From NCBI GenBank assembly GCA_031272765.1, contig JAISTD010000123.1, forward strand, positions 323 to 64,322: DNA of 64,000 nt. Reading direction: 5' to 3'. The stretch is from Candidatus Methanovirga australis (GTDB lineage: Archaea; Methanobacteriota; Methanobacteria; Methanobacteriales; Methanobacteriaceae). Every line of letters starts with the position of its first letter. Positions within the stretch are counted from its first letter, which is position 1. The position numbers and the translations under genes were made by a program. Positions 1 to 64,000 of the stretch are shown in pieces. The notes under the pieces were generated by a model. The model made no database searches. It saw only the letters and a list, made by a program, of their open reading frames with translations, and was not told the origin of the DNA.

Positions 1-171
1 AAATCATTAAATATTATGCTCATGTATACTTATCATTGCAAAAAAAAAAAATATTAGTTTGAATACTTCTTCATAAAAGTTTTTGTTGAAAATTAAGGAA
101 AGATTTTTTTATTAATATGTATTTAGAAAGATTTTTCTTGGATATTCCACGAAATACATCTAAAAATGACC

Positions 172-980
172 TTAATAAAGAATTCTTATTTTCACAATTA
201 TTATTATGTGCAATACCATTAATATATTCTCTTTTAGAATGATTAGCCCACTCATGACAATTTTATGAGTAAATAGACCTTTACACATCGTATAATCATT
301 TGAAAAAACTTGTATTGGTTCATTACAGTACTTTGAAATTAATTCTCCAATTAATTTCTTTGAAAGATTAGGAACTACTTTAAAAATTACTTTTCCAGTA
401 GATTTCGAAACCATTGAGATAATCGGTGACTTATTTTTTCATAAGCTCCTCTACCTCTTAGTTTCAATCATTTTTTTTCGTGGAGGATCTTCTACTGGAT
501 ATTTTTTAGCTCCTTTACTTCCAGTGGAAATGTACTTCATCAAATCAATATCTCCAGTTAATCTGGAGGTTCATAGTTATTTTCAAGATTAACTCTCATT
601 AAATTAGCAATGCGAGCGATTGTCTTACATAAATAGGGTAATTCTTTAGATATAATGTTCACTCTTTTGAATGGTAAATTGAAGAAATATAGAATACTAC
701 ATTCATAGAAACTTTAGTTTTATGGAAAATCGTTCCAGTAAAATCACTGAAGTTCAAGTCATTCTTTACAAGAGTAATATCTGGTTTTAAATGGTGATCC
801 ACAATTACAGATATTATAGCTCTTACATTTTGGATAATGAATTCTTTCAGACCATCTTATTTGGAACATATTCATACAATTTCTCAAAAGGCAACATATA
901 TAATGATTTAAAGTTTTTGGTGACATATAATAAAATATTTTGATTATAGTATATACATTTGCAATGATACATATATACAT
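172..980 (-). pseudogene. IS1595-family (ISXO2-like) DDE transposase, broken by frameshifts and stops
   Basis: ORF 759-980 has a Zn-ribbon-like N-terminus (CKSYNICNCGSPFKTRYYSCKE). ORF 172-414 resembles the IS1595 C-terminal region (VVPNLSKKLIGELISKYCNEPIQVFSNDYTMCKGL then H-K-I-V...). The 415-758 stretch between them has no continuous frame. Confidence 0.5.
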
Positions 981-1288
981 GATCGAACAATTTAATATCT
1001 TAATAATTAATTAAAACTAAAAAATTAGTAGTGTAGAAATTAAAATTGTAAAATATGAATAAAACATATTAAAATCTAAAATTTATCAATTAGGAGAATA
1101 TTAACCGTGTTTAAAATAAAATTACTAAACAACAGCTACAAAAATTATAGTGAAATATTTTAAAATAAGGATTCATATTAAATCAAATTTTTGAATATTT
1201 TTAGTATTAAAACTTTAAAATAGTTATTACAATTCAAATATATAAAATTGTAATTAAGAATAATATATTAATAATTTTAGTGACATGC

Positions 1289-1570
1289 ATGAATAGAACT
1301 CAAATACTAATAAAAAAAATTGCATTAATAAAAGCATCAAGATATAGAAACTCCATTTTATTTTCTATAGGATATAACATTAAAACTCCATCAGAGATAT
1401 CTAAAGAAGTGAACATCCGAATTAATCATGTGAGTAAAGTTCTCAAAGAATTGAAAAATGAAAACATTGTAAAATGTTTAAATGAAGAAAGAACAAAGGG
1501 AAGGCTGTACCAACTTACTGAAGAAGGAGAAGAAATTTTAAGTTTTTTAGAATCTAACTTAACATCATGA
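1289..1570 (+). CDS. small winged-helix (ArsR/MarR-like) transcriptional regulator
   Basis: HTH-like segment TPSEISKEVNIRINHVSKVLKELKNENIVKCL followed by a wing (RTKGRLYQLTEEGEEIL). The ATG at 1289 is preferred over the GTG at 1280. The 3' end converges on and overlaps alaS by 6 nt. Confidence 0.6.
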   Translation: MNRTQILIKKIALIKASRYRNSILFSIGYNIKTPSEISKEVNIRINHVSKVLKELKNENIVKCLNEERTKGRLYQLTEEGEEILSFLESNLTS

Positions 1571-4309
1571 AGATTCCAACAACTTATCTAATGAATCAAA
1601 GGTTTTTTGAATTTCAGAAATTTTGGATATGGAACCTTGAGCAAGAGTCTCTTTTCCACCTCCTCCACCTCCAAGTTCATTAGTTAACCCTTTCATGATA
1701 ATATTTGCTTTAAATCCTCTTTCGACAGCTGTTATAGAAGAAGAAACAGTTATTTTTCCATTATTATTTGCTAAAATCACAATATCCGCCTTATTCTCGT
1801 CGGTTAAAACAGTGGCTATTTTTTGCAATTCTTTAATATCTGTATCTAAAATAGAAGATAATAAATCTAGATCTTTGAATTTAAAAATATTATCTTCTAA
1901 ATCTCTAATTTTAAGTTTAGATATCTCTAATTTTAATTTTTTAATTTCATTTTTAAAAGACTTCCACTCTTTAAAGAATCTATCACATGTTTTTGGTAAT
2001 AAATCAGAAGTAACATTAAAAATTGAACTACTTTCTCTTAAATAATTATCACTCTCTTGCATAGATAATATTGCAGATATTCCTGCTGAAAAATCTATCC
2101 TTTCAACACCATCTTGAACTCTTTCAGTTTTATTAATTCTAATAAGCCCAATATCTCCAGTTTGAAGAACATGAGTTCCACCACAAGCCTGAACATCAAT
2201 AAAATTTTGAATAAAGTCAGACCCACATACCTTAACAACCCTAATCACTGACCCTGGAACCACTCCCCCCTGATAAAGAGTCAAACCATAAGTACTTTCT
2301 GCCTCATTCCTGCTCATAAATTGAATATCTACATCCAAATTCTCCATGACAAATTCATTAACTATTTTCTCGATATCATTAATTTCAGACTGTGAAATAC
2401 GTTTATAGTGAGATAAATCAATACGAGAATGTTTCAATCCTTTTTGAGCACCTTCTTGCCAAATATGATCACCTAAAACATTTTTAGCAGCGGCAATTAT
2501 AAGATGAGTAGCAGTATGATTTCTTGCAAGTGTAATTCTCCTTGACCAATCAACAATACACTCTACAATTGAATTTATCTTATCAACGAAGAATTCAACA
2601 TTTAAATCCGTGTCTATCTTATGTAAAACAATATCATCGACCTTTTTAGCATGGATAATCTCTAATTCTAAATCATTGACAATTATTTTTCCAATATCTG
2701 ATGGTTGTCCTCCACCCTCAGGATAAAAAGCCGTTCTATCCAAAACTAAATAAATCACATCACTAATACTCTCAACACCAATAATTTTAGCAGTGAAATC
2801 AGATTTTTCAAAGTCTTCATAGAAAACAAGTTCAGTTTTAGGATAATCAATATCCAAAGAATCCACTTTATCCTGAACATTAGTAATATGAGAATCAGCT
2901 ATTAAAGTAAAGAAATTATCAGGAATATTAACCTTAAAATTTTTCTCAAAAGCAATTTCAGCCACCCTCTCAGGTGGCATGCCATGAGCATCATAAAGAT
3001 CCATAAGTGTCTCTAATGGCATTTCATCCTTATTAGATTTTTTAAGAGTTTTAATTATTCTCTCTACAATACGCTCCCCTTTTCCAATAGTTTTGAAATA
3101 TCTTAACTCTTCAATATTAATAATATTCATTATATATTCTTTTTGCTCATTGATTTCATCATACTCACTTGACAAAAACTTCAACTGAATATCCATAATA
3201 TCAGAAAGGGAATGCCTTAAATTGAGTTCCTTAATAAATCTAATAGTTCTCCTAATAATTAATCTTGCCAAATAACCTTCTTTAACATTAGAAGGTATAA
3301 TTCCATCCGCTAACATAAAAGTCAAACATCGAGTGTGATCTGCAATAATATAAATAGCTTCCATAGGTCCAGTTGAACTTAACAAATCATCAATAGACAT
3401 GTCTAATTTATCTGCAACCTTTTCTCTAAGTAATCGAATATCAGCGAAAGTCTCAATATCCATCATACCAGCCAACTGAGCATTCGCAGATAAAATATCT
3501 TCACTAACATCGATCATGGCTAAACTCTTCAAATTATCTATTACTGGAGCAAAACAAGCATCATAAGCAGTTGGTGTTCCTTGAGAAATCCAAGCTATTC
3601 TTTCCAAACCATAGCCAGTGTCGATTGTTTTGTTTGGTATTTCTTCCACATTACCATTAGCAAGAACCCTATACTCCATGAAAACTAAAGTAGCAAGTTC
3701 CACGCCCCTAACACAAACTTCATAACAAGCCCCAGCATTCCCACCGCCTTCCCACCAAGCATCAATGAAAGTAATTTCATCAGGATTTACACCGATGCTA
3801 ACAAAAAAATCATGGCAAAGTCTAACAGTCTCATCCTTCCAGTAAATCTCCTTGTATTCATTATTAAAAGCATGATGAGCACCCATAGTAAAACAAGTCA
3901 TATGTCTACCAGTTCTACCAACATTATCAACATCATTTAAACGAATTGATGGTTGTGCAATAGCAAGAGGATTAGCAGGAGGATCAACTAAACCAGATGT
4001 AACCCATGGTTGAAAGTCATAAATTGAAGCTCCGACTAAAAAAACATCATCTCTCCATCTTTTAGCCAGAACTGGATAACGTGACACAGGAGTATGTCCT
4101 CTACTTTCAAAAAATTCTATAAATCTTTTTTGAATTTCATGAAGATCATAGCTATTCTCTGTTGCAGGGTTTCCAATAAAACTATACTCATCACAAGGAG
4201 CATCTCCACAAGTATCCCTTTTAGCCATCGACCAAAAATCTCTTCCACAAGTCACACACTTATATTTCTTATAACCCAAATTGATTAATCCTTTTGACAT
4301 AATAATCAT
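1565..4309 (-). CDS. alaS: alanyl-tRNA synthetase (archaeal type)
   Basis: 914 aa with an N-terminal Zn-binding CVTCGRDFWS, an editing-domain HTATHL...CGGTH, and a C-terminal DHHA1-like GGGGGGK. An alternative ATG lies at 4300. Confidence 0.96.
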   Translation of the reverse strand: MIIMSKGLINLGYKKYKCVTCGRDFWSMAKRDTCGDAPCDEYSFIGNPATENSYDLHEIQKRFIEFFESRGHTPVSRYPVLAKRWRDDVFLVGASIYDFQPWVTSGLVDPPANPLAIAQPSIRLNDVDNVGRTGRHMTCFTMGAHHAFNNEYKEIYWKDETVRLCHDFFVSIGVNPDEITFIDAWWEGGGNAGACYEVCVRGVELATLVFMEYRVLANGNVEEIPNKTIDTGYGLERIAWISQGTPTAYDACFAPVIDNLKSLAMIDVSEDILSANAQLAGMMDIETFADIRLLREKVADKLDMSIDDLLSSTGPMEAIYIIADHTRCLTFMLADGIIPSNVKEGYLARLIIRRTIRFIKELNLRHSLSDIMDIQLKFLSSEYDEINEQKEYIMNIINIEELRYFKTIGKGERIVERIIKTLKKSNKDEMPLETLMDLYDAHGMPPERVAEIAFEKNFKVNIPDNFFTLIADSHITNVQDKVDSLDIDYPKTELVFYEDFEKSDFTAKIIGVESISDVIYLVLDRTAFYPEGGGQPSDIGKIIVNDLELEIIHAKKVDDIVLHKIDTDLNVEFFVDKINSIVECIVDWSRRITLARNHTATHLIIAAAKNVLGDHIWQEGAQKGLKHSRIDLSHYKRISQSEINDIEKIVNEFVMENLDVDIQFMSRNEAESTYGLTLYQGGVVPGSVIRVVKVCGSDFIQNFIDVQACGGTHVLQTGDIGLIRINKTERVQDGVERIDFSAGISAILSMQESDNYLRESSSIFNVTSDLLPKTCDRFFKEWKSFKNEIKKLKLEISKLKIRDLEDNIFKFKDLDLLSSILDTDIKELQKIATVLTDENKADIVILANNNGKITVSSSITAVERGFKANIIMKGLTNELGGGGGGKETLAQGSISKISEIQKTFDSLDKLLESS

Positions 4310-4597
4310 TTTATTTACTTACTACAATTTTAATTATATATTGATTATCGGCACATGAAACTTTATGGATTCTGGGTATTGGAAATAAAAAATTTAATTA
4401 AAAAAAATTTTCTATATATACCTATCTAAAACTCATTTGCATGAAATTGAAATTCCAAAAACCCAAATTTCTGTTTTGATTTTACATGCCAAACTATATG
4501 AATTAGTGATAATAACATAAAAATGGGCTTCATGAGTAATTCATGGCACTATTACATTAGTATAGTATTATTTGATCATAAGAATCAGTTTTTATAA

Positions 4598-4783
4598 TTA
4601 ATTCTGTTCTGTCATTAACAGAATTATAACCTGATAAATTATGTTTAGAAACACCTCTAAATATTCTAAAAAATCTTCGAATGAATATATACCTATTTTC
4701 ATCACTGTTAACATTGAATCTTTTCCATTCACATATTCTCTTTCACCATGGTTAACAGTTTGATGATTAATAAACTTTTCCAT
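4598..4783 (-). pseudogene. C-terminal fragment of an IS1595-family transposase
   Basis: HQTVNHGEREYVNGKD matches the conserved H-x-TVNHS-x-EYV block of ISXO2-like transposases. The rest (..GVSKHNLSGY..) continues in another frame. There is no N-terminal part. Confidence 0.4.
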
Positions 4784-4948
4784 GTATTAATTAAATTGTT
4801 ATATAATACTATAATTCATCTGTGAAGTATTGAAACCTTATTTTTAACGGTTTTATTCACGATTTTTGAATACTATTGTCTCTAAGATTTTTTAAGTACT
4901 ATAAAATATTGTGTACTTAGTTTTTCATATTGAACTAATTGTGAAAAG

Positions 4949-5177
4949 AGATTGTCAAAAAGTGTGGAGGTTTTCGTGAAAATCCATGTTTTATATAAAC
5001 GAAAATAAAGAAAACTCCGTTTTCTAAGTTCCTCACTTTGTTCGGAACTAACGGGGGCTTCGTTTCCTAAATTTCTCACTTTGCTCGAAATAAAAAATTT
5101 TCTAAATTCAAAATAAAAAATTTTATAATTAAAGAAATCATGAAAAATGAAAAACCTCCACAAAAGTTTACAACCTC
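4949..5177 (+). mobile_element. MITE family A, copy 1 (229 bp)
   Basis: Imperfect TIRs: AGATTGTCAAAAAGTGTGGAGGTTTTC, and on the right end GAGGTTGTAAACTTTTGTGGAGGTTTTTC (reverse complement). Flanking 9-bp duplication is TGTGAAAAG (4940-4948) and TGTGAAAAT (5178-5186). A second copy lies at 21758-22027. Confidence 0.7.
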
Positions 5178-5588
5178 TGTGAAAATATGGTGGTTTATAC
5201 AGCTGCATATGTATAACCTCTACCTCTTCTTTCAGTGCTTTTTTTCTTGGAAATAGTTATTTATTAATAAGAATAAGAGGATTTATTTATTAATAAATTT
5301 AAAATTTTAATAATAAAAATAATGTATTATTAATAAGAGTCTGTCCAACAATTATGAAATTTGAGCAATATAGATAAATATAGATGTAACTATTTTTTTT
5401 AGGATGAATTTATAAACTGTCAATTTGGGAAAACCCACTTAAATTTACAGTGCATAATCTACACCAATTATTATCTAAAAACCATTCATATTATTTTAAT
5501 TGCATATTTATTTAGAAAAGTAACAATAAGATCAAATCTTTGATGTATCAATATATATATGAATGTTTTTAATTATAATATATCATAT

Positions 5589-7202
5589 TTAAACAATTTC
5601 ATTTATATATGATTTTAGAATTGAATCTTTATTAACAATTGTAGGTAATTTTGTTGAAGTTATTGATTTACCTGGACTAACTACTTTAACAAATAAACTA
5701 TCACGATAACCTGATTTCATAATATATAACCTATTTAATTCTAATTTTAAATCGTTTTTTAAATTCTTAATTAAGTTTTCTCTAAATTCTAATTTGTTGA
5801 AATCAGCACCACTATGTTCAATAATATAAGAAACACTTTTTTTATCATCTGAAGGAATTACTTGGAAAAAACTAATAAATTCATTAGAATCTTTTTCAGT
5901 TTTTTTTATTACATGATCAAACTGATTAGCAAAAAAAGTGACATTGTTACAAACAGTGTTTTCACTTGCTTTACATTCAAATTCAATATTTGGTGTTTTA
6001 AAAGTTTCACCTTTAAACGAAACAATATCATGAAGATTATAACGATACAATCCAGAATAAGTACTTATTACTATTTCATATAATTTACTCATATCTACTT
6101 CTTCTAAGGTTACTATCTCTCCACCATCAATTGGTAAAAATTCAAAAAATGCTGAAAAAGGAGCTATTGGTCCTGCAGAAATATTTGCTTCAAAAGGCAC
6201 ATTAAATTTTCCTTCACTTGCACCATAACCCCATTCTAAAAAATTCACATCCTCACTTAAATTTCTTTTAATGTCTATTGCACATCTGCCTACACTTGAG
6301 GAAAGCCAACACCCAACAGTTTTAAAATTAGGCCAAATATCTTCAACTTTAAGCTCCCCTTTATCTAAATAAATTTCTCTAAGTTCTCTAACTCTTTCTT
6401 TAGTATCTGGAAGTTTAGATATTAATATTTCTTTTAAAGAGGAGTCAATATCTAAAGAAATAGTATGATCATCTAAATCATCAATCATTTTAGAAGTATT
6501 ATTTCTAATTTTTTTAAGTAAAAAATTAAAATGGGCTAAATTATTGCATATAACTGCAGTAAGATTTTTTGAAGCTAAAGCAAATAAAGCCATTAAATAA
6601 TCTTTATCTTCATTATAAATATCTTTTGCTTGAATTAATTCTTTAGGTAAAATGATTTTAATATTAGAATCCTCATATGTGCTAAGTCCCTGACCAGATG
6701 CTGCCATAATAGGAATTCCTCCTTCAGTAAACCCATAGTCTGAAGAATTTGTAATTCCTAAAACAGGAGGATTATTTAATAAACTTGGGCAAATCTTAGT
6801 TAATTGTATTGATCTAAGTTTCATTACAAGATTTTTAGTTAAAATTCCTCTTTCACTATCAGGGAAATATTTCATATGTCCTGTGGTTCCTGAAGAAACT
6901 ACAAAAGAATGAGTTGAACCATTGAAGAGAATATCACTTTTTCCTTTTTTCATTTTTTCAATATCATCCAAATAATCAGAATAATTGGAAATTGAAACAT
7001 TTTTTTGAAACTCTTCAATTGATTTAATTTCATCAAAAGAATGTTTAATCCCAAATTCAGAGGATTTTCCATATTTTAAAATATCAAACAAAATTTCCTT
7101 TTGAACTTTATAAGGATCTTTTAAAAATTCTTGGAATTTCCCATATAATTTTAATTCATCTAATTCATTTAATGATTCTGGAATACTTCTATTAAAACCC
7201 AT
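5589..7202 (-). CDS. GH3-family adenylate-forming acyl acid-amido synthetase homologue
   Basis: GH3 motifs are present: SSGTTGHMKYFP, GYGASEG and YRYNLHDIV. Length is 537 aa. Confidence 0.85.
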   Translation of the reverse strand: MGFNRSIPESLNELDELKLYGKFQEFLKDPYKVQKEILFDILKYGKSSEFGIKHSFDEIKSIEEFQKNVSISNYSDYLDDIEKMKKGKSDILFNGSTHSFVVSSGTTGHMKYFPDSERGILTKNLVMKLRSIQLTKICPSLLNNPPVLGITNSSDYGFTEGGIPIMAASGQGLSTYEDSNIKIILPKELIQAKDIYNEDKDYLMALFALASKNLTAVICNNLAHFNFLLKKIRNNTSKMIDDLDDHTISLDIDSSLKEILISKLPDTKERVRELREIYLDKGELKVEDIWPNFKTVGCWLSSSVGRCAIDIKRNLSEDVNFLEWGYGASEGKFNVPFEANISAGPIAPFSAFFEFLPIDGGEIVTLEEVDMSKLYEIVISTYSGLYRYNLHDIVSFKGETFKTPNIEFECKASENTVCNNVTFFANQFDHVIKKTEKDSNEFISFFQVIPSDDKKSVSYIIEHSGADFNKLEFRENLIKNLKNDLKLELNRLYIMKSGYRDSLFVKVVSPGKSITSTKLPTIVNKDSILKSYINEIV

Positions 7203-7362
7203 TTAAAAACCCCTTATCTAATGAGAATTTCTATAAACCTCTTAATCTTTATAAATAAACTGATATGAAACACTCTCTTATTTTTAATATTTATTAACAC
7301 CATTATCAATTAATAAAATATAATATAAATACATCAATGGGTTTAATAATAAAATTAAATTT

Positions 7363-9066
7363 CTACTCTTCAATTAATGCAAAGAAAAATCTTCTTTGAG
7401 CTTCATTTACAATTACTCTTGGAGGTTTCAATTGATTTGAAGACACACCTTTAGTTATCATTAAATCCCTATATAATAAATAAGTTTCTTTTTGTAAAAG
7501 ATGTACTTGTGTTTTACCAAGAATATTCTTTTTAATTTTATCACCATAGGATAAATTAAGTTTAGATAATTTTTCCTCTATTGAATCACGAATATCTTCT
7601 TTAGATACTTTATCTGGATTTTCATTAATTTCTAAAAAGAAAACATAAGATGCAGGTGATGAATCATGATCAGGATACATCGAAAATTCCATTAAATCTA
7701 TATTAAATTCTTTCATAGTTCTTTGAACAGCTTCCCTTAAAGCAACTTCAGTAGTTTTCTCACCAGCCAAACTAACATTTTGACTGACCCTATATAAGAA
7801 TTGAACTAATGGCATGTCATTATAACGACCAGTTACACGAATAGCATCACCCATTTTATACCTATAAAATCCTGAAAGATTAGTGATTATTATTTCATAA
7901 ATTTCCCCATCTTCTATTTGATCAATTGTCAAATACTCTTCACCATTAATAGGTCTAAATTCAAAAAAACAAGAATCAGGTACCAACGCCGAATCGGGCG
8001 AATTAATATCAATAGGTGATGAAAAAACGCCTTCTGAAGAAGCAATTCCGTATAAAACTAAATTTAAATCTTCACCAGCATATTTTTCTTTAATTTTGTT
8101 GGTATAATTATCAAATCCTCCCGTACCAATTCCAACGAGTGCTTTCATTTTAGGCCATAATTTTGGGATAATTGGTTCACTAAAACCTTCATTAAATATT
8201 TTTGTCAATTCTTCAGCTCTCTGAGGCATTGCTTGAATTCTTGTCGATAAACTTTCCCTAACCGTACTAGACATGTTAATTTCATCATTAATTGTTCCAT
8301 TATTTATATCATCTACAAGCAATTTCCAATTTTCTTCAATATACACCAATAACTCAACAAAAGCACTGTAAAATGGTGACAAAGTATAGCTAATATCTCT
8401 ATCCATTAAAGCAAATCTTGCAATTATATATCTAACATCAGTATCTGGTTCTGGAAAAAAGGCTTCTGGTGGAGAAGTATATAATAACTGAAGTATTTTT
8501 TCATATCCCCCCAATTCTTCTCCAAGTGTTAATAATGCCTTTGTAGATATTGCTCCATAAGTTATTTTAGGTTTTATTTCTTTTAAGGAAAAATCAGCAA
8601 TATTTAATACCCTCCCATTAATCCAATCTAAACCTAATTTATCCCCCATTAAAGCCATTATATTATCTGCTCCATGTTTAAGAAATACTTCTTGACCTGG
8701 AATAGAGCAAGGTATCTTTTTAGGGTTACCTAATGTTCCAGAAGATTTAGAATAATGATCTACTTTATTAACAGTGATTAGACCATCCATATCATCGATT
8801 ATCATAGATAATATATATTCAATATAGTCATCATATTCTGTTAACGGGACCTTGGATTGATATTCTTCAATAGATTTAATATGACTAAAATCGTACTTTT
8901 GTCCATACTCAGTATTTTTATTCTCATCTAATATTTTAAATAATAATTCTTCATTATATTTAATTGGATCTTCTGTCATTTTTAAAAGATTTTCACGAAC
9001 TTCTTTACCATCCTTATATTTTTGCATGAAGACTTTTCCAGCAACGGACAAATCATTGATGTTCAT
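7363..9066 (-). CDS. GH3-family adenylate-forming acyl acid-amido synthetase homologue (divergent paralogue)
   Basis: Motifs SSGTLGNPKKIP, YGIASSEG and YRYKMGDAIRV. Length is 567 aa. An SD GGTGA precedes the ATG. Confidence 0.85.
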   Translation of the reverse strand: MNINDLSVAGKVFMQKYKDGKEVRENLLKMTEDPIKYNEELLFKILDENKNTEYGQKYDFSHIKSIEEYQSKVPLTEYDDYIEYILSMIIDDMDGLITVNKVDHYSKSSGTLGNPKKIPCSIPGQEVFLKHGADNIMALMGDKLGLDWINGRVLNIADFSLKEIKPKITYGAISTKALLTLGEELGGYEKILQLLYTSPPEAFFPEPDTDVRYIIARFALMDRDISYTLSPFYSAFVELLVYIEENWKLLVDDINNGTINDEINMSSTVRESLSTRIQAMPQRAEELTKIFNEGFSEPIIPKLWPKMKALVGIGTGGFDNYTNKIKEKYAGEDLNLVLYGIASSEGVFSSPIDINSPDSALVPDSCFFEFRPINGEEYLTIDQIEDGEIYEIIITNLSGFYRYKMGDAIRVTGRYNDMPLVQFLYRVSQNVSLAGEKTTEVALREAVQRTMKEFNIDLMEFSMYPDHDSSPASYVFFLEINENPDKVSKEDIRDSIEEKLSKLNLSYGDKIKKNILGKTQVHLLQKETYLLYRDLMITKGVSSNQLKPPRVIVNEAQRRFFFALIEE

Positions 9067-9154
9067 AGTATCACCACTAATACAATATTAAATTAAATTT
9101 ACACAGATAAAGTTAGTAGTTAATATGTTGATAAATATTAACTAAGTACAAAAT

Positions 9155-9451
9155 TTATTCTATAGTTAAAATGTCTGTAAATCCAGTAGCATCAAAAACC
9201 TCCATGATAAATTCATTAACATTTTTAATTACCATGGTTCCTTGTTTATTCATCAATTTTTGTGTGGAAAGAATAATTCTAAGTCCTGAACTGGAGATAT
9301 AATTTAATCCTTCAAAATCAAATATTAACTCACTTACATTTGGAAGATCATTTTTTAATGCATCATTTAACTCTGGAGAAGATTTAGTATCTAATCTACC
9401 AGAAACTTTAACCACTATCTTTTTACCTTCAACATTTTTTTCAATATCCAT
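9155..9451 (-). CDS. STAS-domain protein (SpoIIAA/RsbV-type anti-anti-sigma antagonist)
   Basis: A 98-aa single domain with GRLD and a conserved phospho-serine context, NYISSSGLRIIL. An SD AGGTG lies upstream. Confidence 0.85.
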   Translation of the reverse strand: MDIEKNVEGKKIVVKVSGRLDTKSSPELNDALKNDLPNVSELIFDFEGLNYISSSGLRIILSTQKLMNKQGTMVIKNVNEFIMEVFDATGFTDILTIE

Positions 9452-9898
9452 TAATAAACACCTACTATCAAATTATAGTCTTAGAAAAATTTTTTATAAT
9501 TTATGAGTTAATCTAAAATGTCTTATTTTATATAATTATCATTATACTCACTTAATTTTTAAAAATATATTTAAAATATTTTTATTTTTAAGAATTATTA
9601 ATTGTAATAGTTTTATTAATTAAATAAGTTATAATAACATTTCAGAAATTATTGTCACTTACAAACTTTAGTTCCAAGCCTATAAGAAAATTTTGATACA
9701 TATAATAACTATTTTATATTTCAACATTTATATATTAATGTTTTAAATAAGATATTAAAATAGTATTCAATACAATCCATGAATGATTTTATGAATTAAA
9801 GAGGAAGTGTAATACATAATTTTAATTCATTGAATAAGTATTACAAAACAGTTGACCTGATAGTAATAGAGAGAATTACAAAAATAGCTTTGTAAAGC

Positions 9899-11833
9899 TT
9901 AATTTTTCTTTCTATATTCCAAAATTAACATGGTCTCATCATCAAATTGTTCAACACCTTTAGTAAAACTATGCAGTACCTTGCTTACTTTAGGAATCAA
10001 ATCTTCAATTTTTAAGGCATGATTTTCATTTAAAACATTGGCCAATCTTTTTATTTGAAATTCTTCTTCATTTTGATTAATAGACTCTGTGATTCCATCA
10101 GTAAATAAGTATAATCTATCACCTGCATTTATTGTTATTTTAAATGATTTATACTTCATATTTTCCATTCCTCCAAGAACAAAGTCAGGTTTAGATTCTA
10201 AAATATTATATTGGTTTCTAGATTTGTTAAATAAAAATGGTTTGGGGTGACCCGCATTCACATAAGTCATTTCTCCAGAATTAATATTCAATAATCCTAA
10301 CCATACTGTAACAAACATTCCTTCATTATTGTTCTCATTAAGCTCATTATTAATCTTAATGAAAACTTCTGATGGTTTTAACCCTAATTTTAATTGATCT
10401 TTAATCAATGTTTTAACCATCATCATAAATAATGCTGCTGGAACTCCTTTACCACTCACATCACCAATAACGATAACTAAATGATTATCATCTATTAAAA
10501 AATAATCATAAAAATCTCCTCCAACATTTTTAGCAGGGATATAACTTGCAAAAATATCAAAATCATTTAACCTATTAGGAAATGGAGGAAATTCATTTGG
10601 GATTGTATCCATTTGAATTTTAGAAGCAACATTCAATTCAGCATCAATTTTTTCTTCTTTAGCTGTAATTTTCTTTAAATCAACAATATACTTCTCAATA
10701 GTTATAATCATGTTCTTAATAGATACAGATAAAAACTTTGTTTCATATTTATTAGTTGATAAATAATCTAATCTATTTAATATAGATTCAATATTATTTG
10801 GATTATTGTGTTCCTTTTGACTAAATCTATTTGTTATATATTCTATAGCAAGAGTACTAACAGATTGCAATGGTTTAGAAAAATTTTTTTCAATATAATA
10901 TAATAATAATGAGGAGAAAATTAACATTAATACCCAATTTATTACATCATACACACCAAAATAAAGCTCTATGAAGTCATGTAAGTCAAAAGTTTCTCCA
11001 AATAATATCCAATCAAACACATACCAAAAATAAGGGGTAATATTGTAAAATATAGATATTAGCAAAACAAAACATATTATAACCTCACTAAATGAAGTAT
11101 TATATTTTACCTGTTCATGGTTACCATTTGGCTTAAGAATAACAAGGAAAATTATTATAATCATGTTAAAAAGAATATATTCACAATTAATAACATATAA
11201 TTTTCCAATTAAATAATTATATAATAATTGGATTATTAGTGTTATTGAAAATAGTATGATAGCATGCCTAATTTTTTTATTATGCTTTAAAAAACTTGAT
11301 TTTTCTATTTTGTATACTTTAATATTGGTTAAATTAACTATTAAAACAAATAAGGTATTAAAAATAAAAGTCAAATTTAAAATTAGAAAATAATCTGTTA
11401 GAAAATTATTTAAATTATCAGAATTAAATATCACTTCAGGATCAAATAAATAATAACTACAAATATATAAGTATAGAAAAAAAGCATTACCTATTATATT
11501 TACTAAAATAAATTTAATCAAATTACTCGTGTCATTCAAATGTAATGTTGGAACTTTATTATCAAAATTAAAAGCATAAAATAATTTAAAAACAAAATAA
11601 CTTAGACTAACTATAACTAAACTATTGAATAAATAGAAAAAACTTAATTGTGATAAATTATTAGAGTAATTCAATATAAAATGAACTACCATATATCCAG
11701 ATCCTAATCCTAAACACCCCCATTTTCCATATAATAACGGAAATATAGATATTAAAATCACAGCAGGATTAATATGAACTTCAAAATATGAAAATTGATT
11801 AAAAAATGCATAAACTATTGAATAAATTATCAA
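9899..11833 (-). CDS. polytopic membrane protein with a C-terminal PP2C/SpoIIE-type serine phosphatase domain
   Basis: About 330 aa of hydrophobic N-terminal segments precede the PP2C motifs GGDFYDYF, GDVSGKGVPAALFM, TDGITE and DDETMLILE. The first in-frame start is TTG, so the N-terminus is uncertain. Confidence 0.85.
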   Translation of the reverse strand: MIIYSIVYAFFNQFSYFEVHINPAVILISIFPLLYGKWGCLGLGSGYMVVHFILNYSNNLSQLSFFYLFNSLVIVSLSYFVFKLFYAFNFDNKVPTLHLNDTSNLIKFILVNIIGNAFFLYLYICSYYLFDPEVIFNSDNLNNFLTDYFLILNLTFIFNTLFVLIVNLTNIKVYKIEKSSFLKHNKKIRHAIILFSITLIIQLLYNYLIGKLYVINCEYILFNMIIIIFLVILKPNGNHEQVKYNTSFSEVIICFVLLISIFYNITPYFWYVFDWILFGETFDLHDFIELYFGVYDVINWVLMLIFSSLLLYYIEKNFSKPLQSVSTLAIEYITNRFSQKEHNNPNNIESILNRLDYLSTNKYETKFLSVSIKNMIITIEKYIVDLKKITAKEEKIDAELNVASKIQMDTIPNEFPPFPNRLNDFDIFASYIPAKNVGGDFYDYFLIDDNHLVIVIGDVSGKGVPAALFMMMVKTLIKDQLKLGLKPSEVFIKINNELNENNNEGMFVTVWLGLLNINSGEMTYVNAGHPKPFLFNKSRNQYNILESKPDFVLGGMENMKYKSFKITINAGDRLYLFTDGITESINQNEEEFQIKRLANVLNENHALKIEDLIPKVSKVLHSFTKGVEQFDDETMLILEYRKKN

Positions 11834-11945
11834 ACTGATTAAAAAATTTTTTAATCCCTGTTTAACTTCCCCGTTTATTTAAATTCCCCCTTCATTTACT
11901 ATCCAATAACACGGTTTCAATATTTTAAAAGACTATGCTAATGAC

Positions 11946-12083
11946 CAATGTCATCAACTTAACGATTTTTACTTAAATTGGGTTTTATATTTTTCATGGT
12001 TTTAAATAAATTGCAAATTTTTTTATATAAATTTGTCTATTTCACGAAAATATTTAACCAGATCTCTTAAGTTGATGACATTG
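11946..12083. mobile_element. MITE family C (138 bp) with a perfect 17-bp TIR and a 10-bp TSD
   Basis: CAATGTCATCAACTTAA (11946-11962) is the exact reverse complement of TTAAGTTGATGACATTG (12067-12083). It is flanked by the direct repeat TGCTAATGAC at 11936-11945 and 12084-12093. Confidence 0.75.
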
Positions 12084-12222
12084 TGCTAATGACTGTTTTC
12101 ACATTATACTAATTATTTAATAATTATGAATTATTTCATATCAACAAATCATTTTTAAATTTAATTTAAAAAATATTATCAACTCTCATAAGTCTATAAA
12201 TTAACAAAATTTACCAACAGGA

Positions 12223-12639
12223 CTAAAAATCCAATATTTTCTCAATAGTTAAAATATTTTGATTATCCTTAAATTCATAATCAATATTATTAATATTTTT
12301 CTTAACAAGAAAAATTCCTAATCCACCAATATCTCTATCATTAGCATTTAAAGTTGTGTCAGGATCCTTATGTTTTAATGGATTAAATTGAGTTCCTTTA
12401 TCGATGATTTTAATAACAATTCTTGAAGGATTATCTTTAAAATTATATATTATTTCTATTTTATTATCATCACTTCCTATTTCATAGGAATAATTAATAA
12501 TATTTGTAAAAATCTCTTCTAAAGCTATTTCAAGCCCTAACTTAAATTTTTCAGACACAGATTTAGAATCTAAATAATCTCTAATAATTTCTAAAACATT
12601 ATCTAACTCGTTTATATCTGCCTTTACAGTAACATTCAT
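12223..12639 (-). CDS. RsbW/SpoIIAB-type serine kinase (anti-sigma-factor-like GHKL ATPase)
   Basis: 138 aa with an N-box LEEIFTNIINYSY, a G1 box IDKGTQFNP and a G2 box GGLGIFLVKK. An SD GGTG sits 7 nt upstream of the ATG. Confidence 0.85.
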   Translation of the reverse strand: MNVTVKADINELDNVLEIIRDYLDSKSVSEKFKLGLEIALEEIFTNIINYSYEIGSDDNKIEIIYNFKDNPSRIVIKIIDKGTQFNPLKHKDPDTTLNANDRDIGGLGIFLVKKNINNIDYEFKDNQNILTIEKILDF

Positions 12640-12650
12640 TTAAACACCTA

Positions 12651-12664
12651 TCATATAACTATTG
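12651..12664. promoter_or_regulatory. perfect 14-bp palindrome ATTGTCATGACAAT just upstream of the kinase start (candidate operator)
   Basis: Read directly from the sequence. It is self-complementary and lies 12-25 nt upstream of the ATG at 12639, immediately 5' of the SD. Confidence 0.3.
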
Positions 12665-13133
12665 TCATGACAATTTGATTCTTTCTATTTTAGTATTGAT
12701 TTTATTATTGATAATTTTTCATTAGAATAGTATTAAATGAAATTTCAACGGAGGATAATCCTTTGATTTCCTGAAAACTCATTTTTAAAATTTTACTAAA
12801 TTATTTTGTCTTGACACTATTTTATTCATGTAATATAGTACTTGACATGATTTTTTAAGTAATGGACTTTTTAAATAGATATAATATTATTTTATTTTAA
12901 GTTTTATTTATTGAATAGTATATTTTTTGATATAATTATTTTGAATTATTTATAATGAAATAATCTATGTTTAAATGATATTTTCAAACAGAGAATAAAT
13001 TCTTCTAAGTTAAAAATAAATTTTTAACAATAGAAAACTCATTAATTAAATTATTAATATCAAGGACTATAATTATCAAAAATTATTGTATTGCAACAAC
13101 CTCATGGAACTACAATTTTTTCCACCATTTTTT

Positions 13134-14834
13134 TTACAATACTATTGTTAAATTATTTAATCCAATTGTGTTTCTATAATCTATGTCTTTAGCTATTTTT
13201 CGAATTATAGAAATCCCAAGTTTATTTTTTGAAGGGCTGTTTTCATTACCATATTCTATTGGGTTAAATGGTTTACCATCATCCCGAATTCTGAAAATAA
13301 CCCCATTTTTAGTTAAAAGAATCCTAATATCTATGTAGTGCTGTTTAGATGATAGGAAACCATGTTCTACAATATTTCCTGCCATTTCTTCTACACATAA
13401 TGCGATTTTTTTAAGTTTGTCTTCACAATGAGGATACTTATCAATGAATGAATAAATCTTATTAGACAGTTCCATAACTTGCTCCATATCATTTTCTATC
13501 GAAATTTCAAAACTATCTTTAATATTTTCCTCAAAACTATCCTCCAACATTAGAAAATCATTAACTTTTCTAGGCCATATTCCAGTTTTAATTCTTATTA
13601 AAATAATAAGACCAACCAAAGTAAAAGTTTCCCCTAAAAAGAAACAAATCCAAAGCCCGTCAGATCCCATTATTGGTGTTAAAACAGTGGCAAATAAAGA
13701 TATTAATAAAAAACTATGTGCAAAACCTATATAATTCGCCATATAAGTATTATTTATAGAACTATAAAAATTTAAGAATATAACTCCAATTAATGAAGGA
13801 GGTAATGATAATGCAAATAATTGAAGGGAAAATGTTGCCGTGGGAAGAACCTCAGGGTTTTTACCAAAAAGACCAACTAAAAATGAGGAAAATATTATGA
13901 CAAGTAATGAAAGAGGAACTATAATATACAAACCCCATTTAATTGATATTTTCAAAAGATCAGATAGTGAACGTCTATCTTCTTCACCATAAAAAATCCC
14001 ACCAAGTAACATTGTTGTCATTCCAACCCCCATAGCTACTGCACTTAATAATTGATTTATATTTGATTGAATAGTCAAAGCACCCATCACTATTACTCCA
14101 CCAACCCATAATGCAATATGATTAGTAACAATTGTTCTTGCCATTGTGAAAATTCTATTTAATGCTGTTGGCAGTCCTATTCTAATAATTTCAATAGCTT
14201 CTCTGAAATTATGTATTTTAGATAAATGTAATGTATTTTTTTTAGTAAAAAAATGAGAACATAACACTAACACACCCAAAGTATAACTAATTGATGTTGC
14301 AATACCAATACCAAACATTCCTAAGTGGAATACAGTGACAAATAGAATATCTAAAGTTATATTAAAAATAGTTGAAATTGTGATTGAAAGCAATCCTAAG
14401 TTAGGATTATTATCTAATCTAGTATATGAAAATAATACTTGAGATAAAATTAAAGAAGATGTTCCTAATATCAATCCAAACATAAAATCAGAAGCCAATG
14501 GTGTTAAAGCCCCAGTAGCACCTAAAAGAACAGATAGATAATCTACATAAAAAGGAGAAAATGCAGTTATTATTATTGAAGTTATAAGCCCAATTAAACA
14601 AGTCATAGTAAAACTATCATTAACTTTTCCTCTTTCTTCTCGCCCAATATAATTAGAAGATAATATTGTACCTCCATTTCCAAAAACTGTTGCAAAAGCC
14701 ATTATCAAAATAAAAATAGGAGAAACTATACCATAAGCAACCATGCCTTCATTTCCCATGAAATTGCCGACAATCAAACCGTCAATCACCATTCCTAAAG
14801 TAGCATTAATTAGTCCTATTATTGAAACAAACAA
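13134..14834 (-). CDS. MATE-family efflux transporter fused to a C-terminal RsbW-type GHKL kinase domain
   Basis: About 420 aa of MATE-like 12-TM region precede a roughly 130-aa domain with an N-box CVEEMAGNIVEHGF, a G1 box RDDGKPFNP and a G2-like KLGISIIRKIA. There is no canonical start at the expected N-terminus; TTG at 14834 is the first candidate. Confidence 0.85.
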   Translation of the reverse strand: MFVSIIGLINATLGMVIDGLIVGNFMGNEGMVAYGIVSPIFILIMAFATVFGNGGTILSSNYIGREERGKVNDSFTMTCLIGLITSIIITAFSPFYVDYLSVLLGATGALTPLASDFMFGLILGTSSLILSQVLFSYTRLDNNPNLGLLSITISTIFNITLDILFVTVFHLGMFGIGIATSISYTLGVLVLCSHFFTKKNTLHLSKIHNFREAIEIIRIGLPTALNRIFTMARTIVTNHIALWVGGVIVMGALTIQSNINQLLSAVAMGVGMTTMLLGGIFYGEEDRRSLSDLLKISIKWGLYIIVPLSLLVIIFSSFLVGLFGKNPEVLPTATFSLQLFALSLPPSLIGVIFLNFYSSINNTYMANYIGFAHSFLLISLFATVLTPIMGSDGLWICFFLGETFTLVGLIILIRIKTGIWPRKVNDFLMLEDSFEENIKDSFEISIENDMEQVMELSNKIYSFIDKYPHCEDKLKKIALCVEEMAGNIVEHGFLSSKQHYIDIRILLTKNGVIFRIRDDGKPFNPIEYGNENSPSKNKLGISIIRKIAKDIDYRNTIGLNNLTIVL

Positions 14835-15540
14835 GTATGATTTAAAAGATTTTAAAATTAAATAATTATTCGTTAGTGTATTCTTAATTATAACACATCC
14901 TATTTAAATAATAAAGTTATCATTGCAAACTCAATAGTATTGCATTGACACTTATTTAAATTAAAATATTGAACAATTTAATTACATATGGATATAATTA
15001 TATTAAAATTATTACAAAAACATCACATAATAGCTAACAAATTTATACATCCCCCAAGTATGTGAACATGATTTTATTTGTATTCTTAATTAAATATATG
15101 TTTTGTGATTTAACCAATGCTGTTAACTTAATGTTTATATAGTAAATTGTTCATATCTATTATTAGTATTATGTTTTATTTAGACAAATATGTGTAGTTG
15201 CATTATCATTAATTGTAATAAGATCTTAAAAGAGTTTTTTGAGTTAATAACTTCGGATGAATTTCTAAAAATGAGCAAAATAAATTTTGAATCATTTATA
15301 CACAATATATTTAAAAACCTAAAGTTTGATAACAATTTAAATTATAATGACTTTTTATAAAGTCTTATTTTTTTAATTTATTTTGAAGTTTAACTCTTTT
15401 TTTAGAATAATTTTAATTCTGCACTTAAACAAACTTGTTCTAATAGAACTTCCTCTTTTCCTTCTTTTAAGAATTTTATAATCCAGTTTAATTCCGTTGA
15501 CTTTTTTAAACTGATTTAATTCCTTAATTTTATTTTAATT

Positions 15541-15596
15541 ATAATTTCATCTGGAAAGTTCAAAACTAATCACAAATAAAACACAAAAATCAAATT
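15541..15596 (-). repeat. 56-bp dispersed repeat, copy 1 (inverted relative to 25213-25268)
   Basis: Its reverse complement matches 25213-25268 with one mismatch (AATTTGATTTTTRTGTTTTATTTGTGATTAGTTTTGAACTTTCCAGATGAAATTAT). Confidence 0.8.
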
Positions 15597-16000
15597 CATA
15601 TAGTTAAAATTGCACATTCATACATATCAACAATTAACAAATCTATTACTCCCATCAAAACAAAGTTATCGACCCACTTCCTTGTAAAAATACTTCTTAT
15701 CAACATTTTCATGAAAAAATAAATATTAATCAAAAATAAAAAAATACAACAATTAATAAGTTCTAATTTAAAAATTTAAGTAGTATTCAATTAGTTAGCA
15801 AAAATATAGGATAAATTTTCAATTATGAACATTTTAATTAAAAATTATGAACATTTAATTAATTTATTATTATAACTACTATTTTATAGAAATATCTAAA
15901 TTAATTTAAAAAATCTTTGTTTTAAGAATTAGTAAATATAAATTAAATCATTGCTTAGAAAAAATAGGAATATAAAAAAATAAAAAAAGAAAATGAAAAA

Positions 16001-16303
16001 TTATCCAAATAAAGCTCCTAATCCAGCTGCAGCTTCTTCTTCGGATGCTTCTTCTTCCTCTTCTTCCTCTTCTTCTTGATCAGGAGCTTCTTCTGCTACA
16101 GCCCCTCCAGCAACTGGTGCAGCTGCTAATGCTGTGGTTTCAATAGCTTCTTCAATATCAACATCTTCTAAAGCTGCTATTAATCCTTTAATTCTTGCAT
16201 CGTCTGCTTCAATTCCTGCTACTTCAATTACACCTTTAACACTTGCTTCATTAATTTCTTTGTCTCCACTATGTAATAACATAGCCGCATATATGTACTC
16301 CAT
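16001..16303 (-). CDS. rpl12: 50S ribosomal stalk protein P1 (L12e)
   Basis: Starts [11 protein letters not shown], has an acidic E-rich tail and ends in GLGALFG. An SD GGTG precedes the ATG at 16303. Confidence 0.95.
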
Positions 16304-16421
16304 GTTTTTCACACCTTTATAGTTTTTATATCATATTATAGTTGATCAAACTTTAAAAGTTTGTCTTTTGATTTCTCATTTCTAAATTTGAATTAAATTA
16401 AAAATTTTAAAAGTTTGAATT

Positions 16422-17426
16422 TTATCCAAAGAGAGCCCCTAAACCAGCTGCTGCATCTTCTTCAGTTGATTCTTCTTCCTCTTCTTCATCATCATCCTTA
16501 GGTTCACTATCACTAACTACTGGAGCAGATGCTGTAGGAACACTTGAAAGTTTATTTACTAATTCTTCATCTAAAGCACCTTCATAAGTTAGTTGGGATG
16601 CGAGAGCTAACATTTGAGAATTAGCTAAAGATATTAAGATTTCTGAAGTTTTATCATTAACAATAGCTGCATTAATAGCTAAATTCATAGATTTGCTAAA
16701 TGCACTATTAATAATCAGAGAAATGGTCTTCTTCGTAGGTATAGCTCCATTGATAGATAGGTTAAATGCCCCTTTAACAGCAGATTTAAGATCTTGAATG
16801 ATTTTCTCACTATCAACATTTAAAAGATCAGAAGGGTATATTGTCTCATCTTCATAAGCCACTCTAAGATCAATCCCTACTTCCATCGGGTTTATATCCA
16901 TCCTTGTTAATGCACTTGCAACACTTTTGGAAACAGTTCCTCCTGCTTTAACAACAACTGTGTCCTTAGAGACCACAATTTTCTTTTTATCAATTTTAGC
17001 AGGTATTCCTATCTGTTGAAGTTCACCAAGAAATGGACCTGGTTCAAATCCAGTATCTCCTGCAGGAACCACAATATCTTCTGTAGCAACAGCCCCTACT
17101 TTAGCAGGAGCAGGAGTTTTGCTATCTTCTAAAATTTTAAAGAGTCTAAACGGATTCAAGTCTGTAAAAATTACTGCTGGCTGTCCTTCCATATAAGGAG
17201 CAAGATCCGCAATATTAGTTTTACTCTCAGAATCTTTAAGTGCTAAGTCTATTAAATTCTTTTTAGACATCTTTATTCTAGCTTTACCTATTAAAGATTT
17301 TCTCATCTGTTGCATCTGTTTAGCTGGTATGTTTAATAAATCAACAATACCCACTACACTATGAGAATCAATTAATGATTTAAGGTCTTTAACTTCTTCT
17401 TTCTTCCATTCAGCAATATGAGCCAT
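16422..17426 (-). CDS. rplP0: 50S ribosomal protein P0 (L10)
   Basis: Starts [12 protein letters not shown] and shares the acidic C-terminal tail ...[10 protein letters not shown] with P1. Its start overlaps the L1 stop (TAATG). Confidence 0.95.
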
Positions 17427-18064
17427 TAAATCACCCTCACTACTGAACCCATAGTTGTCTTAATAAACATGGATTTTATTTGACTTCTACCTTTTTCTAA
17501 ATTTTGATCTAGTGTAGCTAAAACAGCTTCGATGTTCTCAGCTATTTTATCATCTGCCATGTCTTGAGTTCCAACTAAAGTTTGGACTGTAGCTTGACTT
17601 TTAATACCAACTTTAACAGTGGATTTTAATCTCTCAATTAAAGGTTCTACTTTTATAGATGATGGTACTGGTTTAGGCATTTTTTTACGAGGTCCAAGAA
17701 CTGGTCCTAAAAATCTACCTACCAAAGGCATCATATCTGCCTGAGCCACAAAGAAATCGTATTTATTCGCTAACTTCTTAGCTTGTTTTCTATCTTTACC
17801 GATTTCTTCCAATCCAACTTTGTCAATAACAAGATCAATGCCAGTGCTTTTAGCTTGAACAGCCAACTCCCCATCAGCAATAAAGCCTATTTTTATGTCT
17901 TTACCACGACCATTAGGGAGGGAAACTTCCTCATCAAACCGATTTTCTGGTTTTTTGACATCCAAATCCTTGATATTTATAATTATATCAATGGATTGTG
18001 TGAAGTTTCGCGGCTTTGAACCTTCTTTAGCCTTCTTCACTGCTTCTACTATGTCTTGTATCAT
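17426..18064 (-). CDS. rpl1: 50S ribosomal protein L1
   Basis: Starts [33 protein letters not shown], a typical L1 N-terminus. The ATG at 18064 is preferred over the upstream ORF start. Confidence 0.95.
18000..18040 (-). promoter_or_regulatory. putative L1 autoregulatory mRNA site (helix, asymmetric loop, helix) inside the 5' end of rpl1
   Basis: The mRNA reads GUGAAG-AA-GGCU-(13 nt)-AGCC-GCGAAA-CUUCAC, giving 6-bp and 4-bp helices. It starts 24 nt after the AUG. It closely resembles the Methanococcus L1 mRNA operator as I recall it (GUGAAG-GA-GGCU...AGCC-GAGAAA-CUUCAC). Confidence 0.5.
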
Positions 18065-18515
18065 ACAAATCCTCCATGAACTTTGAAAGTTCATTAATGG
18101 ATATTTAATCTGGTTTGAAGTAATTGATTTATTTAGTATATAATGATTAATTTATATGATATTATTTTTTATTATGATATTATATTTAAAAAATAAATTA
18201 TTAAAGTATAATAATTATCAATATAAAAAAAATTTAAATCTACAAATTAAATTATCAATTACAAATATAAACAATATATCATTTACAATTATTAACATGT
18301 AAAATCATCTACACTGCATAAAAATGAATAATAAGATATATCTATTTATTTATTTTGAATTCTTAATTTTTTTACTATTTTAGTTTTTAATGTAATTTTA
18401 TTTTAACATAACATATATAAACATACATTTTTAATAAAATATGAAATTTATATAATAAAATTTTTATAAATTAAATAATTTAGTTAGTTTAAATAAGCAA
18501 TAGCTATTAAACCCA

Positions 18516-18998
18516 TTATCCAACTAAAATACTGTCATATTCACCAACATCAACAGCTTTTTGAGCTTCACGAGGATCTTTACCATCAACCGTTATGCCC
18601 ATACTAACACAAGTGCCCATAACTTCTTTAGCACCATACTTATAATCATTGGATAATAATGAACCAAATTTCATGCGAGCTATTTTTAAAGCTTGTTCCA
18701 CTGATAAGTCTGCAACTTTATCTAACCCAGGATCTTGAGACCCTTTTTCTATTTTAAGTTCATCCATAATAAGAGCAGTTGTTGGAGGAGTACCTATTTC
18801 AATCTCAAAATCTTTTGTACTACTATCAATAATTATTTTAACTGGTACTTTCATTCCTTTAAAATCAGCACTTTTACTATTAATTTCTTCAACTACCTTC
18901 ATCATATTAAGACCAAACGGTCCTACTGCTGGACCTAAAGGTGGACCAGGAGTAGCAGTTCCACCTTCTATAAGAACTTCAACACTATCTTTTGCCAT
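18516..18998 (-). CDS. rpl11: 50S ribosomal protein L11
   Basis: [20 protein letters not shown] is the L11 signature. Length is 160 aa. Confidence 0.95.
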
Positions 18999-19516
18999 TA
19001 GTCAGCCTCCTTTTGTATAATTCTAATTTGATCAGCTTTAACAGTGACTGGAATAGGAACTGCAGCTTCTATTAATTCAAGTACAGCCTCTTCACGAGAT
19101 TCATCAATACGCACAATTTTAGCTCTTTCTCCCTTGAAAGGTCCTGAAACAAGTTCTACAATGCTTCCTTTCATAATAGAAGATATTATTGGCTCTGGTC
19201 TTAAGAATTTCTTAACTTCCTCAAAAGAAATTGTGCTGTCACCTGCTCCTCTATTTTCAACAAGTCCTCTTAAATGAGGTATTTTCAAAACAGGATTCCT
19301 CATATCAATTTTAGTTGAAGATTCCACCAATATATAACCTTTCAAAGACTCTGGAACAATTATGGCAACAATATCAATCCCACTTTCCATCGCTTTTCCA
19401 GCTAACATTCTTGCCACATTTCTTTCTTGACCAGCAGAAGTTTTAAGAGCATAAATTGAGTTACCATACTCTCCTGTAGAATCAAAAGCCCCTTCGGAGT
19501 TTAAAGTATCTTCCAT
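18998..19516 (-). CDS. spt5: transcription elongation factor Spt5 (NusG)
   Basis: An NGN domain ([18 protein letters not shown]) and a KOW motif ([19 protein letters not shown]). The ATG at 19516 follows an SD GGTG. Confidence 0.9.
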
Positions 19517-19801
19517 TTTAATATACACCTTACAAATTAAAATTTAATTTAATAAAAATTAAATAACCTAATCCTTCCAAAAATAAAGCATCAATTATCA
19601 ATATTTAAAGAAAAAAGGAATTTAGTAAAAATAAAATTTAAATTCAAAAATTAGATATTTAACAATAAATAATATATTTATGTATTAATGATTCAAGTAT
19701 ATAAACTTTAATATTTTTTCAAAAGTTATCAATCAATTCATAATATAAAAATTCACTAAAAAAATTAATTTAATGTAATAGAATTTAAAAAAAGAAAAGA
19801 A

Positions 19802-20818
19802 TTATAAAATTCCCATAGCTTTATTGGTTTTAGCTATGGATTTTTCACCATCTAATTCTAATTCTAATAATGCTCTTATAGCATCAACATTCTCAGGAAC
19901 AACATCAGATTCTTGATGTACAGCTTGCATATAGAATAACTCCCCATTTACAACATTAACAGACTCTCTCCAAATAGGAATTTCAAAGAAATCATTTCTA
20001 TTTCTTCCAAGTTCTTTAGCATATTCCATAAAACCAGCAGTTGAAGTTAAACCATCCTCTGCATTTAATAAAAGAACTCTTGATCTTTTCTCCCATGCAT
20101 CAATTACATCATCAGTTTTTGCATCATTTTCAAGTTCCACCATTAAATTATGTTGGTGCATAAGAGTGGTTGGAACTAATAAAGCCATAGTTGTAATATC
20201 TACATCTTTTAATACAGTTTCAAGATCAGGTCCATGATGAGAAGGAACTTTAGGTGGGTTTGGCACAATTCCATTAATTGGTCCTTTATTAACTTGATAA
20301 GGATCTCCTCCACGGCGAACCATAACGGCTCTAACTTTTTTAATCCCCCAGTTCTTACTAACTGGAGTTAAACTACGAGCCAAACCAGTTGTATTACATG
20401 AAACAACCCTGGTATATTCCATTCCGACAGAATCAGAATAATTTGCAATCGAATTAAATGATAATCCTGTAAGATCATGTTTTTCCCCACCTTGATAAAT
20501 AGCTTTAACACCTTGAGCCTTATATTTCTCAAGATTTTCAGGACCAACATTACCTGGAGTACAATCAACAACAACATCTGACTTTTCAATCATATCATCA
20601 GTTGTTCCAGCTATTTCAATTCCAGCTTCATCAAATAACTTTTCACGCTCTGGAATAGCTATATACAAATCATATCCCTTGTTAACAGCCACTTTAGCTT
20701 CATAATCTGGCTTAGTTTTACTAACACCAATAACTTTCATATCATCTTGCACTGAAACTGCATCAGCTACTCTTTTTCCAATTGTACCATACCCATTAAT
20801 TGCTACAGACGCTTTCAT
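19802..20818 (-). CDS. gap: archaeal (type II) glyceraldehyde-3-phosphate dehydrogenase
   Basis: [11 protein letters not shown] Rossmann motif and the catalytic SCNTTG. The ATG at 20818 follows an SD GGAG. Confidence 0.93.
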
Positions 20819-21757
20819 TTTAAATCTCCTATTATCAAATTTCATAATATATTTTACAGGATATAAATCATTTCAATATAAAAATAAAATTTTATCAAAC
20901 ATTACTTATAAAAGATAAAAAGATTAGAAACCCATTAACTCCTACAATAACTATAAAAACATCCAATTATCTAAATCACTATACCAATTCTTGTTTTTAA
21001 ATAATGCAAATTAAATTAAAAAAAGTTTTTACTTCTCCTTTAAAAATTTTGAAAAATAAATCTACTACACATAATGATTAGTGTAAAATAATATATAAAT
21101 ATTATGATAATAACTTTAAAATTGATTCGAAAACTATAAAATCCATTGCTTATAATTTACTTAATTGCAATATTGATTTAATTTCAATTTTTTGCCTATT
21201 ATCCTTTCAAAAAAAGACTTTAAACAATTTTTAATGCTGTTCTACAGTAAACAGCTTTAAACACATGTGTTTTCATTTAAAATATCCTGAACTTTCACTG
21301 CATACCTTATTAATTTCAATTTAATGCCCCATAACTGACATTATAGTAAGTTTGATAATTTTTTAAAAAATAAGTTTCTTTAAATTTGTAATACTCATTA
21401 AATATCCTTTATCATATAAAATATAAGCTATTTCAATTGAATTTTTTAAAATAATTAATTTAAACTTATTAAAAACTTATTAAAACGAAGAATTAATTCT
21501 TCTAAATTATAAAATAAAAAATTTTATAAATAAAATCTATAAATGATAAAACAATAATACAACTAACATAGAGACCATAATATTTAATTTTGAAAAAACT
21601 TCTTCCATATTAAAATTCAAACCAAAACTTTAGAAAAAGTTTGATTTAATTTAAAATTAATAAGTTTAATCAAGACCCAAAAAAATAATAAAATTCCATT
21701 TTTCAATTTAAACTCAAAAATTCTTCAATTAAACCAAAAATAATTATACTATTAAAA

Positions 21758-22027
21758 AGATTGTCAAAAAGTGTGGAGGTTTTCATGAAAATCCATGTTT
21801 TATATAAACGAAAAACTCGTTTTTCTAAATTATAAAATCAGAGATTTTACAATTAAAGAAAATCAAAGATTTTCTAAGCTAAAACAAACTTTAACTAAAG
21901 AAAATCAAAGATTTTCTAAGCTAAAACAAAATTTAACTAAAGAAAATTAAAGATTTTCTAAGCTAAAACAAGTTTTAACTAAAGAAAATCATGGAAATTG
22001 AAAAACCTCACAAAAGTTTACAACCTC
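21758..22027 (+). mobile_element. MITE family A, copy 2 (270 bp)
   Basis: Same termini as copy 1. A perfect 9-bp TSD, CTATTAAAA, lies at 21749-21757 and 22028-22036. The element ends 39 bp upstream of the next gene's ATG. Confidence 0.78.
21855..21980 (+). repeat. three tandem 42-bp units inside MITE-A copy 2
   Basis: Units at 21855, 21897 and 21939 read AAAGAAAATCAAAGATTTTCTAAGCTAAAACAAACTTTAACT with 1-3 substitutions. Each holds the hairpin GAAAATC-AAA-GATTTTC followed by TAAGCT. Confidence 0.85.
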
Positions 22028-22066
22028 CTATTAAAAGATTAAAAATATAAACTGAGGATCCAAATA

Positions 22067-23250
22067 ATGTATCTAAACAAAGAAGAAGAAAAAATGTGTC
22101 AAGGAGCATATGGAACCACTGTTGCAAAAAGTATGGAAATAATAGTTGCCTTAGGAGACATTTACGAAGCACCATCTCTCATAGACATCACATCCGCTCA
22201 AATTCTGGAGTATCATACAAAACCATTGGAGAAGCAGGATTAGAATACTTAGAAAACTTATCCAAAGATGGAACAGACCTTGTAAATATTCCCTCAACAC
22301 CAAACCCAGCAGGAATAGACTTAGACAACTGGAAAACATTAAACTTCCCAAAAGAATTCAGTGAAAAACAAAAAAGAATAGTGAAAGCCTATGGAAAACT
22401 TGGAATAAGTGAAACATGCACATGCACACCATACCTAATCGGTAATGTCCCTCGATTAGGAGACCACGCAGCATGGTCAGAATCATCAGCAGTCACATAC
22501 CTAAACTCCATAATTGGAGGTAAAACAAACAGAGAAGGCGGACCATCAGCCTTGGCATCAGCTATTTGCGGCAAAACATCTATGTACGGTTATCATGAAC
22601 CCCAGAACAGAATTGCAAACACCATTTTCAACTTAGACATTAAAATATCTGGTCTGGACTACGGAACAGTAGGATACATAATTGGTAAAGAGATAGGTGA
22701 CGGAGTTCCATACCTCAACCTACAAAACAAATCCAAAAACACCGAACTAAAATCCCTTGGAGCAGCACTATCCTCATCAGGTGCAGTTGCACTATACCAT
22801 ATTGAAAACGAAACACCAGAATATAAACTTGCTAAAAATGATAAAGATTTCAAAACACTTGAAAAAATAACAATAAACAAAGAAGATATTCAAAACACCA
22901 AAAAAAACTTATCAACCACAAACGAAGAAGCCGACTTAGTATGCTTAGGATGCCCACACACTTCATTAGAAGAAATAAAAGAAATAACAACATTTATCAA
23001 AGGAAAAACTCTTAAAAACCAATTATGGGTCTGCACATCCATCAACATCAAAGCATCAGCAGATAGAATGGGTTACACACAAACCATAGAAAACAGTGGA
23101 GGACATATACTTACTGATAATTGTATGGTTGTAGCCCCAATTGAAGAGATGGAATATAAAAATATTGGTGTGAATTCTGTAAAAGCAGCCAACTATGTAC
23201 CAAGTATGTGCAACCTAAATGTCATATACGACAACTTTGAAAACTCATAA
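22067..23250 (+). CDS. AcnX-type (DUF521) dehydratase large subunit, phosphomevalonate dehydratase-like; reading frame interrupted by a 1-nt frameshift near 22203-22206
   Basis: The frame from ATG 22067 gives [46 protein letters not shown] and stops at 22241. The homologous sequence continues in the frame of ORF 22096-23250 ([16 protein letters not shown]...). Adding one T in ATTCTGG restores QISGVSYK. Confidence 0.8.
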
Positions 23251-23516
23251 AATTCAAATAATAAAAAAAAGAAAAAGATAATAACCTATGTCTAACAGTA
23301 CCACGACGATATAAATATATGTTGACCATAAAATTGTTTATATAAACGAAAAAAAGAAAATATAGAGAATTACATTCCTAAAATACAAGAATATGACATA
23401 AAAGCAAAAATCAGCAGAAAAATTCATTAATTTTGTTAATAAATTGTAACATGAATATAGCCATACTCTTATTCAAAATATTTATTAATCCTATTTTTAT
23501 TAATAATATTCTTTCA

Positions 23517-24779
23517 TCATCCAATGCTTTTATTCAATTCTTCATTAAACTTTTTTTTATCTAAAAGATTTTCCCACTTAGCTATTACAATGGTTGCAAC
23601 ACTATTCCCTATAAGATTAGTGATTGCCCTAACTTCAGAGAGTATTCTATCAACACCTAACAGTAATGTAAGAGCTTCAATAGGGATTTGATTAAATGTA
23701 GAGAGTGTTGCACTTAAAACAATGAAACCACCACCAGTAACTGCTGCCGCTCCTTTAGATGTTAGCATTAAAATAAATAAAATAAGCAACTTATCTTGTA
23801 GACTCATATCGATATTGAATGCCTGAAAAATGAATAAAGTTGCCATTGTTAAATATACACTGGTTCCATCTAAATTAAAACTGTACCCTGTGGGAACAAC
23901 AAAACCAACAACAGATTTTTCACATCCTATTCTCTCCATTTTTTCCATGACGTTAGGAAGAGCAACTTCAGAAGAGCTTGTTGCGAGAACCAAAAGTACT
24001 TCATCCTTAATATATATAATAAGTTTCACAATATTGAATCCACACATCTTGGCAACAATGCCTAAACCAATTAGAACAAAAACTATACAAGTTGAATAAA
24101 CACTCACAACCAATGTAAACAAGTTGGAAATGGCTTCAATTCCATGACTTCCTATTGTAAATCCCATAGCTCCAAACGCTCCTATAGGAGCGAAATAGGT
24201 TACTGTCCTAACAATTTCATAAAAAACTTTCGTAGTCTTATCTATTACATTTAACACGATGTTTCCAGATCCTTTTAGTTTTAGAAGCCCAACACTAAAC
24301 AATATTGATACTAATAAAACTTGTAAAATATCCCCATTAACAAATCCACTAAATACCGTGTTTGGAATTATATGTAATAAAAAATCAACACTATTAATAT
24401 TATTACTTGAAGTTGGGACTGAACTCAATTCATTTAAGTTAAAATCCAGTCCATTCCCTGGCCGCACCAACTCACCAACAACCATGCCAATAATTAGTGC
24501 AATTGTACTCATGATTTCAAAATAAATCAATGCTTTTATGCCTAATTTTCCTGCTTTTTTCAAATCGTTTAGTCCTACAATTCCAGTTACTAATGTTCCG
24601 AATATAATTGGAGTAATTAGCATTTTTATAAGATTTATAAATCCTTTACTTAGTGGCTCTAAACTCACCCCAATTTTTGGATAAAAATTCCCAACCAATA
24701 TTCCTAAAATCATTCCTATAATTACTTGAATGTAGAGATTTTTGAAAAAGTTAGGTATTTTAAAAGTTAGTTTAATCAT
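23517..24779 (-). CDS. dicarboxylate/amino acid:cation symporter (DAACS, GltP/DctA-like)
   Basis: 420-aa polytopic protein with the signature ATSSSEVALP and a C-terminal VDRILSEVRAITNLIGN. Confidence 0.9.
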   Translation of the reverse strand: MIKLTFKIPNFFKNLYIQVIIGMILGILVGNFYPKIGVSLEPLSKGFINLIKMLITPIIFGTLVTGIVGLNDLKKAGKLGIKALIYFEIMSTIALIIGMVVGELVRPGNGLDFNLNELSSVPTSSNNINSVDFLLHIIPNTVFSGFVNGDILQVLLVSILFSVGLLKLKGSGNIVLNVIDKTTKVFYEIVRTVTYFAPIGAFGAMGFTIGSHGIEAISNLFTLVVSVYSTCIVFVLIGLGIVAKMCGFNIVKLIIYIKDEVLLVLATSSSEVALPNVMEKMERIGCEKSVVGFVVPTGYSFNLDGTSVYLTMATLFIFQAFNIDMSLQDKLLILFILMLTSKGAAAVTGGGFIVLSATLSTFNQIPIEALTLLLGVDRILSEVRAITNLIGNSVATIVIAKWENLLDKKKFNEELNKSIG

Positions 24780-25212
24780 AAATTTAATATATTCAACATT
24801 ATTATTATATATAGTTTATTAAAAATTTTTTATTTTTATTCTATGAACTATTATATTTTGATTCTATGATCATTATATTATAACATCATATTATTACTAA
24901 GAAGTTTATAAAGAATCTTATTTTGAAGAATGGATGGACGAATATATTTATGCAAAAAGTTAGGTAAAAAACTATATATTTTAATGTTGTATTATATCAA
25001 TGAATAGAGTTTGTGCAACCTTCCAGTAGGATATTCTTATAAAAAAAGGATTATATTATTTATTCAAAGATGTCAAAGGACACTAAAATCCGTTTTAAAA
25101 AAAAACTAAGATTTTATGATCTTAAAAACCATAAAATATTTGTTTTAGATCAAGTTGCTTCTCAAAATCTTTCATTAATTCACCAAGAACAATTTGTAAA
25201 AAATCTGAAAGA

Positions 25213-25268
25213 AATTTGATTTTTATGTTTTATTTGTGATTAGTTTTGAACTTTCCAGATGAAATTAT
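25213..25268 (+). repeat. 56-bp dispersed repeat, copy 2
   Basis: Matches the reverse complement of 15541-15596 with one mismatch. Confidence 0.8.
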
Positions 25269-25380
25269 AGACAAAAAAATAAATGAAGTAATAACTTCTA
25301 AATTTCTTAATTAATTTTGTTTTAATAATATTTACATCGTATTTTGGAAAATGAATGAGATTAATACTAATTAAAAAGTA

Positions 25381-26607
25381 TTAGTCAATTGATTCATCTT
25401 CATCAAGAGCCAATCTCATATTATCTGGATCTTGAGGTAAGTGTTCTAAGAAGTCTTCAGTAGATCTTCTAACATCGTTTGATCCAATAATATATCTTCC
25501 TACAACAAGAATATCAGCTCCACTGTCTTTTGCTTCGTTGATTTTTTGAGGGATTATTCCACCTGCTACAGCTACAAGACCATTACCAATGATTTTTTTA
25601 ATGTTTCCAATGTTTCCCCACTCAGTGTTATCTTCAGTTTTTTCTCCTTTTTCAGCTTTTGAGGTTTCAAGATCCACATTCCTGTGCAGAAGAACTATAT
25701 TTGGTTTTAAATCATCTTTAATTTCTGTTAATTTTTTTGTGATATTTTTAACATTCATCATGTCAAGTATAGAATATATTCCTTGTTTTTGTGCTTCGTG
25801 AATAGCTTTTTCAATGGATTCAATTGTTCCAAGACCAGAAATACATACAGCATCAGCTGTTTCGTTGGCAGCCATTGCAACTTCCACTCTTCCAACATCT
25901 AAGGTTTTTAAATCAGCTATTATAAATGAATCAGGTTTCAATTCTCTTATTTTGCTTACCACACCCACACCAAGCTTTTTAATTAATGGTGTTCCTGCTT
26001 CGATTAGTATTCTTTCTCTCTCTGGAATCGAATTTATTATTTTCTCCATTGATTCAAGATTATCTAAATCTAAAGCTATTTGTAAATATGGTGGACTCCA
26101 TAGCCTGCTTACTTTGAATCCCATTATTGGATGGGTTCCACGATCTTTTTCACTTAATACTTTTTCAATGGATGGATATCCAGCCATGGCTCTTTTAATA
26201 GCTAATTTAGTAGCACCATAATTGTATTGGTATATTTTTCTATAATTTTCAGCACTGGGATCTATGAATACACTTACAAGTAAAACTAAATCTTCAACTT
26301 TATCCTTTGGAATTATTCCGTCTTCAACAGAATCCGCAACTGCTCTTCCAACGGCTGTCTGTGCAGGACCAAATATTTTACTTGCATCTTTGAGATTTCC
26401 AATTGTTACTTTAGGAATAATTAATGTAGATGGTTTTGTCATTAAATTAGGTCTAATAACAGAAAGTAATGGTGTATGTCCAATAGATAATTGACTTATA
26501 CTATTTACAAAAGCACTGCCTACTTGACCTTCTTTATCACCTATCACTAAATCTATATGAGCTAATTCACTCCCTTCTCCAATCAATGCTTCTCCAATTT
26601 TATACAT
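25381..26607 (-). CDS. fae-hps: bifunctional formaldehyde-activating enzyme / 3-hexulose-6-phosphate synthase (Fae-Hps)
   Basis: The N-terminal Fae part ([27 protein letters not shown]) is fused to an OMPDC-family HPS part ([11 protein letters not shown]...ADLKTLD...VVGRYI). Confidence 0.92.
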
Positions 26608-26862
26608 GATTTTATTCTCCTTTTAGGTGTAATATTTAATTTTATATATTTTAAAACACGATTATTTTTTAAAACAAAATTTTTCTTGAAATTATTTTAT
26701 ATTAATAAAAATTTTATATGATATTTAGAACAATCACGACATTGTCTAAATTACATTTTAATAATATGTTGTTTATTATATTTATTTTTTTTAGTATATA
26801 TATTATAACAATAGGAATATAGAATTTTAAAAGACCTTAAAACCTATTTTAAATAAATTTAT

Positions 26863-28695
26863 TCACTGAAAATTTATCCTATCTGAGAGATTTTTAGGTA
26901 ATGTTAATCTTCTAAATGGCAAATGTTTAGATTGTGATTTAACTTCTTTAATAAGTTCATATACATCCATAATCTTTTTTTCACCAGTGGAACGAATAGA
27001 AACAGTGATATCATTGGTTTCAATTTCTTTATCTCCAATTACTATTGTGTATGGTATCCATTCTTTGGAAGCATTTCTTATTTTTTTACCAATTCTATCT
27101 TCCTTATTATCTATATCAACACGAATATCATTTTCATATATTTTATTAAATAGTTTGTTTGAGAATTCAAGGTGTTTCTCACCGATTGGAATTATTCTAA
27201 CTTGAGTAGATGATAACCAAACAGGAAACATAGGTGGTTTTTCATTTATTTCAATGGCTATTTTTTCAAGTAAACTACATATAACTCTTTCTATGCTCCC
27301 AGTTGGACTACAATGTAAAATTATTGGATAATGTTCCTTTTCATCTTTTCCTAAGTAATCAATTTCAAATCTTTTACCACTTTCAACATCAATTTGGACT
27401 GTTGGATTTTCGATAGGTCTTCCTAATGCGTCAATAGCTGCAAAATCTATTTTACAAACCCAATAATGCTTTCTTTTTGGTATCAATTCTAAAATAACAG
27501 GTTTCCCTATTTTATTTGCTATTTCATGCATCCATTCTTTATTTTCATCATAGAATTCTTTTGAGGCTCTAAAAATTATCTCATAGTTAACATTAAGATC
27601 CACTCCAGTTTGAAGACAAATTTTTACTTGATTTTCAAACTCTTTTAAGGTTTGTTTCATATCACTACATGCTGTATGCCAATCAGGCATAGTGAATCCT
27701 CTTAAACGTTTAAGACCAATGACTTCTCCCCTTTTTTCAAATCTAAAACTGTATGTGGATAATTCATAAACTTTCGCAGGAAGATTTTTCCAGGTTAAAA
27801 AAGAATTTTTTAGCAGTCTAAATGCTCCAAAACAACATGCGAATCTAAGCATCAATTCTTTTTTTGTTTGAATTTTGTATTGTCTTTCACCAAATTTTTC
27901 TGCATGTTCTTTTATTGCCTCATTTGATAAGTCGTACATAACTGGTGTTTCGATTGGCATCGCACCGTTTTCAACCACTAAATTATTCACATAATCAGAT
28001 ATTAAATCTCTAATTAACTTACCTTTTGGAAACCATTTTAAATGACCAACATCGGCAGCACTTTCATAATCACACAATTCTTTTTCTCTCATTAATTTCA
28101 CATGAGGTGGTTCTTCACCAGTAGATTGTGTGTTTCCAAGTTCATACTCCATAAGGTTTTCAAGGTCTTTATTAGAGAACTTATATTCTTCTGGAGTTGT
28201 TATTATGTCCTCGGGTTCAAGAATTAGAAATTGTGGTTTTTCTTTTATTAATTCTTCGTTTTTAACATTATCTTCGACTCCAACTGTTCTTGACAATTCA
28301 GATAATGGATGTCCTTTACATGAAAGTTCAAAAGATTTATACCAACCAAATGGTACTCTAAAAATATCATAGTTTTCTTTTTTAAATTTATCTTCAATTT
28401 TTTTAAGTACTTCAATAGCTATTTTAGGAGAACTTAATGAGGAAGATAAGTGAGCATAAGGATAAAGTATGATGTTATTTGCTTTTACTTTTTCATAAAT
28501 CTCTTTTATTTCATTAAATACATTTTCCACAACATTTTCAATATTTTTTTCGTCTTCTTTTTCAACAGCAGAAAATACAACTAAAGATTCTTCAAAAAAA
28601 CCATCTTTTTTGGTTTCTTCAATCTCTTCAGCAATTTTAGTCTTGTTTTTGGTTTGATATTTTAGATAATCTGAATGGATAAACAGTACTCGCAT
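26863..28695 (-). CDS. thrS: threonyl-tRNA synthetase, archaeal type with N-terminal editing domain
   Basis: Starts [13 protein letters not shown] (archaeal editing domain), followed by a class II core and an anticodon-binding C-terminus. The ATG at 28695 follows an SD GGAG. Confidence 0.95.
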
Positions 28696-29219
28696 TAAAT
28701 CACTCCATAATAATCCCATAATATATGATAATGTATTGTAACATTATTTTAAGTTCACCTATATCTATTTATTAAGTTATGTGAATTTTTATTTGAATTA
28801 TCTTTTTATATGTGAATTTGTTTTTTTATATTCAACTACTCCAAATAACTTTTTGTAAATTGATATGATATAAAAAAATTAGTAACTTAGCCTTAAAAAT
28901 ATAAATTAATTATAAATAAATAATAAGTTTATTTTATTAAACTAATTTAATAAGATTATTTATAAAAAAATATTATATTTTAAATAATTAAATGAAATTT
29001 AAAAATTTTAATCAAGTTTAAAAAATTAACATAGTTATATTCTTAATTTACTGAAAATCGAAGATTTTCATAATTACAAAAATCAAAATTCTTGGCAATA
29101 ATCAAAATTCAAAATAATATTTTAATTTAACAAAACACTAATAATATTATTAATTCTTTATTTATATTAAATAATGATATAAATAAAAGCCTAAAATAGT
29201 GATTAAATTAATTCTAAGT

Positions 29220-31757
29220 TCAATTTTTATCAAGTATATAATGTGATATTCTTTCGGATATTAAAATAGTGGAAGATACAAATAATATTAATATCCAATC
29301 AAATATTTCAAGGCTTACGGTTTTAAATATTTCTTGTAAAAATGGTGTATATACGATTAGTAAGTGTAATAAAAATGTTAATAAAATAGCTATCCAAAAT
29401 ATATTATTTCTTTCATTTGAATTAGATCTACTGTTAATAGCATTAAATATTTGATAGACAACAAAAACAGTGAATGCCATAGTCATAGATATTTTTTCTC
29501 CTCTTTGAGAGTTTAGTTCATGAATAAATAAGAGCAAGGTTCCTATTGTCATTACAATCCCAGAGATAAGCACATTTATTAGTGTATTTTTTGATAAAAT
29601 TTCTCCTTTACCAGGTTTTCTGCTCATTATATCCACTTCAGAACCTTCCATACCTAAAGTTTGAGCTGGAGGTCCATCCATCATGATATTAATCCATAAA
29701 ATTTGAACAGGATTAAATGGGACAGGTAAATTTAAAATTGAAGCTGAAATAATTGTTAAAATAGCTCCAATATTCGTAGAGATTTGGAACTTTACAAATC
29801 TTTTAATATTATCAAATATTTTTCTTCCCTCTTCAATAGCTTTGATAATTGTTGCAAAATTATCATCTTGAATAATCATATCAGCGGATTCTTTGGAAAC
29901 ATCAGTTCCACTACCCATTCCTACACCAATAGAAGCTTTTTTAAGTGCAGGAGCATCATTAACACCATCTCCAGTCATTGCAACAATGTTTCCATGATTT
30001 TGCAGTGCTTCGACTATTCTAACTTTTTGCTCAGGAAAAACTCGTGCATAAACCTCCACATCTTCCACAATTCTCTTAAATTCTTCATCAGAAAGTTCAT
30101 CGAGGTCCTGACCAGTTAAAACTTTACCTTTATTTAAAATACCAATTTCTCTCGCAATAGATGAAGCTGTTGACTGATGATCTCCTGTAATCATCACAAC
30201 TTTTATTCCAGATGATATACACGATGCAACAGCGTCTTTTGCTTCTTCTCTTGGAGGATCCATCATCCCAACCAAACCAACAAATATTAATCTGGATTCA
30301 ACAATATCAGGATTATCAAGGTTAAAATCATCCTTTATTTCTCTATAAGCAAAACCTAAAACTCTAAGAGCAGAATCAGTCATTTCTTTAATTTCATCAG
30401 TAATTTCATTTCTTTTTTCATTATCTAAGACTTCTATAACTCCCTTGTTGTCAATGAATTCAGATTTCTCTAAGATAATTTCTGGTGCACCTTTAGTAGT
30501 GATATAAAATTTTTCCCCTGATTTTTGAATTGTTGTCATTCTTTTTCTTAGACTGTCTAATGAATATTCTTTTATACGAGGATAGTTTTCTTCAAGATCC
30601 AATTTTTCATATCCATTTTTTAATCCATAATTTAATACAGCCACATCAGTAGGATCACCAATGCCTTCACAGCCTTTAATACTTGCATTGTTACACAAAA
30701 TAGCTATTTCATAAGATTTTTTAGCATTCATAATTTTAGTATCCTTAACCTCCATTCTATTCAGTGTTAGTGTACCTGTTTTATCAGTGCAGACAACTGT
30801 ACATGAACCAAGAGTTTCAACAGCCAATAATTTTTTTACAATTGCATTTGATCTAGCCATTCTTTGCATACCTAATGCTAAAGTCAAAGTCAAAGTAGCT
30901 GGAAGACCTTCTGGAATAGCTGCGACTGCAAGAGAAACAGCTACCATGAATGTTTCAACGATTGAACTTCCTTTTAAAAATTGAAGAGTGAAAACAATAG
31001 CACAGACAACAATAGCTATTAAACCAAGAGTTTTACTTAAAGAACTTATTTTCTTCTGAAGTGGAGTATCTTTATCTTTTTCACTTATCATTTGAGCAAT
31101 TTTTCCAATTGATGTGTTCATTCCAATAGCTATTACAATTCCAGTCCCACGACCAGATATAACATTAGAATCCATGTAAGCTATTGCTCTTCTTATGTTT
31201 TCATCATGAGAGTCTTTATCAATGTTCAATAAATCAACATCGTCAGAATTTTTTGTTACAGGGAAAGATTCACCAGTTAAGGATGATTCATCTATTTTCA
31301 AATCAGAAGAATCAACAATAATTAAATCAGCAGGAATTTTATCTCCTTCTTCAACAATGACTATATCACCAATTGTTAGTTGGGTTCCATTGACTTTTTG
31401 GACTTGACCATCCCTTTTGACAATTGCATCTGTTGTTATAAGAGACTTTAATTTCTCAATAGCTTTTTCAGATCTATACTCTTGTATAAAACCAATACTC
31501 CCATTTAAAAGAACAACGATTAAAATCACCATTGAATCAATAATGTCTCCAATGAAAAATGCTGCAATAGCAGCAATTATAAGAAGAAGTATAAGTATGT
31601 CCATAAACTGCATTAAAAAAATTTTTAAATATGAATCTTTTTCACCTTCAGTCAGTTCATTGTTACCATGCTTTTTAAGCCGTTTTGTTACTTCTAAGCT
31701 GGCTAATCCATCTTCACAACTTTCATATTTTTTATAAACTCTTTTTAAATCATTCAT
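29220..31757 (-). CDS. P-type cation-transporting ATPase (P2, Ca2+/cation type)
   Basis: Motifs TGES, CTDKTGTLT and TGDGVNDAPALKKA, with about 10 TM segments. The ATG at 31757 is preferred over the TTG at 31766. Confidence 0.93.
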   Translation of the reverse strand: MNDLKRVYKKYESCEDGLASLEVTKRLKKHGNNELTEGEKDSYLKIFLMQFMDILILLLIIAAIAAFFIGDIIDSMVILIVVLLNGSIGFIQEYRSEKAIEKLKSLITTDAIVKRDGQVQKVNGTQLTIGDIVIVEEGDKIPADLIIVDSSDLKIDESSLTGESFPVTKNSDDVDLLNIDKDSHDENIRRAIAYMDSNVISGRGTGIVIAIGMNTSIGKIAQMISEKDKDTPLQKKISSLSKTLGLIAIVVCAIVFTLQFLKGSSIVETFMVAVSLAVAAIPEGLPATLTLTLALGMQRMARSNAIVKKLLAVETLGSCTVVCTDKTGTLTLNRMEVKDTKIMNAKKSYEIAILCNNASIKGCEGIGDPTDVAVLNYGLKNGYEKLDLEENYPRIKEYSLDSLRKRMTTIQKSGEKFYITTKGAPEIILEKSEFIDNKGVIEVLDNEKRNEITDEIKEMTDSALRVLGFAYREIKDDFNLDNPDIVESRLIFVGLVGMMDPPREEAKDAVASCISSGIKVVMITGDHQSTASSIAREIGILNKGKVLTGQDLDELSDEEFKRIVEDVEVYARVFPEQKVRIVEALQNHGNIVAMTGDGVNDAPALKKASIGVGMGSGTDVSKESADMIIQDDNFATIIKAIEEGRKIFDNIKRFVKFQISTNIGAILTIISASILNLPVPFNPVQILWINIMMDGPPAQTLGMEGSEVDIMSRKPGKGEILSKNTLINVLISGIVMTIGTLLLFIHELNSQRGEKISMTMAFTVFVVYQIFNAINSRSNSNERNNIFWIAILLTFLLHLLIVYTPFLQEIFKTVSLEIFDWILILFVSSTILISERISHYILDKN

Positions 31758-31864
31758 TAATTTCAAACCTTATTTTGCATTTCTTTAATGTTTTTTATAT
31801 TTTAGAGATTGAGTATAACCTTAGTAATCTTATTTATTTGTTTAATTAATTTTTTATAATAGAT

Positions 31865-31962
31865 GAGTCTGTCTAACAATTCTGATTCGCTGAACAAAAA
31901 TTTAATTTATAGATTTTTATTGAAAATTATTTAAATTATTTTAAATATTTAAAAATTATTCA
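31865..31962 (+). repeat. MITE family B, left-hand partial copy (about 98 bp)
   Basis: About 90 percent identical to 32871-32968 (GAGTCTGTCTAACAATTCTGA...TTATTGAAAATTATTTAAATTATTTTAAATATTTAAAAATT). The right TIR is missing. Confidence 0.75.
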
Positions 31963-31970
31963 AAGACTAT

Positions 31971-32012
31971 AAAAAGTGTGGAGTTTTTCATGAAAATCCA
32001 TGTTTTATATAT
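31971..32012 (+). repeat. solo left-end fragment of MITE family A
   Basis: AAAAAGTGTGGAGTTTTTCATGAAAATCCATGTTTTATATA matches the left ends at 4956-4998 and 21765-21807. Confidence 0.7.
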
Positions 32013-32117
32013 ATGTTAGTGTTACACAATTTATTAATAAAATGAGAAAAACAAATAAAACGGACTTGATGGGATTTGAATCACCGACCGTAAGATTAGA
32101 AATGTTAGTGTATCTCT

Positions 32118-32489
32118 TTATTTTTTGAGTTTTTCATATTCCTCTAAAAATTTAGTTGCTTTTTCTATTGAATATTCTGCTTTGTATTTATTAAAGGATA
32201 TTAATATATCATAATCCGCTTTATTTCTGTTTTTTTCAAACTCAAAGTAATATTTACCTATATTTGTACTAAAAAGTTCTGTTTTTAAATAGTGTTTGCT
32301 GAATTCACTCATAACTCCTGAATGTGTTTTAGGAGTGATATTGATCTTTGAAAGTAATGATTTAGCTGCATAAAATATAGCATAATATGATTCACTAACA
32401 CAGAGGTTATATCTTTCATTTTCCAATGCTATTTTTGCATTAATCAGCCGTTCTTTTGCTTCATTAAAAAGTAATTCTGTATTATCCAA
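32118..32489 (-). CDS. HEPN-domain protein (toxin partner of the MNT nucleotidyltransferase)
   Basis: 123-aa helical protein with a C-terminal R-x4-DY motif (KNRNKADYD). It overlaps the upstream MNT gene by 8 nt. Confidence 0.85.
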   Translation of the reverse strand: MDNTELLFNEAKERLINAKIALENERYNLCVSESYYAIFYAAKSLLSKINITPKTHSGVMSEFSKHYLKTELFSTNIGKYYFEFEKNRNKADYDILISFNKYKAEYSIEKATKFLEEYEKLKK

Positions 32490-32784
32490 TTAAAATACCT
32501 TCTTTTTCTACATTAGCTAAAAAATTGCTGTTTTCGTTGTATTTATAGTCTTCAATTGATAGGAGTATGACAGATATATCCTCATCTTTGTTTAAATAAA
32601 TATCAAAAGCTTTACTATATATTTCATCTTCAACTTTATATTTATCTTTAGCTATTACTAAAATATCAATGTCAGAACCTTTTTTATCTTCATTTCTTGC
32701 TACAGATCCGTATAATATGATTTTTTCTATTTCTGGATGGTTTAATGATTTTGCAAAGTCTATAGCTAATTGTTTTTTATTCAT
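32482..32784 (-). CDS. minimal nucleotidyltransferase (MNT) antitoxin-type protein
   Basis: YGSVARNEDKKGSDIDILV is the polbeta-NTase signature (GS...DxD). Confidence 0.85.
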   Translation of the reverse strand: MNKKQLAIDFAKSLNHPEIEKIILYGSVARNEDKKGSDIDILVIAKDKYKVEDEIYSKAFDIYLNKDEDISVILLSIEDYKYNENSNFLANVEKEGILIG

Positions 32785-32870
32785 AAAAGACACATTAATT
32801 TAATTAGTTTTACTTTTATAATTATTTATAGATGATGTTATATAATTTTTTATCTTTTTTTATAATTATT

Positions 32871-33012
32871 GAGTCTGTCTAACAATTCTGACTCACAACA
32901 AAAATTTAATCTATCAATTTTTATTGAAAATTATTTAAATTATTTTAAATATTTAAAAATTGTTCACCTAAGTATTTATATAGGTTGAACAAAAATATTG
33001 TTGGACAGCCTC
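32871..33012 (+). mobile_element. MITE family B, complete copy (142 bp)
   Basis: The TIR GAGTCTGTCTAACAAT (32871-32886) pairs with ATTGTTGGACAGCCTC (32997-33012), matching 14 of 16. A third TIR-like copy lies at 5337-5352. Confidence 0.65.
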
Positions 33013-33233
33013 AGATATTTTTAAAAATAAAAAATGTTTGAAATTGTTATCAATTGAACTTATTTTACACAAATTAATAGAATATTTTCTTATTCAAATT
33101 CTGTTAAAAGACAAATAAGATATAGGATTATAATTATTTTTAAAAAATAGTCGCTACGATCTTTAATTATTATAAACTTTGATGTTAAATATATATGAAC
33201 ATATTAAAAAGTAAATTGATATAAAAATAAGAA

Positions 33234-34532
33234 CTAATACATTTCTTTCAAGGTTTCAATGGCTGTTTTATCATTATTCCAAGGTTTAAAAGCTAAATCA
33301 ACATATATTATAGCTTCATTTTCGTCACCCATACCATAATATTCTGGCATCTGTTTAGGAATTTTCTTTTTATTAATTAAGTATGGAACGACATATTTAT
33401 TTGAGTCAACAGCTTTATGATAGAGAGTTTTAATTAATTTTTTCTCTTGTTTAGTTTTTATAGAAAGTAGTAATTTAGAGAATTCCCATGTAGCACTATC
33501 TTCTTCATCATAGAATTCTAATAATTTTATAACTTCATTTAGTCTGTTGAGTTCCAATAATCTATTAATTAAAATATATCTGATTCCTTGATTGTCACCA
33601 GGGTTAAGTTCCAACATATATTTTAGTTGATCAACTGACTTTTCTGTTTCTCCATCATTCCATAATAACATTGAATACTTTAATAAATGTGACATGAAAG
33701 GACGAGTTTCAAGCAATGACCAAAAATCCCCTTTATGTTCTTTAAAATATTCTTTACCCTTAGTGGAACGAAATAGATCAATGGCTTCTTCGTAATCATC
33801 AATTGTTTCTAAAGGATTGTTTCCATTTATTACATAATCATCAAATAAATCTATATCCTCATCCAAATCAATATTTAAACTAATTTTATTGCCAAAAATA
33901 GATTTTAAACATTCTTCTGCATATTTTTTGGGCATAGGAGTTCTAAGAATGTCGATAAAATTGTTTAAGTCATAATTATCAATTTCGTTCCCATTTCTTT
34001 CAACGATGAAATTCTTTAATTCGTTTATATACTCTTCTTCATCCATCTCCAGATTTTCTGCAATTAAGTTGGCTGGTGTTACATTATTTTCTTCAAAATT
34101 CATTAATTCAGATTTAGGAATGATCAACCCATCTTCTGTAATGACCATATCTCTCAGTGGATTATTTTCAAGCATCCGATTAGTAGAAAATTCTTTATCG
34201 TAGTGACCTAAGTTGACTGTGTCCCTAATTTTCTTTGCTTTTGTTGAGACTGTGGACTTTTTCGTGTTAAAATAGTCACATATATCATCAGGAGTCAAAT
34301 AAGGTTCAAAAGACTTATCAAATAAGAAGTTTATCTGACCAAGTGCATATATAACAGCACTAGCCCAGATTTCAAGATTTCCTCTTTTAAATGGAACATC
34401 ATGCTTTCTCCCTAATTTTTTCACGAGTTTGTTAGAGAGTTCTTTATATTCATCATCAATATATTCTTCAGCGAAAGTTTCTACCATTTCTAACAGCTGT
34501 TTTTCTTTATTTTTAGTTTTTTCATCAGACAT
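33234..34532 (-). CDS. hypothetical protein with a helical-repeat (TPR-like) C-terminal half
   Basis: 432-aa intact ORF. The N-terminal block WASAVIYALGQINFLFDKSFEPYLTPDDI resembles a domain of unknown function that I recall as DUF6398. The centre is acidic and the C-terminal half is helical-repeat-like. Confidence 0.7.
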   Translation of the reverse strand: MSDEKTKNKEKQLLEMVETFAEEYIDDEYKELSNKLVKKLGRKHDVPFKRGNLEIWASAVIYALGQINFLFDKSFEPYLTPDDICDYFNTKKSTVSTKAKKIRDTVNLGHYDKEFSTNRMLENNPLRDMVITEDGLIIPKSELMNFEENNVTPANLIAENLEMDEEEYINELKNFIVERNGNEIDNYDLNNFIDILRTPMPKKYAEECLKSIFGNKISLNIDLDEDIDLFDDYVINGNNPLETIDDYEEAIDLFRSTKGKEYFKEHKGDFWSLLETRPFMSHLLKYSMLLWNDGETEKSVDQLKYMLELNPGDNQGIRYILINRLLELNRLNEVIKLLEFYDEEDSATWEFSKLLLSIKTKQEKKLIKTLYHKAVDSNKYVVPYLINKKKIPKQMPEYYGMGDENEAIIYVDLAFKPWNNDKTAIETLKEMY

Positions 34533-34708
34533 TTTATCATTTAAATTAGAGTTTAATATTAGATAAATTAACTGTTAATTACTTCAACATTTAAAATTCG
34601 ATCTATGATTAAAATTCAATGATTTTAACCTTTTCTAAGACTTTTAATTTTGAATACTGATCTGGAATTTATTTTTTTCATTATTTAATTATTAGACTTT
34701 ATAAATGA

Positions 34709-35917
34709 TTAGGAGTAATTAACTTTTCTTTCTAAAATAGCTTTAAGTTGATTAAAATCAGGTTCAATTTCAATTGGTTTGGATGAGGCTCTAATAGCTA
34801 CATCAGGATCTTTAAGTAAATGCCCTGTAACAACAGCAACAACTCTTTCACCTTTATCAATGATACCTTTATCAACTAATTTTCTAAGACCAGCAATTGA
34901 TGATGCTGAAGCAGGCTCAACACCAATTCCTTCGACTCTTGCAAGTAGTTTTTGAGCATCTAATATTTCTTCATCTGTCACTGAGTCGACATATCCATCT
35001 GAATCGTATATTGCTCTAAGAGCCTTAATGTGACTAACAGGATTACCTATTCTGATAGCTGTTGCCACAGTTTCAGGATTTTCAACAGGATTTATACTAT
35101 AAGATTTATTTTTAAAGGCTTCAACAATAGGAGCAGCTCCTTCTGCCTGAATTCCAGTCATAATAGGTTTTTCATCAATATAATCGGCATTATGAAATTC
35201 AGTGATCCCTTTCCAAATAGCTGATATATTTCCAGCATTTCCAATAGGTAGTATGATCCTGTCTGGGGATTCCCATCCTAATTCATCAATAATTTCAAAA
35301 CCTATGGACTTTTGCCCTTCTAATCTAAATGGATTAATGGAATTGAGAAGATAAATATATTTTTCATTAGCTAATCTTGTGGCTGATTCAAGTGCTTGGT
35401 CAAAGTTTCCATTAATGGATAAAACTTCACTACCATAGAACATCGCCTGAGCTAATTTTCCAAGAGCAACTTTACCTGCAGGTAAAAGTACTATTGATCT
35501 TAAACCTCCACGGGCAGCATATGCAGCAAGAGATGCGGATGTATTGCCAGTTGATGCACAACCAACGGTATCAACACCAAGTTCGACAGCTTTAGTAACT
35601 CCAACACTCATTCCTCTGTCTTTAAAACTGCCTGTTGGATTTGAACCTTCTACTTTAACATAAAGCTCAATACCTAATTCTTTTCCAATTTTATCACATC
35701 TACAAAATGGTGTTCCTCCTTCATCTAATGAAACAACATTGGAATAGTCAACTGGTATAAATTCCTTATATTTCCAAAGTCCTAATTTTCTTCCACCAAA
35801 AACATCTTTTGAAATGTTATTCTCAACTTCAACCTCTAAAACAGAACCACATTTTTCACAAATGTAGACTATCTCATCATTATCATATGTTTGCTCGCAT
35901 GAGACACATTTTATCAT
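34709..35917 (-). CDS. thrC: threonine synthase
   Basis: N-terminal Zn ribbon (CVSCEQ...CEKCG) and the PLP-lysine motif TGSFKDRGMS. The ATG at 35917 is preferred over the TTG at 35950. Confidence 0.93.
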   Translation of the reverse strand: MIKCVSCEQTYDNDEIVYICEKCGSVLEVEVENNISKDVFGGRKLGLWKYKEFIPVDYSNVVSLDEGGTPFCRCDKIGKELGIELYVKVEGSNPTGSFKDRGMSVGVTKAVELGVDTVGCASTGNTSASLAAYAARGGLRSIVLLPAGKVALGKLAQAMFYGSEVLSINGNFDQALESATRLANEKYIYLLNSINPFRLEGQKSIGFEIIDELGWESPDRIILPIGNAGNISAIWKGITEFHNADYIDEKPIMTGIQAEGAAPIVEAFKNKSYSINPVENPETVATAIRIGNPVSHIKALRAIYDSDGYVDSVTDEEILDAQKLLARVEGIGVEPASASSIAGLRKLVDKGIIDKGERVVAVVTGHLLKDPDVAIRASSKPIEIEPDFNQLKAILERKVNYS

Positions 35918-36081
35918 TAAAATCACTATAAACAATATTTTAATATACAATAATTAATAAATATTAACTATCAAATTAACAACTCTTAAATATTCAGATA
36001 TTGTATCTATTTAAAGTTTAATTAATATATATTTTCATAGTTGAAAAGTATTTTATTAATAATTAATTATAGGATGAAAAA

Positions 36082-36993
36082 ATGATTGAATCGTATGAAA
36101 AAGCAGGGAAAATTGTTTCAAAAGTTAGAAATGAAGCATCTGAATTAATAAAAGATGGTTTAGCTATTATGGACTTAGTTGAGTTTGTTGAAAGTGAAAT
36201 AACTAAGAAAGGTGCTGGAATAGCTTTTCCGTGTAATGTTTCTGTAAACGAAATAACAGCCCATTATACATCTCCACCAAATGATGAAAATATTATAAAA
36301 GGAGGAGATTTAGTTAAATTAGATTTAGGAGCTGAAATTAATGGTTATATAGCTGATTCTGCAATTACAATAATGGCAAAAGGAGATAATGACTTAAATG
36401 ATGATGAGATAAATAAAAATGAGGTTTTAATAGAAGCATCTGATGCTGCTTTAGAGGTAGCTATTAGCACAGTTAAAGCAGGGGTTGAAGTTAATGAAAT
36501 TGGTGGGGAAGTTGAGAAAGTAATCACTAACTTAGGTTTCAATCCTATTCGAAATCTTACGGGCCATAGTGTAGATCAATGGAATTTACATTCTGGATTA
36601 TCAATTCCGAATTTTAAAGATAATAAACCTGGAATATTAGAAGAAGGTGATGTCTTAGCTATTGAACCTTTCGTTACAGATGGTGTGGGTTATGTTATTG
36701 ATATACCTACAGTGAACATATTTAAATTTTTAAAAATCCGACCTTTTAGACTTCCATATACAAAAAAAGTTTTAAACCATATTAAAGGAAACTATCCTCA
36801 TTTGCCATTTTCATTCCGATGGTTAACAGATGAATTTAGTGTTAATAGACTTAATTCAACCATAAAAGAGTTAGTAGATTCAATGGCAATTTATCCATAC
36901 TATACCTTACGAGAAAAAAGTGGTGCATGGGTATCGCAAAAAGAACACACGGTTATTGTAGAGAAAGAAGGTTGCTATATTACCACCAAATAA
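36082..36993 (+). CDS. map: methionine aminopeptidase, type 2 (archaeal)
   Basis: AFPCNVSVNEITAHYT, DLGAEINGYIADSA and the HSVDQWNLHSG metal ligands. Length is 303 aa. Confidence 0.95.
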   Translation: MIESYEKAGKIVSKVRNEASELIKDGLAIMDLVEFVESEITKKGAGIAFPCNVSVNEITAHYTSPPNDENIIKGGDLVKLDLGAEINGYIADSAITIMAKGDNDLNDDEINKNEVLIEASDAALEVAISTVKAGVEVNEIGGEVEKVITNLGFNPIRNLTGHSVDQWNLHSGLSIPNFKDNKPGILEEGDVLAIEPFVTDGVGYVIDIPTVNIFKFLKIRPFRLPYTKKVLNHIKGNYPHLPFSFRWLTDEFSVNRLNSTIKELVDSMAIYPYYTLREKSGAWVSQKEHTVIVEKEGCYITTK

Positions 36994-37288
36994 CAAAATT
37001 AATACCAGAATTTCACTTTTTTTATAATTTATATCATTTTCATATGAAACTATTTTAATTTAACTTGTTTAAACGAATTGATTATTATTAGACCTATTTT
37101 TTTATTTTTTCCATCTTAAAGTAAAAATTAAAGTTGTAGACAAAATAAATAAAGATAACAATGGAATAGAAGTATTACTTAATCCAATATTATACAATCC
37201 AGCTGAAGTCAGCATTAACATGCCGCCCATTGAATTTTTTACATAGTCAAAATTTTAAACTTCCTAATCATTATGAAGTTATCTAAAC

Positions 37289-38503
37289 TTAATTTGAAAG
37301 ATTATTAATCAAATGTTTAGATAACCTCTTTGATAAAGCTAAAATAGCTATTATTGGTGGAGCTCCTGGTGCTTCAGGTATTACACTTGCATCAGAAACA
37401 TATAATCCTTCATACTCGGTTTTAAGATTATTGTCAACAATATCCCCTATGGCTGCTGTTCCTCCTGGATGAGCCCCTCTTAAATGAGTTGAAGTGATCG
37501 TATTTGGATCGACACCAGCTCCCACCAGTACTGCTCCTGCTGTTGCAGCTCCTTCTGCTATAAATCTAATGTCTTTAATTGTATTTTCTTTGATTACTTT
37601 TCCCTCTACGATTTTCCCGTGATTATCGTCAGGAACTTTAACCATTATACTTAAAATATCTTCTTTCTTAATATTTTCATCATCCATATTCTGATTAATT
37701 ATAACTGAGTAGTGAGGTGCAAGAACAAAGTTTTTGCCTTTGATTAAAGCATTCATTGTAACTTCGCTGTTGTAATTTATATCTTTCAGAACTCCTCCAA
37801 CTGTAACAAATGGATCTATAAATAAGTTTTCTCCTGCTTTTAAGCCTAATTTTTGTAGTATAATAGCTGAGTTAATTGCTCCTGCTGATAGAACTACAAT
37901 ATCTGATTCTATAGTTTCTGTAGAATCATCTGAATGTTTAATTTTAGCACCTTTAACTGTTTTATTTTCTGTTAAAATATCGGTTACTTCAGCTTCACTT
38001 ATTAATTCTGCTCCATTTTCAATAGCTATTTTAATAAAGTCTTTTGATGTCCATTTAGCATCATTAGGACATCCCCATGCACATTTACCACATTGAATAC
38101 AATCTTCTTCTCTAATAAATTTTGGCATTTTTATTACTGGTAGTCCTATTGACTTAGCAGCTTCCATAAATTTTTTGGTTCCTTCTCCAAAGTGACTGTC
38201 GTCTAATTGATGAACACGGATTAATTCTTCTACTTCACTTAGTTCAGTTGATATATCTACATTGTATTTTTTCAGTTCTTCCTCAAGAAGTCTAACACCG
38301 TTTCCAGCTGCCACTACACTTGACCCTCCAACACAAGTTGTTTTAGATAGATCTAAACAATCATCTATTTTGTCATAGTATTTGTATGAGTCTTTTACAT
38401 CAACTGAAGGACCTTTTTCAATAATAGTAACTGGAATATTAGATTTTGCAAGTTCCATAGCTATTATAGATCCACCTACCCCAGTTCCAATAATTAATAC
38501 CAT
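37289..38503 (-). CDS. FAD-dependent oxidoreductase (GMC-like) with an inserted CxxCxxCxxxCP cluster motif
   Basis: GTGVGGSIIAMELA dinucleotide fold, CIQCGKCAWGCPNDAKW, and a C-terminal GAHPGGTAAIG. The ATG at 38503 follows an SD GGTG. Confidence 0.75.
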   Translation of the reverse strand: MVLIIGTGVGGSIIAMELAKSNIPVTIIEKGPSVDVKDSYKYYDKIDDCLDLSKTTCVGGSSVVAAGNGVRLLEEELKKYNVDISTELSEVEELIRVHQLDDSHFGEGTKKFMEAAKSIGLPVIKMPKFIREEDCIQCGKCAWGCPNDAKWTSKDFIKIAIENGAELISEAEVTDILTENKTVKGAKIKHSDDSTETIESDIVVLSAGAINSAIILQKLGLKAGENLFIDPFVTVGGVLKDINYNSEVTMNALIKGKNFVLAPHYSVIINQNMDDENIKKEDILSIMVKVPDDNHGKIVEGKVIKENTIKDIRFIAEGAATAGAVLVGAGVDPNTITSTHLRGAHPGGTAAIGDIVDNNLKTEYEGLYVSDASVIPEAPGAPPIIAILALSKRLSKHLINNLSN

Positions 38504-38868
38504 TAAATTCACCTTTTATATTTAAGTTTTCTATTTAATCTAACTATTTATTTATTAAACGAAATACTAATATTTTAAATACTAAATTTTTGTTAACTTA
38601 TAACAATTGTTATTTAAGCTGTATTATTATATAAATGCTGTGGTTTTATGAATAATATATTATAACATGTAGATATTTGTATACATATCTATCTGGAATA
38701 CTATTGAATTCCTGATTATTTTAGCTTAAGTAATTAAAATGTATAGGATAAGAGTAAAAATAAGCAGGGATAAGTTTATTTAAAAAAAGAATATTAAAAT
38801 TAAGAATAAAGTTTTAAAAAAAGAATTAAAAAAAATAAAAAAATAAAATTAAAATAGAATACCTGTGA

Positions 38869-39714
38869 TTAGAATGGAACAGGTAATCCCATTTCAACTC
38901 TTTTTTTAATTTCATCAACAGCTTTTGTTTTTTTACCATCAGAAAGTTTTTCTAATATGCCTAATCCTGGCTTTACACTATCCATTGGTTTAGTTTCAAT
39001 AAGACCAGCTTCGACGGCTTTATCAAATATTGATTTTCCGTTTTCAGTTCTTGATAACACTGTGGACCAACCGTCAGGAGCACCAACAGATCCAGTTGAA
39101 ACATCGGATAGTTCAGCAGTATAATCTTTACATATATTACAACCTGCCTGCTCATATCCATGCGTTTCTTTCAATGGAATTGAAAGCTCTTCTTCATCTG
39201 TGTATGCCCAGAATTTTCCTTTTCCAATGTCCATTTTTAATGTCATATCCATAGAAGAGTGCATTTTTTCATTGATAAAAGTTTCAAGTGATGCATATGG
39301 GAAGTTTTCCATGCAGAAAATACCAACAACAAATTTGATCTTATCAGCTAAGAATCTTGTTGAAAATGGATATGATTGCATTTTTCTTATTCCCATTAAT
39401 TGACATGGAATTGCAACAGTTCCTACTTTTTCGAGACCATACTGTCTTACTGCAAGCTTCAATGCCCATACATTTGGTGAAAATGTATATTTGGTTCCTG
39501 CAGCAGAGATAATTTCATCAGATGTTAAAGCAACAAGTGGCTCTGGTTTGAACATTTCTTCTGTAGGTCCTGCAACAACAGCACCTTCAATGATTTTTTC
39601 ATCTAATGCATAGGATAATAGTGCTGTTACTATTCCACCATCTTGAGATACTTTTTGAATTGATTTATCAGTAGCTCTCGCACATATTGCGTCTTTATAA
39701 GTGCCTAATACCAT
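38869..39714 (-). CDS. frhB: F420-reducing hydrogenase subunit beta
   Basis: FrhB/FdhB-family sequence in the last position of the frhADGB gene order. Confidence 0.92.
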
Positions 39715-39725
39715 CTTTATTCCTC

Positions 39726-40583
39726 CTATAGCCCTAAATCCTGTTTTATACGATCTTCAGGGAACCAGGTACGCGGACAATGGATAGAACAACTACCACA
39801 TTTGACACATCTGTTTTTATTACACTCAGGTCTACCTTGATTCATTGTAAGTGCTCTTGTTGGACATGCCATCGCACAAGTTCCACAACCAGTGCATAAT
39901 GCTTTATTCACTACTATTGTTTGTAAATCACAACCACAATTTAGTGAACATGTAGCCAAATCCATCATTGGTTGTAAATAATCCATATCTCCATTAATTA
40001 GAGCAACAACAGATTTTGCAATTATTTCTGGAGAAGCTGGACAACCTGGAAGTGTAAGGTCAACTTTTACTAAATCAGAAATTGGTACAAAGGATTCATG
40101 TTTAGGCTGAGCTTGTTGCCCTCCTCTACAGAACCTTGTAAAACATCCATTTTTAGCACAAGATCCAAAAGCACATACTAATTTTGCTTTTTTTCTTAAT
40201 TCGTAAAGTTCTTTTAAACTATGTTCATCTTGTAAACAGACAGAGCCTTCTACAAGAGCTAAGTCCATTTCAGGCATTGGATTTTCGTCATCCCACCAAA
40301 CATCAACTAAAGTTTGACCATAAACTACATCTACCATATTTGTAAGTATTTCTGCAAGAATGTCATAGTTTTCACTTAATGACATTATTTCTCCAGTACA
40401 TCCACTTAAGTGAAAGTACCCTAATCTTGGTTTTTCAGCCACCTTTTCAACCCCCTGTTGAGATTCTTCTTTCCTGGCTTCATTTGGTTTAGCTTCTACT
40501 TTTGGGTTTTCTTTTATTTTTGGGTTTTCTTTAATCTTTGGCTTACTTCCAAATCCTAAAAGCTTTTTTAATTTTTCAAACAT
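39726..40583 (-). CDS. frhG: F420-reducing hydrogenase subunit gamma (small subunit)
   Basis: [11 protein letters not shown] proximal-cluster motif and a C-terminal 2x[4Fe-4S] region ([12 protein letters not shown]...[12 protein letters not shown]). A Lys-rich N-terminal extension contains [14 protein letters not shown]. Confidence 0.93.
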
Positions 40584-40585
40584 TG

Positions 40586-41056
40586 CTAAACCCCTATTTC
40601 TTCTAAAATTATATCAATGGCTTTGGGAATAGCCTTTTTAACAGGTTCTGTTAAACCCATTTCAACATCTGGTGCAGAGATTTCTTTTGGTTTACAACCG
40701 ACAATAATAACTTCTATATTTTCTGCTAATTCATGTAACGGTTCTTCGACAGGCCATGTATGTGCATTTTGATATGTTCCTTTTGGCATATCATGTGGAG
40801 AGAATATTTTAACTGTTCCTGGCTCACTATCAAATTCAACAACATCTACTACAATTAATTTTTTCCACTTTTCATCTGGAAGAGTGAAAATAAAATGTGT
40901 TGCTCCAGTACCAGCATCAACAAACATGGTCTCCTCTGGCATATCTTTATCAGCGAAATATTCTTCTAATGCATTAATTACAGATGGACCAAAACCGTCA
41001 TCTTTGAAAAGGACATTTCCACATCCTACAACCAATGTCTCTACATTATATGGCAT
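40586..41056 (-). CDS. frhD: F420-reducing hydrogenase maturation endopeptidase
   Basis: HycI/HybD-like [15 protein letters not shown]. Length is 156 aa. Confidence 0.9.
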
Positions 41057-41076
41057 TTTATTCCCTATGAACTAAT

Positions 41077-42294
41077 TTATATTCTCACCATTTCATCTTT
41101 GACAACACTCTTGTCCTCATCATCAACTACCATCACATGAGTAGCACAAGATAAACAAGGATCGTAAGCTCTAATAACATGAGCTCCCCATTCATGATGG
41201 AAACCTTCGGTTGCTGTACCCATAGTTGGAATGTTCCAAGTTGTAGGGACTAAAGCACTATAAAATCCAACTTTGCCATCAACAACTTGTGCTAAATGCA
41301 CATCAAGCCCTCTTGGAGCTTCAATAGCACCAACACCTAATTTATTCGTGCCTCTAAAATCGACATCAGCTAAAGTAGGAGCAGAAGTGTCTAATTCGTC
41401 TAAAATTTCAATAGCTCTTGATAAATATGTTTTCATTTCTAAAGCCCTTGATACATGCTGTGCAATAACACCTTTTTCTGTAAAACCTCTGAATTTAGCA
41501 GCTCTCGCTCTTGGTCCAGCTTCAACATTAACTCCATCAAACAATGGAATTGTTGTACAAGCTCGTTTACCAACTTCAGGATCATCATACCAACTTTCAG
41601 GCATTATTTCAGTGAATCTATCTAAGTCAAAGAAGTTTCTGTCACCGTATATATTTGCACTTGCAAATAGTGGCTGATTAACGACACCTAAACCTTTAGG
41701 GAAACCTTTTTTTTCGACTAAGTCTAAGATTAAATCAACATGCGCATTAACTTTAGGAACTAAAGCTTTTAATCTTGTGTACAATTTCCTTCTTGCAAGT
41801 TCAGAAATATTTCTTGCCATTCCTCCAACTCTTACATCAGATGGATGAATACCTTCACCAGCTACCATATCCACGACATATTGTGCAGTTTTTCTTATTT
41901 CGCCAACACTGTTAACAGCAGTGGCAAATAATTCTTCAGGCACAATGTCAGTAGCTATTAAAAAATGATGTATAGCATGACTATTAAGATTACTTGCAGA
42001 TAGAGTAAGCTCTCTTAATAATTTTGCAGATTTAGGAAGGTCAACATCTAAAGAATCATCAATGGCTTCAACTGAAGCTAAGGTATGTGGAACTGGACAC
42101 ACACCACAGATTCTTTGACAGAAAACAGGAGCTGTCTCAGGAGCTTTCCCTGTAACCATCTTCTCTAAACCTCTTACAGGAGTGATACTAAAGTATCTTC
42201 CTTTGGTAACTATCCCTTCATCGTCAACTTCCATAACAAGCTCAGCATGTCCTTCTTGTCTTGATGTAGGAGATATAACTATTTTTTCGCTCAA
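41077..42294 (-). CDS. frhA: F420-reducing hydrogenase subunit alpha ([NiFe] large subunit)
   Basis: Motifs SRQEGH, RICGVCP, and a C-terminal DPCLSCATH followed by a cleavable tail. The likely start is TTG 42294 (giving [16 protein letters not shown]), 6 nt after an SD GAGGTG. The ORF-track GTG at 42303 lies inside that SD. Confidence 0.95.
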
Positions 42295-42364
42295 ATCTGT
42301 CACCTCATTTCATTATCGGATAATGATTTATCATAATCCAATATGACTTATATTTAATTTTTTG

Positions 42365-42372
42365 TATATAAA
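42365..42372 (-). promoter_or_regulatory. candidate TATA box (TTTATATA on the minus strand) for the frh operon
   Basis: About 71 nt upstream of the frhA start. The motif is common in AT-rich DNA, so support is weak. Confidence 0.25.
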
Positions 42373-42478
42373 TAAAACTTTGTTTTACGAAGTAAAAAGA
42401 AAGATTTATATAGTAGATTTTTTATTTTTAATACTTATTTAAAATAGATTATTAATAAAAAAAGTTTCTATTAATATA

Positions 42479-42516
42479 TATCAAAAATTAGTAACTTTAT
42501 CAAAAATTAGTAACTT
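42479..42516. repeat. perfect tandem duplication, 2 x 19 bp (TATCAAAAATTAGTAACTT), upstream of frh
   Basis: Read directly: 42479-42497 equals 42498-42516. A second direct repeat, TAGTATGTACT, lies at 42576-42586 and 42590-42600. Confidence 0.8.
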
Positions 42517-42842
42517 GACAAAAAATTTATAAAGTTGAAACTTTCTGTTTTTACATAATCTATATATCTAATATTTAGTATGTACTGAGTAGTATGTACT
42601 TAGAATGGCTATTTTTTAATTATAATAATCTATAGATAATTATTATCAAAGAATTATAATAATTTATAATAAAACAAAAATAATATACAACTAAAACTAT
42701 AAAAATAGTTTATTGTGCACAGACCATTTATATCATCTTATAGATCCCATATTTTAACTTTAATGTGTAATTCTCATGCATGATAAAAAAAACCCCAAAA
42801 TAGGCAATTATCCATTATAAAAACAATTTAACTCAATATAGT

Positions 42843-44225
42843 TTAATTCAGCCAATAATACCGATAATCGCCATCTATAGTTTCTGAAACATTAGGTAAA
42901 ATCTTTTTCCAATCTTCATGCAGCAATCCAAGAAACATGATTACTATAGGGTAGTTTGATAGACCGCGTGTAATATTTAAAGTATCATTTAGGGAATTTA
43001 TTTTATAAACTCTCTTCATTGAGTACGATAATAACTGAGGTGGTAAAAGAGGAATTTCAAAATCAGGAGAGAAAATAATATCTGAATAATTCGTGTTACG
43101 ATGGATGGAATTGCCTAAAATTGACATTGAAACATTATTTTCAGGAAATTGTTCCTTATAGTGCGGAGATTCATCTTTTAAATAACAAATTGCAGCAGAC
43201 ATGCAGACTATAAATAGTAAAAACATACAATGATTATACTGATTATTAATAATATTTTTTAATTTAAATGCTCTTAATATGGATTCTAAAATCCAGCAAA
43301 TTGAAATTGGTGCGAATTTCCCAAACCAAAATTGTTAAGAAAATTTTCACTTGTTCTAATGAGATAATTTTGATCCTCCTTCTGAAATAGCTGTTCTAAA
43401 AAGAATGACATCTATTATTCTTGAAACTCTATTAAAATATAAAATTTGACCCAAATAAAATATTAATAACAACAATAGGAATTAGCCAGAATGGAAGGAT
43501 TTTTTTCAGGGAATTAATAAGATTTCCACTGAATTTAATTTCGCCTTCAAAAATACACTTTAAGTAAACTGTAAATAGAATAAAAGCAAATAATCAATCT
43601 GTTAAAAATCCAAACAAAACTATTAAGCTTTGCAAAACCTTTAAAATCTTTATATTATTATAATTTAAAATTTCAAGATAGATAGATATATATAGAACAA
43701 TGGTAAAATAACTGCTTGATCAGCAAAAAAAACATCTGATGCCAATATAATGAACCAGGCAATAACAATTCCAGTAAGCATAGAATAGTAGCAAAAAGAA
43801 AGGAATACAAATAATTTACTTTTGATTGCCTTAAGAATATAAAAACTATAAGAGAAAGAATAAATGCTATTAGAAAATGATTAAGCAGATTATAAGACAT
43901 CACCATAGCAACATTTGGCTCTGTTTTTGTAATCATACTAACTACATATATCAGAATTATACATCCTGGAGGTAACTCAAATAAACTTCATCATATAGAT
44001 TAGTTCAATTGAAGGAGGATTATTAAAAAAAGCAAAACCTACATTCCATGGATTTTCATTATACCATATTTTACTGGTTATAATTGTACTTCCTGTTAAC
44101 CATTGATGATGACCATCTGAAATTTGACCATAATAATTTTCTCTTATTTCAAGAGTATAATTGAAAACTATCATTGTAAGTGCAAATAATGCACAAATAC
44201 AAATAGCTGTTTTTGTTCTATTCAC
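42843..44225 (-). pseudogene. degraded membrane-protein gene of unknown function
   Basis: Three same-strand hydrophobic ORF pieces (43977-44225, 43673-43936, 42843-43226) are separated by stops, with an ORF-free gap between them. There is no continuous frame. Confidence 0.35.
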
Positions 44226-44300
44226 AAGCTAACCTGCTAACTAAAAGAATAGTTAAAATACTTATTGATAAATATTTATTTTTAATTTCAATACATCGCC

Positions 44301-44537
44301 TCAATCAATATAATAATAAGTTATTCCTTTAATCAGTCTATATATAGTATTATAATGTACATTATACTTCTTAGCTAATATATCATATGAAACACCTTCA
44401 TTTACTGCCTTTCTAATAGCTCTAACATCTTCAATATCCAATTTACCTGAAGATATAGCCATTTTAAGTCTTGTTTCTTCTGATACTTTATGACCAGTTA
44501 AAGCTTTTGATAATTTTAATTTTGTTTCTTCTCTCAT
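44301..44537 (-). CDS. stand-alone NUMOD3 + HTH DNA-binding protein (homing-endonuclease DNA-binding module without a nuclease domain)
   Basis: Two NUMOD3-like repeats (REETKLKLSKALTG and VSEETRLKMAISSG) are followed by an HTH (VSYDILAKKYNVHYNTIYRLIKG). Confidence 0.6.
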   Translation of the reverse strand: MREETKLKLSKALTGHKVSEETRLKMAISSGKLDIEDVRAIRKAVNEGVSYDILAKKYNVHYNTIYRLIKGITYYYID

Positions 44538-45374
44538 ATACTTACCTCATAACTTCCACATTTAATATATAAATCAAATATTCATGATAATCATGAATTC
44601 CACTTAATTCCATCTTTAATATCATCCTAATGATCTGAATAATAAAAGTGCATCAATGCATAACCTTGTTCTGAACCATTATAATAGTATTTGAATTAAT
44701 GTCTTTATCATAAGAGAGTTTCTATTAACCTATCAAAAACGAAGACTTTGTCTTCTAATTTTCTTTCAGAAAAAATAGCATATTTTGATAAGTATTTATA
44801 AATTATGAAACTCACATATATTAACTAATGTGATAATAGTATATAAAGGTGTTGATTATTCACACTCCCCCTTGTGGTTTTAATTTGAGTATTAAGGACT
44901 TTTTACAGGTTTATAATGATAAGTAATAATTATGAACAATGCAATTAATCATCCCCAAAAATCTATGGTTTATACTGATCCAGAATTGAGGATAAGAAGC
45001 ATTTCTGCGAGTAGAATAAATCCTAAAATGAAATATTTTGAATGGTCAACTGTGCCTGATAAAGTTTACAAATAATGGCTACTTTTAGATAAATTATTAA
45101 CAAAATCATGGAGTTATAAATAAAATATGGGCTTTATTTAATGAATTAATAGACAGTTTATGGCTTAGAGCCTAAAAGAGAATATGAATCATAGATGCAT
45201 ACTTACTTAACAAGATACAGGCCATCAAAAAAACTCGCCGCGAGGGTTAAGAGCCCAAACTTTTTTTAAAAAAACAGCACCTTTTGGTTCATAACTTACC
45301 TAAAAGGTAAGAAAAGTTTGATCAAAATATAGCATTTCTCTTAACTTTATTAACATCATACATTTTTAGTGTTT

Positions 45375-45880
45375 ATAAAATCTCTGATTTTATAATTTAG
45401 ATAATCTTTGATTATCTTTAAATTTTTAAGAAAATTTAATACATCTTTAAATTAAAGAAAAACTTCGTTTTTCTAAATTCAAAATAAAAAATTTTAAATT
45501 AAAATTTGAATAATTTTAAGAATAATTTTTAATAAAGATTTTTAAAATAAAAGTTACAAAGTTTGAAGAAGTACCATATAATGAAAAGCTATTTTTAATC
45601 AATATTTCCAAAGGAATTTAGGAAATTTTAATTTCCGTTTTTTATTTCGAGTGAAATGAGAAATTTTAGAAAAAAAATTTTTTCTGAATTTAAAAGCTAT
45701 TGCTTTTAAAATTTAAAAAAGCAGAACTTTTCTAATTATTGTAAAATCTACAATTTCGCAATAATTTAGGGAAAATCAAAGATTTACCCGTTTGTTGTTG
45801 AAAATAACTTTAAAAAAATCTTTGATTTATCGCTTGTTTTGAACAAAGTGAGGAACTTAGGAACCGAAGGTTCAATTTAA
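45375..45880. repeat. array of short hairpin modules (5-9-bp stem, 2-4-nt loop, flanked by TAARYT or its complement)
   Basis: Examples: ATAAAATC-TCT-GATTTTAT-AATTTAG (45375), AGATAATC-TTT-GATTATCT-TTAAATT (45399), GAAAAAC-TTC-GTTTTTC-TAAATT (45457), AATTTAG-GAAATT-TTA-AATTTCC (45615), GGGAAAATC-AAA-GATTTACCC (45769) and GAACC-GAA-GGTTC (45861). Parts match MITE-A internal sequence in reverse orientation. Confidence 0.6.
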
Positions 45881-46107
45881 AAAAATTGGATGTGCAGCAT
45901 TTTAACTATAATCCAACTGCTATAAGTACTCTCAAGGGAAACTATGCTCCACTTAGCGATAGCTTATGAAAAAATTAGGAAAACTCCCTAAAAATAGCAT
46001 GAATTGACCTTCAAAAGACAAAATATGTGTATAATATAATTAAATTAATTTAATCATATCAATCAGCTGTAAAACAATATGTCAGAACATGTAATTGGTA
46101 GTATATT

Positions 46108-46136
46108 GAGGTTGTAAATTTTTGTGGAGTTTTTTA
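46108..46136 (-). repeat. solo terminal-repeat fragment of MITE family A
   Basis: GAGGTTGTAAATTTTTGTGGAGTTTTTTAC matches the reverse complement of the MITE-A right end at 5149-5177. Confidence 0.6.
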
Positions 46137-46293
46137 CAGTCTCGTAGACCCATATAATATATATGTTTCACTTTGGATTTATATATAATATATATCAAAT
46201 TAAGTATATAAAGTTATATTATAAAAGTAAAATATAATAGAACCAAGTATATAAAAACATGTGTAAAAGTTTATAGTTAAATAAGAAGGAAAA

Positions 46294-48450
46294 ATGATGT
46301 TGACTAATTCTGAAATGGAGTATATTGTGGAAAAGATTGGAAGAGTTCCAAACCCACTTGAAGAAGGAATGTTAGATATAATGTTTTCAGAACACTGTTC
46401 ATATAAGAGTAGTAGACCATTTTTAAAAATGTTCCCAACTGAAGGAGAGAATGTAATAATGGGTCCTGGAGATGATGCTGGAATTGTTTCAATCACCGAT
46501 GAACTTGCACTTGCAGTTGGAATTGAAAGTCATAACCACCCATCAGCTATTGAACCTTACGGTGGTGCTGGAACAGGTATAGGAGGAATTTTAAGAGATA
46601 TTATTTCAATGGGTGCAATACCAATAGCTCTTTTAGATTCAATCCACTTTGGTTCCCTAAAAGATCAAAAGTCCAGATATATTTTTGAACATGTTGTGAA
46701 AGGTATCTCAGACTATGGAAATCGTGTTGGTGTTCCTACTGTCGGTGGTGAAGTAGTTTTTGATGACTCTTATAAAACAAATCCTCTTGTAAATGTTATG
46801 TGTGTCGGACTTCTCCCTAAAAAGAACATTGTAAAAGGAATAGCTCCAAATATAGGAGATGTTTTCCTACTAATGGGAAGTACTACTGGGCGTGACGGAA
46901 TACATGGAGTAACATTCGCATCAGTTGAATTAACAAAAAGTTCAGAAATTGATGATAGGCCAGCTGTTCAAGTAGGAGATCCTTTTACTAAAAAAAAAGT
47001 TCTTGAAGCATCTCTTGAAATCTTAGAAAAAATAGATGTTTCTGGTGTTAAAGACCTTGGTGGTGGCGGTTTAACATGTTGTATTAGCGAACTTGTAGAT
47101 AAATGTAACAATGGAGCAGAAATATGTTTAAATAAAATTCCTCTTAGGGAAGATGAAATGACTCCTTATGAAATTATGTTATCAGAATCTCAAGAAAGAA
47201 TGATTTTCGTGATTAATCCAAAGTATGTGGATGAAGTAATAGCTATTTGTAATAAACACGAAATTCCATCTGAAGTTATAGGAAAGGTTAAAGATGGAGA
47301 TAATATGGTAGTTATGAATGAAAATGAAATAATAGCTGATCTGCCATCTCATCTTTTAGCTGATCCTCCATATATAAGTCGTGAAATAAGAGAACCCAAA
47401 AATGACAATGAATATTTGGATGTTGAGGATATAGATATTGAAGAAGCTATTTTTAAAATATTGTCTGATTCCAGTGCTGGAAGTAAAAAATGGGTTTATA
47501 ATCAATACGATCATGAAGTTCAAATTAGAACTGTTGTAAATCCTGGTGATGATGGAGCTGTATTAAATATTAATGATGAAATAGCTATTTCATTAAGTTG
47601 TGATACTAATGGTGTTTATACAAAGCTATCTCCATATGATGGTGGAGCTGGTTGTGTAGCTGAGGCTATTAGAAATATTGTTTCTATGGGGGCAAAGCCT
47701 TATACTCTTGTAGATTGTTTGAACTTTGGAAATCCTGAAAACCCTGAAATTCTTTGGAGTTTTAGTAAATGTATTGAGGGAATGTCGGATATTGCAAATA
47801 GTTTTAAAGCACCAATTATAAGTGGTAATGTGAGTTTTTATAATGAAACTGAAGGTGTCAAAATTAATCCAACCCCTGTTGTAGGTGCTATTGGTGTAGG
47901 AAAAATTAAAAATATTAGAACTTTAGGTTTTAAAAATGAAGGAGATAAAATAATAGCTATTGGAACTACATACAATGAAGTTGATGGTTCAATTTATCAT
48001 AAAACATGTTTTAATTTGGAACAGGGGCATCCTCCTGAAGTAAGGATTGAAAATGAAAAAGAAGTAAATCTTGAAGTATTAAGACTATTAGATGAAGATG
48101 TTAATAATGACATAACAGCTATTCACGATTGTTCTACTGGTGGAGTAGCTATTTCTTTAATTGAAATGATGATTGCTGGAGACTTAGGCTGTGAAGTCAA
48201 AATAGCTAACCTTGTCCATGACGGCGATATCAAGTTAAATAATCTCTTTTTCTCCGAAAGTCACGGAAGGTATTTAATGACTGTTAAGAAAAATCAAGTT
48301 GAAAGCATTTTAGGAAATATTAGAGTTCATTGTAGTTGTATTGGTGAAGTTAAAGGTGATACACTTAAAATACTTGACGATAATACCTTGGTCCATCTAT
48401 CTAAATTAAAAGATATTTATAATAATGCTATTGAAAGATATATGGAATAA
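46294..48450 (+). CDS. purL: phosphoribosylformylglycinamidine synthase II
   Basis: [25 protein letters not shown] and DLGGGGL motifs. Length is 718 aa. Confidence 0.95.
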
Positions 48451-48455
48451 CTTCA

Positions 48456-48890
48456 TTAATTAAGGTCTTTGAATAATTCCCATATTTCAGGATATTTATT
48501 GCATATGGCTTCGTCCATTAACATTGAAGCTTCTTTACTAATACTAAATTCTGGGCGTGTTTTTCTCAGATACCTTAAAACTGCCGCTGATTTAGATGAC
48601 CAAAGAGTAATTCGAGGATTTTTTTCTATAACTTTTATAACATCTTTTATATTTTCATCTTCATTACTCTTAGTTTCTTCTATTATCTTATCATTATTTT
48701 CCTGATTTTCAATCTTTGAATTTTGATTATTTTTATTTAATTTTGGTGGATATTTATCTTCATTATCTTTTTTTAATTCATCATTTTTTTTTAGAATATC
48801 TTCTAATGAAACATCATTTTTTAAATCTTCTTCAGAAACAGCTGGAATTAAAGCATCCAACCCTTTTCCTAATCCTGCCTTTTTTGCCAT
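48456..48890 (-). CDS. small protein with a ParB-type N-terminal LGKGLDAL peptide, a low-complexity linker and an unknown C-terminal domain (mini-ParB candidate)
   Basis: The start MAKKAGLGKGLDALIP resembles the extreme N-terminus of chromosomal ParB/Spo0J. There is no ParB/Srx (GERR) domain. Residues 30-95 are K/N/E-rich and the C-terminus is about 50 aa. A strong SD AGGAG lies upstream. Confidence 0.7.
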   Translation of the reverse strand: MAKKAGLGKGLDALIPAVSEEDLKNDVSLEDILKKNDELKKDNEDKYPPKLNKNNQNSKIENQENNDKIIEETKSNEDENIKDVIKVIEKNPRITLWSSKSAAVLRYLRKTRPEFSISKEASMLMDEAICNKYPEIWELFKDLN

Positions 48891-49017
48891 TTGTTTTCTC
48901 CTAATTTAATTAAATTTATTAAAGTTTATTATAATGTAAGACAAAATTTTTTAAAATTTTAATATTGTTTATAGTATTTTATCTAACTTTATTAACATAT
49001 CATATTTTTATTACTTG

Positions 49018-49096
49018 TAAAATCTTTGATTTTATAAGTTAGAGAATCTTAGATTTTAGTTAAAACTTGTTTTAATTTAGAAAATTTTTAATTTTC
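49018..49096. repeat. hairpin modules of the same type as 45375-45880
   Basis: TAAAATC-TTT-GATTTTA-TAAGTT (49018-49040), GAATC-TTA-GATTT (49044-49056), and AATTTA-GAAAATT-TTT-AATTTTC (49074-49096). Confidence 0.6.
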
Positions 49097-49341
49097 TTCA
49101 ATTTTTTTATAAAATATTTTATATTTTTAATAAATTTATTAATTAATCTCTATTTTTATATTATAACAATATAAATGATATTTTTAAAAAATAAGAGTTA
49201 TCATGTAACAAATTAAAATTTAATCAAATAATATTAATTTAATGGCTAAAAAATATGCCATGACCTTGATCTAACCTTTAATATCCAATATAATGATACA
49301 ATAGTTATATTACTCTAAATAACTTATTAACTTCATGATAA

Positions 49342-50118
49342 TTAATCTTGACTTTCTAATTTTAAAAATTCTTTTGCAAGTCTCATGTATGCTTTTGATC
49401 CTCTACTTTCTCTGTCAAAAATTATACATGGTAGCCCATGGCTTGGTGCTTCAGCCAATTTAATATTTCGTGGAATAACACTATTAAAAATATGTTCTTT
49501 TCCACCAAAATAGGCTTTAAGTTCTTTATAAACTTCTCTGCCTAATATGGTTCTTGAGTCGTATAAGGTAAGAACAATTCCTTTTATTGGAGATGGGCTT
49601 TTTAATCTTTTTTCCACTAATTTAATAGTGTTTATTAAATCAGCTACACCTTCCAATGCATAATATTCAGCTTGAATAGGGATAATAACACTATCTGCTG
49701 CGATTAATGCGTTAACAGTTATCACTCCAAGTGATGGGGGAACATCTATTATTATATAATCAAAAAGGTCTTTTACATTACTCAGGAGATTTTTCAATGT
49801 GTTATGAAAATCTTTTTTATTATTTAGTTCAACTTCTATTCCACTAAGCTCTATGTTACTTGGCAAAATAAATAAATTTTTGACAAATGTTGGTTTTATG
49901 ACTTTTTCAACATTAATATCTCCACTAAGGGCTGTGTATATTGTATTTTCTAATTTTAATTTATCTATACCAAAACTTGTTGTTGTATTTGCTTGAGGAT
50001 CGAAATCCACGATTAAAACTGTTTTTCCTAAGATAGCTAACGATGTCCCAAAGTTAACAGCTGTTGTTGTTTTTCCACATCCTCCTTTTTGGTTGATAAT
50101 AGCTATTATTTCACTCAT
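49342..50118 (-). CDS. parA: ParA/Soj-family partition ATPase
   Basis: Deviant Walker A (NQKGGCGKTTTA), DFDPQAN, and a Walker B-like IIIDVPPS. Length is 258 aa. Confidence 0.92.
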   Translation of the reverse strand: MSEIIAIINQKGGCGKTTTAVNFGTSLAILGKTVLIVDFDPQANTTTSFGIDKLKLENTIYTALSGDINVEKVIKPTFVKNLFILPSNIELSGIEVELNNKKDFHNTLKNLLSNVKDLFDYIIIDVPPSLGVITVNALIAADSVIIPIQAEYYALEGVADLINTIKLVEKRLKSPSPIKGIVLTLYDSRTILGREVYKELKAYFGGKEHIFNSVIPRNIKLAEAPSHGLPCIIFDRESRGSKAYMRLAKEFLKLESQD

Positions 50119-50192
50119 TTAATTCATCTCGATTGATTAATATTTTTAGTTTTCTGGATTTTTCTCAGCTTTTCATAGTAAAGATTGATTTC

Positions 50193-50830
50193 AACTTATA
50201 AGTTATAACTTATAAATCACAACTTATAGATCAAGTTCATAGATTTAATTTATTGATATTGGTTTAGAATTACTATATTATTCTTAATTAACTTATAAGA
50301 TTAACTGGTATTAATGAGGTTTATAATAAGATTATCAATATTAATTCGAGCCTGTAAAAAGTCTGGAGTTTTTTTGATATGTTTCACTTATAAGTTATAA
50401 CCTATCATTATATAATGAATAATTTACAATGTTTAAAGTTGTAACTTTTAAGTCTAATTTTTAAGTATATTCGAAGCTGAAATACAACTTTTTAACTAAA
50501 TAAAAGATTTAAAAGCCCAAAATAGATTTATTAGATAAATCCACTATTAAAATCGGAAATATTGATTCATACTAAGACTTCTAAGTTCTAACTTTCAAAT
50601 TATTTCTTATAAGTTTTCACTTTGAACTTATAGTTAATAATTTATAACTTCTTATTTATAACTTTTTAGTTTTAAGTTACAATTAATAATTTAGCACTTA
50701 TACTATATAAGTTTTAAATTAAAAGTGAGTTATTATAACTTATAAGTTATATCTTATAATTGATATCGCATTATTTTTTTATTCGTTCCAATTTTAAATT
50801 TTTTAATATTTTAAATAAATTTATAACTTA
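50193..50830. repeat. array of CTTATAAG-type palindromic iterons (candidate centromere/operator)
   Basis: A perfect 20-bp palindrome TTATAAGTTATAACTTATAA lies at 50196-50215 and a perfect 16-bp palindrome ATAACTTATAAGTTAT at 50735-50750. Exact CTTATAAG occurs at 50195, 50292, 50387, 50606 and 50739, with near copies at 50209, 50223, 50627, 50697, 50753 and 50825. Confidence 0.75.
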
Positions 50831-50901
50831 CTTTTTATAGATACTCTTTTTAAAACATTTAATAAAAATATTTAAATATTTACTAAATAAGAATAATATA
50901 T

Positions 50902-52266
50902 ATGAAAGTTATATTAGCAGGAGCAAGTAGTGCTGTAGGGAAAACAACAATTTCCACGGGCATAATGAAAGCTTTATCCAAACATAATGTTCAACCATTT
51001 AAAGTAGGACCAGATTATATAGATCCAAGTTACCATACCCTTGCAACAGGAAATATATCCAGAAACTTAGATTCTTTTTTTATGAGTGATGACCAAATAA
51101 TTTCCACATATACAAGAGCTATGAAAAATTCCAAAGCTAAATATGGGATTATTGAGGGTGTTAGAGGATTATATGAAGGTATAAGTCCAATCACAGATGT
51201 TGGAAGCACATCATCAATAGCTAAGGCATTAAATGCTCCAATAATTCTTATTTTAGACTCTCGAAGCTTAGTTAAAAGTGCTGCTGCAATAGTTCTTGGA
51301 TTTAAATCATTAGACACTGAATTAAACATAGAAGGAGTTATATTAAATAAAGTTAAGGGGAAAAAACACTATTTAAAAACTAAAAAATCTGTAGAAACAC
51401 TTACTAACACTAAAGTACTAGGTGGAATCCCACGAAATGATAAAATTGCTATTGAACAGAGACATTTAGGATTGGTTCCAGCACTTGAGAAAGCTAAAAT
51501 AGCTGAAAGTATTGAAAATTGGGGCAAGATTGCTGAAAATTATATAGATCTCGATGGTCTAATAGATATAATGAAAGCTTTCAAAACTCCTGAATCTACA
51601 GGCAAACTTTGGAAAACTGGAAATAAAAAACCAATAAAGATAGGGTTAGCAAAAGATGAAGTATTTAACTTCTACTATCAAGATAATATTGATGCATTAA
51701 AGGAAAATAATGCAAAAATCGTTCAGTTTTCCCCGTTACACGATGATTGTCTTCCTGATGTGGATGGACTATATATTGGTGGTGGTTATCCTGAAGTTTT
51801 TAAGAAGGAATTAGAAAGAAATTCATCTATTAGAAAATCTATTTTAAAATTTCATAATAATGAAAACCATATTTATGGAGAATGTGGGGGATTAATATAT
51901 CTTTCAAAATCAATTGATAAAGGCAAAATGTGTGGCTTGATACCTTTCAACTCAACTATGACTTCTAAAGTTCAAGGACTAAGTTATAATATAATTAAAT
52001 CAAAGAAAGATAACTTGATCTCTCAAAAGGATGAAATTTTTAAAGGGCATGAGTTCCATTATACCAAGTTAAATAATGTTGATATTAATAATGCTGATGG
52101 TAATTTCAATTTTAAAATTCGAAGAGGGCGAGGGATCATTGATGGATACGATGGATTGAGTTATAAGAATACTTTAGTAAATTATACACACATTCATCCT
52201 TGTTCGTGCCCTAATTTTGCTTATAACTTCACTAAAAACATAGCAGAAAGTAGAAATTTTTTTTAG
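50902..52266 (+). CDS. a,c-diamide synthase (CbiA/CfbB family: cobyrinate or Ni-sirohydrochlorin)
   Basis: N-terminal ATP-binding [10 protein letters not shown] and [13 protein letters not shown], plus a C-terminal GATase with GECGGLIYL. Sequence alone cannot distinguish CbiA from CfbB. Confidence 0.88.
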
Positions 52267-52561
52267 GTTCATGATATTCACATAGTAGAAGTTCATAGTA
52301 TAGTTGTCATTTTAACTTTTTCAATTCTAAATATTTTTCATTAGGTTTTTTATATTTTATAGTTTATTTCTAAACTTTTCAAAATAAACTATATATAAGT
52401 TATAATCATAGCAAATAATAATTTAATAATATCTATTGTATAATCTATTGTATGATATTGTATCTGATTATAATTAATATGAAATTTAGTAAATTAAATT
52501 TGTATTAAACTTAGTAAATTGTAATATAAACACTATTAAATTACTTATAAAGGTTTTAATC

Positions 52562-52990
52562 ATGAATTATGTGGAAGGTACTGTGAAAAAGTATGTTAGA
52601 GAGTATTCAAGAAGATTGAAAGATGGTAAAAAGAAAAAATATCAGACTGAACAAGTTCAAATAATGTTGTCCAAGAAAGATGATATTTTTCAAGAGGAGG
52701 AAAATGTTGTTGTTCTGAGTAAAGAAGTTTTTCTTAAGGAATGCGAAAAATTAAATTCTATAATCAAAAAACAAAAAAATAGAATAGAATCACATAAAGA
52801 GTTAGAATCTTCAAAATTTGATCAAAAAGAAGAATTTGAAGAAAAATTTAGTAATTTAAATGAAAGTTATATTTCTATTCAAGAAGAGTATGATTTGTTA
52901 AATGAGAAGTTTAATTTACTTAGGAAAGAAATTAAGTATCATAAAAATTTGAATGAGAAACTAAGAGACCTTATTTTAAATCTAACATGA
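52562..52990 (+). CDS. hypothetical coiled-coil protein
   Basis: 142 aa, rich in K and E with a heptad-like C-terminal half. An SD-like AGGT lies upstream. No recognisable motif. Confidence 0.5.
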   Translation: MNYVEGTVKKYVREYSRRLKDGKKKKYQTEQVQIMLSKKDDIFQEEENVVVLSKEVFLKECEKLNSIIKKQKNRIESHKELESSKFDQKEEFEEKFSNLNESYISIQEEYDLLNEKFNLLRKEIKYHKNLNEKLRDLILNLT

Positions 52991-53065
52991 AATATTTGAC
53001 ACTGCGAATATTTTCTCAAGAGTTTTATTTTTACTGGTTTCGAAGTAATAGTTAGTTTCAATTAT

Positions 53066-53986
53066 CTATTTATTATTTTTGATTATATTCTTTAAAATAG
53101 CCATTCTGACAGGAACTCCATTGAATGCTTGATTAAAATATTTGTTGTACTTCGTGTCATCGATGTCATGACGAATTTCATCAGTTCTTGGTAATGGATG
53201 CATAACAATTAGATTTTTACCTTCAATTAGATTTTTGTCGATTATATAAGCACCTTTTATCCTTTCATATTCTTCAACATCAGGAAATCTTTCTTTCTGG
53301 ATTCTTGTAACATATAAAATATCTAAATCATCAATAACATCTTTAAGGTCATTTGTTTCGTGATAAGATATTTTTTTTCTTTTGAGGTCATGAAGAACTT
53401 CATCAGGCATTTTCAGATCGTTTGGAGATATGAAGTGCATTTTAGCTCCAAAAATTCCAAGTGCATAAGATAAAGAATGAACCGTTCGACCATATTTCAA
53501 ATCACCAATTAATGCAATGTTCAAATTTTTAATTTTGCCAAACTCTTTTTTTATAGTGTATAAATCTAAAAGTGTTTGGGTTGGATGCTGACCCGCACCG
53601 TCTCCAGCATTAATAACTGGTACATCAACAATATCTGAAATGAATTTTGCAACACCCTCTAAAGGGTGTCTAATTACTATAGTGTCACTATAACTTTCGA
53701 ACATCTTAGATGTGTCTGCAATTGTTTCTCCTTTGATAATTGAACTTTCATCAATTCCTGTGAACCCAATACAATTTCCTCCAAGTCTTTTCATCGCGGT
53801 TTCAAAAGATAGTCTTGTTCTTGTAGAAGCTTCAAAAAACATTATTCCTAAGATTTTACCAAATAATTTATTAGAAGTCTCTTGAGATTTAGCTATCTTT
53901 TCAAGCTTAGATGCTTCATCTAATACGAATTTAATATCTTCTTTTTTAAAGTCTTTTATTGAAATTACATTTTTAATGTTAAAAAT
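53066..53986 (-). CDS. pyrB: aspartate carbamoyltransferase catalytic subunit
   Basis: Motifs [13 protein letters not shown] and HPLPR. The conserved N-terminus begins at ..NVISIKDF, and there is no ATG, GTG or TTG nearby. An SD GGAGGA sits 6 nt upstream of an in-frame ATT at 53986. The ORF-track start at 54109 would add about 40 junk-like residues. Confidence 0.9.
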
Positions 53987-54277
53987 TTTACTTCCTCCAT
54001 TTCTATTTTTATTTTCTTTAATCAAATTATAGTACTTAACAAAATTTTTATAACATTTTGTTAAAAACTTTATTAAAAAAATACTATAATAATTACTTTT
54101 ACAATACATTATTTTTCTAAAATAATATTTTCATTAGATCTATTTTAATAAATTACTTGTTCATATTCATTTGTACTTAAGACTATTATTTTTTTACTTG
54201 AAGAATATTATAAAGGTTAATATTATTAATTTTGATTATTTTTATTTTTTTTTACTTTTTACAGATTGAATTTTGTA

Positions 54278-55009
54278 CTATAACTTACGGGCAAATAGTA
54301 AATAACCACTATGACCAACCATTCGTGTTTTTGGTCTTATGCCCTGATTTTTAACTTCATATTCTCTATTTAAGGTTTCAATGATTGAAATATCCTTAAA
54401 TCCAGTTTTTTTAAGAATTTTATAGGAAATTTGGATTCCATCAAGATAAACACTATAAATAGCTATCCATCCTCCAAGCTTCAATGAGTTATATGTTTCT
54501 TCAATTATTTCATAGGGCTTTATAAGATCTAAGAATACTAAATCAATATTTTCTTCATCAATTCCATCTTTAATATCTTTATTTTTAATTTGAATGTTGG
54601 TTAGACCGAATAGTTCAATATTCTCTTTAGCTATCTTTGCGAAGTCTTCTCTTATTTCATAGCTATAAACCATTCCCGTGTCCCCAACAACATTTCCAAA
54701 GTGTAGTAATATTGCTCCTGCCCCTGTTCCTGCATCAACAATTCTACTCCCTGATCCAACACCAGTATGGGCAAAAATTGTGCCAATATCTTTTTGAATT
54801 AAAATAGAACATTGTCTGTTCATTATTTCGATGAAATCATTTACATTAGGACTTATAATTTTAAATTCTTTATTAAGGTGGGTTATTAATTTATCTCCAA
54901 CATCTGATTCTTTAATATCTTCTTTTTTAATTATTCCTAAGTCAGATTGAAAATCATTTTCACCACTTAAAATATATTTTTTGCCTCTTTCATCCATTAC
55001 AAATTTCAT
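54278..55009 (-). CDS. trmI: tRNA (adenine-N1)-methyltransferase, TrmI/Gcd14 family
   Basis: SAM motif I IVDAGTGAGAI and DLVFLDL. The ATG at 55009 follows an SD GGTGA. Confidence 0.85.
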   Translation of the reverse strand: MKFVMDERGKKYILSGENDFQSDLGIIKKEDIKESDVGDKLITHLNKEFKIISPNVNDFIEIMNRQCSILIQKDIGTIFAHTGVGSGSRIVDAGTGAGAILLHFGNVVGDTGMVYSYEIREDFAKIAKENIELFGLTNIQIKNKDIKDGIDEENIDLVFLDLIKPYEIIEETYNSLKLGGWIAIYSVYLDGIQISYKILKKTGFKDISIIETLNREYEVKNQGIRPKTRMVGHSGYLLFARKL

Positions 55010-55147
55010 ATTTATCACCAGTTTATAGTTAATAGAATATATTAGTAATTACAAAAATATAATAGTTAAGTTGCTATTTTACATTCAATTAACTGATTTT
55101 TAATATTATTTTTCAAATCTAATAATTAAATAAACTCCATGAAATAT

Positions 55148-57463
55148 CTAAACCAATTTTTTATTTTCGTTTTCATTCTTGAAGTAAAGATATTTTTTAC
55201 TTAGAAGATCAATAATATCCTTAGCAGTCTTTTTTCCAATACCATCAACTTCTCGTAGTTGTGTTTCTGTAGCATTTATAACATTTTGAACAGTTGCGAA
55301 CTTTTCCAACAACTTTTTTGCAGTAACAGGTCCAATATGTGGAAGTGATTCTATGATAAATAGTTGTTGTTCCCATGTATTTGCAGGCTTTTTTTCTGTT
55401 CTAATTTGTATTTCAGTTTTTTTGTCATCGATCTGTTCTCTAATAGCTATTCTTTTTATCATAGCTGCAGTGTCTTCAGGATTTCTTGTGGGAATTATTG
55501 AAATTCCAAAATCAATAGCTATTGATGCTATTGAACCTCTTATGGCATCGGGGCTTAGGAATCCAGTGTAGAAGTCATCTCCTTCAAGAATCATTATGGG
55601 TTTTTTAAATTCTTCTTTCATTAATCGTGCCTGTTTGTATAATCTTTTATCCACGATAGAATCGATGAAATCCTTAGATGTTTTTCTTTCAATTGCTACA
55701 TCATCACTAACTTGATAATCTCCAACTGACATTGTTCTAATCTGAACTTCAACAGATATAGTGTCCAATCCTCTTAAAACTTTGGAATTTGTTTCTCTTG
55801 AGTCAGCATAAACGATAACTTTATCTTTTTTAGGTAAATTTTCTTCCACACTATTGTTTAGACTTTTTCTAATATCATTGTCTTTTCTTTCAATAATTTT
55901 TGATTTAACAGGTTTTAATTCATCAAGATTTATATCTTTAAAAGCATTAATAAGTTGAGTTTTCATTCTATTTTCTTTTCTAAAACTTGACCAGTAGTAT
56001 CCTTCGTCTCTTGTTCCTTCTGTAATTAAAACTTTCATTTTACCCTGATTTTTTCTACCTGTTCGACCTCTTCTTTGTATCATTCTGATTTCAGATGGAA
56101 CTGGTTCATATAAAACTACCAAGTCTACTGAAGGAATATCAATGCCTTCTTCAGCAACACTTGTTGATATTAGAACATCATGATTTCCAACTTTAAATGA
56201 CTTGATTATTTGTTTTTGTTCTTTCTGGCTAAGACCTTTTTCTCCGTTACTTATTCCTTGTCCATAAAACTTTACAGAATTAATTCCTTCTTTTTCACAT
56301 TTGCCGTGAATCATGTTTAAAGTGTCTCTAAATTGAGTAAAAACAATGATTTTTGCTCTATCTTCACTTTGACTATTTTCATAGTTAAGTTCTTCCTTTA
56401 AGATATTAATCAATTTTTTGAGTTTTGGATGTTCCCAACCATGTTTAACAGCTTGTTTTGTAAGTCTAACAGCAGTACTAAAATCAGGATCAGCAAGTAG
56501 ACTTTTAGATGCTTTCGTAGTTTTTGTTCTTAATTTTTCGAAGTATTGGTTAACAGGATTTATTCCTTGGGTTTCTAAGAGTTCAAGAGAATGTTGAATA
56601 CTAATTACTGCAGTAATCAAAGATATTACTCTATAACATTCTTTCGGAGGAACAGATGCTCGAGCTATTCTATTCTGGATCTGCCCCCTTGCTTTCAGTA
56701 TGTCCTTTTTACCAACTGCAACTGTAGAGAGTATACCTAAATTTTTAAGCATTTTTAGTCTATGTGTTAATGCCTTGTCAAGATGTTCTTTAATTTTATT
56801 TAATTCTTTACTCATTTTAACCTTAATCCAATCAATTTCGATGGGTTTGAAATAAGGTTTAACATCTTTATCTTCTTCAGTTTTAATGGCTATATTTTCA
56901 ATGTAAAGATTTTCACATATACTTTTAATTTTTTCACTATCAGAGCCAGGAGATGCAGTTAAACCAAGAATAAGGGGAAACTTTCCTTCATTCATATAGC
57001 GAGCAGCCAAGTAAACATAGGCATAGGATCCAACGGTGTGATGACATTCATCAAAGACAACTAATGAAATATCTTTTAGTGAGTATCTTCTGTTTAAAAG
57101 GTCTGATTCAACGGTTTGTGGAGTTGCACAAATAATTCGTGATTCATTCCATCGTTTTTTTCTTTCATCTGTTTTTACAGCACCAGTAATTGAAGTAGAA
57201 GAAATATTTAAGAATGTTCTAAAACTCTCTTCGTGCTGGATTGTAAGTGGCTTACTTGGAGATAGAATAAGTATCTTTGAGCTTTTAAATTTATTTAATC
57301 TGTCTGCAGCTATTAGAACAGCAATTATTGTCTTTCCTATAGCTGTAGGAGCAACAATCATCGTATTCCCACTTTTTAAAACATCGGCAGCTAAAATTTG
57401 TTGATAAATTCTTGATTCAACAGTATTTGACATGATTAAAGGGTGTTTAATATATTCAGCCAT
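55148..57463 (-). CDS. hef: Hef: helicase-associated endonuclease for fork-structured DNA (SF2 helicase + ERCC4 nuclease + HhH2)
   Basis: APTAIGKT, VFDECHH and QRRGRTGR helicase motifs, the ERCC4 motifs (VYADSRE, GDY, ERK) and a C-terminal HhH (GIGKKTAKDI). The ATG at 57463 gives MAEYIKHPLI. Confidence 0.93.
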   Translation of the reverse strand: MAEYIKHPLIMSNTVESRIYQQILAADVLKSGNTMIVAPTAIGKTIIAVLIAADRLNKFKSSKILILSPSKPLTIQHEESFRTFLNISSTSITGAVKTDERKKRWNESRIICATPQTVESDLLNRRYSLKDISLVVFDECHHTVGSYAYVYLAARYMNEGKFPLILGLTASPGSDSEKIKSICENLYIENIAIKTEEDKDVKPYFKPIEIDWIKVKMSKELNKIKEHLDKALTHRLKMLKNLGILSTVAVGKKDILKARGQIQNRIARASVPPKECYRVISLITAVISIQHSLELLETQGINPVNQYFEKLRTKTTKASKSLLADPDFSTAVRLTKQAVKHGWEHPKLKKLINILKEELNYENSQSEDRAKIIVFTQFRDTLNMIHGKCEKEGINSVKFYGQGISNGEKGLSQKEQKQIIKSFKVGNHDVLISTSVAEEGIDIPSVDLVVLYEPVPSEIRMIQRRGRTGRKNQGKMKVLITEGTRDEGYYWSSFRKENRMKTQLINAFKDINLDELKPVKSKIIERKDNDIRKSLNNSVEENLPKKDKVIVYADSRETNSKVLRGLDTISVEVQIRTMSVGDYQVSDDVAIERKTSKDFIDSIVDKRLYKQARLMKEEFKKPIMILEGDDFYTGFLSPDAIRGSIASIAIDFGISIIPTRNPEDTAAMIKRIAIREQIDDKKTEIQIRTEKKPANTWEQQLFIIESLPHIGPVTAKKLLEKFATVQNVINATETQLREVDGIGKKTAKDIIDLLSKKYLYFKNENENKKLV

Positions 57464-57882
57464 GATTTTAACTATTTTCTGATTGTATAAGTAATATGTT
57501 ATTTTGGTAGATAAGTTACATTTAAATTTTAAGTTTATATGTTTGAACTCTAAAGTTTGTATATTAACCATAATTTTTAACCATAATTTTCAAAATATAT
57601 GGATCACTATTAATTAAGTTGTTAGTAATTAATATTTTTTAAAAAATAAAAATATTTAAAATATAATTTTCAAAATTAATGAAATATATTCTCTAATTTG
57701 TTGGAAATAAGATATTTTAAATTATAAATTACAAAAAATTCCCCTAAGTCAATATAAATATTTATCGATGCTTTTTTAAAAAAACTAATGAAGAATTATT
57801 ATATACCAATCTTTTAATTAATCATCAAAAACAGATTCAAATATCAAATCTACAATTTCTATAAATCAATGTATTTTCTCAG

Positions 57883-59199
57883 TCAAAGACTTTTCAACTC
57901 CTGGGTGATATCATTAGCTTTTTCAATTGTATCTTTTTCATTTAAAACTTTCAGTTCTCTATTTTCCATTAGGATCTCTCCATTACAAATTGTAGTATTT
58001 ACATTAGAACCGTTTCCAGAATAAATTAAGTGAGATATTAATGAATTGGTGTTTGGAGTTAAATTAGGAGATAAAGTATCAATTAAAATCATATCTGCTT
58101 TTTTTCCGATTTCAATGGAACCTATTTCATTATCTAAACCTAATGCCTTAGCACCATTAATTGTAATTAATTTGAATGATTCATCGGCATTTAAAACTTT
58201 AGGGTTTGACGTATGTACCTTCTGAAGAAGAGAACCTATTTTAATCTCTTCAAACATGTCTAAATTATTATTGGATGCCGAACCATCACTACCTAATGAT
58301 ACAGAAATTCCTTTTTTAATTAACTTATCAATAGGCGATATTCCTGATGATAATTTCATATTACTTGATGGATTATATGAAACTTTAACATTATGTTCTT
58401 TGATAATGTTTATTTCTTCATCTGATAACCAAACACAATGTGCTGCTACTACATCATCTCCTAAAAATCCAATATCTTCTAAGTATTGAAAAGATCTCAT
58501 ATTCTTTGTATTTAAGATGTCATGAACTTCTTTTTTAGTTTCATTAATATGTATATGTAATTTAGTATCATACTTGTTAGCCATTTTCCTTGAATCTAAT
58601 AAAAGTTTTTCAGATGCTGTAATAGGTGAATGCGGTCCTAAAAATCCTTTAAGTCTATCTTTTCCTTTACAGTACTTAAGCAATTTTAGTGAATTTTTTA
58701 TTTCGTTTTTTCCTTTTTCTTCGTCTTCAAAATCGATCATGCCATAGGATAAACAACCTCTAATTCCACTATCTATGGTTGCATCACCAACATCTTCCAT
58801 AAAAAAGTACATATCGTTAAATGTTGTTGTCCCAGACTTTATCATTTCAATATGTGAAAGTAGTGCACCGTGATATACAATGTTGCTATCTAATTTAGAT
58901 TCAATAGGCCATATATAATTATTTAACCAAGAATCTAATTCTAAATCATCCGCCAACCCGCGAAATAAACTCATTGAAGTATGAGTGTGTGTATTTACAA
59001 TAGATGGCATGATAATTTTATTTTCTCCATCTATAATTTTATCAAGCCCATTCTTGGAGATTTGATTGGATATTTCAGTTATCCTATCATTTTCAATCAA
59101 TATAGAAGTATTTTTAATGGTTTTAATAGTTCCATCGCTATTAGGACTTATTAAAGTTCCATTGTCGATTAAAATATTTTTAGTTTCTATTATAATCAC
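57883..59199 (-). CDS. mtaD: amidohydrolase of the MtaD/DadD type (methylthioadenosine / S-adenosylhomocysteine / 5'-deoxyadenosine deaminase)
   Basis: HTHTSMSLFRG, HINET and SLGSDG metal-ligand motifs. The GTG start at 59199 overlaps an AGGTGA, so the exact start is uncertain. Confidence 0.88.
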   Translation of the reverse strand: MIIIETKNILIDNGTLISPNSDGTIKTIKNTSILIENDRITEISNQISKNGLDKIIDGENKIIMPSIVNTHTHTSMSLFRGLADDLELDSWLNNYIWPIESKLDSNIVYHGALLSHIEMIKSGTTTFNDMYFFMEDVGDATIDSGIRGCLSYGMIDFEDEEKGKNEIKNSLKLLKYCKGKDRLKGFLGPHSPITASEKLLLDSRKMANKYDTKLHIHINETKKEVHDILNTKNMRSFQYLEDIGFLGDDVVAAHCVWLSDEEINIIKEHNVKVSYNPSSNMKLSSGISPIDKLIKKGISVSLGSDGSASNNNLDMFEEIKIGSLLQKVHTSNPKVLNADESFKLITINGAKALGLDNEIGSIEIGKKADMILIDTLSPNLTPNTNSLISHLIYSGNGSNVNTTICNGEILMENRELKVLNEKDTIEKANDITQELKSL

Positions 59200-60010
59200 C
59201 TTTGACTAACTTGTTCTTTAACTTTTTGAACTACTACGAACTAAGGAGTTCGTAGTTTCCTAATCCACTAACTTATGTTAGTTTTACCAAATACAATCCC
59301 CGTTGAACCAACGGTTAGGATATTAACAGCTGCGTTAATATCCCCATCATGATTACTACCACAATTAGGACATACCCAGCTTCTAACATTAAGATCCATT
59401 TCATCATTTGATAGTTACATTTACTACAAGTTTTAGAAGTATACAATTCATTAACAATCTTGAATTCTTTACCATACCATCTGATTCGTATTCTAATTGT
59501 CGTTTGAATCATATCAATGTTGATAGCAGTAGTTTTAGCTAATTTTTTATTGAACAATCCTAACTTACTATTGACATCACCAACAAAAATATTATCAAAT
59601 TCTGCAACTATTTTATGAACATACCAATGTAAATCATTAAGAATTTTATCTTCCTTAGATTTGTAAGTTTTATTTAACTTGATTTTCGTTTAACCAATTC
59701 TTACCATTCTTAACTCTACAACTTAATTCTTGGTTTAATCTTACTATTCTATCATCTGATTGTTTTAAAACAATTTTACCAGTTTCAAACCATTAGATAG
59801 TGTAGCAATCTTTTAAACCTAAATCAATACCTACACTATTACCTGTTTTAGGTTTTTGTATAATTATTGATTTAGATACATTAATACTAACAAAATATTG
59901 GCTATTATGTTGTCGTGTTATAGTAACACTAAGTATTCTAACATCAATTGGTCTTGAATATTTGATTTTTATTAAAGTTTTTAATTTGTTAATCTTCAAT
60001 TTATTATTAA
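59200..60010 (-). pseudogene. TnpB (IS200/IS605 OrfB) relic with its 3' hairpin-rich end
   Basis: Pieces in three frames: KTLIKIKYSRPI...YFVSINV...VGIDLGLKD (59793-59999), [10 protein letters not shown], and then [34 protein letters not shown] ending at TAG 59268-59270. Hairpins lie downstream or at the 3' end: a 10-bp stem at 59233-59256, a 5-bp stem at 59268-59281 and a 6-bp stem at 59300-59314. Confidence 0.65.
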
Positions 60011-60188
60011 TTATTAAGAAATTAAATGAATATACAAAAATTCATCTATAGACTATTGAGCCCATAGTATTGTTGTCGAAGACAACTTAGGAACCGATAG
60101 ATTCCGTTCTTTTTGTTAATTTAGATAAATTTGTTATGATTAGAAATTGTTAATTCTATTTTATAGATTAATTAAAGTAAAAGATGAC

Positions 60189-60941
60189 TTACTGTTCTAA
60201 ATTGAAATGTCTATTTTTTAAGTCAATTTCATGTTTACATATTTTTATCATAATTTCTGCAATAATACCATCTAATATAATACTAATTAATGTTTCAAAT
60301 AATGTGTCTTCAGATGTGATTTCCAGTTGATTACTATTTTTATATATGTAACTCAGGTTATTACTATCATCGATCTTTTTTAGGTTTAAAACAGTGCTGG
60401 ATACTTTAGCTATTTTAGAGTTAGGATTAAAAGTTAAAAGAGATGTTTTACATCCCATAGCATTAGCATTTTCAACATTTACTAAATCAACAACTGTTTC
60501 GCCAGATTTTGATACAACAATCAAACAATCTTTTTCATTAATTAAGGGTGAAGTATATTCATTTAGCATATAAGACTCTAAATTTAGATGCACTAATCTC
60601 ATACAAAAAGCACTGCATATCAACTTTAATCTTCCTGAACCACTAAGAAAAATTCTGTCTGATGAGAGTATGATTTCAATAAGTTCACCAATAGTATTCA
60701 ACTCTAAGTATTTGTTGTTATAATTTAAGTTGTTAAGTATTTTTTTAATAGATACACTAATTAAATGAAATTTTTCATTGTATCCTGTAGCATCCATATA
60801 TTTAATATTATTATGATCTAAATTATAATCAATTTCATTCTTTTTAATGATAATATTACACTTGTTACATTTTAAGTAGGATGATTCAGATAAACCTAAA
60901 ATTTCTAATGGATGTTTACATTTTGTACAAATAAAAGTCAT
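60189..60941 (-). CDS. SIS-domain protein (6-phospho-3-hexuloisomerase-like) with an N-terminal zinc-ribbon extension
   Basis: CTKCKH...CNKCN ribbon in the first 30 aa. The SIS core is FLSGSGRLKLICSAFCMRLVHLNL...LIVVSKSGET... Confidence 0.75.
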   Translation of the reverse strand: MTFICTKCKHPLEILGLSESSYLKCNKCNIIIKKNEIDYNLDHNNIKYMDATGYNEKFHLISVSIKKILNNLNYNNKYLELNTIGELIEIILSSDRIFLSGSGRLKLICSAFCMRLVHLNLESYMLNEYTSPLINEKDCLIVVSKSGETVVDLVNVENANAMGCKTSLLTFNPNSKIAKVSSTVLNLKKIDDSNNLSYIYKNSNQLEITSEDTLFETLISIILDGIIAEIMIKICKHEIDLKNRHFNLEQ

Positions 60942-61085
60942 CTAGTTCCCGCCTTTTTATTTAATACTTTATTTTAAATATAATACATTATTTATACACT
61001 ATATTCTATTATATTATATAATTATTATTCGTTTTATTCTTATGTATGATTAAATTTTATTACAAGATCTAATCATCTATGATGT

Positions 61086-62168
61086 TTAATCATCCATAGC
61101 ATCTAATTTTTCTGGAAAATAGGTGTCAACAACATATTCAAGACCATATTTAGAAAATGCTTGCTGTTCTGCTTTTTTACCTATTTTTAACATTTTTTTA
61201 ATCTCATTTTGCCAATGCTCACTGTTGTATCTTGGATCTTTAGATAGTTCCTTCAATCTTAAAACATCAATATCTTTTAATTTGTCTGTTGGAAGTTCAT
61301 AGTTTACAATATCACTTGCTGTCACACCTAAAAATTTAGCATCAGGAGTAGCTAAATCATGATTAACATGGGCAAGTTTTGCACTGCCTGAAATAATAAC
61401 CATCGCTATATGAAAGCCCCATGGGTCTCCATCGTTACAAATATAAACTGGTAAATTCAACTCTTGATTCACTCTTTTTAAAAATCTTCTTGTAGCTCGT
61501 GCAGCCTGTCCTTTGAGACCCACAATTAATGTATCAAACTTTTTATATGCTTGTTCTTGAACCATTCTATGGAACATCCCCATGGTTTCAACAGCTATCA
61601 CCCTTCTAACATTATGATCAACAAATTCTACTTCATCAATTGTTGGTGATATTGTATAACCCGACTTTCCTGATTTCAATCCATTAATTTCAACATCCCC
61701 TTCTTTGAACACAATATCTCCATAAACTGATGCTCCATCTTCTTCAGGCATTAAACCTAAGTCTTCACGAGAGGAAGCAATACAAACTTCCAAATCCTCT
61801 GCAAGAATGTTAGATTCTTGCTGGTTTGCAAAAGGCATTCCCCAACCTTCACTAACATAATACATTTCCCTTAATGTAGCTGTTTTTTCAGTGTTTACAA
61901 GACTTTTACAGAAGTTAGAAACAAACATCATCTGTCCAATCTTTCGAATCTGCTTAACATTGCCAAGAGATCTTTTACCATACCTATCCCCTAAAATAAA
62001 ATATCTTTTATCCTTATCATAAACAATATTTGATGTTCCTCGTGATGGTACTTTAATAGATGGAATTTTTTGTTTATGAACATCATCAATGATTGTTTGA
62101 CCAAGACCTTTAAGTTTATTCATTGTAATTGTTTTTCTTTCACTTATATTCTTTTTAACTTCATTCAT
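61086..62168 (-). CDS. top6A: DNA topoisomerase VI subunit A (Spo11 homologue)
   Basis: REMYY catalytic-Tyr region and Toprim [11 protein letters not shown]. The ATG at 62168 follows an SD AGGTG. Confidence 0.95.
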
Positions 62169-62187
62169 ATTATGCACCTAACTTTCT

Positions 62188-63924
62188 CTACTCATCAAAA
62201 TATTGATCAAGGCTATCTGTATTTTCACTATTTTCAAGTTCCTCATCTAAATCAATATTTTCTCTGTCTTCTAAATCATCAACATTATCTGTATTATTTT
62301 TTTTAATATCTTCATCTCGAGCATCTTTATCATCTAATGGAGAAATTTCTTCGATTTTATCAGGATCTTCACCAAAAAGTTCAGCTAAAGCTCTATGAGT
62401 GACTTTTGATAACATATCTTTGTATTCTGGCACATCAGTTTCAGCTAAAATAGCTGCTTCTCTTAATATTACAGGCACATATTCTTCAAAAATTTTAGAT
62501 CTCATTTCTTTTTCTTGAGCTGCTTTTTTAGCCCTTATATATTTCTGTAATCTACGTGCAACAATCATTGATGCTTGTCTTACTTCATAAACGATTTCTG
62601 GTTCTGGTGCAACACTTTGTTTACCTGTAGATAAATATGGAACTTGAGTGGATATTATGTTAACAAACATAGTAAATGGAATATTTTCTAAGTCCTTAAG
62701 ACCATATCTTTTCCAATCCACAGTTTTAAGGGCTTCTGTGATAGCACAACTACCTTGGTCAAATGTTAAAGGAACTCTGTTTGCAAATCTCATTATTTCA
62801 GATTTTCTTTGTTCATTAACTATTCTTCCAGAGTTTCCACCATAAGCTAAACCCACTTCAATAATGAAAGCAACCCCACCTCTATATGAAACAGGTTTTC
62901 TTGTTGTGGCTTGAATAAATTCAGGTTTTAAAATTTCCTTCATTCCTTCTTCTATTTGTTCATTCCCAATAGGAATAAGTCCTGATGTAGGAGGAGCCAT
63001 AAAATTCATTTTACCTATAGCATGAACAATTTTTTCAGCTTCTTCCCATTTCATACTCTTAGGACGCTTGTTTAAATCCACATGTGTAATTTCTTCTATT
63101 TCCCTTAATTTTTTTTCAGACATTCTTGAAAGTGAACTTGCAAGTAAGCTTCTAAATCTTCTTTTATCAGTATGTTTTGCCATGAAAATTAAATCATCTG
63201 CAGTAACACCTTTGGGATGAGGTAAAACTTCTTTTGGTAAAATAGGAACAATATTTGCTGCTCTTTTGAAAATGAATTTTTCTCCTTCAGGGTCTCTAAA
63301 GATGATTTGCGCATGAGGATTTCCTACCATAGTTCTTCGAATATATTCAAATGCACCTTGTTCTGCTTTAGAATATGAGACTTCTTTAAATTGAAGTTCA
63401 ATAGAAACACCAGTAGAAGTTGGGATGAACTCTTCTTTTTCCATTAAAAGACCTTTATTTTTTTTAACATCCATCTTAAAAGTCATTTTGACTCCTTTCA
63501 TTTCCCCATTTTCAATGCATGCAGAAGAAACTTTCGCTGGTTTACCAGTAGTCATCTGAGATAATAAAACACAGCCACTACAACCTAAACCTTGTTGACC
63601 TCTGGATTGTATGTTCCTAAATTTTGAACCAGCGAACATTGAACAGTAAACTTGCATAATAAACTTTTCAGGGATTCCTGGCCCATTATCTGTATGTTTA
63701 AGTAAATAATGATCTTTTCCTAATTTTTGAAGATCTATCTTGATTTCAGGCAATATTCCTGCTTCTTCAGCAGCATCAAAACTATTGGTTATTAATTCAT
63801 GGAAAACCATTGTTAATGACCTAATTTTACCTGAAAAACCTAACATTTGCTTATTTTTTCTAAAAAATTCTGACGGTGATAACTGTTGGAACTCATTAAA
63901 AAGTTCTGATGCTTGTAATGACAA
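62188..63924 (-). CDS. top6B: DNA topoisomerase VI subunit B (GHKL ATPase)
   Basis: Bergerat fold motifs [15 protein letters not shown] and GQQGLG. The TTG start is 5 nt after an SD GGAGG. The C-terminal tail is acidic. Confidence 0.95.
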
Positions 63925-64000
63925 ATTTAGCCTCCATATAAAATAAGTAATTTACTTAATCCATAATATGTATAATTGATTAGAGTACAGATTGAAGTAT

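What the first reader, a model, noticed from the sequence alone, without database searches (positions are those of the whole stretch)
5589..14834. Partner-switching module (STAS / RsbW-type kinase / membrane PP2C) in a sigma-factor-less archaeon, clustered with two GH3 ligases and a MATE exporter
Six co-directional minus-strand genes form the cluster. They are a MATE::GHKL-kinase fusion (13134-14834), a stand-alone RsbW/SpoIIAB-type kinase (12223-12639; N-box EEIFTNIINY, G1 DKGTQFNP, G2 GGLGIF), and a polytopic-membrane PP2C/SpoIIE phosphatase (9899-11833; GGDFYD, GDVSGKG, TDGITE). A single-domain STAS protein with the phosphorylatable serine context ISSSGLR (9155-9451) and two GH3 adenylate-forming ligases (5589-9066) complete the set.

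In bacteria this triad controls an anti-sigma/sigma pair. Archaeal transcription uses TBP/TFB and has no sigma factors, so the output here must be something else. The only locally encoded candidate output is the exporter, which carries its own anti-sigma-type kinase domain.

Working hypothesis: a signal-gated conjugate-and-export system. GH3 enzymes would ligate an amino acid to a carboxylic acid, the MATE pump would export the product or substrate, and STAS phosphorylation state (kinase versus membrane PP2C) would gate the pump. I am not aware of an experimentally characterised system of this kind in archaea.
Basis: partly seen in the sequence, partly recalled or inferred. Interest (0 to 1): 0.85.

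Follow-up and report, generated by a model that had tools for sequence, protein, structure and literature searches.

The report
Phospho-switch cassette coupling ligases to exporter
A termite-gut methanogen carries a six-gene cassette, shared with many gut bacteria and probably acquired from them, in which anti-sigma-type signalling proteins (STAS, kinase, membrane phosphatase) seem wired directly to amide-forming GH3 enzymes and a MATE export pump rather than to a sigma factor.

Summary
All six minus-strand genes and every quoted motif are real, and the Pfam domain calls are strong (E 1e-14 to 1e-64). The window is 99% identical to Candidatus Methanovirga procula, a Methanobrevibacter-family archaeon.

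The juxtaposition is not chance. At least 80 genome contigs encode a full-length MATE::HATPase_c_2 fusion (363 matches in all). STAS and GH3 genes are far denser within 3 kb of it than beyond 5 kb. A compact operon, GH3–STAS–MATE::kinase–[membrane sensor]-PP2C::kinase, recurs in Lachnospiraceae, Collinsella, Eggerthellaceae, Methanomassiliicoccales, Methanospirillum and Methanobrevibacter. Relatives include GH3::kinase, STAS::GH3 and PP2C::kinase fusions, and NRPS can replace GH3. No sigma factor recurs nearby, even in the bacteria.

The free kinase keeps all ATP-binding boxes. The pump-fused domain has a shortened ATP lid and a degenerate G2 box.

Best reading: a bacterial-origin, sigma-independent partner switch acting post-translationally on a small biosynthesis-and-export cassette. 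The product and the gating step are inferred, not shown. A similar cluster around an NRPS was noted in the 2010 M. ruminantium genome paper. This is a new variant of a known kind, of moderately high interest.

The parts
13134..14834 (-). MATE::K* fusion. A 12-TM MATE exporter (about aa 1-425, nt 13560-14834) with a C-terminal RsbW-like HATPase_c_2 domain (about aa 440-566, nt 13134-13517). The coding region probably extends upstream to about 14900.
   Evidence: Pfam MatE 1e-30 and HATPase_c_2 2.4e-14. TIGR00797 matches profile positions 3-396. The AF2 model has pLDDT 85.6 and pTM 0.84, and its best PDB matches are PfMATE/DinF-type exporters. K* keeps the N-box and G1 box but has a short ATP lid and a single-Gly G2 box. 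The upstream 22 codons are conserved with M. cuticularis.
12223..12639 (-). Stand-alone RsbW-type serine kinase (138 aa) with complete N, G1 and G2 boxes. It is the presumed STAS kinase.
   Evidence: HATPase_c_2 5.5e-19. It makes weak RsbW equivalog hits well under cutoff. The motif class 'free', EEiF.N / D.G.PF(D/N)P / IGGLGI, is conserved in 16 homologues. In other lineages the homologue is fused to PP2C or to GH3.
9899..11833 (-). Membrane sensor PP2C phosphatase. A polytopic N-terminal domain (aa 1 to about 395, nt 10649-11833, about 8 TM, no Pfam family) precedes a SpoIIE/PP2C catalytic domain (nt 9899-10648). The ancestral ATG is mutated to ATA at 11876-11878.
   Evidence: SpoIIE 3.5e-47. 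TM scan. The motifs GGDFYD, DVSGKG, TDGxTE and DDxT are conserved in 34 homologues. There is no Pfam hit for the N-terminal domain and it is not related to the 5TMR-LYT type by hhalign. Start-codon change.
9155..9451 (-). Single-domain STAS protein (98 aa) with the predicted phospho-acceptor Ser54 in YISSSGLR.
   Evidence: STAS 7.9e-15. TIGR00377 scores above cutoff. It aligns to RsbV (6M36_B) and SpoIIAA (1TH8_B) with Ser54 on the phospho-Ser. Ser54 is invariant in 44/44.
7363..9066 (-). GH3b, the cassette-universal GH3 acyl-acid amido synthetase (567 aa) with all three nucleotide-binding motifs.
   Evidence: GH3, GH3_M and GH3_C domains. It aligns full-length to JAR1 (4EPL), E 2.9e-45, with SSGT..G.PK, YG.SSEG and YRY.MGD aligned. 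It is the 'b-like' orthologue in every GH3-bearing locus. It is not OlsH: 74.8 bits against a cutoff of 620.
5589..7202 (-). GH3a, a divergent GH3 paralogue (537 aa, 28% identical to GH3b) found only in the termite-gut Methanobrevibacter/Methanovirga clade.
   Evidence: GH3 N-terminal domain 1.3e-48 plus GH3_M, with no GH3_C hit. Pairwise comparison with GH3b. Clade-restricted distribution. dN/dS 0.24 against M. curvatus.

Best explanation
The six genes are one functional cassette of bacterial origin: a sigma-independent partner-switching module that acts post-translationally on a small biosynthesis-and-export unit.

**Proposed working (steps 1-4 are inferred by homology and gene context, not shown)**
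1. GH3b, with its clade-specific paralogue GH3a, uses ATP to ligate an amino acid to a carboxylic acid.
2. The MATE protein exports that product, or its precursor.
3. The polytopic membrane domain of the PP2C senses an envelope or extracellular cue and controls dephosphorylation of STAS-Ser54-P. The free, fully equipped RsbW-type kinase re-phosphorylates STAS.
4. Unphosphorylated STAS docks on an RsbW-like domain. Here that is the degenerate kinase-like domain (K*) on the cytoplasmic C-terminus of the MATE pump. In other lineages it is a kinase domain fused to GH3 or to the PP2C. Docking switches export and/or synthesis on or off.

The cassette reached methanogens from gut Firmicutes-type bacteria at least twice.

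**Shown here:** gene and domain identities, motif integrity, cross-domain synteny, the domain fusions, absence of a recurrent sigma factor, and purifying selection on the transporter and GH3a.
For: - **Domains and motifs:**
- **Conserved cassette.** The genome scan gave 363 matches, and the best 80 all span both domains of the fusion.
  - The compact operon GH3-STAS-MATE::K*-sensor-PP2C::kinase, with 1-7 nt gaps or overlaps, occurs in Methanomassiliicoccales, Methanospirillum, Eggerthellaceae and other bins.
  - Proximal versus distal enrichment is about 10-fold for STAS, and 6.2 versus 0 per 100 kb for GH3.
- **Domain fusions linking switch domains to effectors.**
  - MATE::K*.
  - PP2C::kinase.
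  - GH3::kinase in 15 of the top 120 GH3b homologues, including Methanobrevibacter MAGs with MatE(K*)-STAS-GH3::kinase next to two PP2C genes.
  - STAS::GH3 next to a free kinase, ABC exporters and an ATP-grasp ligase.
  - STAS::kinase and kinase::STAS in the same STAS subfamily.
- **Interchangeable enzyme.** NRPS replaces GH3 in L029, L056, L057, L071 and L031 and in M. ruminantium (PMC2812497). A condensation-like HxxxDG protein accompanies GH3 in four loci.
- **Transporter clade tracks enzyme type**.
- **Division of labour.** Free, PP2C-fused and GH3-fused kinases keep IGG[LF]GI. The 82 MATE-fused domains have a lid about 7 aa shorter and a single-Gly G2 box. One lineage also lost the N-box Asn.
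- **No recurrent sigma factor** among 129 neighbouring ORFs, and none in the window.
- **Selection.** dN/dS is 0.16-0.29 for MATE::K* and 0.24 for GH3a, against 0.23 for alaS.
- **Experimental precedent** for a partner switch acting directly on a biosynthetic enzyme: Anabaena All4160/HenR/Alr3423 (PMC13555669).
Against: - No binding, phosphotransfer, transport or product data exist for any member.
- The mirror-tree test gave no STAS/K* co-evolution signal beyond shared phylogeny: partial r = -0.02, p = 0.56. It has low power but is not supportive.
- 30 of the 80 loci, for example the Selenomonadaceae, have no switch gene within 6 kb of the fusion. That is 14 of the 44 loci with at least 4 kb of flank on both sides.
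- In this window the genes are separated by 389-494 nt gaps. The PP2C has lost its ATG, and the fusion has no canonical start for its conserved N-terminus. PP2C dN/dS against a close strain is 0.82. The regulatory arm may therefore be relaxing in this lineage.
- K* keeps the invariant N-box Glu/Asn and G1 Asp in the 20-sequence alignment A1 and highly conserved N- and G1-box consensus across the 82 MATE-fused domains, so it may still be an active kinase.
- The substrate is unknown. Methanogens are not known to make GH3-type conjugates.
Confidence: 0.55

Rival explanations
1. Modify-and-expel detoxification. The GH3 enzymes conjugate an incoming toxic carboxylic acid (for example a plant- or lignin-derived aromatic acid, a bile-type acid or an antibiotic). 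The MATE pump expels it, and the membrane PP2C senses the toxicant or membrane damage. The cassette would be a resistance device rather than a biosynthetic one.
For: MATE proteins are classically drug and toxin extruders. The NCBIfam best hits are MepA/FepA-type multidrug pumps, all below cutoff, and the closest structures are multidrug MATEs. All hosts are gut, rumen or digester anaerobes exposed to such acids. APH-family phosphotransferases, typical antibiotic-modifying enzymes, sit directly upstream of the fusion in 17 loci.
Against: NRPS, a condensation-like protein, an ATP-grasp ligase and a GT2::GH3 fusion are alternative or additional partners. These point to making a compound rather than disarming one. 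ClbM-type MATEs export biosynthetic products. The role of APH is ambiguous, since it could be a protein-kinase-like regulator fused to its STAS substrate.
Confidence: 0.2
2. Kinase-dimer scaffold. RsbW and SpoIIAB work as homodimers. K* on the pump may be the dimerisation partner of the free (or GH3- or PP2C-fused) kinase rather than a STAS receptor. The pump would recruit the active kinase, or the kinase-tagged enzyme, and STAS would compete with or be phosphorylated by this heterodimer.
For: Every full cassette has two RsbW-like domains, one complete and one degenerate. The complete one is found fused to GH3 or PP2C, which would bring those proteins to the pump. There is no STAS/K* co-evolution signal.
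Against: STAS is the gene most often and most tightly coupled to the fusion gene: 23 direct adjacencies, and 11 loci with STAS as the only switch gene nearby. No data bear on heterodimerisation.
Confidence: 0.15
3. Hidden transcriptional or other trans output. The free kinase, or K*, sequesters an unidentified regulator encoded elsewhere (in archaea a TFB/TBP-associated factor or a transcription regulator). GH3 and MATE would be co-regulated cargo rather than direct targets.
For: Canonical RsbW and SpoIIAB bind transcription factors (established knowledge). The M. ruminantium authors proposed regulation of NRPS expression (PMC2812497). The long intergenic gaps in the window would allow separate promoters.
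Against: No regulator or sigma gene recurs near the cassette in either domain of life. Direct fusion of switch domains to GH3, MATE and PP2C argues for protein-level targets.
Confidence: 0.07
4. Decaying horizontally acquired relic. The cluster is real by descent but no longer functions as a regulated unit in this Methanovirga lineage.
For: The PP2C start codon is mutated (ATG to ATA), and the fusion lacks a canonical start for its conserved N-terminus. The gaps are unusually long compared with 38-90 nt in M. curvatus. PP2C dN/dS is 0.82. The fusion is split into two ORFs in the Ca. M. meridionalis MAG.
Against: All six ORFs are intact. MATE::K* and GH3a have dN/dS of 0.16-0.29, like alaS. STAS is identical between strains. 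All six differences in the upstream 22 codons are synonymous. PP2C substitutions cluster in the sensor domain, 46 of 56, while the catalytic motifs are intact.
Confidence: 0.03

Closest known systems
Bacillus RsbU/RsbV/RsbW and SpoIIE/SpoIIAA/SpoIIAB partner-switching modules
   Same: The same three domain families are present (PP2C/SpoIIE, single-domain STAS, HATPase_c_2 Ser kinase). STAS Ser54 aligns with the phospho-Ser of RsbV and SpoIIAA. Like SpoIIE, the PP2C sits behind a polytopic membrane domain.
   Different: There is no sigma factor target, and the host is archaeal. The proteins score far below the RsbW, SpoIIAB and SpoIIE equivalog cutoffs. A second, degenerate kinase-like domain is fused to a transporter. 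The genes are linked to biosynthetic enzymes.
Sigma-independent partner switches acting on enzymes: Anabaena HenR / All4160 (STAS::glycosyltransferase) / Alr3423 (PMC13555669). From the literature also P. aeruginosa SiaABCD and V. fischeri SypE/SypA.
   Same: A PP2C and an RsbW-type kinase set the phosphorylation state of a STAS domain that directly controls a biosynthetic enzyme rather than transcription. STAS::GH3 (P0160) has the same architecture logic as STAS::glycosyltransferase.
   Different: Here the effector set includes a transporter carrying the kinase-like domain. The enzymes are GH3 or NRPS. The cassette crosses the bacteria/archaea boundary. None of it has been tested.
M. ruminantium M1 NRPS cluster mru0066-mru0071 (PMC2812497)
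   Same: A Methanobrevibacter cluster of two serine phosphatases, an anti-sigma antagonist, a MatE protein and an amide-forming enzyme. It was proposed to sense, regulate and export, and flagged as bacterial in origin.
   Different: The enzyme is an NRPS rather than GH3. The paper does not report a kinase domain on the MatE protein, and I could not fetch that sequence to check. It offers annotation-level speculation only.
SLC26/SulP transporters with a C-terminal STAS domain
   Same: A secondary transporter carries a cytoplasmic C-terminal domain taken from the anti-sigma partner-switch toolkit.
   Different: The arrangement is reciprocal. Here the transporter carries the STAS-binding (kinase-like) partner and STAS is a separate phosphorylatable protein. 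The transporter family is also different (MATE/MOP).
GH3 + MATE pairing in plant salicylate synthesis (PBS3/GH3.12 with the MATE exporter EDS5), and MATE exporters inside biosynthetic clusters (ClbM of the colibactin island)
   Same: A GH3 amido synthetase and a MATE transporter handle the same small-molecule pathway. GH3b aligns full-length with GH3.12 and JAR1, and ClbM is among the structural matches.
   Different: The plant pair is not physically or genetically linked and has no partner-switch control. This comparison rests on my background knowledge, not on a test made here.
OlsH (planctomycete GH3-like N-acyl-ornithine synthetase, PMC12493201)
   Same: It is the only characterised prokaryotic GH3-like enzyme I found, and it uses the same ATP-dependent amide-forming chemistry.
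   Different: GH3a and GH3b score 53 and 75 bits against an equivalog cutoff of 620. The gene context is different, with no OlsI or OlsG.

Membership tests
Partner-switching system (RsbV/RsbW/RsbU type) | Single-domain STAS protein with a conserved phosphorylatable Ser/Thr in the DS[ST]GL-type loop | tested here: met
   Pfam STAS 7.9e-15 and TIGR00377 above cutoff. Ser54 aligns to the phospho-Ser of RsbV and SpoIIAA and is invariant in 44/44.
Partner-switching system (RsbV/RsbW/RsbU type) | HATPase_c_2 serine kinase with intact N, G1 and G2 boxes | tested here: met
   The free kinase at 12223-12639 scores HATPase_c_2 5.5e-19. EEIFTN, DKGTQFNP and GGLG match the conserved 'free' class.
Partner-switching system (RsbV/RsbW/RsbU type) | PP2C (SpoIIE-family) phosphatase with metal-binding Asp motifs | tested here: met
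   SpoIIE 3.5e-47. GGDFYD, DVSGKG, TDGITE and DDET are conserved across 34 homologues.
Partner-switching system (RsbV/RsbW/RsbU type) | A sigma factor (canonical target) sequestered by the kinase | tested here: not met
   No sigma-like gene was seen among the window ORFs examined; the HMM scan used only the six cassette profiles and found no extra switch genes. None recurs among the 129 ORFs flanking related cassettes. Archaea lack sigma factors (established knowledge). The target must be something else.
Partner-switching system (RsbV/RsbW/RsbU type) | Phosphorylation-dependent, mutually exclusive binding of the kinase to STAS or to its target | not testable with these tools
   This needs binding and phosphotransfer assays or multimer modelling. 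The mirror-tree proxy was uninformative.
RsbW / SpoIIAB / SpoIIE / SpoIIAA equivalogs (orthologues of the Bacillus proteins) | Score above the NCBIfam equivalog cutoff | tested here: not met
   RsbW 32 against 145, SpoIIAB 20 against 135, SpoIIE 36.8 against 490.8, SpoIIAA 53.5 against 114.75. The proteins belong to the same superfamilies but are not orthologues.
MATE (MOP superfamily) transporter | 12 TM helices in two MatE repeats with a MATE fold | tested here: met
   Pfam MatE in two stretches. 12 hydrophobic helices. The AF2 model has pLDDT 85.6. The best Foldseek match (PfMATE 6HFB) has E 9e-15 and TM-score 0.84; other top hits such as DinF-BH and Aq_128 have similar TM-scores (0.8-0.84) at E 1e-11 to 1e-12.
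MATE (MOP superfamily) transporter | TIGR00797 matE subfamily cutoff | tested here: not met
   128.8 bits against a cutoff of 147.4. The alignment is full-length (profile 3-396), but this is a divergent member.
GH3 acyl-acid amido synthetase | GH3 N, M and C domains and the three nucleotide-binding motifs (SSGT..G.PK, YG.SE, YR.GD) | tested here: met
   GH3b has all three domains, and its motifs align with JAR1. GH3a has the N and M domains, SSGTTGHMK and YGASEG, but YRYNLHD in place of YR.GD and no GH3_C hit, so it meets the test only partly.
GH3 acyl-acid amido synthetase | Demonstrated acyl and amino-acid substrates | not testable with these tools
These are not OlsH equivalogs.
Anti-phage defence systems (PADLOC) | Match to any defence-system protein model | tested here: not met
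   No hits for any of the six proteins.

The most novel reading that the evidence does not exclude
STAS and RsbW-like domains form a portable, phosphorylation-gated docking pair. It physically couples a biosynthetic enzyme (GH3, NRPS) to its dedicated exporter, or uncouples them, in response to a membrane sensor phosphatase. If so, this would be the first partner switch whose direct output is a transporter, and the first shown to operate in archaea. The pump-borne K* domain would be a pseudokinase-like receptor for unphosphorylated STAS. The secreted GH3 product would be a previously unknown class of gut-microbial acyl-amino-acid metabolite shared by methanogens, Lachnospiraceae and Coriobacteriia.
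Probability: 0.3. Interest if true: 0.8.

Novelty: new variant of a known kind. Interest (0 to 1): 0.62.

Why it matters
**Signalling.** Partner switching is a textbook way of controlling sigma factors. A version whose receiver domains are fused to an exporter and to amide-forming enzymes would extend the principle to direct post-translational control of metabolite synthesis and secretion. Its conservation in methanogens as well as Firmicutes and Actinobacteria would show that the mechanism works without any bacterial transcription machinery.

**Enzymology.** Nearly all prokaryotic GH3 enzymes are uncharacterised, so the cassette also flags a possible family of secreted acyl-amino-acid or peptide-like metabolites made by abundant gut and rumen microbes, including Methanobrevibacter.

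**Testability.** Several cultured carriers exist: Collinsella aerofaciens ATCC 25986, Butyrivibrio sp. LC3010, Methanobrevibacter sp. DSM 116169, M. cuticularis and M. curvatus.

Tried and rejected
1. **Whole-family genome scan.** The 20-sequence fusion alignment had no stretch conserved enough to search with. A 10-sequence alignment worked.
2. **Iterated HMMs.** These did not recover more STAS, PP2C or GH3 neighbours than single-sequence phmmer, so loci lacking them really do lack them nearby.
3. **Origin of the PP2C membrane domain.** It has no Pfam hit even at E = 1. hhalign against the 5TMR-LYT-type sensors aligned only the linker and PP2C start. It remains unassigned.
4. **Mirror-tree co-evolution of STAS with K* versus the MATE domain.** Partial r was -0.02, which is not supportive.
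5. **Gene remnants in the long intergenic gaps.** tblastn with all ORFs of related loci found none inside the cluster. The kinase–PP2C gap has no plasmid match.
6. **RNA genes.** Rfam and tRNA scans of the window found nothing.
7. **Defence-system reading.** There are no PADLOC hits.
8. **OlsH (ornithine-lipid) reading of the GH3s.** Rejected, because the scores are far below cutoff.
9. **Chance juxtaposition.** Rejected.
10. **Literature.** Searches for a prior description of MatE+HATPase_c_2 fusions or of a GH3/STAS/MATE cassette found none apart from the M. ruminantium annotation.
11. **Not done.**
    - I could not fetch mru0069 to check whether it carries K*.
    - No multimer modelling was available.
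    - PDB entry 9QIH 'SenB', the best solved relative of the free kinase, could not be traced in the literature.

Full report
**1. What is in the window**

ORF listing confirms six co-directional minus-strand genes at the stated coordinates.

Pfam assigns the following:

| Gene | Coordinates | Pfam result |
|---|---|---|
| GH3a | 5589-7202 | GH3 N-terminal domain plus GH3_M |
| GH3b | 7363-9066 | GH3 N-terminal, GH3_M and GH3_C |
| STAS | 9155-9451 | STAS |
| PP2C | 9899-11833 | SpoIIE/PP2C at residues 448-640 of a 644-aa protein |
| Free kinase | 12223-12639 | HATPase_c_2 |
| Fusion | 13134-14834 | MatE plus a C-terminal HATPase_c_2 |

- E-values range from 1e-14 to 1e-64.
- NCBIfam places the STAS protein above the 'anti-sigma factor antagonist' superfamily cutoff. 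All Bacillus equivalogs (RsbW, SpoIIAB, SpoIIE, SpoIIAA) score far below cutoff.
- A hydropathy scan gives 12 helices for the MATE part and about 8 for the PP2C N-terminus.
- The window contains no other STAS, kinase, PP2C, GH3 or MATE gene, and no Rfam or tRNA feature.
- The flanks are alaS and archaeal ribosomal protein genes.
- The fusion gene is 99% identical to a Candidatus Methanovirga procula MAG and 86% identical to M. cuticularis and M. curvatus. The host is a termite-gut member of the Methanobrevibacter family.

**2. The neighbourhood is conserved across two domains of life**

A genome-collection scan with an alignment of fusion proteins found 363 matching stretches. The best 80 all span both the MATE and the kinase-like parts. 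I searched the ORFs of these loci with the window's proteins and with iterated profiles.

- *Counts within 6 kb of the fusion:* 39 loci have STAS, 25 have GH3 and 28 have PP2C, almost always on the same strand.
- *Density within 3 kb versus beyond 5 kb, per 100 kb:* STAS 8.1 vs 0.8, GH3 6.2 vs 0.0, PP2C 4.5 vs 1.9.
- *Adjacency:* 23 of 43 STAS genes abut the fusion gene, with gaps of -4 to 94 nt.
- *Compact operon:* GH3-STAS-MATE::kinase-PP2C, with overlapping or nearly touching genes, recurs in Methanomassiliicoccales/Methanomethylophilaceae, Methanospirillum, Eggerthellaceae and other bins.
- *Variants:* these occur in Eubacteriales, Lachnospiraceae, Syntrophomonadaceae, Collinsella aerofaciens and Methanobrevibacter.
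- *Gene order:* M. curvatus has STAS-GH3b-GH3a-MATE::kinase-kinase-PP2C. The window has the circular permutation MATE::kinase-kinase-PP2C-STAS-GH3b-GH3a. The order changed but the linkage was kept.

The 'chance juxtaposition' refutation criterion therefore fails.

**3. Architecture of the cassette**

In the compact operons the fourth gene is a membrane sensor (often 5TMR-LYT, sometimes with HAMP), followed by PP2C and then a C-terminal HATPase_c_2. A full cassette therefore always has two RsbW-like domains: one on the pump and one that is free (as here) or fused to the PP2C.

Homologues of GH3b add further fusions.
- 15 of the top 120 are GH3::HATPase_c_2 proteins of about 711 aa, and one is STAS::GH3.
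- Rumen and gut Methanobrevibacter MAGs carry MatE(582 aa)-STAS-GH3::kinase next to two PP2C genes. That MatE still ends in a kinase-like domain.
- The STAS::GH3 gene sits with a free kinase, two ABC exporters and an ATP-grasp ligase.
- Within the same STAS subfamily (1,797 cluster representatives at E ≤ 1e-10) there are STAS::kinase, kinase::STAS, dCache-HAMP-PP2C::STAS and STAS::APH proteins.

The enzyme slot is interchangeable.
- NRPS genes adjoin STAS and the fusion in L029, L056, L057, L071 and L031.
- A protein of about 425 aa with an HxxxDG condensation-type motif accompanies GH3 in four loci.
- One locus has GT2::GH3.
- An APH-family phosphotransferase sits directly upstream of the fusion in 17 loci, and is fused to STAS in two more. 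APH could be a small-molecule enzyme or a protein-kinase-like regulator, so I do not lean on it.

No sigma-factor family appears among the 25 recurrent families reported for 129 otherwise unclassified neighbouring ORFs.

**4. State of the catalytic sites**

- *STAS:* Ser54 aligns with the phospho-serine of RsbV (6M36) and SpoIIAA (1TH8) and is invariant in 44/44 cassette STAS proteins, within YISS[AS]GLR.
- *PP2C:* the motifs GGDFYD, DVSGKG, TDGxTE and DDxT are conserved.
- *Kinase domains* fall into two classes.
  - Free (n=16) and PP2C-fused (n=14) domains keep the N-box, the G1 box and an almost invariant IGG[LF]GI G2 box. The single GH3-fused kinase examined (L085) also has the full motif set.
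  - The 82 MATE-fused domains keep EEMAGN and DDGxPF[DN]P. Their ATP lid is about 7 residues shorter and only one G2 glycine survives.
  - In the rumen Methanobrevibacter lineage the N-box Asn is also replaced (EEMGTT).
  - I therefore call the pump-borne domain K*. It is probably a weak or non-catalytic receiver, while the free kinase is the likely writer. This is an inference from motifs, not a measurement.
- *GH3b* aligns end to end with JAR1 and GH3.12, with all three nucleotide motifs.
- *GH3a* is a 28%-identical paralogue restricted to the termite-gut clade.
- Neither GH3 is an OlsH equivalog. OlsH is the only characterised prokaryotic GH3-like enzyme I could find (PMC12493201).
- *MATE:* the AF2 model is confident (pLDDT 85.6, pTM 0.84). 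Its best structural matches are PfMATE/DinF/NorM-type exporters, and the biosynthetic-cluster exporter ClbM also appears.

**5. Origin**

An NJ tree of 80 fusion proteins (no support values) places the archaeal copies in two separate clades.
- Methanobrevibacter/Methanovirga is sister to a GH3-linked Eubacteriales/Lachnospiraceae group.
- Methanomassiliicoccales plus Methanospirillum are intermixed with Eggerthellaceae and other bins.
- APH-linked pumps form their own Lachnospiraceae clade, so the pump co-diversifies with its partner.

Since most carriers are bacterial, at least two bacteria-to-archaea transfers are the simplest reading. Some bins labelled Faecalibacterium, Acutalibacteraceae or Anaerovoracaceae carry cassettes nearly identical to Methanomethylophilaceae ones and may be mis-binned.

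**6. Is it alive in this genome?**

- dN/dS is 0.16-0.29 for MATE::K* and 0.24 for GH3a, compared with 0.23 for alaS. STAS is identical between strains.
- The PP2C shows dN/dS of 0.82 against a close strain. 46 of its 56 replacements lie in the membrane sensor domain. That indicates either relaxed constraint or diversifying selection on the sensor.
- The PP2C's ancestral ATG is ATA here.
- The fusion gene's conserved 22 N-terminal codons differ from M. cuticularis only at synonymous sites, yet they lack a canonical start codon.
- The intergenic gaps are much longer than in M. curvatus, and they contain no gene remnants.
- Divergence from M. curvatus is uneven: pump 86%, GH3a 83%, STAS 63%, GH3b 53%, kinase 43%, PP2C 36%.

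**7. Mechanism**

The best-supported model has four steps.
1. The membrane PP2C and the free kinase set the phosphorylation state of STAS Ser54.
2. Unphosphorylated STAS docks on RsbW-like domains that are attached to the effectors: K* on the pump here, and kinase domains on GH3 or PP2C elsewhere.
3. This docking controls export and/or synthesis of the GH3 product.
4. Control is at the protein level.

What is shown is the parts list, motif integrity, synteny, fusions and the lack of a sigma factor. Every interaction and the chemistry are inferred. A mirror-tree test found no STAS/K* co-evolution beyond shared phylogeny, so the specific STAS-K* contact is not independently supported. An alternative is that K* heterodimerises with the full kinase. 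Detoxification, a hidden transcriptional target and a decaying relic are the other rivals.

**8. Relation to what is known**

- Sigma-independent partner switches are established in bacteria. One acting directly on a STAS-fused glycosyltransferase was shown in Anabaena in 2026 (PMC13555669).
- A review of STAS-only proteins that I searched does not mention archaea (PMC8256260).
- The 2010 M. ruminantium genome paper already listed an NRPS flanked by two serine phosphatases, an anti-sigma antagonist and a MatE protein. It proposed sensing, regulation and export, and a bacterial origin (PMC2812497).
- I found no paper describing a MatE/HATPase_c_2 fusion or a GH3/STAS/MATE cassette.

The finding is therefore a new variant of a known kind. 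The switch is familiar. What is new is the transporter-borne receiver domain, the GH3 (or NRPS) coupling and the cross-domain distribution. It is not a uniquely archaeal invention.

**9. Verdict**

It is right about the module and its likely conjugate-and-export logic. It is untested on gating, and it overstates the archaeal angle.
- Interest is 0.62.

Noticed in passing
window 14835-14903 (-): The 22 codons upstream of the called TTG start of the MATE fusion encode IGCVIIKNTLTNNYLILKSFKSYLF. This is the N-terminus of the M. cuticularis protein, and all six nucleotide differences are synonymous. No ATG, GTG or TTG is present here or in two other Methanovirga MAGs (GTG has become GGA or GGT). 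The start may be non-canonical (ATA at about 14900), or the N-terminus was lost only recently.
   Followed up: partly
window 11834-11878 (-): The PP2C gene's ancestral start ATG (present in the related contig L002) is ATA in this window. The next canonical start is the TTG at 11833, 15 codons downstream.
   Followed up: partly
window 9899-11833 vs L002: Between close strains the PP2C has dN/dS of about 0.8. 46 of its 56 amino-acid changes lie in the membrane sensor domain (aa 1-395), while STAS is identical. The sensor is either fast-evolving or relaxed.
   Followed up: partly
window 5589-14834 vs L008 (M. curvatus): The gene order is a circular permutation of the M. curvatus cassette, and divergence is mosaic: pump 86%, GH3a 83%, STAS 63%, GH3b 53%, kinase 43%, PP2C 36%. 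This suggests recombination with a paralogous cassette or very unequal rates.
   Followed up: partly
window 175-438 and 1280-1567: An IS1595-type DDE transposase fragment (88% identical to a 98-aa ORF of L002) and a small HTH_45-like ORF lie downstream of alaS.
   Followed up: no
L011:11691-12992, L013:2246-3520, L015:8674-9939, L055:11731-13011: A soluble protein of about 425 aa with no Pfam family and an FHGL(S/A)DG (HxxxDG, condensation/acyltransferase-like) motif sits between or next to GH3 and the fusion gene in four bacterial loci. It may be a second amide- or ester-forming enzyme of the pathway.
   Followed up: partly
L055:6394-9018: A glycosyltransferase-family-2::GH3 fusion (874 aa) lies upstream of the MATE::K* gene in a rumen Eubacterium MAG.
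   Followed up: no
L010:12131-19917: Methanobrevibacter sp. DSM 116169 has four tandem paralogues of the membrane PP2C downstream of GH3-STAS-MATE::K*-kinase. This looks like an expansion of the sensor arm.
   Followed up: no
L035, L041, L042 vs L032, L033, L040, L043: Contigs binned as Acutalibacteraceae, Faecalibacterium and Anaerovoracaceae carry cassettes almost identical in gene lengths, and adjacent in the tree, to Methanomethylophilaceae ones. This indicates either mis-binning or very recent inter-domain transfer.
   Followed up: no
L018:575-2360: In the Ca. Methanovirga meridionalis MAG the fusion gene is split into two ORFs (267 + 333 aa), through either a frameshift or an assembly error.
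   Followed up: no
L066-L080 (Selenomonadaceae): Fusion genes here have no switch genes nearby. They are flanked by an NlpC/P60-SH3 peptidase and by proB/proA-like amino-acid kinase and aldehyde dehydrogenase genes. Free kinases of the same subfamily occur elsewhere in Selenomonadaceae genomes.
   Followed up: partly
PDB 9QIH chain A ('SenB'): This is the best solved-structure sequence match of the free kinase (E 1.9e-4), better than SpoIIAB or RsbW. I could not find what SenB is in the searchable literature.
   Followed up: partly

Follow-up and report, generated by a model that had tools for sequence, protein, structure and literature searches.

Known systems and comparison with the locus

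MATE pumps of the DinF-BH/PfMATE type belong to the MOP superfamily. They have a 12-TM fold with an Asp in TM1 (D40 in DinF-BH) and an N...D pair in TM5. Characterised MATE pumps end soon after TM12, and none is known to us that has a GHKL domain attached. SpoIIAB and RsbW (PDB 1th8 and 6m36) are STAS-binding anti-sigma kinases of about 130 aa, with an N box (ExxxN) and a G1 box (DxG..F). Their genes are linked to those for a STAS protein with a phospho-serine motif and a PP2C phosphatase. Partner switches with non-sigma outputs have been described, namely SypE-SypA (Vibrio fischeri), SiaABCD (P. aeruginosa) and HenR/STAS-glycosyltransferase (Anabaena). In these, a PP2C phosphatase and a HATPase_c_2 kinase set a STAS phospho-switch that acts on a non-transcriptional effector (PMC10120452, PMC7647112, PMC13555669). 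Anion transporters of the SLC26/SulP type carry a STAS domain on their cytoplasmic C-terminus (PMC8256260). In salicylate biosynthesis of Arabidopsis, EDS5 (MATE) is functionally paired with PBS3 (GH3), which conjugates the transported acid (10.1101/600692, PMC11416591).

The locus reported here lies in a 64,000-nucleotide stretch of the gut methanogen Candidatus Methanovirga australis (assembly GCA_031272765.1, contig JAISTD010000123.1), referred to as the window. It codes for a transporter, here termed MATE-K, which shares the fold, the TM1 Asp and the TM5 pair with DinF-BH/PfMATE but carries a GHKL domain after TM12. This domain resembles SpoIIAB/RsbW in fold, size, N box, G1 box and gene linkage. 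It differs in being covalently attached to the C-terminus of a 12-TM transporter, in having lost the GxG of the G2 box across the family, and in its setting, an archaeal host that has no sigma factor to sequester and a cassette that codes for a separate canonical kinase. MATE-K and the SLC26/SulP proteins are both secondary transporters bearing one half of a STAS/anti-sigma-kinase pair, but the polarity is reversed (MATE-K bears the kinase-like half and the STAS protein is free) and the transporter superfamily is a different one. In SypE-SypA, SiaABCD and HenR, kinase and PP2C are often combined in one bifunctional protein, and TM-SpoIIE-HATPase_c_2 proteins of this type also occur at loci related to ours. 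Here, however, the presumed effector is a transporter with its own anti-sigma-like receiver domain, a GH3/APH enzyme is part of the cassette, and the system occurs in archaea. EDS5/PBS3 likewise pairs a MATE exporter with a GH3 amido synthetase; this is an analogy alone, without evidence of a common substrate or ancestry, and in the plant the two genes are unlinked, their products work in separate compartments and partner-switch domains are absent. In the literature on MATE/HATPase_c_2, STAS, partner switching and GH3, neither the MatE + HATPase_c_2 fusion nor the cassette was found to be described (the term "GH3" being swamped by glycoside hydrolase papers).

The fusion gene

An earlier note, made from the sequence of the window, had reported a single 566-aa ORF with no stop or frameshift between the transporter and the C-terminal part. 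This holds. In the ORF listing of the window the 566-codon frame is uninterrupted, and in three other species the same 566 codons are collinear and gap-free. Both halves are under purifying selection (dN/dS against these species of 0.16-0.28 for the MATE core and 0.09-0.33 for the C-domain). Pfam assigns MatE (PF01554; 1e-30, in two stretches, 107 bits, cut-off 24.9) and, at residues 447-564, HATPase_c_2 (PF13581; 2.4e-14, 53.8 bits, cut-off 27.4). The fusion is genuine, and it is conserved.

The start codon assignment deserves attention. Homologues open with MKN(K/T)LTN.YLI.K.FKSY, and this peptide is also encoded in frame upstream of the called TTG. Upstream of the TTG, no ATG, GTG or TTG is present that could start the conserved peptide. 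A conserved Shine-Dalgarno-like AGGATGTG (14894..14901) is followed by ATA-ATT. Because the peptide is conserved and in frame, lacks a standard start codon and stands behind this element, the gene probably starts with the ATT at 14888, which makes the protein 18 codons longer than called. The homologues P0004 and P0005 have 584 aa.

Table 1. Features of the MATE-K gene and of the cassette (positions in the window; residues numbered from the called TTG start).
Feature	Position	Strand	Details
MATE-K gene	13134..14888	(-)	extent with the probable ATT start, 584 aa
MATE-K ORF as called	13134..14834	(-)	TTG start, 566 aa
MATE core, DinF/PfMATE subfamily	13575..14834	(-)	approximately residues 1-420, 12 TM helices; AF2, Foldseek, profile
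Conserved linker from TM12 to the C-domain	13524..13583	(-)	residues 418-437; consensus K.G..P....D.LLL...F
C-terminal SpoIIAB/RsbW-like GHKL domain	13137..13523	(-)	residues 438-566; Pfam, profile, fold
N box	13374..13391	(-)	E482-E483-M-A-G-N487; family-invariant; aligns to SpoIIAB S-E-A-V-T-N
G1 box	13260..13283	(-)	D518-D-G-K-P-F-N-P; D518 and F523 invariant
Degenerate G2 position	13203..13229	(-)	SKNKLGISI; G540 is the sole Gly kept, without GxG
Free-standing canonical RsbW-like Ser kinase	12223..12639	(-)	138 aa; HATPase_c_2 5.5e-19; intact G2 DIGGLGIF
Membrane PP2C phosphatase	9899..11833	(-)	SpoIIE 3.5e-47 at residues 448-640
Single-domain STAS protein, anti-sigma-antagonist type	9155..9451	(-)	98 aa; STAS 7.9e-15; YISSSGL Ser motif
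GH3-family acyl-acid amido synthetase	7363..9066	(-)	567 aa; GH3 N/M/C domains 6.7e-64, 2.2e-19, 3.9e-22
Second GH3 paralogue	5589..7202	(-)	537 aa; GH3 profile 7e-133

The MATE core

The AF2 model of the whole chain is of good quality (pLDDT 86.7, pTM 0.85). The 12-TM core proposed earlier is borne out by the MatE match, by this model and by its similarity to PfMATE and DinF-BH. In Foldseek, the core matches PfMATE, DinF-BH, VcmN and NorM at target TM-scores of 0.77-0.84 (0.83 for PfMATE 6hfb) and has their two-lobe fold of 12 TM helices. The core profile matches DinF-BH (5c6o) with an E-value of 7.6e-64, and the family motif VDG in TM1 is aligned to VVD40TIF of that structure. The TM1 Asp (D18) and the TM5 residues N158 and D162 are kept in at least 90% of the MATE-K family sequences. 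We take the equivalents of D18, D40 in DinF-BH and D41 in PfMATE, to be the cation-coupling site of the published MATE structures. MATE-K is thus a predicted proton-coupled exporter of the DinF-type subfamily. MATE-K scores below the cut-off of the NCBIfam model TIGR00797 (matE; 128.8 versus 147.4), and NCBIfam holds no model dedicated to the MATE-K family.

The C-terminal domain

The linker that follows TM12 is modelled with pLDDT 80-84 throughout. For the C-terminal domain, a similarity to RsbW/SpoIIAB had been claimed in the earlier note, and the domain does score as a GHKL fold (HATPase_c_2 as given above; Foldseek E-value 2.3e-8). When modelled alone (pLDDT 88.4), it is an alpha/beta domain of the Bergerat (GHKL) fold as found in SpoIIAB and RsbW. 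The best Foldseek match is 1th8_A (TM 0.73), the top 14 matches are SpoIIAB, UsfX and RsbW, and, within the PDB, SpoIIAB and RsbW in complex with STAS proteins match best. A profile search against the PDB retrieves RsbW (2.1e-5) and SpoIIAB (6e-5), with alignments that end ahead of G2; a search with the single sequence is marginal (E-value 0.035). The NCBIfam equivalog models score far below their cut-offs on the fused domain (spIIAB 20 versus 135, RsbW 19 versus 145). A word-indexed search with the domain profile returned mostly short fragments.

All three GHKL boxes had been thought to be present. The strings EEMAGNIVEHG, DDGKPFNP and KLGISIIRK are indeed there, and the N and G1 boxes are invariant, but the third lacks the GxG of a G2 box. 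E483, N487 and D518 are invariant in a set of 32 and in a set of 26 family members, and the G1 box is aligned to RDEG of SpoIIAB. The GxG of G2 is missing from 78 of 82 fused domains, while IGGLGI is kept in 30 of the 34 partner kinases from the same loci. The glycine loop of G2 is where the phosphates of ATP bind in GHKL kinases. In the AF2 model of MATE-K, lid residues 532-534 have a pLDDT below 50. Y553 and N560 are also invariant; they sit in the last two strands, off the ATP site. The fused domain may nevertheless have kinase activity, since neither the Glu that acts as catalytic base (E483) nor the Asn that binds Mg (N487) varies in the family. It is probably not the chief STAS kinase, because G2 is lost and a kinase with an intact G2 travels with the PP2C phosphatase in the cassette.

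The cassette in the window

A free-standing STAS gene had been noted 3.7 kb downstream. It is indeed found there, on the same strand and with the serine motif ISSSGL; its product scores 67 bits against TIGR00377 (cut-off 53). Together with the PP2C phosphatase and the HATPase_c_2 kinase, it completes a partner-switching set in the window, and this set recurs at related loci. In the PP2C phosphatase, roughly the first 430 aa form a polytopic domain which is conserved in 20 related loci and for which the Pfam scan gave no match. AT-rich spacers of 390-490 bp lie between the cassette genes, which are not translationally coupled. The set of six genes is kept together in M. curvatus but is cyclically permuted relative to the window. 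Two GH3 genes are also found in M. cuticularis and M. curvatus. The GH3 genes are not OlsH (lyso-ornithine lipid synthetase), because their scores (75 and 53 bits) are far below the NCBIfam cut-off of 620; reading the MATE core as a lipid flippase has no support beyond these sub-cut-off scores. No Rfam families, tRNAs or meaningful repeats were found in or around the cassette.

The same contig codes for archaeal proteins (ribosomal L11/L1/P0/L12, Spt5, archaeal GAPDH). A sigma-like gene was not seen in the cassette, and to our knowledge archaea have no sigma factors.

Distribution of the fusion and of linked genes

The MatE + HATPase_c_2 architecture was surveyed in species-representative genomes and is found at no fewer than 456 loci, although for several of the MAG loci the taxon label is open to doubt. 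The architecture is likewise shared by 268 protein clusters (50% identity). The family is concentrated in gut communities (animal, rumen and termite). Cultured isolates with this architecture include M. cuticularis DSM 11139, M. curvatus DSM 11111, Methanobrevibacter sp. DSM 116169 and Sporofaciens sp.

Of 80 related loci, 24 have a STAS gene no further than 300 bp from the fusion gene and 35 have one no further than 3 kb away; in 38 of 41 cases the STAS gene shares the strand of the fusion gene. The two genes overlap by 4 bp or are at most 50 bp apart in no fewer than 20 loci, and these come from different lineages. Of the 45 linked STAS domains, 43 have the Ser motif Y[IV]SSAGL, among them domains from loci without a PP2C gene in the vicinity. 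At 13 loci, a STAS gene with this motif adjoins the fusion gene while the available flanks contain neither PP2C nor a canonical kinase. Of the 30 loci that encode a PP2C, about 28 have the canonical kinase next to it or as part of the same protein.

In 25 related loci, the fusion gene has a co-oriented GH3 gene no more than 3 kb away. In 24 more, a gene for an APH-like phosphotransferase abuts the fusion gene, and STAS-APH fusions occur in 7 further loci. The APH-like partner came from all-against-all clustering of neighbouring ORFs, which was dominated by antisense shadow ORFs until overlaps were filtered. Iterated STAS, PP2C and GH3 profiles gave no extra matches over the related loci. Thirty-nine loci have 5 kb or more of flank on either side, and 9 of these show none of STAS, PP2C and GH3 nearby, so the fused domain can exist without linked switch genes.

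Proposed function and alternatives

We propose that a partner switch under phosphorylation control has one of its partners, the C-domain, on the transporter and that the core is an exporter, a proposal which in our judgement stands about as good a chance of being right as of being wrong. The membrane PP2C phosphatase and the free-standing kinase would, judging from the gene architecture, set the phosphorylation state of the STAS serine. One phospho-form of the STAS protein, by analogy the unphosphorylated one, would dock on the fused domain, which has retained the nucleotide-binding N and G1 boxes but lost the G2 glycine loop. Docking may cause an allosteric change in transport through the short conserved linker, or it may bring the co-encoded enzyme to the pump. 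The enzyme in question is GH3 at this locus; other lineages have an APH-like one, in some cases as a direct fusion to STAS. A small molecule would then be conjugated or phosphorylated and exported on demand. The transporter itself is the likeliest output of the switch, because the archaeal host is devoid of sigma factors and thus of a transcriptional target. The GH3/APH-like enzyme in the cassette, sometimes fused to STAS, argues for enzyme-exporter coupling over simple gating of a multidrug pump. Points against the partner-switch proposal are the invariant E483 and N487, with which the fused domain could be a kinase instead of a passive dock, the loci that have no switch genes nearby and, in the window, the spacers between the cassette genes. 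It is tempting to go further and to postulate a modify-and-export module, widespread in gut anaerobes, in which STAS docks the enzyme onto the MATE protein via a kinase-incompetent fused domain; we put this forward tentatively and consider the balance to be somewhat against it. The earlier suggestion that the transporter bears the STAS-binding partner of the switch is in keeping with the gene linkage and the SpoIIAB/RsbW fold. That picture was incomplete, as the loss of G2, the canonical kinase with its PP2C phosphatase, and the GH3/APH-like enzyme had been missed.

The direction of signalling might be the opposite, with the MATE core as a sensor, the fused domain as an active Ser kinase and the transporter as the input of the switch. 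Substrate occupancy or transport would then alter the kinase activity on STAS, and STAS or STAS-P would act elsewhere, e.g. on the GH3/APH enzyme or the free RsbW-like protein. The family-wide invariance of the catalytic-type residues E483, N487 and D518 is in favour of this, as are the 13 loci where a STAS gene with the phospho-serine motif is the fusion gene's only recognised switch partner in the available flanks. The conserved, rigid-looking linker and the pTM of the whole chain fit coupling in either direction. We consider an input role unlikely, however: the loop for the ATP phosphates is lost in nearly all fused domains but kept in the co-encoded kinase, that second, canonical kinase would be redundant, and the Asp network for proton coupling, as a functional exporter would need it, is preserved in the core. 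As a further option, the fused domain might act independently of STAS, either sensing energy charge (ATP/ADP) or serving the pump for dimerisation, so that the STAS/PP2C linkage would reflect shared regulation of the GH3/APH pathway rather than physical contact. Nucleotide-binding residues that are kept while G2 is gone would suit a sensor. SpoIIAB and RsbW are obligate dimers, with 1th8 and 6m36 among the structure matches of the C-domain, and the invariant Y553 and N560 lie off the ATP site. The fully flanked loci that lack switch genes point in the same direction. Against this, STAS genes that overlap the fusion gene or nearly touch it, and STAS-APH fusions that abut it, form the pattern expected of physically interacting partners, and the closest structures are STAS-binding anti-sigma kinases, not other GHKL proteins. 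A STAS-independent role is therefore quite improbable in our view. Finally, the conserved N-terminal peptide without a standard start codon ahead of it could hint at a misassembly, at two genes joined by a frameshift or at a pseudogene in decay. The start is, however, explained by the Shine-Dalgarno-like sequence and ATA-ATT, the codons are collinear and under selection over both halves, and the architecture is found in hundreds of independent assemblies, including those of cultured isolates, so that an artefact can be dismissed for practical purposes.

Implications

The usual view of MATE pumps is that they are constitutively active and that their regulation is transcriptional. The MATE-K fusion, in a cassette that is conserved over many gut anaerobes, suggests on-off control of a transporter by a route not described before. 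A built-in switch receiver would, if true, add a new, fast post-translational layer of efflux control, and it would extend partner switching past sigma factors to transport and into the archaea. Under the modify-and-export reading, this would be the first direct control of a transporter by partner switching and would provide the first functional rationale for archaeal partner-switch proteins. The as yet uncharacterised prokaryotic GH3/APH-like enzymes of gut Firmicutes and methanogens would then make a conjugate for export, with detoxified plant acids or a signalling molecule as candidates. Because the family is large and centred on animal, rumen and termite gut communities, such a system may be of ecological relevance.

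The fusion gene and its MATE core

The fusion gene (MATE-K) is one reading frame without interruption that spans a MATE core and a kinase-like domain, as the earlier note had read it. Both parts match Pfam families: MatE (1e-30, two stretches) and HATPase_c_2 (residues 447-564; 2.4e-14, 53.8 bits versus a gathering score of 27.4). Sequence searches showed the combination to be recurrent. Searching with full-length MATE-K returned about 48 clusters with this architecture, at identities down to 25%, and a genome scan returned at least 456 MATE-K-type loci in species-representative genomes. A profile of the C-terminal domain (C-domain) retrieved 268 clusters at 50% identity (E <=1e-30); in each of the best 150 of these, it sits at the very C-terminal end. 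Full-length members have 574-611 aa, with the C-domain at about 450-590. The 566 codons are collinear and gap-free across four species, with dN/dS at 0.16-0.28 in the core and 0.09-0.33 in the C-domain. The recurrence, the collinear codons and the dN/dS values in both halves exclude a false joining of two genes by misassembly or frameshift, the probability of which is negligible. The fusion is a real, conserved architecture, set in a conserved cassette.

This architecture is apparently undescribed so far. A literature search found no published description of the fusion or the cassette, NCBIfam has no dedicated model for the fusion protein, and database labels of family members are only "MATE family efflux transporter", "ATP-binding protein" or "MepA". 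Three longer homologs, P0011 (757 aa), P0166 (754 aa) and P0176 (786 aa), have two or three C-domain profile stretches; these may be MATE pumps that carry anti-sigma-like domains in tandem. Another homolog, P0151 (217 aa, on a 21.8-kb contig), is related to the fused-type C-domain but annotated as PF13193 (AMP-binding C-terminal domain); it may be another link of this subtype to adenylate-forming enzymes.

The AlphaFold2 model of the whole chain is a confident one, with a pLDDT of 86.7 and a pTM of 0.85. Its core matches PfMATE, DinF-BH, VcmN and NorM (target TM-scores about 0.8); in a profile search, DinF-BH is the closest protein of known structure (7.6e-64), ahead of PfMATE (1.6e-55). D18, aligned to D40 of DinF-BH, is kept in at least 90% of family sequences; TM5 has a conserved N158...D162 pair. 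The protein belongs to the MATE family by threshold, fold and coupling Asp. Because of the likeness to DinF and PfMATE and these conserved residues, the core has the look of a functional exporter coupled to protons.

The TTG annotated as the start is probably not the true one. In the same frame, the sequence ahead of it codes for a conserved N-terminal peptide, KNTLTNNYLILKSFKSY, and offers no ATG, GTG or TTG downstream of the TAA at 14904..14906. ATA-ATT is preceded by a Shine-Dalgarno-like AGGATGTG, whose counterpart in the related locus L001 is AGGAGGTG. The ATT at 14888, 18 codons upstream of the TTG, is the likely non-canonical start, for a protein that would have 584 aa. Methanobrevibacter cuticularis has an in-frame GTG at the corresponding N-terminus instead.

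The fused C-terminal domain

A separate model of residues 432-566 (pLDDT 88.4) has SpoIIAB complexed with SpoIIAA as its best PDB match (1th8_A, E 2.3e-8, TM 0.73), with Mycobacterium tuberculosis UsfX and Bacillus subtilis RsbW among the other top matches. A profile-sequence search agrees (RsbW 2.1e-5, SpoIIAB 6e-5), as does Pfam, so that the GHKL anti-sigma kinase fold proposed earlier is upheld. The proposal that all three GHKL boxes are present holds only in part. The peptides EEMAGNIVEHG, DDGKPFNP and KLGISIIRK do occur, and the family shows no variation in the N-box residues (E482-E483-x3-N487) or the G1 Asp (D518). The supposed G2 stretch, KLGISIIRK, has only one glycine. GxG is missing in 78 of the 82 MATE-fused domains from 80 related loci. 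Of the 34 HATPase_c_2 domains in the same loci that are free or fused to PP2C, 30 have the canonical IGGLGI, preceded by a long lid (DPDxTLSAEER). The alignments to RsbW and SpoIIAB stop ahead of the G2 region, and the lid is the sole low-confidence part of the whole-chain model. On this contrast, we assign the fused domain to a distinct subfamily that, as predicted from sequence, keeps the nucleotide-site residues and has lost the phosphate-binding glycine loop. It fits HATPase_c_2 by domain, fold, N box and G1, and departs from it in G2 and in the sigma-factor target; the fusion protein should thus not be classed among the anti-sigma factors. The fused domain may nonetheless function as the STAS-binding half of such a factor does.

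The cassette and its relatives

Five further genes follow MATE-K in the direction of transcription, all on the same strand. Among them is the free-standing STAS gene, 3.7 kb downstream as previously indicated.

Cassette genes in the window and selected features of related loci
Locus	Feature	Coordinates	Strand	Remark
Window	Region encoding the conserved N-terminal peptide	14835..14906	-	upstream of called TTG
Window	MATE-K	13134..14834	-	single reading frame, 566 codons
Window	Free RsbW-like kinase	12223..12639	-	G2 intact
Window	Membrane PP2C/SpoIIE phosphatase	9899..11833	-	N-terminal polytopic domain, ~430 aa (10544..11833)
Window	STAS protein	9155..9451	-	98 aa
Window	GH3 acyl-acid amido synthetase	7363..9066	-	
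Window	Second GH3 paralogue	5589..7202	-	divergent; directly after first GH3
Window	Spacers	9452..9898, 11834..12222, 12640..13133		AT-rich, ORF-free, 390-490 bp
L025	GH3 - STAS - MATE-K - (TM-SpoIIE-HATPase_c_2)	7938..13551		tight operon
L037	PP2C with 5TMR-LYT + HAMP	12008..14821		
L027	STAS-APH fusion	1263..2726		adjoins MATE-K
L046	STAS-APH fusion	8733..9929		adjoins MATE-K
L054	STAS-APH fusion	2008..3186		adjoins MATE-K
L059	STAS-APH fusion	446..1666		adjoins MATE-K
L060	STAS-APH fusion	15383..17023		adjoins MATE-K

While the cassette genes are spaced in the window, they overlap or abut in most related loci. The tandem GH3 pair is common to the window, M. cuticularis (L003) and M. curvatus (L004). 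Compared with M. curvatus (STAS-GH3-GH3-MATE-K-RsbW-PP2C), the six genes are cyclically permuted, still together. Although without a Pfam match, the polytopic domain of the phosphatase is conserved across 20 related loci; 5TMR-LYT + HAMP replaces it in other lineages. This points to the phosphatase as the input of the switch that senses signals.

The window is archaeal (about 27% G+C). Directly upstream of MATE-K are archaeal ribosomal L12, P0, L1 and L11, then Spt5 and archaeal GAPDH. The approximately 1.1 kb between MATE-K and L12 (14907..16000) has no ORF of at least 60 aa, and neither a tRNA nor an Rfam match was found anywhere in the 64 kb. Among the genome matches listed, the closest is the termite-gut MAG Candidatus Methanovirga procula (99% identity), followed by Ca. 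M. aequatorialis (95%) and by M. cuticularis and M. curvatus (86%).

Six-frame ORFs from the 80 related loci were searched with the proteins of the window. STAS occurs in 41 (38 on the MATE-K strand), and within 300 bp of MATE-K in 24, often with a 4-bp overlap. PP2C occurs in 30 loci, fused or adjacent to a canonical kinase in about 28, and GH3 in 25, in every case no more than 3 kb from MATE-K and in its orientation. Of the 39 loci whose flanks both extend for 5 kb or more, STAS is present in 24, PP2C in 20 and GH3 in 17; nine lack all three. Y[IV]SSAGL is present in 43 of 45 linked STAS domains. GH3, STAS, MATE-K and TM-SpoIIE-HATPase_c_2 form a recurrent tight operon. By neighbour-gene clustering, an APH-family phosphotransferase gene directly abuts MATE-K in 24 loci, and a STAS-APH fusion adjoins it in seven more (one is STAS-APH-HATPase_c_2); both domain orders occur. 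We know of no description of STAS fused to an APH-family phosphotransferase. As GH3 and APH co-occur in only three loci, and given the STAS and PP2C counts, the conserved core is MATE-K plus a GH3 or APH-like enzyme; STAS is usually present as well, and a PP2C/kinase pair often is. Four loci devoid of STAS, PP2C, GH3 and APH (L058, L063, L065 and L078) have, by eye, a D-2-hydroxyacid dehydrogenase-like gene near MATE-K.

For several MAG loci, the sequence casts doubt on the assigned taxon. L028, L030 and L034, labeled Acutalibacteraceae, Eggerthellaceae and Faecalibacterium, are 81-86% identical to one another in DNA over 9-13 kb and about 80% identical to Methanomassiliicoccales loci (L025, L026) from the same kind of study. 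This would reflect either mis-binning or very recent transfer. Nevertheless, the spread across Firmicutes, Methanobacteriales and Methanomassiliicoccales stands, based on isolates and the archaeal context of the window.

Proposed function

MATE-K has a DinF-type MATE core and a SpoIIAB-like domain with degenerate G2, and it is linked to a complete partner-switch set and a small-molecule enzyme. The central idea of the earlier note, a transporter that carries the STAS-binding partner and is wired to a partner switch, is plausible and now better founded. Our best model, which we regard as about evenly poised, is control of the exporter by the switch via the fused domain. The PP2C and canonical kinase pair would write the phospho-state of STAS, and one STAS form would dock on the fused domain. 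Docking might alter export via the short conserved linker (K.G..P....D.LLL...F), or it might recruit an enzyme to the pump, an option that the STAS-APH fusions make attractive. Since sigma factors are absent from archaea, the most economical output would be the transporter.

The roles could also be reversed, with the transporter as sensor and the fused domain as an active kinase. The invariant E483 and N487 and the existence of STAS-only loci speak for such a transceptor, but the fused domain has lost G2 and the cassette has a second kinase, so we consider it unlikely. Somewhat more doubtful still is that the fused domain acts independently of STAS, as a nucleotide sensor or dimerisation module.

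MATE-K is the mirror image of the SLC26/SulP-STAS transporters (PMC8256260). The PP2C/kinase pairing resembles the bifunctional SypE-type proteins (PMC10120452), and plant EDS5/PBS3 (10.1101/600692, PMC11416591) is a functional analogue of the MATE and GH3 pairing. OlsH is the only characterised bacterial GH3 found (PMC12493201); the GH3 proteins of the window match its NCBIfam model far below the cut-off. Partner switches with non-sigma outputs include SypE/SypA (PMC10120452), SiaABCD (PMC7647112) and the Anabaena HenR/STAS-glycosyltransferase (PMC13555669), and the MATE-K cassette adds to this growing set.

What the first reader, a model, noticed from the sequence alone, without database searches (positions are those of the whole stretch)
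48456..48890. Mini-ParB: a 144-aa protein that keeps only the ParA-stimulating N-terminal peptide of ParB
The first 16 residues, MAKKAGLGKGLDALIP, closely resemble the extreme N-terminus of bacterial chromosomal ParB/Spo0J (..KGLGKGI/LxAL..). That peptide is known to contact ParA/Soj and stimulate its ATPase. The ParB/Srx CTPase-HTH core is absent. A K/N/E-rich low-complexity linker follows instead, and then an unrelated C-terminal domain of about 50 aa (ITLWSSKSAAVLRYLRKTRPEFSISKEASMLMDEAICNKYPEIW) that could be the DNA-binding part.

The gene lies 450 bp downstream of a bona fide parA on the same strand, separated by a spacer full of hairpin modules. This looks like a chimeric archaeal adaptor for a ParA motor. 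It is comparable in logic to SegB or AspA/ParB of Sulfolobus systems but has a different architecture.
Basis: partly seen in the sequence, partly recalled or inferred. Interest (0 to 1): 0.8.

Follow-up and report, generated by a model that had tools for sequence, protein, structure and literature searches.

The report
Archaeal SegB carrying a ParB-type peptide
This small gene encodes a euryarchaeal member of the known SegB family of archaeal centromere-binding proteins. Its first 16 residues carry the same short ParA-binding motif that bacterial ParB uses, and its neighbouring ATPase is of the bacterial Soj type, a link the SegB papers I could search do not mention.

Summary
The ORF (48456-48890, minus strand, 144 aa) is real, and its N-terminus MAKKAGLGKGLDALIP does resemble the ParA-binding motif of bacterial ParB/Spo0J. 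A profile built only from archaeal homologues' N-termini finds Caulobacter ParB and Thermus Spo0J, at their extreme N-termini, as the two best hits in the whole PDB.

It is the ribbon-helix-helix DNA-binding domain of SegB (PDB 7DUV/7DV2, E=3e-11; profile 1e-12; Foldseek top hit). The protein is therefore a SegB-family member, not a new architecture.

What looks new is the combination. The partner ATPase is Soj-like (44-45% identical to bacterial Soj, 32% to Sulfolobus SegA). The full ParB-type peptide is conserved across euryarchaeal SegB homologues (Methanobacteriales, Thermococcus, Archaeoglobaceae). Sulfolobales SegB starts MSELDFLLKKK instead.

A ParA gene lies directly upstream in 85 of 87 related loci; the other two are cut at a contig end. 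A conserved palindromic element, A[CG]TTATAA[CG]T, clusters upstream of parA in 66 of 70 loci and is the likely centromere or operator.

Function is inferred, not shown. Verdict: a new variant of a known kind, of moderate interest.

The parts
48456..48890 (-). segB-like gene (144 aa plus stop): euryarchaeal SegB-family centromere-binding protein
   Evidence: ORF. SegB hits in PDB: 7duv E=3.3e-11, 7dv2 E=1.1e-8. 1815 homologues at E<=1e-3.
48843..48890 (-). Residues 1-16, MAKKAGLGKGLDALIP: ParB/Spo0J-type ParA-binding motif (hydrophobics L7, L11, L14, I15; central K9)
   Evidence: N-terminal profile A2 ranks ParB 6T1F and Spo0J 1VZ0 first in PDB. Aligns position for position with the H. pylori ParB peptide MAKNKVLGRG, whose K3/V6/L7/R9 contact HpParA (PMC11229316). 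L-G-[KR]-G is invariant in 135 unique motif segments. AF2 models residues 8-14 as a short helix at low confidence.
48663..48842 (-). Residues 17-76: K/N/E/D-rich, length-variable, disordered linker
   Evidence: Composition K11 N11 E9 D7 of 60 residues. pLDDT <50 for residues 40-72. Homologues range from 119 to 250 aa because of this region.
48459..48662 (-). Residues 77-144: SegB ribbon-helix-helix DNA-binding domain (signature KNPRITLWS; R93 is equivalent to the DNA-reading K52 of Sso SegB)
   Evidence: profile vs 7dv2, E=1e-12; Foldseek top hits 7dv2_A/C, probability 0.97-0.98, TM 0.50-0.55. Domain model topology is a1 - extended segment - a2 - a3 - a4, as described for Sso SegB (PMC8682754). 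K52 to R correspondence and PMC8682754.
48897..48902 (-). Ribosome-binding site AGGAGA, 6 nt upstream of the ATG
   Evidence: Read directly. The ~70 nt proximal to the start codon are conserved with the closest relative L005.
48891..49341 (.). 451-nt AT-rich spacer between parA and segB; an expansion, not a conserved element
   Evidence: Spacers in relatives run from -11 to 423 nt. Only the segB-proximal ~70 nt align with L005. RNA fold z=-0.42. No Rfam match.
49342..50118 (-). Soj-type ParA ATPase (258 aa, deviant Walker A KGGCGKT)
   Evidence: Pfam AAA_31 9.4e-64. PDB: ParA 8RAY 2e-66, H. pylori Soj 6e-60, T. thermophilus Soj 1.5e-53, but Sso SegA only 4e-19. 44-45% identity over the full length to bacterial Soj vs 32% over 167 aa to Sso SegA.
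50193..50829 (.). Cluster of palindromic / heptad repeats (AACTTATAAGTT; tandem 7-bp ASTTATA units), the candidate SegB-binding centromere or operator. Exact 10-mers A[CG]TTATAA[CG]T at 50194, 50201, 50386 and 50738.
   Evidence: 12 of the window's 24 matches (<=2 mismatches) fall in this 637-bp stretch. All 4 exact 10-mers lie here, with none in the other 63 kb. The same 10-mer occurs within 600 nt upstream of parA in 66 of 70 non-redundant related loci, at 4.69/kb vs 0.035/kb elsewhere; shuffles give 0.97 in total vs 193 observed.

Best explanation
The gene encodes the centromere-binding partner (SegB family) of a chromosomal ParA-type DNA-segregation system in a termite-gut Methanobacteriaceae archaeon. 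The closest genome match is Candidatus Methanovirga.

Inferred mechanism:
1. [quoted passage not shown] This forms a partition complex and probably also autoregulates the operon.
2. Each subunit carries the ParB-type amphipathic motif L7-G-K9-G-L11-D-A-L14-I15-P, tethered by a disordered linker of about 60 residues.
3. [quoted passage not shown] That would drive segregation of the bound DNA.

Shown here: homology of both modules, the Soj-like nature of the ATPase, strict synteny, conservation of the motif, and conservation of the upstream repeats.

Inferred only: DNA binding to those repeats, ATPase stimulation through that pocket, and a role in chromosome segregation.
For: - The C-terminal domain is SegB: phmmer 7duv E=3.3e-11, profile E=1e-12, Foldseek top hits 7dv2 with probability 0.97-0.98.
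- Nine of the eleven positions of the published SegB signature are met (KNPRITLWS; PMC12139799). R93 aligns with the DNA-reading K52 of Sso SegB, which Yen et al. report to be Arg in euryarchaea.
- The N-terminal motif is of the ParB type. It is conserved in 120 of 120 close homologues and in 74 of 110 (94 of 110 with a relaxed pattern) divergent euryarchaeal homologues, including Thermococcus, Archaeoglobaceae, Methanothermobacter and Methanosphaera.
- The partner ATPase is Soj-like.
- ParA is directly upstream on the same strand in 85 of 87 loci.
- The upstream 10-mer element is enriched about 130-fold in 66 of 70 loci.
- Experimental precedent: the Sso SegB N-terminus (residues 1-21) is required to stimulate SegA ATPase (PMC8682754). 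A ParB N-terminal peptide alone is sufficient to stimulate ParA (PMC12462528).
- One contrasting case: a plasmid SegB-domain protein next to an AAA_22 ATPase instead of a ParA lacks the peptide.
Against: - There is no experimental data for any euryarchaeal SegAB.
- The N-terminal match is short (about 11 residues) and its PDB E-values are only about 0.01.
- Homology and convergence cannot be told apart for so short a motif.
- In the S. acidocaldarius SegB crystal structure the N-terminus forms a beta-strand packed on the RHH sheet (PMC12139799), so the tail may have a structural or autoinhibitory state as well.
- A Methanothermobacter/Methanobacterium clade has lost the central K/R (GLG[ML]GLDALI) yet keeps ParA. 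This shows the basic residue is dispensable there, or the mechanism differs.
- The 451-nt spacer uncouples the two genes in this genome.
- The full-length AF2 model gave no PDB match, and the monomer models do not show the RHH strand.
Confidence: 0.75

Rival explanations
1. The N-terminal resemblance to ParB is convergent or coincidental: a short G/K/L-rich amphipathic tail of the sort that many ParA/MinD activators carry. The protein would be an ordinary SegB whose tail works as in Sulfolobus, possibly through a different site on the ATPase.
For: - The motif is only about 11 residues long, and the PDB E-values are 0.007-0.011, with lumazine synthase false positives at 0.07-0.1.
- Sulfolobales SegB shares only the LDxL[IL] core.
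- Positively charged N-terminal tails recur in the unrelated activators ParG and omega (PMC8682754, PMC12462528).
Against: - The two best PDB hits are both ParB proteins, matched at their N-termini.
- Every key position of the bacterial motif (four hydrophobics plus the central K/R) is present and invariant.
- The motif co-occurs with Soj-type ATPases that are as close to bacterial Soj as bacterial Sojs are to each other.
- The divergent Sulfolobus SegA goes with a divergent tail.
Confidence: 0.15
2. The protein is mainly a ribbon-helix-helix transcriptional repressor of the parA promoter. The upstream repeats would be an operator, and there would be no centromere function.
For: - RHH proteins are common repressors.
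- The repeats lie in the parA promoter region.
- Type Ib RHH partition proteins also autoregulate (established knowledge of ParG and omega).
Against: - Repression alone does not explain a conserved ParA-binding-type N-terminal motif on a flexible tether.
- Sulfolobus SegB is required for normal nucleoid segregation (PMC12139799, PMC12284271).
- Repression and centromere binding are not mutually exclusive.
Confidence: 0.07
3. The cassette is a plasmid- or mobile-element-derived partition module that has integrated into the chromosome, rather than a chromosomal segregation system.
For: - A SegB-domain gene occurs on the Methanohalobium plasmid pMETEV01.
- The locus sits in different neighbourhoods in different genera.
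Against: - Flanking genes are housekeeping (purL, a cobyrinic-acid diamide synthase-like gene, ATCase, Hef, topoisomerase VI).
- Synteny is conserved with close relatives.
- GC content is not deviant.
- Of 244 pattern matches in the one-genome-per-species collection, 235 were confirmed as relatives; the 80 best were kept, and 78 of those titles name Methanobacteriaceae.
- No match in the phage/virus collection.
Confidence: 0.03

Closest known systems
SegAB chromosome-segregation system of Sulfolobales (SegB, PDB 7DUV/7DV2; SegA, 7DUT)
   Same: - Homologous C-terminal RHH domain (33% identity, E=3e-11).
- Same three-part layout: short conserved N-terminal tail, variable low-complexity linker, C-terminal DNA-binding domain.
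- The gene lies downstream of a ParA-family ATPase.
- Palindromic repeats lie upstream of the ATPase gene.
   Different: - The tail is GLG[KR]GLDALIP (ParB type), not MSELDFLLKKKRK.
- The ATPase is a 258-aa Soj type (44-45% identical to bacterial Soj) rather than the divergent 220-aa SegA (32%).
- The candidate site is ASTTATA/ACTTATAAGT, not TCTAGA-S-TCTAGA, which is not enriched here.
- The two genes are separated by 451 nt instead of overlapping.
- The host is rod-shaped or filamentous Methanobacteriaceae, not a coccoid crenarchaeon.
Bacterial chromosomal ParABS (Soj/Spo0J)
   Same: - Soj-type ATPase.
- N-terminal ParA-binding motif with four hydrophobic residues and a central K/R, at the very N-terminus and on a flexible tether (PMC12462528, PMC11229316).
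   Different: - No ParB/Srx CTPase domain, no HTH, and no C-terminal dimerisation domain.
- DNA binding is through an RHH, so no CTP-gated sliding clamp. Juxtaposition of the two peptides would depend only on RHH dimerisation.
Type Ib plasmid partition proteins ParG (TP228) and omega (pSM19035)
   Same: - Small RHH dimer with a flexible N-terminal tail that activates a small Walker-type ParA.
- Binding to short repeats in the promoter region. Omega binds 7-bp heptads (from my own knowledge of the omega literature), which recalls the ASTTATA heptads here.
   Different: - No detectable sequence similarity to ParG or omega (no Pfam hit at E<=10).
- The tail motif is of the chromosomal ParB type.
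- The locus is chromosomal and archaeal.
pNOB8 AspA-ParB-ParA (Sulfolobus plasmid)
   Same: An archaeal ParA system that mixes bacterial-like and archaeal parts.
   Different: - pNOB8 has three components, with a real ParB N-domain and a separate DNA-binding adaptor, AspA.
- Here a single polypeptide joins only the ParB peptide to the DNA-binding domain.

Membership tests
SegB (archaeal centromere-binding protein) | Sequence homology to the Sso SegB RHH DNA-binding domain | tested here: met
   phmmer 7duv E=3.3e-11. Profile A4 vs 7dv2 E=1e-12. Foldseek top hits 7dv2_A/C, probability 0.97-0.98, TM 0.50-0.55.
SegB (archaeal centromere-binding protein) | C-terminal signature K/R-D/N-P-K/R-I-G/T-V/L-W-S-Y/P-P/E (Charles-Orszag et al. 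2025) | tested here: met
   The window has K-N-P-R-I-T-L-W-S-S-K. The first 9 of 11 positions fit; the last two (S-K) deviate, as they do throughout Methanobacteriaceae.
SegB (archaeal centromere-binding protein) | Gene located immediately downstream of a ParA-family ATPase gene | tested here: met
   Window: same strand, 451-nt gap. 85 of 87 related loci; the 2 exceptions are truncated contigs. Also T. litoralis, Methanothermobacter and Sso.
SegB (archaeal centromere-binding protein) | Conserved N-terminal tail of the Sulfolobales type (MSELD[FL][LI][LF] followed by basic residues) that stimulates SegA | tested here: not met
   The window tail is MAKKAGLGKGLDALIP. Only the LDxL[IL] core is shared. 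ATPase stimulation is not testable with these tools.
SegB (archaeal centromere-binding protein) | Site-specific binding to palindromic sites upstream of the ATPase gene | not testable with these tools
   A conserved palindromic/heptad element upstream of parA was found computationally. The Sulfolobus consensus TCTAGASTCTAGA is absent.
SegB (archaeal centromere-binding protein) | Dimeric ribbon-helix-helix fold | tested here: inconclusive
   Only monomer models were possible. Their topology (a1 - extended segment - a2 - a3 - a4) agrees with Sso SegB, but no strand is formed in the monomer.
ParB/Spo0J | ParB/Srx CTPase domain (PF02195, GxxRxxA) and HTH parS-binding domain | tested here: not met
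   No Pfam or NCBIfam hit to any ParB model at E<=10. The protein has only 144 aa.
ParB/Spo0J | N-terminal ParA-binding motif (aliphatic residues plus a central K/R) at the extreme N-terminus | tested here: met
   Profile A2 ranks ParB 6T1F and Spo0J 1VZ0 first in PDB. Aligns with HpParB MAKNKVLGRG. Motif description from PMC12462528.
Soj-type chromosomal ParA (for the partner ATPase) | Full-length homology to bacterial Soj with a deviant Walker A motif; no N-terminal HTH extension | tested here: met
   8RAY 2e-66, 6IUB 6e-60, 1WCV 1.5e-53, all aligned end to end. 44-45% identity. KGGCGKT is read from the sequence.
ParG / omega (type Ib RHH partition proteins) | Sequence membership in the ParG or Omega_Repress families | tested here: not met
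   No Pfam hit at E<=10. The resemblance is architectural only.

The most novel reading that the evidence does not exclude
The ParA-activating peptide of bacterial ParB is a portable module that also heads the archaeal RHH protein SegB throughout the Euryarchaeota, where it is paired with Soj-type ATPases. On this reading, euryarchaeal SegAB is a true hybrid: a bacterial-type motor and activation peptide joined to an archaeal DNA-binding domain. The well-studied Sulfolobus SegAB, with its divergent SegA and truncated MSELDFLL tail, would be a derived offshoot rather than the ancestor. That contradicts the published proposal that euryarchaea acquired SegB from Sulfolobaceae. It also predicts cross-domain interchangeability of ParB and SegB peptides on Soj-type ATPases.
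Probability: 0.4. Interest if true: 0.7.

Novelty: new variant of a known kind. Interest (0 to 1): 0.5.

Why it matters
All SegAB work so far has been done in Sulfolobales. The papers I could search describe SegB as unrelated to ParB and the euryarchaeal N-termini as lineage-specific and of unknown function.

If euryarchaeal SegB carries the ParB-type ParA-binding motif and partners with a Soj-type ATPase, three things follow:
- There is a specific, testable mechanism for chromosome segregation in methanogens, Thermococcus and Archaeoglobi: the same pocket and the same peptide as in bacteria.
- The activation peptide can work from a simple RHH dimer without a CTP-gated clamp, which bears on what the ParB clamp contributes.
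- The evolutionary history of SegAB may need revising.

The analysis also yields a candidate archaeal centromere motif (ASTTATA heptads / ACTTATAAGT) for Methanobacteriaceae, including the gut genus Methanobrevibacter.

Tried and rejected
- Pfam and NCBIfam scans of the 144-aa protein found no family. Only the PDB sequence search revealed SegB.
- Foldseek with the full-length AF2 model (mean pLDDT 68) gave only noise. The domain-only model was needed.
- tblastn of the 22-aa peptide against plasmids found nothing, because the query is too short.
- The phage/virus collection had no relative.
- The first family-wide alignment was too divergent for the genome scan (not counted). The scan that worked was saturated by Methanobacteriaceae, so it did not give taxonomic breadth. 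Breadth came from the third homologue search instead.
- The listing of cluster members gave little taxonomy.
- The founding 2012 PNAS SegAB paper is not held, so I could not check whether its alignment figure comments on the N-terminus.
- Rejected: a structured RNA or hairpin modules in the parA-segB spacer (z=-0.42; no Rfam match).
- Rejected: the Sulfolobus SegB site TCTAGASTCTAGA as the local centromere (8 matches vs 14 expected, none near the locus).
- Rejected: ParB family membership (no Srx or HTH domain).
- Looked for an Orc1/Cdc6 gene near the locus, as a sign of origin proximity. None was found between 36 and 64 kb, and GC skew shows no switch.

Full report
**1. Observation**

The ORF at 48456-48890 on the minus strand encodes 144 aa beginning MAKKAGLGKGLDALIP. 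An AGGAGA ribosome-binding site lies 6 nt upstream of the ATG. A 258-aa ParA-family ORF (49342-50118, minus strand; Pfam AAA_31 9.4e-64) lies upstream on the same strand, 451 nt away. The flanking genes are purL (46294-48450, convergent) and a cobyrinic-acid a,c-diamide synthase-like gene (50902-52266, divergent). Further housekeeping genes follow: ATCase, a Hef-like helicase-nuclease and topoisomerase VI. The locus is therefore chromosomal. Neither Pfam nor NCBIfam recognises the 144-aa protein, and no ParB/Srx or HTH model matches even at E<=10.

**2. The C-terminal domain is SegB**

A sequence search of the PDB matched residues 50-139 to Sulfolobus solfataricus SegB (7DUV E=3.3e-11; 7DV2 E=1.1e-8). 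A profile of 15 diverse homologues' C-terminal domains gave E=1e-12.

An AlphaFold2 model of the domain alone (mean pLDDT 77.5) has the order a1, extended segment (NPRITLWS), a2, a3, a4. That is the topology Yen et al. 2021 report for Sso SegB (PMC8682754). Its two best Foldseek hits in the PDB are the SegB-DNA complex chains 7DV2_A and 7DV2_C (probability 0.98 and 0.97, TM 0.50-0.55). All other hits have probability <=0.08.

The published SegB signature (K/R-D/N-P-K/R-I-G/T-V/L-W-S-..., PMC12139799) is met as KNPRITLWS. R93 aligns with Sso K52, the DNA-reading residue that Yen et al. say is replaced by Arg in euryarchaea. This is a SegB-family protein with the standard layout of tail, variable linker and RHH.

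**3. The N-terminal peptide really is of the ParB type**

All 120 listed close homologues keep G-L-G-[KR]-G-L-x-[SA]-L-I-P within the first ~16 residues, while the adjacent linker varies in length and sequence (119-250 aa in total). Over 135 unique motif segments from the whole family, L, G and G are 100% conserved. The central residue is K in 59% and R in 40%. The following positions are L (92%), D (75%), A/S, L (89%), I (85%) and P (60%).

A 22-column profile made only from archaeal N-termini (A2) was searched against all 177,635 distinct PDB sequences. The top two hits are Caulobacter ParB (6T1F, residues 3-20, E=0.007) and T. thermophilus Spo0J (1VZ0, residues 6-18, E=0.011). H. pylori ParB (residues 1-18) also appears, at E=0.92. 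All three matches are at the extreme N-terminus. The only other hits are internal segments of lumazine synthase at E about 0.1.

The window peptide MAKKAGLGKG aligns position for position with the H. pylori ParB peptide MAKNKVLGRG, which was crystallised on HpParA. There K3, V6, L7 and R9 make the contacts, and L7 and R9 are conserved among ParBs (PMC11229316).

Work on M. xanthus ParAB defines the motif as four hydrophobic residues plus a central R/K, with Lys in about half of chromosomal ParBs. [quoted passage not shown] The window protein has L7, L11, L14, I15 and K9. The full-length AF2 model gives a low-confidence helix at residues 8-14 and a disordered linker (pLDDT <50 for residues 40-72).

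**4. The partner ATPase is of the Soj type, not the SegA type**

Against the PDB, the window ParA scores as follows:

| PDB entry | Protein | E-value |
|---|---|---|
| 8RAY | ParA family protein | 2e-66 |
| 6IUB | H. pylori Soj | 6e-60 |
| 1WCV | T. thermophilus Soj | 1.5e-53 |
| 7DUT | Sso SegA | 4e-19 (72 bits, residues 4-174) |

The Soj alignments run end to end. In pairwise BLASTP, the ATPases next to SegB genes in this window, Methanothermobacter and T. litoralis are 41-51% identical over their full length to bacterial Soj/ParA. That is the same range as the bacterial proteins among themselves (39-51%). Sso SegA is 31-35% identical over only 72-173 aa to everything else.

**5. Co-occurrence**

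Across 87 fetched Methanobacteriaceae loci (Methanobrevibacter, Ca. Methanovirga, Methanorudis, Methanoflexus, Methanobinarius and others), a ParA gene 59-95% identical to the window's lies directly upstream on the same strand in 85. In the other two, the contig ends 30 or 130 nt before the segB ORF. Gaps run from -11 to 423 nt, so the window's 451 nt is at the long end of a variable spacer. Only the ~70 nt next to the segB start align with the closest relative. The spacer folds no better than shuffles (z=-0.42) and matches no Rfam family.

**6. Distribution of the peptide within the SegB family**

A profile of the C-terminal domain alone finds 242 clusters (at 50% identity) in 1.84 billion representatives. 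Many divergent members start with the same motif. Named examples from the third homologue search:

| Lineage | N-terminus |
|---|---|
| Thermococcus litoralis / aggregans / argininiproducens | MKKKKALGRGLEAIIS |
| Archaeoglobaceae | MKRLGKGLDAIL |
| Archaeoglobus veneficus | MLSGKKLGKGLDALIS |
| Methanothermobacter | SLGRGLDALIKAK |
| Methanosphaera | NALGRGLDALIKK |

In that search, 74 of 110 sequences match strictly and 94 of 110 match with a relaxed pattern. Many of the rest are fragments.

In contrast, 40 of 43 Sulfolobaceae SegB proteins, including Sso SegB itself (P0290), start M-S-E-L-D-[FL]-[LI]-[LFI] followed by basic residues. They share only the LDxL[IL] core and lack L-G-[KR]-G. 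The full ParB-type tail therefore goes with Soj-type ATPases, and the truncated tail goes with the divergent SegA.

One further case fits this pattern. On the Methanohalobium plasmid pMETEV01, a SegB-domain protein lies downstream of an AAA_22 ATPase instead of a ParA, and it has no such peptide.

**7. Candidate centromere or operator**

The 783-bp region upstream of parA contains the palindrome AACTTATAAGTT and tandem 7-bp ASTTATA units. Twelve of the window's 24 matches at <=2 mismatches fall within 50193-50829. The 10-mer A[CG]TTATAA[CG]T occurs four times there and nowhere else in the window.

The same 10-mer lies within 600 nt upstream of parA in 66 of 70 non-redundant related loci. Its density is 4.69/kb there against 0.035/kb in the rest of those loci. 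Shuffled upstream regions give 0.97 hits in total against 193 observed. The Sulfolobus SegB site TCTAGASTCTAGA is not enriched (8 matches against 14 expected) and is absent from the locus. This agrees with the remark in PMC12284271 that euryarchaeal sites probably differ.

**8. Comparison with the literature**

SegAB has been known since 2012. Euryarchaeal homologues, always next to a ParA gene, are shown in reviews (PMC5120986). A 2025 preprint explicitly lists Methanobacteriales and Thermococcus homologues (PMC12139799). Membership of the family is therefore not new.

The same sources describe SegB in these ways:
- 'evolutionarily unrelated to ParB' (PMC12284271)

In five full-text searches and nine look-ups in seven papers, I found no statement that the euryarchaeal SegB tail carries the ParB ParA-binding motif or that its ATPase is Soj-like. 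The 2012 PNAS paper is not held, so an earlier remark there cannot be excluded.

**9. Mechanism, with status**

Shown:
- Homology of the two modules.
- The Soj-like nature of the partner ATPase.
- Strict synteny.
- Conservation of the motif and of the repeats.

Inferred:
- RHH dimers bind the ASTTATA/ACTTATAAGT array upstream of parA.
- The two tethered ParB-type peptides dock at the two dimer-edge pockets of DNA-bound ParA-ATP and trigger hydrolysis and release, as for bacterial ParB but without a CTP-gated clamp.
- The array may also act as an operator.

Caveats:
- In S. acidocaldarius SegB the tail forms a beta-strand on the RHH sheet (PMC12139799).
- A Methanothermobacter/Methanobacterium clade has M or L in place of the central K/R.

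**10. Verdict**

It is not a new chimeric family. The new element is that the euryarchaeal branch of SegAB combines a ParB-type activation peptide and a Soj-type motor with the SegB RHH, and uses a different candidate centromere. I rate it a new variant of a known kind, interest 0.5.

Noticed in passing
L089:1-2836 (Archaeoglobaceae contig JAVQRY010000015.1): The gene order is ParA (partial) - SegB-like (111 aa) - Orc1/Cdc6 (AAA_22 + Cdc6_lid) - second SegB-like (111 aa). Two SegB genes flank the replication-initiator gene, which suggests the system sits at an origin in this lineage.
   Followed up: no
L092:1194-2719 (Methanohalobium evestigatum plasmid pMETEV01, NC_014254.1 161943-163468): A 178-aa SegB-domain protein without the ParB-type peptide lies directly downstream of a 328-aa AAA_22 ATPase instead of a ParA. 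It may be a different SegB-based module on a 164-kb archaeal plasmid.
   Followed up: partly
Proteins P0176, P0177, P0198, P0205, P0208, P0209, P0212, P0213, P0218, P0219: A subfamily of about 155-215-aa proteins has two SegB-like domains in tandem and no N-terminal ParB-type peptide. Their gene context and taxonomy are unknown.
   Followed up: no
L078, L079, L090 and proteins P0406-P0425, P0433-P0434: A Methanothermobacter/Methanobacterium clade has GLG[ML]GLDALI, so the central K/R of the motif is replaced by Met or Leu. The ParA gene is still directly upstream. This is a natural variant relevant to the debate over whether that residue acts as an arginine finger.
   Followed up: partly
Proteins P0002, P0020, P0043, P0338, P0340; P0297, P0386: Public annotations call these 100-240-aa SegB homologues 'AAA family ATPase' or 'ATPase AAA' (NCBI), or 'histone H3/H4' (JGI). 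Both names look wrong. The C-terminal profile does give weak histone H2B hits in the PDB (E 0.008-0.1), which may explain the second name.
   Followed up: no
L013 (CAVDAS010000003.1) and L070 (JAFRZY010000007.1): Contigs titled 'Bacteroidaceae bacterium' and 'Bacilli bacterium' carry Methanobrevibacter-type parA-segB loci. This is probably binning contamination in those MAGs.
   Followed up: no
window 48891-49341: The parA-segB spacer is 451 nt here, against 138 nt in the closest relative (as measured) and overlapping genes in many Methanobrevibacter. Long spacers (210-423 nt) recur sporadically in termite-gut lineages (L008, L012, L019, L037). Only the segB-proximal ~70 nt are conserved, which suggests segB has its own promoter in this clade.
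   Followed up: partly
window 55148-57571 (-) and L004:4874-7231: A Hef-like helicase/ERCC4 nuclease gene lies near the parA-segB locus both in this window and in M. cuticularis, where it is immediately downstream. This may be a conserved neighbourhood of DNA-maintenance genes. Topoisomerase VI A/B is at 61086-63924.
   Followed up: no
window 49029-49068: One degenerate copy of the upstream repeat (ATTTTATAAGTT) and a TTAGAGAATCTTAGA quasi-palindrome lie inside the parA-segB spacer. They could be an extra weak binding site or could be chance.
   Followed up: no

Follow-up and report, generated by a model that had tools for sequence, protein, structure and literature searches.

Heptad arrays beside a SegAB-type gene pair in Methanobacteriaceae: a candidate archaeal centromere and operator

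The locus and its repeats

In the stretch of DNA from Candidatus Methanovirga australis analysed here (64 kb in its full length, hereafter the window), the gene for a partition ATPase is followed directly downstream, on the same minus strand, by the gene for a small DNA-binding protein, an orthologue of SegB, and a long spacer with arrays of short repeats lies between the ATPase gene and the divergent cfbB. The setting is chromosomal, with alaS, thrS, purL, pyrB, cfbB, topo VI and the ribosomal protein L10 gene as housekeeping genes of the window, and the plasmid carriage of type Ib partition systems is not seen in it. The elements of the locus are as follows:

48456-48890, minus strand: SegB orthologue of 144 aa, called "mini-ParB" in the preliminary description
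48891-49341, no strand: AT-rich gap between segB and the ATPase gene, without a heptad array, with weak 13-mers (two mismatches) at 49008 and 49032 and a 24-bp imperfect repeat at 49006-49058
49342-50118, minus strand: partition ATPase of 258 aa with the deviant Walker A motif KGGCGKT, of Soj/ParA type and in the presumed role of SegA
50119-50901, no strand: spacer between parA and cfbB
50194-50242, no strand: proximal (segA-side) heptad array of about 7 units, candidate operator/centromere
50196-50215: core of the proximal array, three perfect heptads (TTATAAgTTATAAcTTATAA) that make up the 20-bp palindrome, 78-97 bp 5' of the segA/parA start codon
50291-50299, no strand: a lone CTTATAAG, in which C and G flank one perfect hexamer
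50386-50406, no strand: small cluster of 3 heptads inside the spacer, in which the exact 13-mer TTATAAGTTATAA occupies 50388-50400
50436-50456, no strand: degenerate 3-heptad cluster (AAGTTGT AACTTTT AAGTCTA), with a two-mismatch 13-mer at 50439
50577-50765, no strand: distal (cfbB-side) heptad array, about 27 (C/G)TTATAA units in one 7-bp register; with the 16-bp palindrome at 50735-50750 and an exact 13-mer at 50733-50745, it is the candidate main centromere array
52393-52405, no strand: isolated one-mismatch 13-mer ATATAAGTTATAA, 3' of cfbB

The spacer measures 783 bp (780 bp in the preliminary description), has 18% G+C, holds no open reading frame of at least 40 aa and is organized as repeat clusters on both sides of about 330 bp of unique AT-rich DNA. 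A scan of the whole 64-kb window against Rfam matched no RNA family, so that no known RNA lies in the spacer, and a σ70 promoter and terminator scan was set aside as meaningless for an archaeon. The five exact copies of the 8-mer CTTATAAG on which attention had been drawn are indeed the only five of the window and lie all inside 50195-50746, that is, within the spacer, with 2.4 copies expected per whole 64 kb from shuffles of the window, and the two palindromes reported with them (20 bp, TTATAAGTTATAACTTATAA, at 50196-50215, and 16 bp, ATAACTTATAAGTTAT, at 50735-50750) are both perfect. The near copies had been overcounted, since there are only four in the spacer at one mismatch or less instead of at least six, and one-mismatch 8-mers are not enriched as a class over the whole window (56 found, 56 expected). 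As for the two isolated copies described outside the spacer, the one at about 49033 is actually TTTATAAG, with one mismatch, and the one at about 52395 is no copy of the 8-mer at all; it is the one-mismatch 13-mer ATATAAGTTATAA, of which some 1.4 per window are expected by chance and which may be a stray SegB site or a chance occurrence.

The repeat unit is not the 8-mer, as had been thought, but a heptad made of the palindromic hexamer TTATAA and one spacer base, which is C or G in 72% of the cases, kept in a strict 7-bp register. The 8-mer and the longer palindromes are by-products of this palindromic hexamer when its spacers are C or G, and the long palindromes of the window are, in this sense, a local accident. 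A scheme in which alternating C and G spacers would keep each 8-mer palindromic was discarded after finding 45 alternating versus 44 non-alternating neighbour pairs in 27 loci. The periodicity was detected by TRF as a 14-bp period with 13.1 copies at 50577-50759 (consensus ACTTATAAGTTATA), a 7-bp period with 19.7 copies at 50628-50765 and another with 5.1 copies at 50193-50228, and it is reflected in a lag-7 identity of 0.59, against about 0.32 at other lags, which is the strongest 7-bp periodicity in the window. None of 1000 dinucleotide-preserving shuffles of the spacer reached the observed values, namely 17 hexamers in in-register chains of at least three (0.2 ± 0.8 in the shuffles, with a largest value of 6), four copies of the exact 13-mer TTATAASTTATAA (0.003 in the shuffles) and a best lag-7 identity of 0.593 (0.414 ± 0.025 in the shuffles). 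The array of the spacer is therefore real and non-random.

The partition ATPase and its SegB-type partner

The ATPase matches Pfam AAA_31 (E = 9e-64) with a domain that begins at residue 3, it lacks an N-terminal DNA-binding domain, and it falls within the small-ParA size class (about 200-260 aa). It scores 181-227 bits against chromosomal ParA/Soj proteins, its nearest relatives of solved structure, 81-86 bits against archaeal MinD and only 72 bits against the SegA of S. solfataricus (7DUT), and is 45-49% identical to bacterial Soj proteins; it is probably a functional equivalent of SegA that belongs to a separate lineage of bacterial type. The two genes are separated by 451 bp here and by about 260 bp in the closest relative (locus L001), and they overlap or abut in seven of the nine relatives inspected; the gap presumably holds a separate promoter for segB.

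In the partner protein, the N-terminal peptide GLGKGLDALIP is joined by a variable, acidic linker to a C-terminal ribbon-helix-helix (RHH) domain of SegB type (KNPRITLWS...PEFSISKEAS). Scans against Pfam and NCBIfam assigned it to no family, while a phmmer search against the PDB retrieved only the SegB of S. solfataricus (7DUV/7DV2, E = 3.3e-11; 9e-12 by hmmsearch with a profile), and a SegB search of phage records gave no matches. The signature of SegB proteins, K/R-D/N-P-K/R-I-G/T-V/L-W-S (PMC12139799), appears here as K-N-P-R-I-T-L-W-S, and Arg93 takes the place of Lys52 of Sulfolobus, in agreement with the Arg reported at that position in euryarchaeal SegBs (PMC8682754). A family alignment of 32 sequences shows no variation in the recognition strand NPRITLWS or in the loop proline; in an alignment of 36 sequences only two, from Methanobacterium, deviate, at I94, T95 or L96. 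This invariant strand can be matched to the equally invariant hexamer of the repeats. The AlphaFold2 monomer model obtained from the 32-sequence alignment (mean pLDDT of 58.6) gives no independent support to the fold and shows the recognition strand as a helix, as is to be expected when an obligate RHH dimer is modelled as a monomer; given this low confidence, the fold assignment rests on the homology to the SegB crystal structures.

The N-terminus and the linker are poorly conserved or of low complexity in the family alignment, except for the peptide, which matches the motif found in the ParB proteins encoded beside the closest bacterial ParA homologues, where its function is the binding of ParA (PMC12462528). 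The name "mini-ParB" thus holds for this N-terminal ParA-binding peptide and fails for the DNA-binding domain, which is an RHH of SegB type; neither the CTPase nor the HTH domain of ParB was found in the protein with Pfam and NCBIfam, and the 16-bp parS palindrome TGTTNCACGTGAAACA has no copy at one mismatch or less in the window, the best one having two mismatches and lying inside a transporter gene. Owing to the RHH domain, the layout is of the type Ib or SegAB kind and not of the ParB/parS kind.

Heptads across the Methanobacteriaceae

The conservation of the array in relatives, one of the checks proposed with the preliminary description, was examined over the 64 kb available from this genome and some 8 kb from each relative, and heptads were found at every Methanobacteriaceae locus examined, despite changes of neighbours. 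The exact 13-mer TTATAASTTATAA is present at 18 of the 19 parA–segB loci of the family, from 27% to 49% GC (the 19th ends 117 bp upstream of the ATPase gene), and at none of 61 other ParA loci. Its copies always lie either immediately 5' of the ATPase gene or at a short distance 3' of segB, and these are also the non-coding positions of all 93 13-mers with one mismatch or less, with the exceptions of L002 -1841 and L016 +2574; in L012, the 3' site stands about 1 kb past segB, beyond the next gene. In-register chains of at least three hexamers occur at every locus of the family with upstream DNA covered and at none of the controls, which, over 456 kb and with nine AT-rich loci included, contain a single match to the 13-mer at one mismatch or less. 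Furthermore, a metagenome scan for three perfect heptads yielded at least 120 loci, ten of them from Methanobacteriaceae, and all ten are at the ATPase-segB pair or within a few kb of it.

While the motif is maintained, even at the 49% G+C of Methanothermobacter (L020), its surroundings and arrangement are not. The upstream neighbour may be cfbB (only in the window and in L001), a trpB-like gene or thrS, and the spacer can be aligned with that of L001 only in its cfbB-proximal part, with the motif kept and the positions of the arrays not. The arrays occupy about 400 bp in L005, they are also found downstream, beyond the segB stop codon, in the Methanobacterium loci L013-L018, and in L171 there are 14 triple-heptad clusters downstream of segB, spaced by about 45-100 bp, mostly about 55 bp, a layout that by analogy is typical of plasmid centromeres. 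In most of the printed loci of Methanobacterium and Methanobrevibacter, three to six heptads, at about -60 to -19, are bordered by an ATATATA element on one side and a GGAGG ribosome-binding site on the other, which is the geometry of an operator.

In the methanogen Methanohalobium, a plasmid carries a SegB-like cassette complete with 7-bp repeats of its own.

A candidate centromere/operator and the alternatives

The closest known counterpart is the SegAB/segS system of the Sulfolobales (SSO0034/0035 in S. solfataricus, and that of S. acidocaldarius). For S. solfataricus SegB, ChIP-seq and footprinting have defined TCTAGA-S-TCTAGA, that is, a palindromic hexamer repeated at a 7-bp step (bioRxiv 10.1101/2025.02.07.637068), and in the crystal each RHH dimer occupies one half site, with the protein forming a left-handed corkscrew on the DNA (PMC8682754), and the segS of S. 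acidocaldarius has been described as three 7-bp repeats (PMC12139799). The locus described here likewise encodes, downstream of a Walker-type ParA, a small putative centromere-binding protein that by sequence homology (E = 3e-11) would combine the disordered, ATPase-activating N-terminus with the C-terminal RHH domain; it also has the hexamer-S-hexamer sites with a 7-bp step upstream of the ATPase gene, and the equivalent of Pro72 in the loop that joins dimers. There are, however, clear differences. The hexamer is TTATAA instead of TCTAGA, having in common only the outer T and the A next to S, and, as it differs at four of six positions, its specificity is something we infer and not something transferred from Sulfolobus; likewise, the base-contacting Lys75 is a Ser here. 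In Sulfolobus, some 32-49 sites of 13 bp are dispersed along the chromosome, most of them single and most inside genes, whereas the Methanobacteriaceae concentrate theirs at the locus in long tandem arrays, which run to tens of heptads or comprise as many as 14 triple-heptad clusters. The ATPase is much nearer to bacterial Soj (227 bits) than to SegA (72 bits), and at its N-terminus the partner carries LG(K/R)GL.AL, the motif of bacterial ParB. When a 2025 study searched the euryarchaeon T. sibiricus with the Sulfolobus motif, no site turned up near segAB, and the motif was suggested to be "more degenerate" there (10.1101/2025.02.07.637068).

The type Ib plasmid systems (pSM19035 δ/ω, TP228 ParF/ParG-parH and pB171 par2) share the small ParA without N-terminal DNA-binding domain, the RHH dimer with a flexible ATPase-stimulating tail (here by homology to SegB), the contiguous short repeats just upstream of the operon, which for ω are 7-bp heptads (WATCACW) in either orientation, and, in what is proposed here, the left-handed wrapping of the DNA by consecutive dimers. 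Their repeats double as operator, a role with which sequence and position agree in this case and which is predicted for it, and the pB171 arrays (parC1 and parC2) lie both upstream and downstream of the operon, as in some of the relatives. Unlike them, the pair described here is chromosomal and lies among housekeeping genes, its SegB has no sequence similarity to ω or ParG, its repeat unit is itself palindromic and its arrays are much longer than the 7-10 heptads of ω. With the bacterial ParABS systems (Soj, Spo0J-ParB and parS), the locus has in common the ATPase, 45-49% identical to Soj, and a partner that opens with the ParA-binding motif of Soj-adjacent ParBs, but it has neither the ParB CTPase/HTH domain nor the 16-bp parS, and, if an RHH domain reads the heptads as predicted, no CTP-dependent clamp or sliding would be expected. 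Altogether, the locus is best read as an altered version of a known kind of system, a putative hybrid of a Soj-type ATPase, an N-terminal peptide of ParB type and a SegB RHH domain.

On these grounds, the spacer is interpreted as the cis site ("segS", both centromere and operator) of a chromosomal partition system of SegAB type of the Methanobacteriaceae, with a probability of roughly 0.75, and the heptad arrays are most likely a so far undescribed docking site for SegB in methanogens. The centromere/operator proposal of the preliminary description is thereby strengthened by the SegB-family RHH partner, by the architecture of the Sulfolobus sites and by heptads that travel with the ATPase-segB pair. 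In the proposed mechanism, each TTATAA hexamer would be the site of one SegB dimer, whose RHH β-sheet (NPRITLWS, with Arg93) would be inserted into the major groove, and, because the hexamers recur every 7 bp, successive dimers would touch each other through the conserved α2-α3 loop (Pro113), so that SegB would coat the arrays, filament-like, as a left-handed protein helix. The resulting large nucleoprotein complex, on about 27 plus 7 plus a few heptads, would display many flexible GLGKGLDALIP peptides, able to bind the ATP-charged, nucleoid-bound dimers of the Soj-type ATPase and to stimulate their ATP hydrolysis, and the chromosome copy that bears the array would then depend for its movement or positioning on a ParA gradient of the usual diffusion-ratchet kind. 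The array nearest to the ATPase gene would, in addition, let SegB repress its own operon.

Might the repeats be nothing but an operator, through which SegB or another repressor autoregulates ATPase-segB, and perhaps the divergent cfbB, without any centromere function? RHH proteins are classic repressors, in most genera the proximal heptads are flanked by a TATA-like element and the ribosome-binding site, and a review raises a possible regulatory role for the sites of Sulfolobus as well (PMC5120986). Nonetheless, few sites would suffice for that, in contrast to the about 27 in-register heptads placed here 460-650 bp from the start codon, the L005 arrays that fill about 400 bp, those of Methanobacterium L013-L018 3' of the segB stop codon, and the 14 spaced clusters of L171 with their plasmid-centromere-like layout; SegB has, moreover, retained an ATPase-binding N-terminal peptide. 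In type Ib systems the operator and centromere roles coincide and are not exclusive, and a purely regulatory function is considered unlikely. The operator role itself is less clear here than in other genera, given that even the closest perfect heptads stand 78-97 bp away from the start codon and that the largest array lies towards cfbB.

The similarity of TTATAA to an archaeal TATA box means that TBP or a nucleoid protein could bind the arrays too, and another binder (TBP/TFB, a histone or nucleoid protein favouring flexible TA steps, or a regulator of cfbB) could account for them, as could a functionless AT-rich microsatellite. In fact, perfect (TTATAAC)n and (TTATAAG)n repeats exist in unrelated viral, eukaryote-like and bacterial contigs, which implies that the heptad pattern alone is not specific, and most of the metagenome and viral matches listed are perfect single-unit heptanucleotide microsatellites in unrelated DNA (L149, L202, L233, L197 and the plant-like L156, for instance). 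Those copies are perfect and of a single unit, whereas both C and G spacers occur among the heptads of the locus, which stay in register despite being degenerate; the motif is kept from 27% to 49% G+C only beside ATPase-segB, its association is with this pair and not with cfbB, and binding by TBP would give no reason to expect a C/G spacer or a 7-bp register. These explanations are thus deemed quite improbable.

Archaeal origin recognition box (ORB) elements are 13-36 bp long. The origin-like iteron field that the preliminary description offered as its alternative, with the repeats acting as Orc1/Cdc6 boxes around an AT-rich unwinding element, would fit a long non-coding spacer of this composition, with repeat clusters flanking unique AT-rich DNA, and the frequent proximity of partition loci to origins (the oriC1 of Metallosphaera sedula adjoins segAB), but it is highly improbable, since archaeal origins are defined by ORB repeats beside an initiator gene such as orc1/cdc6 or whiP (PMC4010727) and no Orc1/Cdc6 is among the 24 of 30 ORFs of at least 200 aa scanned in the window, where the neighbours are purL, cfbB, pyrB and Hef, nor was orc1/cdc6 seen within ±4 kb in relatives by ORF inspection; the cumulative GC skew, a poor guide in many archaea, falls across the window without a turn, apart from a bump at 45-53 kb that reflects gene orientation; palindromic hexamers arrayed at a 7-bp step do not resemble ORB elements; and the repeats track ATPase-segB through differing neighbourhoods, also 3' of segB and even in a plasmid-borne cassette, which fits a partition site and not a unique chromosomal origin.

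The segregation of archaeal chromosomes is poorly understood, and the sites of SegB have been experimentally defined only in the Sulfolobales. The candidate centromere/operator offers a concrete site, conserved and easy to test, for all of the Methanobacteriaceae, the family to which the dominant methanogens of gut and rumen belong, and one of its genera, Methanothermobacter, is genetically tractable. There is somewhat better than an even chance that here, for the first time in a euryarchaeon, a chromosomal centromere would be defined by its sequence, as a family-wide "segS" with tens of TTATAA-S heptads, served by a chimeric machine (a bacterial-type Soj ATPase and the ParA-binding peptide of ParB fused to an archaeal SegB RHH domain), remodelled from genus to genus so that the arrays are continuous, paired around the operon or split into about 14 spaced clusters, and with the same logic on a methanogen megaplasmid. 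The results suggest that SegB-family proteins generally read hexamers spaced at 7 bp and that bacterial and archaeal parts have come together in the evolution of the partition system of methanogens. They also suggest that heptad arrays could become a practical stabilising cassette for methanogen vectors.

The heptad arrays between parA and cfbB

The features of the locus are as follows, the heptads having been located by writing the sequence out in 7-base rows:

48456-48890, SegB-like protein of 144 aa, matching SegB 7DUV/7DV2
49342-50118, minus strand, ParA/Soj-type ATPase of 258 aa (AAA_31, E = 9e-64)
50119-50901, parA–cfbB spacer, 783 bp, 18% G+C, without ORF of at least 40 aa
50194-50242, segA-side array of ~7 heptads
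50291, 50386-50406 and 50436-50456, three small heptad clusters
50577-50765, large array of ~27 consecutive heptads
50902-52266, plus strand, cfbB, Ni-sirohydrochlorin a,c-diamide synthase (NCBIfam, E = 4e-184)

The repeat unit is a palindromic hexamer, TTATAA, followed by one spacer base. Tandem Repeats Finder recovers the same arrays as period 7 (19.7 copies), period 14 (13.1 copies, consensus ACTTATAAGTTATA) and period 7 (5.1 copies), and no other 7-bp periodicity in the window comes near theirs in strength: identities are 0.58-0.61 at lags 7, 14, 21 and 28 versus ~0.32 at other lags. None of 1000 dinucleotide-preserving shuffles of the spacer's own sequence matched the observed number of hexamers within in-register chains (17 versus a shuffle mean of 0.2), of exact copies of the 13-mer TTATAASTTATAA (4 versus 0.003) or the lag-7 identity (0.593 versus 0.414, sd 0.025). 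Across the whole 64-kb window the exact 13-mer is confined to the spacer, as are 6 of the 7 copies with up to one mismatch (1.4 expected per window). The perfect heptads nearest to the ATPase start codon lie 78-97 bp upstream of it, and the largest array is 137-325 bp away from cfbB.

The preliminary description had proposed an array of palindromic iterons, and its perfect palindromes of 20 and 16 bp are indeed in place. However, among 27 related loci the base between hexamers is C or G 72% of the time with no preference for alternation between neighbouring heptads (45 alternating, 44 not), so that these long palindromes are a local by-product of the palindromic hexamer rather than the functional unit. 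Likewise, the five exact copies of the 8-mer CTTATAAG are the only ones in the window, every one inside 50195-50746, but the spacer has just four further copies at one mismatch where at least six near copies had been counted, and over the window one-mismatch 8-mers, taken together, are no more frequent than expected (56 versus 56). The isolated site near 49033 exists but carries one mismatch, and that near 52395 is actually a near-copy of the longer 13-mer. The latter (at 52393) precedes a Lys/Glu-rich, probably coiled-coil ORF of 142 aa downstream of cfbB (52562-52990), without family match and not seen in the relatives' loci inspected.

Neither a bacterial parS nor a match to an Rfam RNA was found in the window. 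Among its other features are a well-conserved 42-bp tandem repeat (21854-22020; 3.3 copies, 94% matches; 2 copies in a period-84 version) directly upstream of an aconitase-X-family gene (22096-23250) and a tandem pair of GH3-family (acyl-acid amido synthetase) genes (5589-9066; E = 1e-48 and 7e-64) in an otherwise methanogen housekeeping region.

Distribution and layout of the arrays

The ATPase as query retrieved 80 loci from species-representative genomes, namely 19 from Methanobacteriaceae ('Ca. Methanovirga', Methanobrevibacter, Methanobacterium and Methanothermobacter; the closest, a 'Ca. Methanovirga' locus, is 91% identical) and 61 bacterial or other archaeal ParA loci that served as controls (456 kb, including nine AT-rich ones of 22-36% G+C). 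The array motif is conserved in the relatives: the exact 13-mer occurs in 18 of the 19 Methanobacteriaceae loci (the sequence of the exception ends 117 bp upstream of the gene) versus 0 of the 61 others, and in-register chains of at least three hexamers are present at every Methanobacteriaceae locus with upstream sequence and absent from the 456 kb of controls. With up to one mismatch, 93 13-mers were counted at Methanobacteriaceae loci and one in total in the controls; 91 of the 93 are non-coding, located upstream of the ATPase gene (-836 to -26 bp) or downstream of segB (at locus L012, ~1 kb past segB and beyond the next gene), the two exceptions being L002 -1841 and L016 +2574. The motif is unchanged between genomes of 27% and 49% G+C and accompanies the gene pair despite differing upstream neighbours (cfbB, a trpB-like gene or thrS). 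Since the closest relative's spacer, which holds heptad arrays too, aligns with that of the window only in the cfbB promoter region, array positions turn over while the motif is maintained.

The layouts also vary. In the Methanobrevibacter locus L005 the arrays occupy ~400 bp and reach the start codon, while Methanobacterium has a five-heptad block at ~-55 to -20 and a second array directly past the segB stop codon. Unlike these continuous arrays, a Methanobrevibacter-like metagenome contig (L171) carries, between segB and a radical-SAM gene, 14 triple-heptad clusters (TTATAAsTTATAAsTTATAA; 1765-2539) spaced ~45-100 bp, mostly ~55 bp, in a layout resembling the sopC centromere. Two Methanobrevibacter-type contigs share a triple-heptad site beside one and the same conserved gene (L009:3663-3682, ~3.5 kb past the start of the ATPase gene, and L100:1336-1355), a hint that SegB may have secondary sites close to the operon but not within it, as it does in Sulfolobus.

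Scanning metagenomes for three perfect heptads gave at least 120 loci. Among the matches listed, 10 are Methanobacteriaceae by gene content: 7 have the gene pair adjacent, 1 falls at a contig end and shows the syntenic upstream neighbour, and 2 are a few kb off or ambiguous. The remaining listed matches are perfect single-unit microsatellites in unrelated DNA, and therefore pattern search alone lacks specificity. Such (TTATAAC)n, (TTATAAG)n or (TTATAAA)n repeats (L149:7347-7387; L202:2396-2443; L233:1416-1470; L197:1236-1297; L156:8672-8873; L110:6-173) sit on metagenomic and viral contigs of 26-46% G+C, one of them plant-like with a P450 gene, with no link to ParA or SegB.

Outside the family, the 164-kb plasmid pMETEV01 of the methanogen Methanohalobium evestigatum (L239, NC_014254.1 161943-163468) encodes an "ATP-binding protein" and, after it, a hypothetical protein of 178 aa whose C-terminus, KNPRVGAWS, is SegB-like (tblastn E = 8e-5), and upstream of them are two repeats of 7-bp period (CTATAAA x 4.1 and TATAAAG x 3.1; L239 2413-2441 and 2503-2524).

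The ATPase and its SegB-like partner

The 144-aa protein has no family match in Pfam or NCBIfam, and its sole match among all solved structures is Sulfolobus solfataricus SegB (7DUV, 7DV2; E = 3.3e-11 as a single sequence, 9e-12 with the family profile). It carries the published SegB signature (PMC12139799) as K-N-P-R-I-T-L-W-S, keeps the loop proline involved in dimer-dimer contacts on DNA (PMC8682754) and has Arg at the position of the DNA-inserting Lys52, as reported in euryarchaeal SegBs (PMC8682754). At E <= 0.001 the family exceeds 1800 members; of the 120 best, those with an organism name are Methanobrevibacter throughout, mostly under the wrong annotation "AAA family ATPase" or as hypothetical. 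Its alignment has three parts: an N-terminal peptide, GLGKGLD(A/S)LIP, which is also conserved, a variable acidic linker and a strongly conserved C-terminal domain. All 32 sequences of the family alignment share the recognition strand NPRITLWS unaltered, paralleling the invariant hexamer, and in a 36-sequence alignment two Methanobacterium sequences deviate, at I94, T95 or L96.

The ATPase scores 181-227 bits against bacterial chromosomal Soj/ParA versus 72 bits against Sulfolobus SegA (it is 45-49% identical to bacterial Soj, SegA being much more distant). The N-terminal peptide of SegB is in turn the ParA-binding motif (PMC12462528) of the ParBs adjoining the nearest bacterial ParA homologues (GLGKGLDALIP in the window; GLGKGLGALIP in L019 and ALGKGLEALIP in L021, among bacterial loci L019-L068); euryarchaeal SegB N-termini had been described merely as poorly conserved and of unknown function (10.1101/2025.02.07.637068). 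Soj-like ATPase and ParB-like peptide thus set this machine apart from Sulfolobus SegAB, and the partition system looks chimeric, combining a Soj-type motor with a ParB-type activating peptide and a SegB-type ribbon-helix-helix (RHH) DNA reader. The earlier label "mini-ParB" is accordingly apt for the peptide, but not for the DNA-binding part.

Proteins of 91-92 aa encoded downstream of ParA genes in a Thermoplasmata MAG (L052:4750-5028) and a Micrarchaeota MAG (L069:4142-4417) combine a ParB-like N-terminal motif (RRGLDDLISL or KKGGLDSLIS) with an RHH-beta-strand-like stretch, TRTIGFKVTDRQYDTY, and may represent a further family of mini centromere-binding proteins that carry such a ParB-type peptide.

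ATPase gene and segB overlap or abut in other genera, and are separated by AT-rich gaps of 451 bp in the window (48891-49341) and ~260 bp in the closest relative (L001:4805-5063). Because the window's gap holds a 24-bp imperfect repeat (49006-49058) and no heptad array, segB may have gained its own promoter in this lineage.

A candidate SegB centromere and operator

In S. solfataricus, ChIP-seq, EMSA and footprinting defined the SegB motif 5'-TCTAGA-S-TCTAGA-3', a palindromic hexamer, one G/C base and the same hexamer again (10.1101/2025.02.07.637068); another group describes segS, the cis site of the system, as three 7-bp repeats in S. acidocaldarius (PMC12139799). In the crystal, two RHH dimers occupy each site, one per half site, and SegB forms a left-handed corkscrew on DNA, as has been suggested for the omega protein and its heptads (PMC8682754). 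The window array has exactly the same hexamer-S-hexamer architecture with a different hexamer, the only common bases being the T and A flanking S; in the euryarchaeon Thermococcus sibiricus, a search with the Sulfolobus motif gave no site near segAB (10.1101/2025.02.07.637068).

SegB homology and the co-occurrence of array and gene pair support the main proposal of the preliminary description, a centromere/operator of parA and a small binding protein, with the heptad as unit and a SegB-type RHH protein with a ParB-type peptide as predicted binder. By extension from Sulfolobus and type Ib plasmid work, which serves as the model for binding and its stoichiometry, for ATPase stimulation and for segregation and repression, a single SegB dimer would bind each hexamer, and dimers at 7-bp steps would touch one another and coat the array. 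This coat would offer many N-terminal peptides to the nucleoid-bound, ATP-loaded ATPase, and ATP hydrolysis and ATPase redistribution would position or separate the chromosome copies.

The proximal heptads would in addition mediate autoregulation. At many loci an ATATATA element and a GGAGG ribosome-binding site flank the proximal block, and an archaeal repressor bound between such elements would block initiation. That the arrays are an operator only is nonetheless unlikely, as this leaves unexplained why tens of heptads lie at a distance from the operon or downstream of it. Still less probable is a microsatellite, or a site for TBP or a nucleoid protein, which would not account for the C/G spacer, the register and the exclusive association with the gene pair. 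The replication origin offered as an alternative can be given very little credence, given that no Orc1/Cdc6, the defining neighbour of an origin, appears in the 24 scanned of the window's 30 ORFs of at least 200 aa, that GC skew does not turn at the locus, and that the repeats travel with the partition genes, also 3' of segB and beside the plasmid-borne cassette.

Sequence data had already revealed SegB homologues in Methanobacteriales. What appears not to have been described previously is the site (literature searches brought up no account of one in this order), along with its array architecture and the hybrid nature of the system, and the SegB-type cassette on a plasmid, which has heptads of its own, ties SegAB to type Ib plasmid systems.
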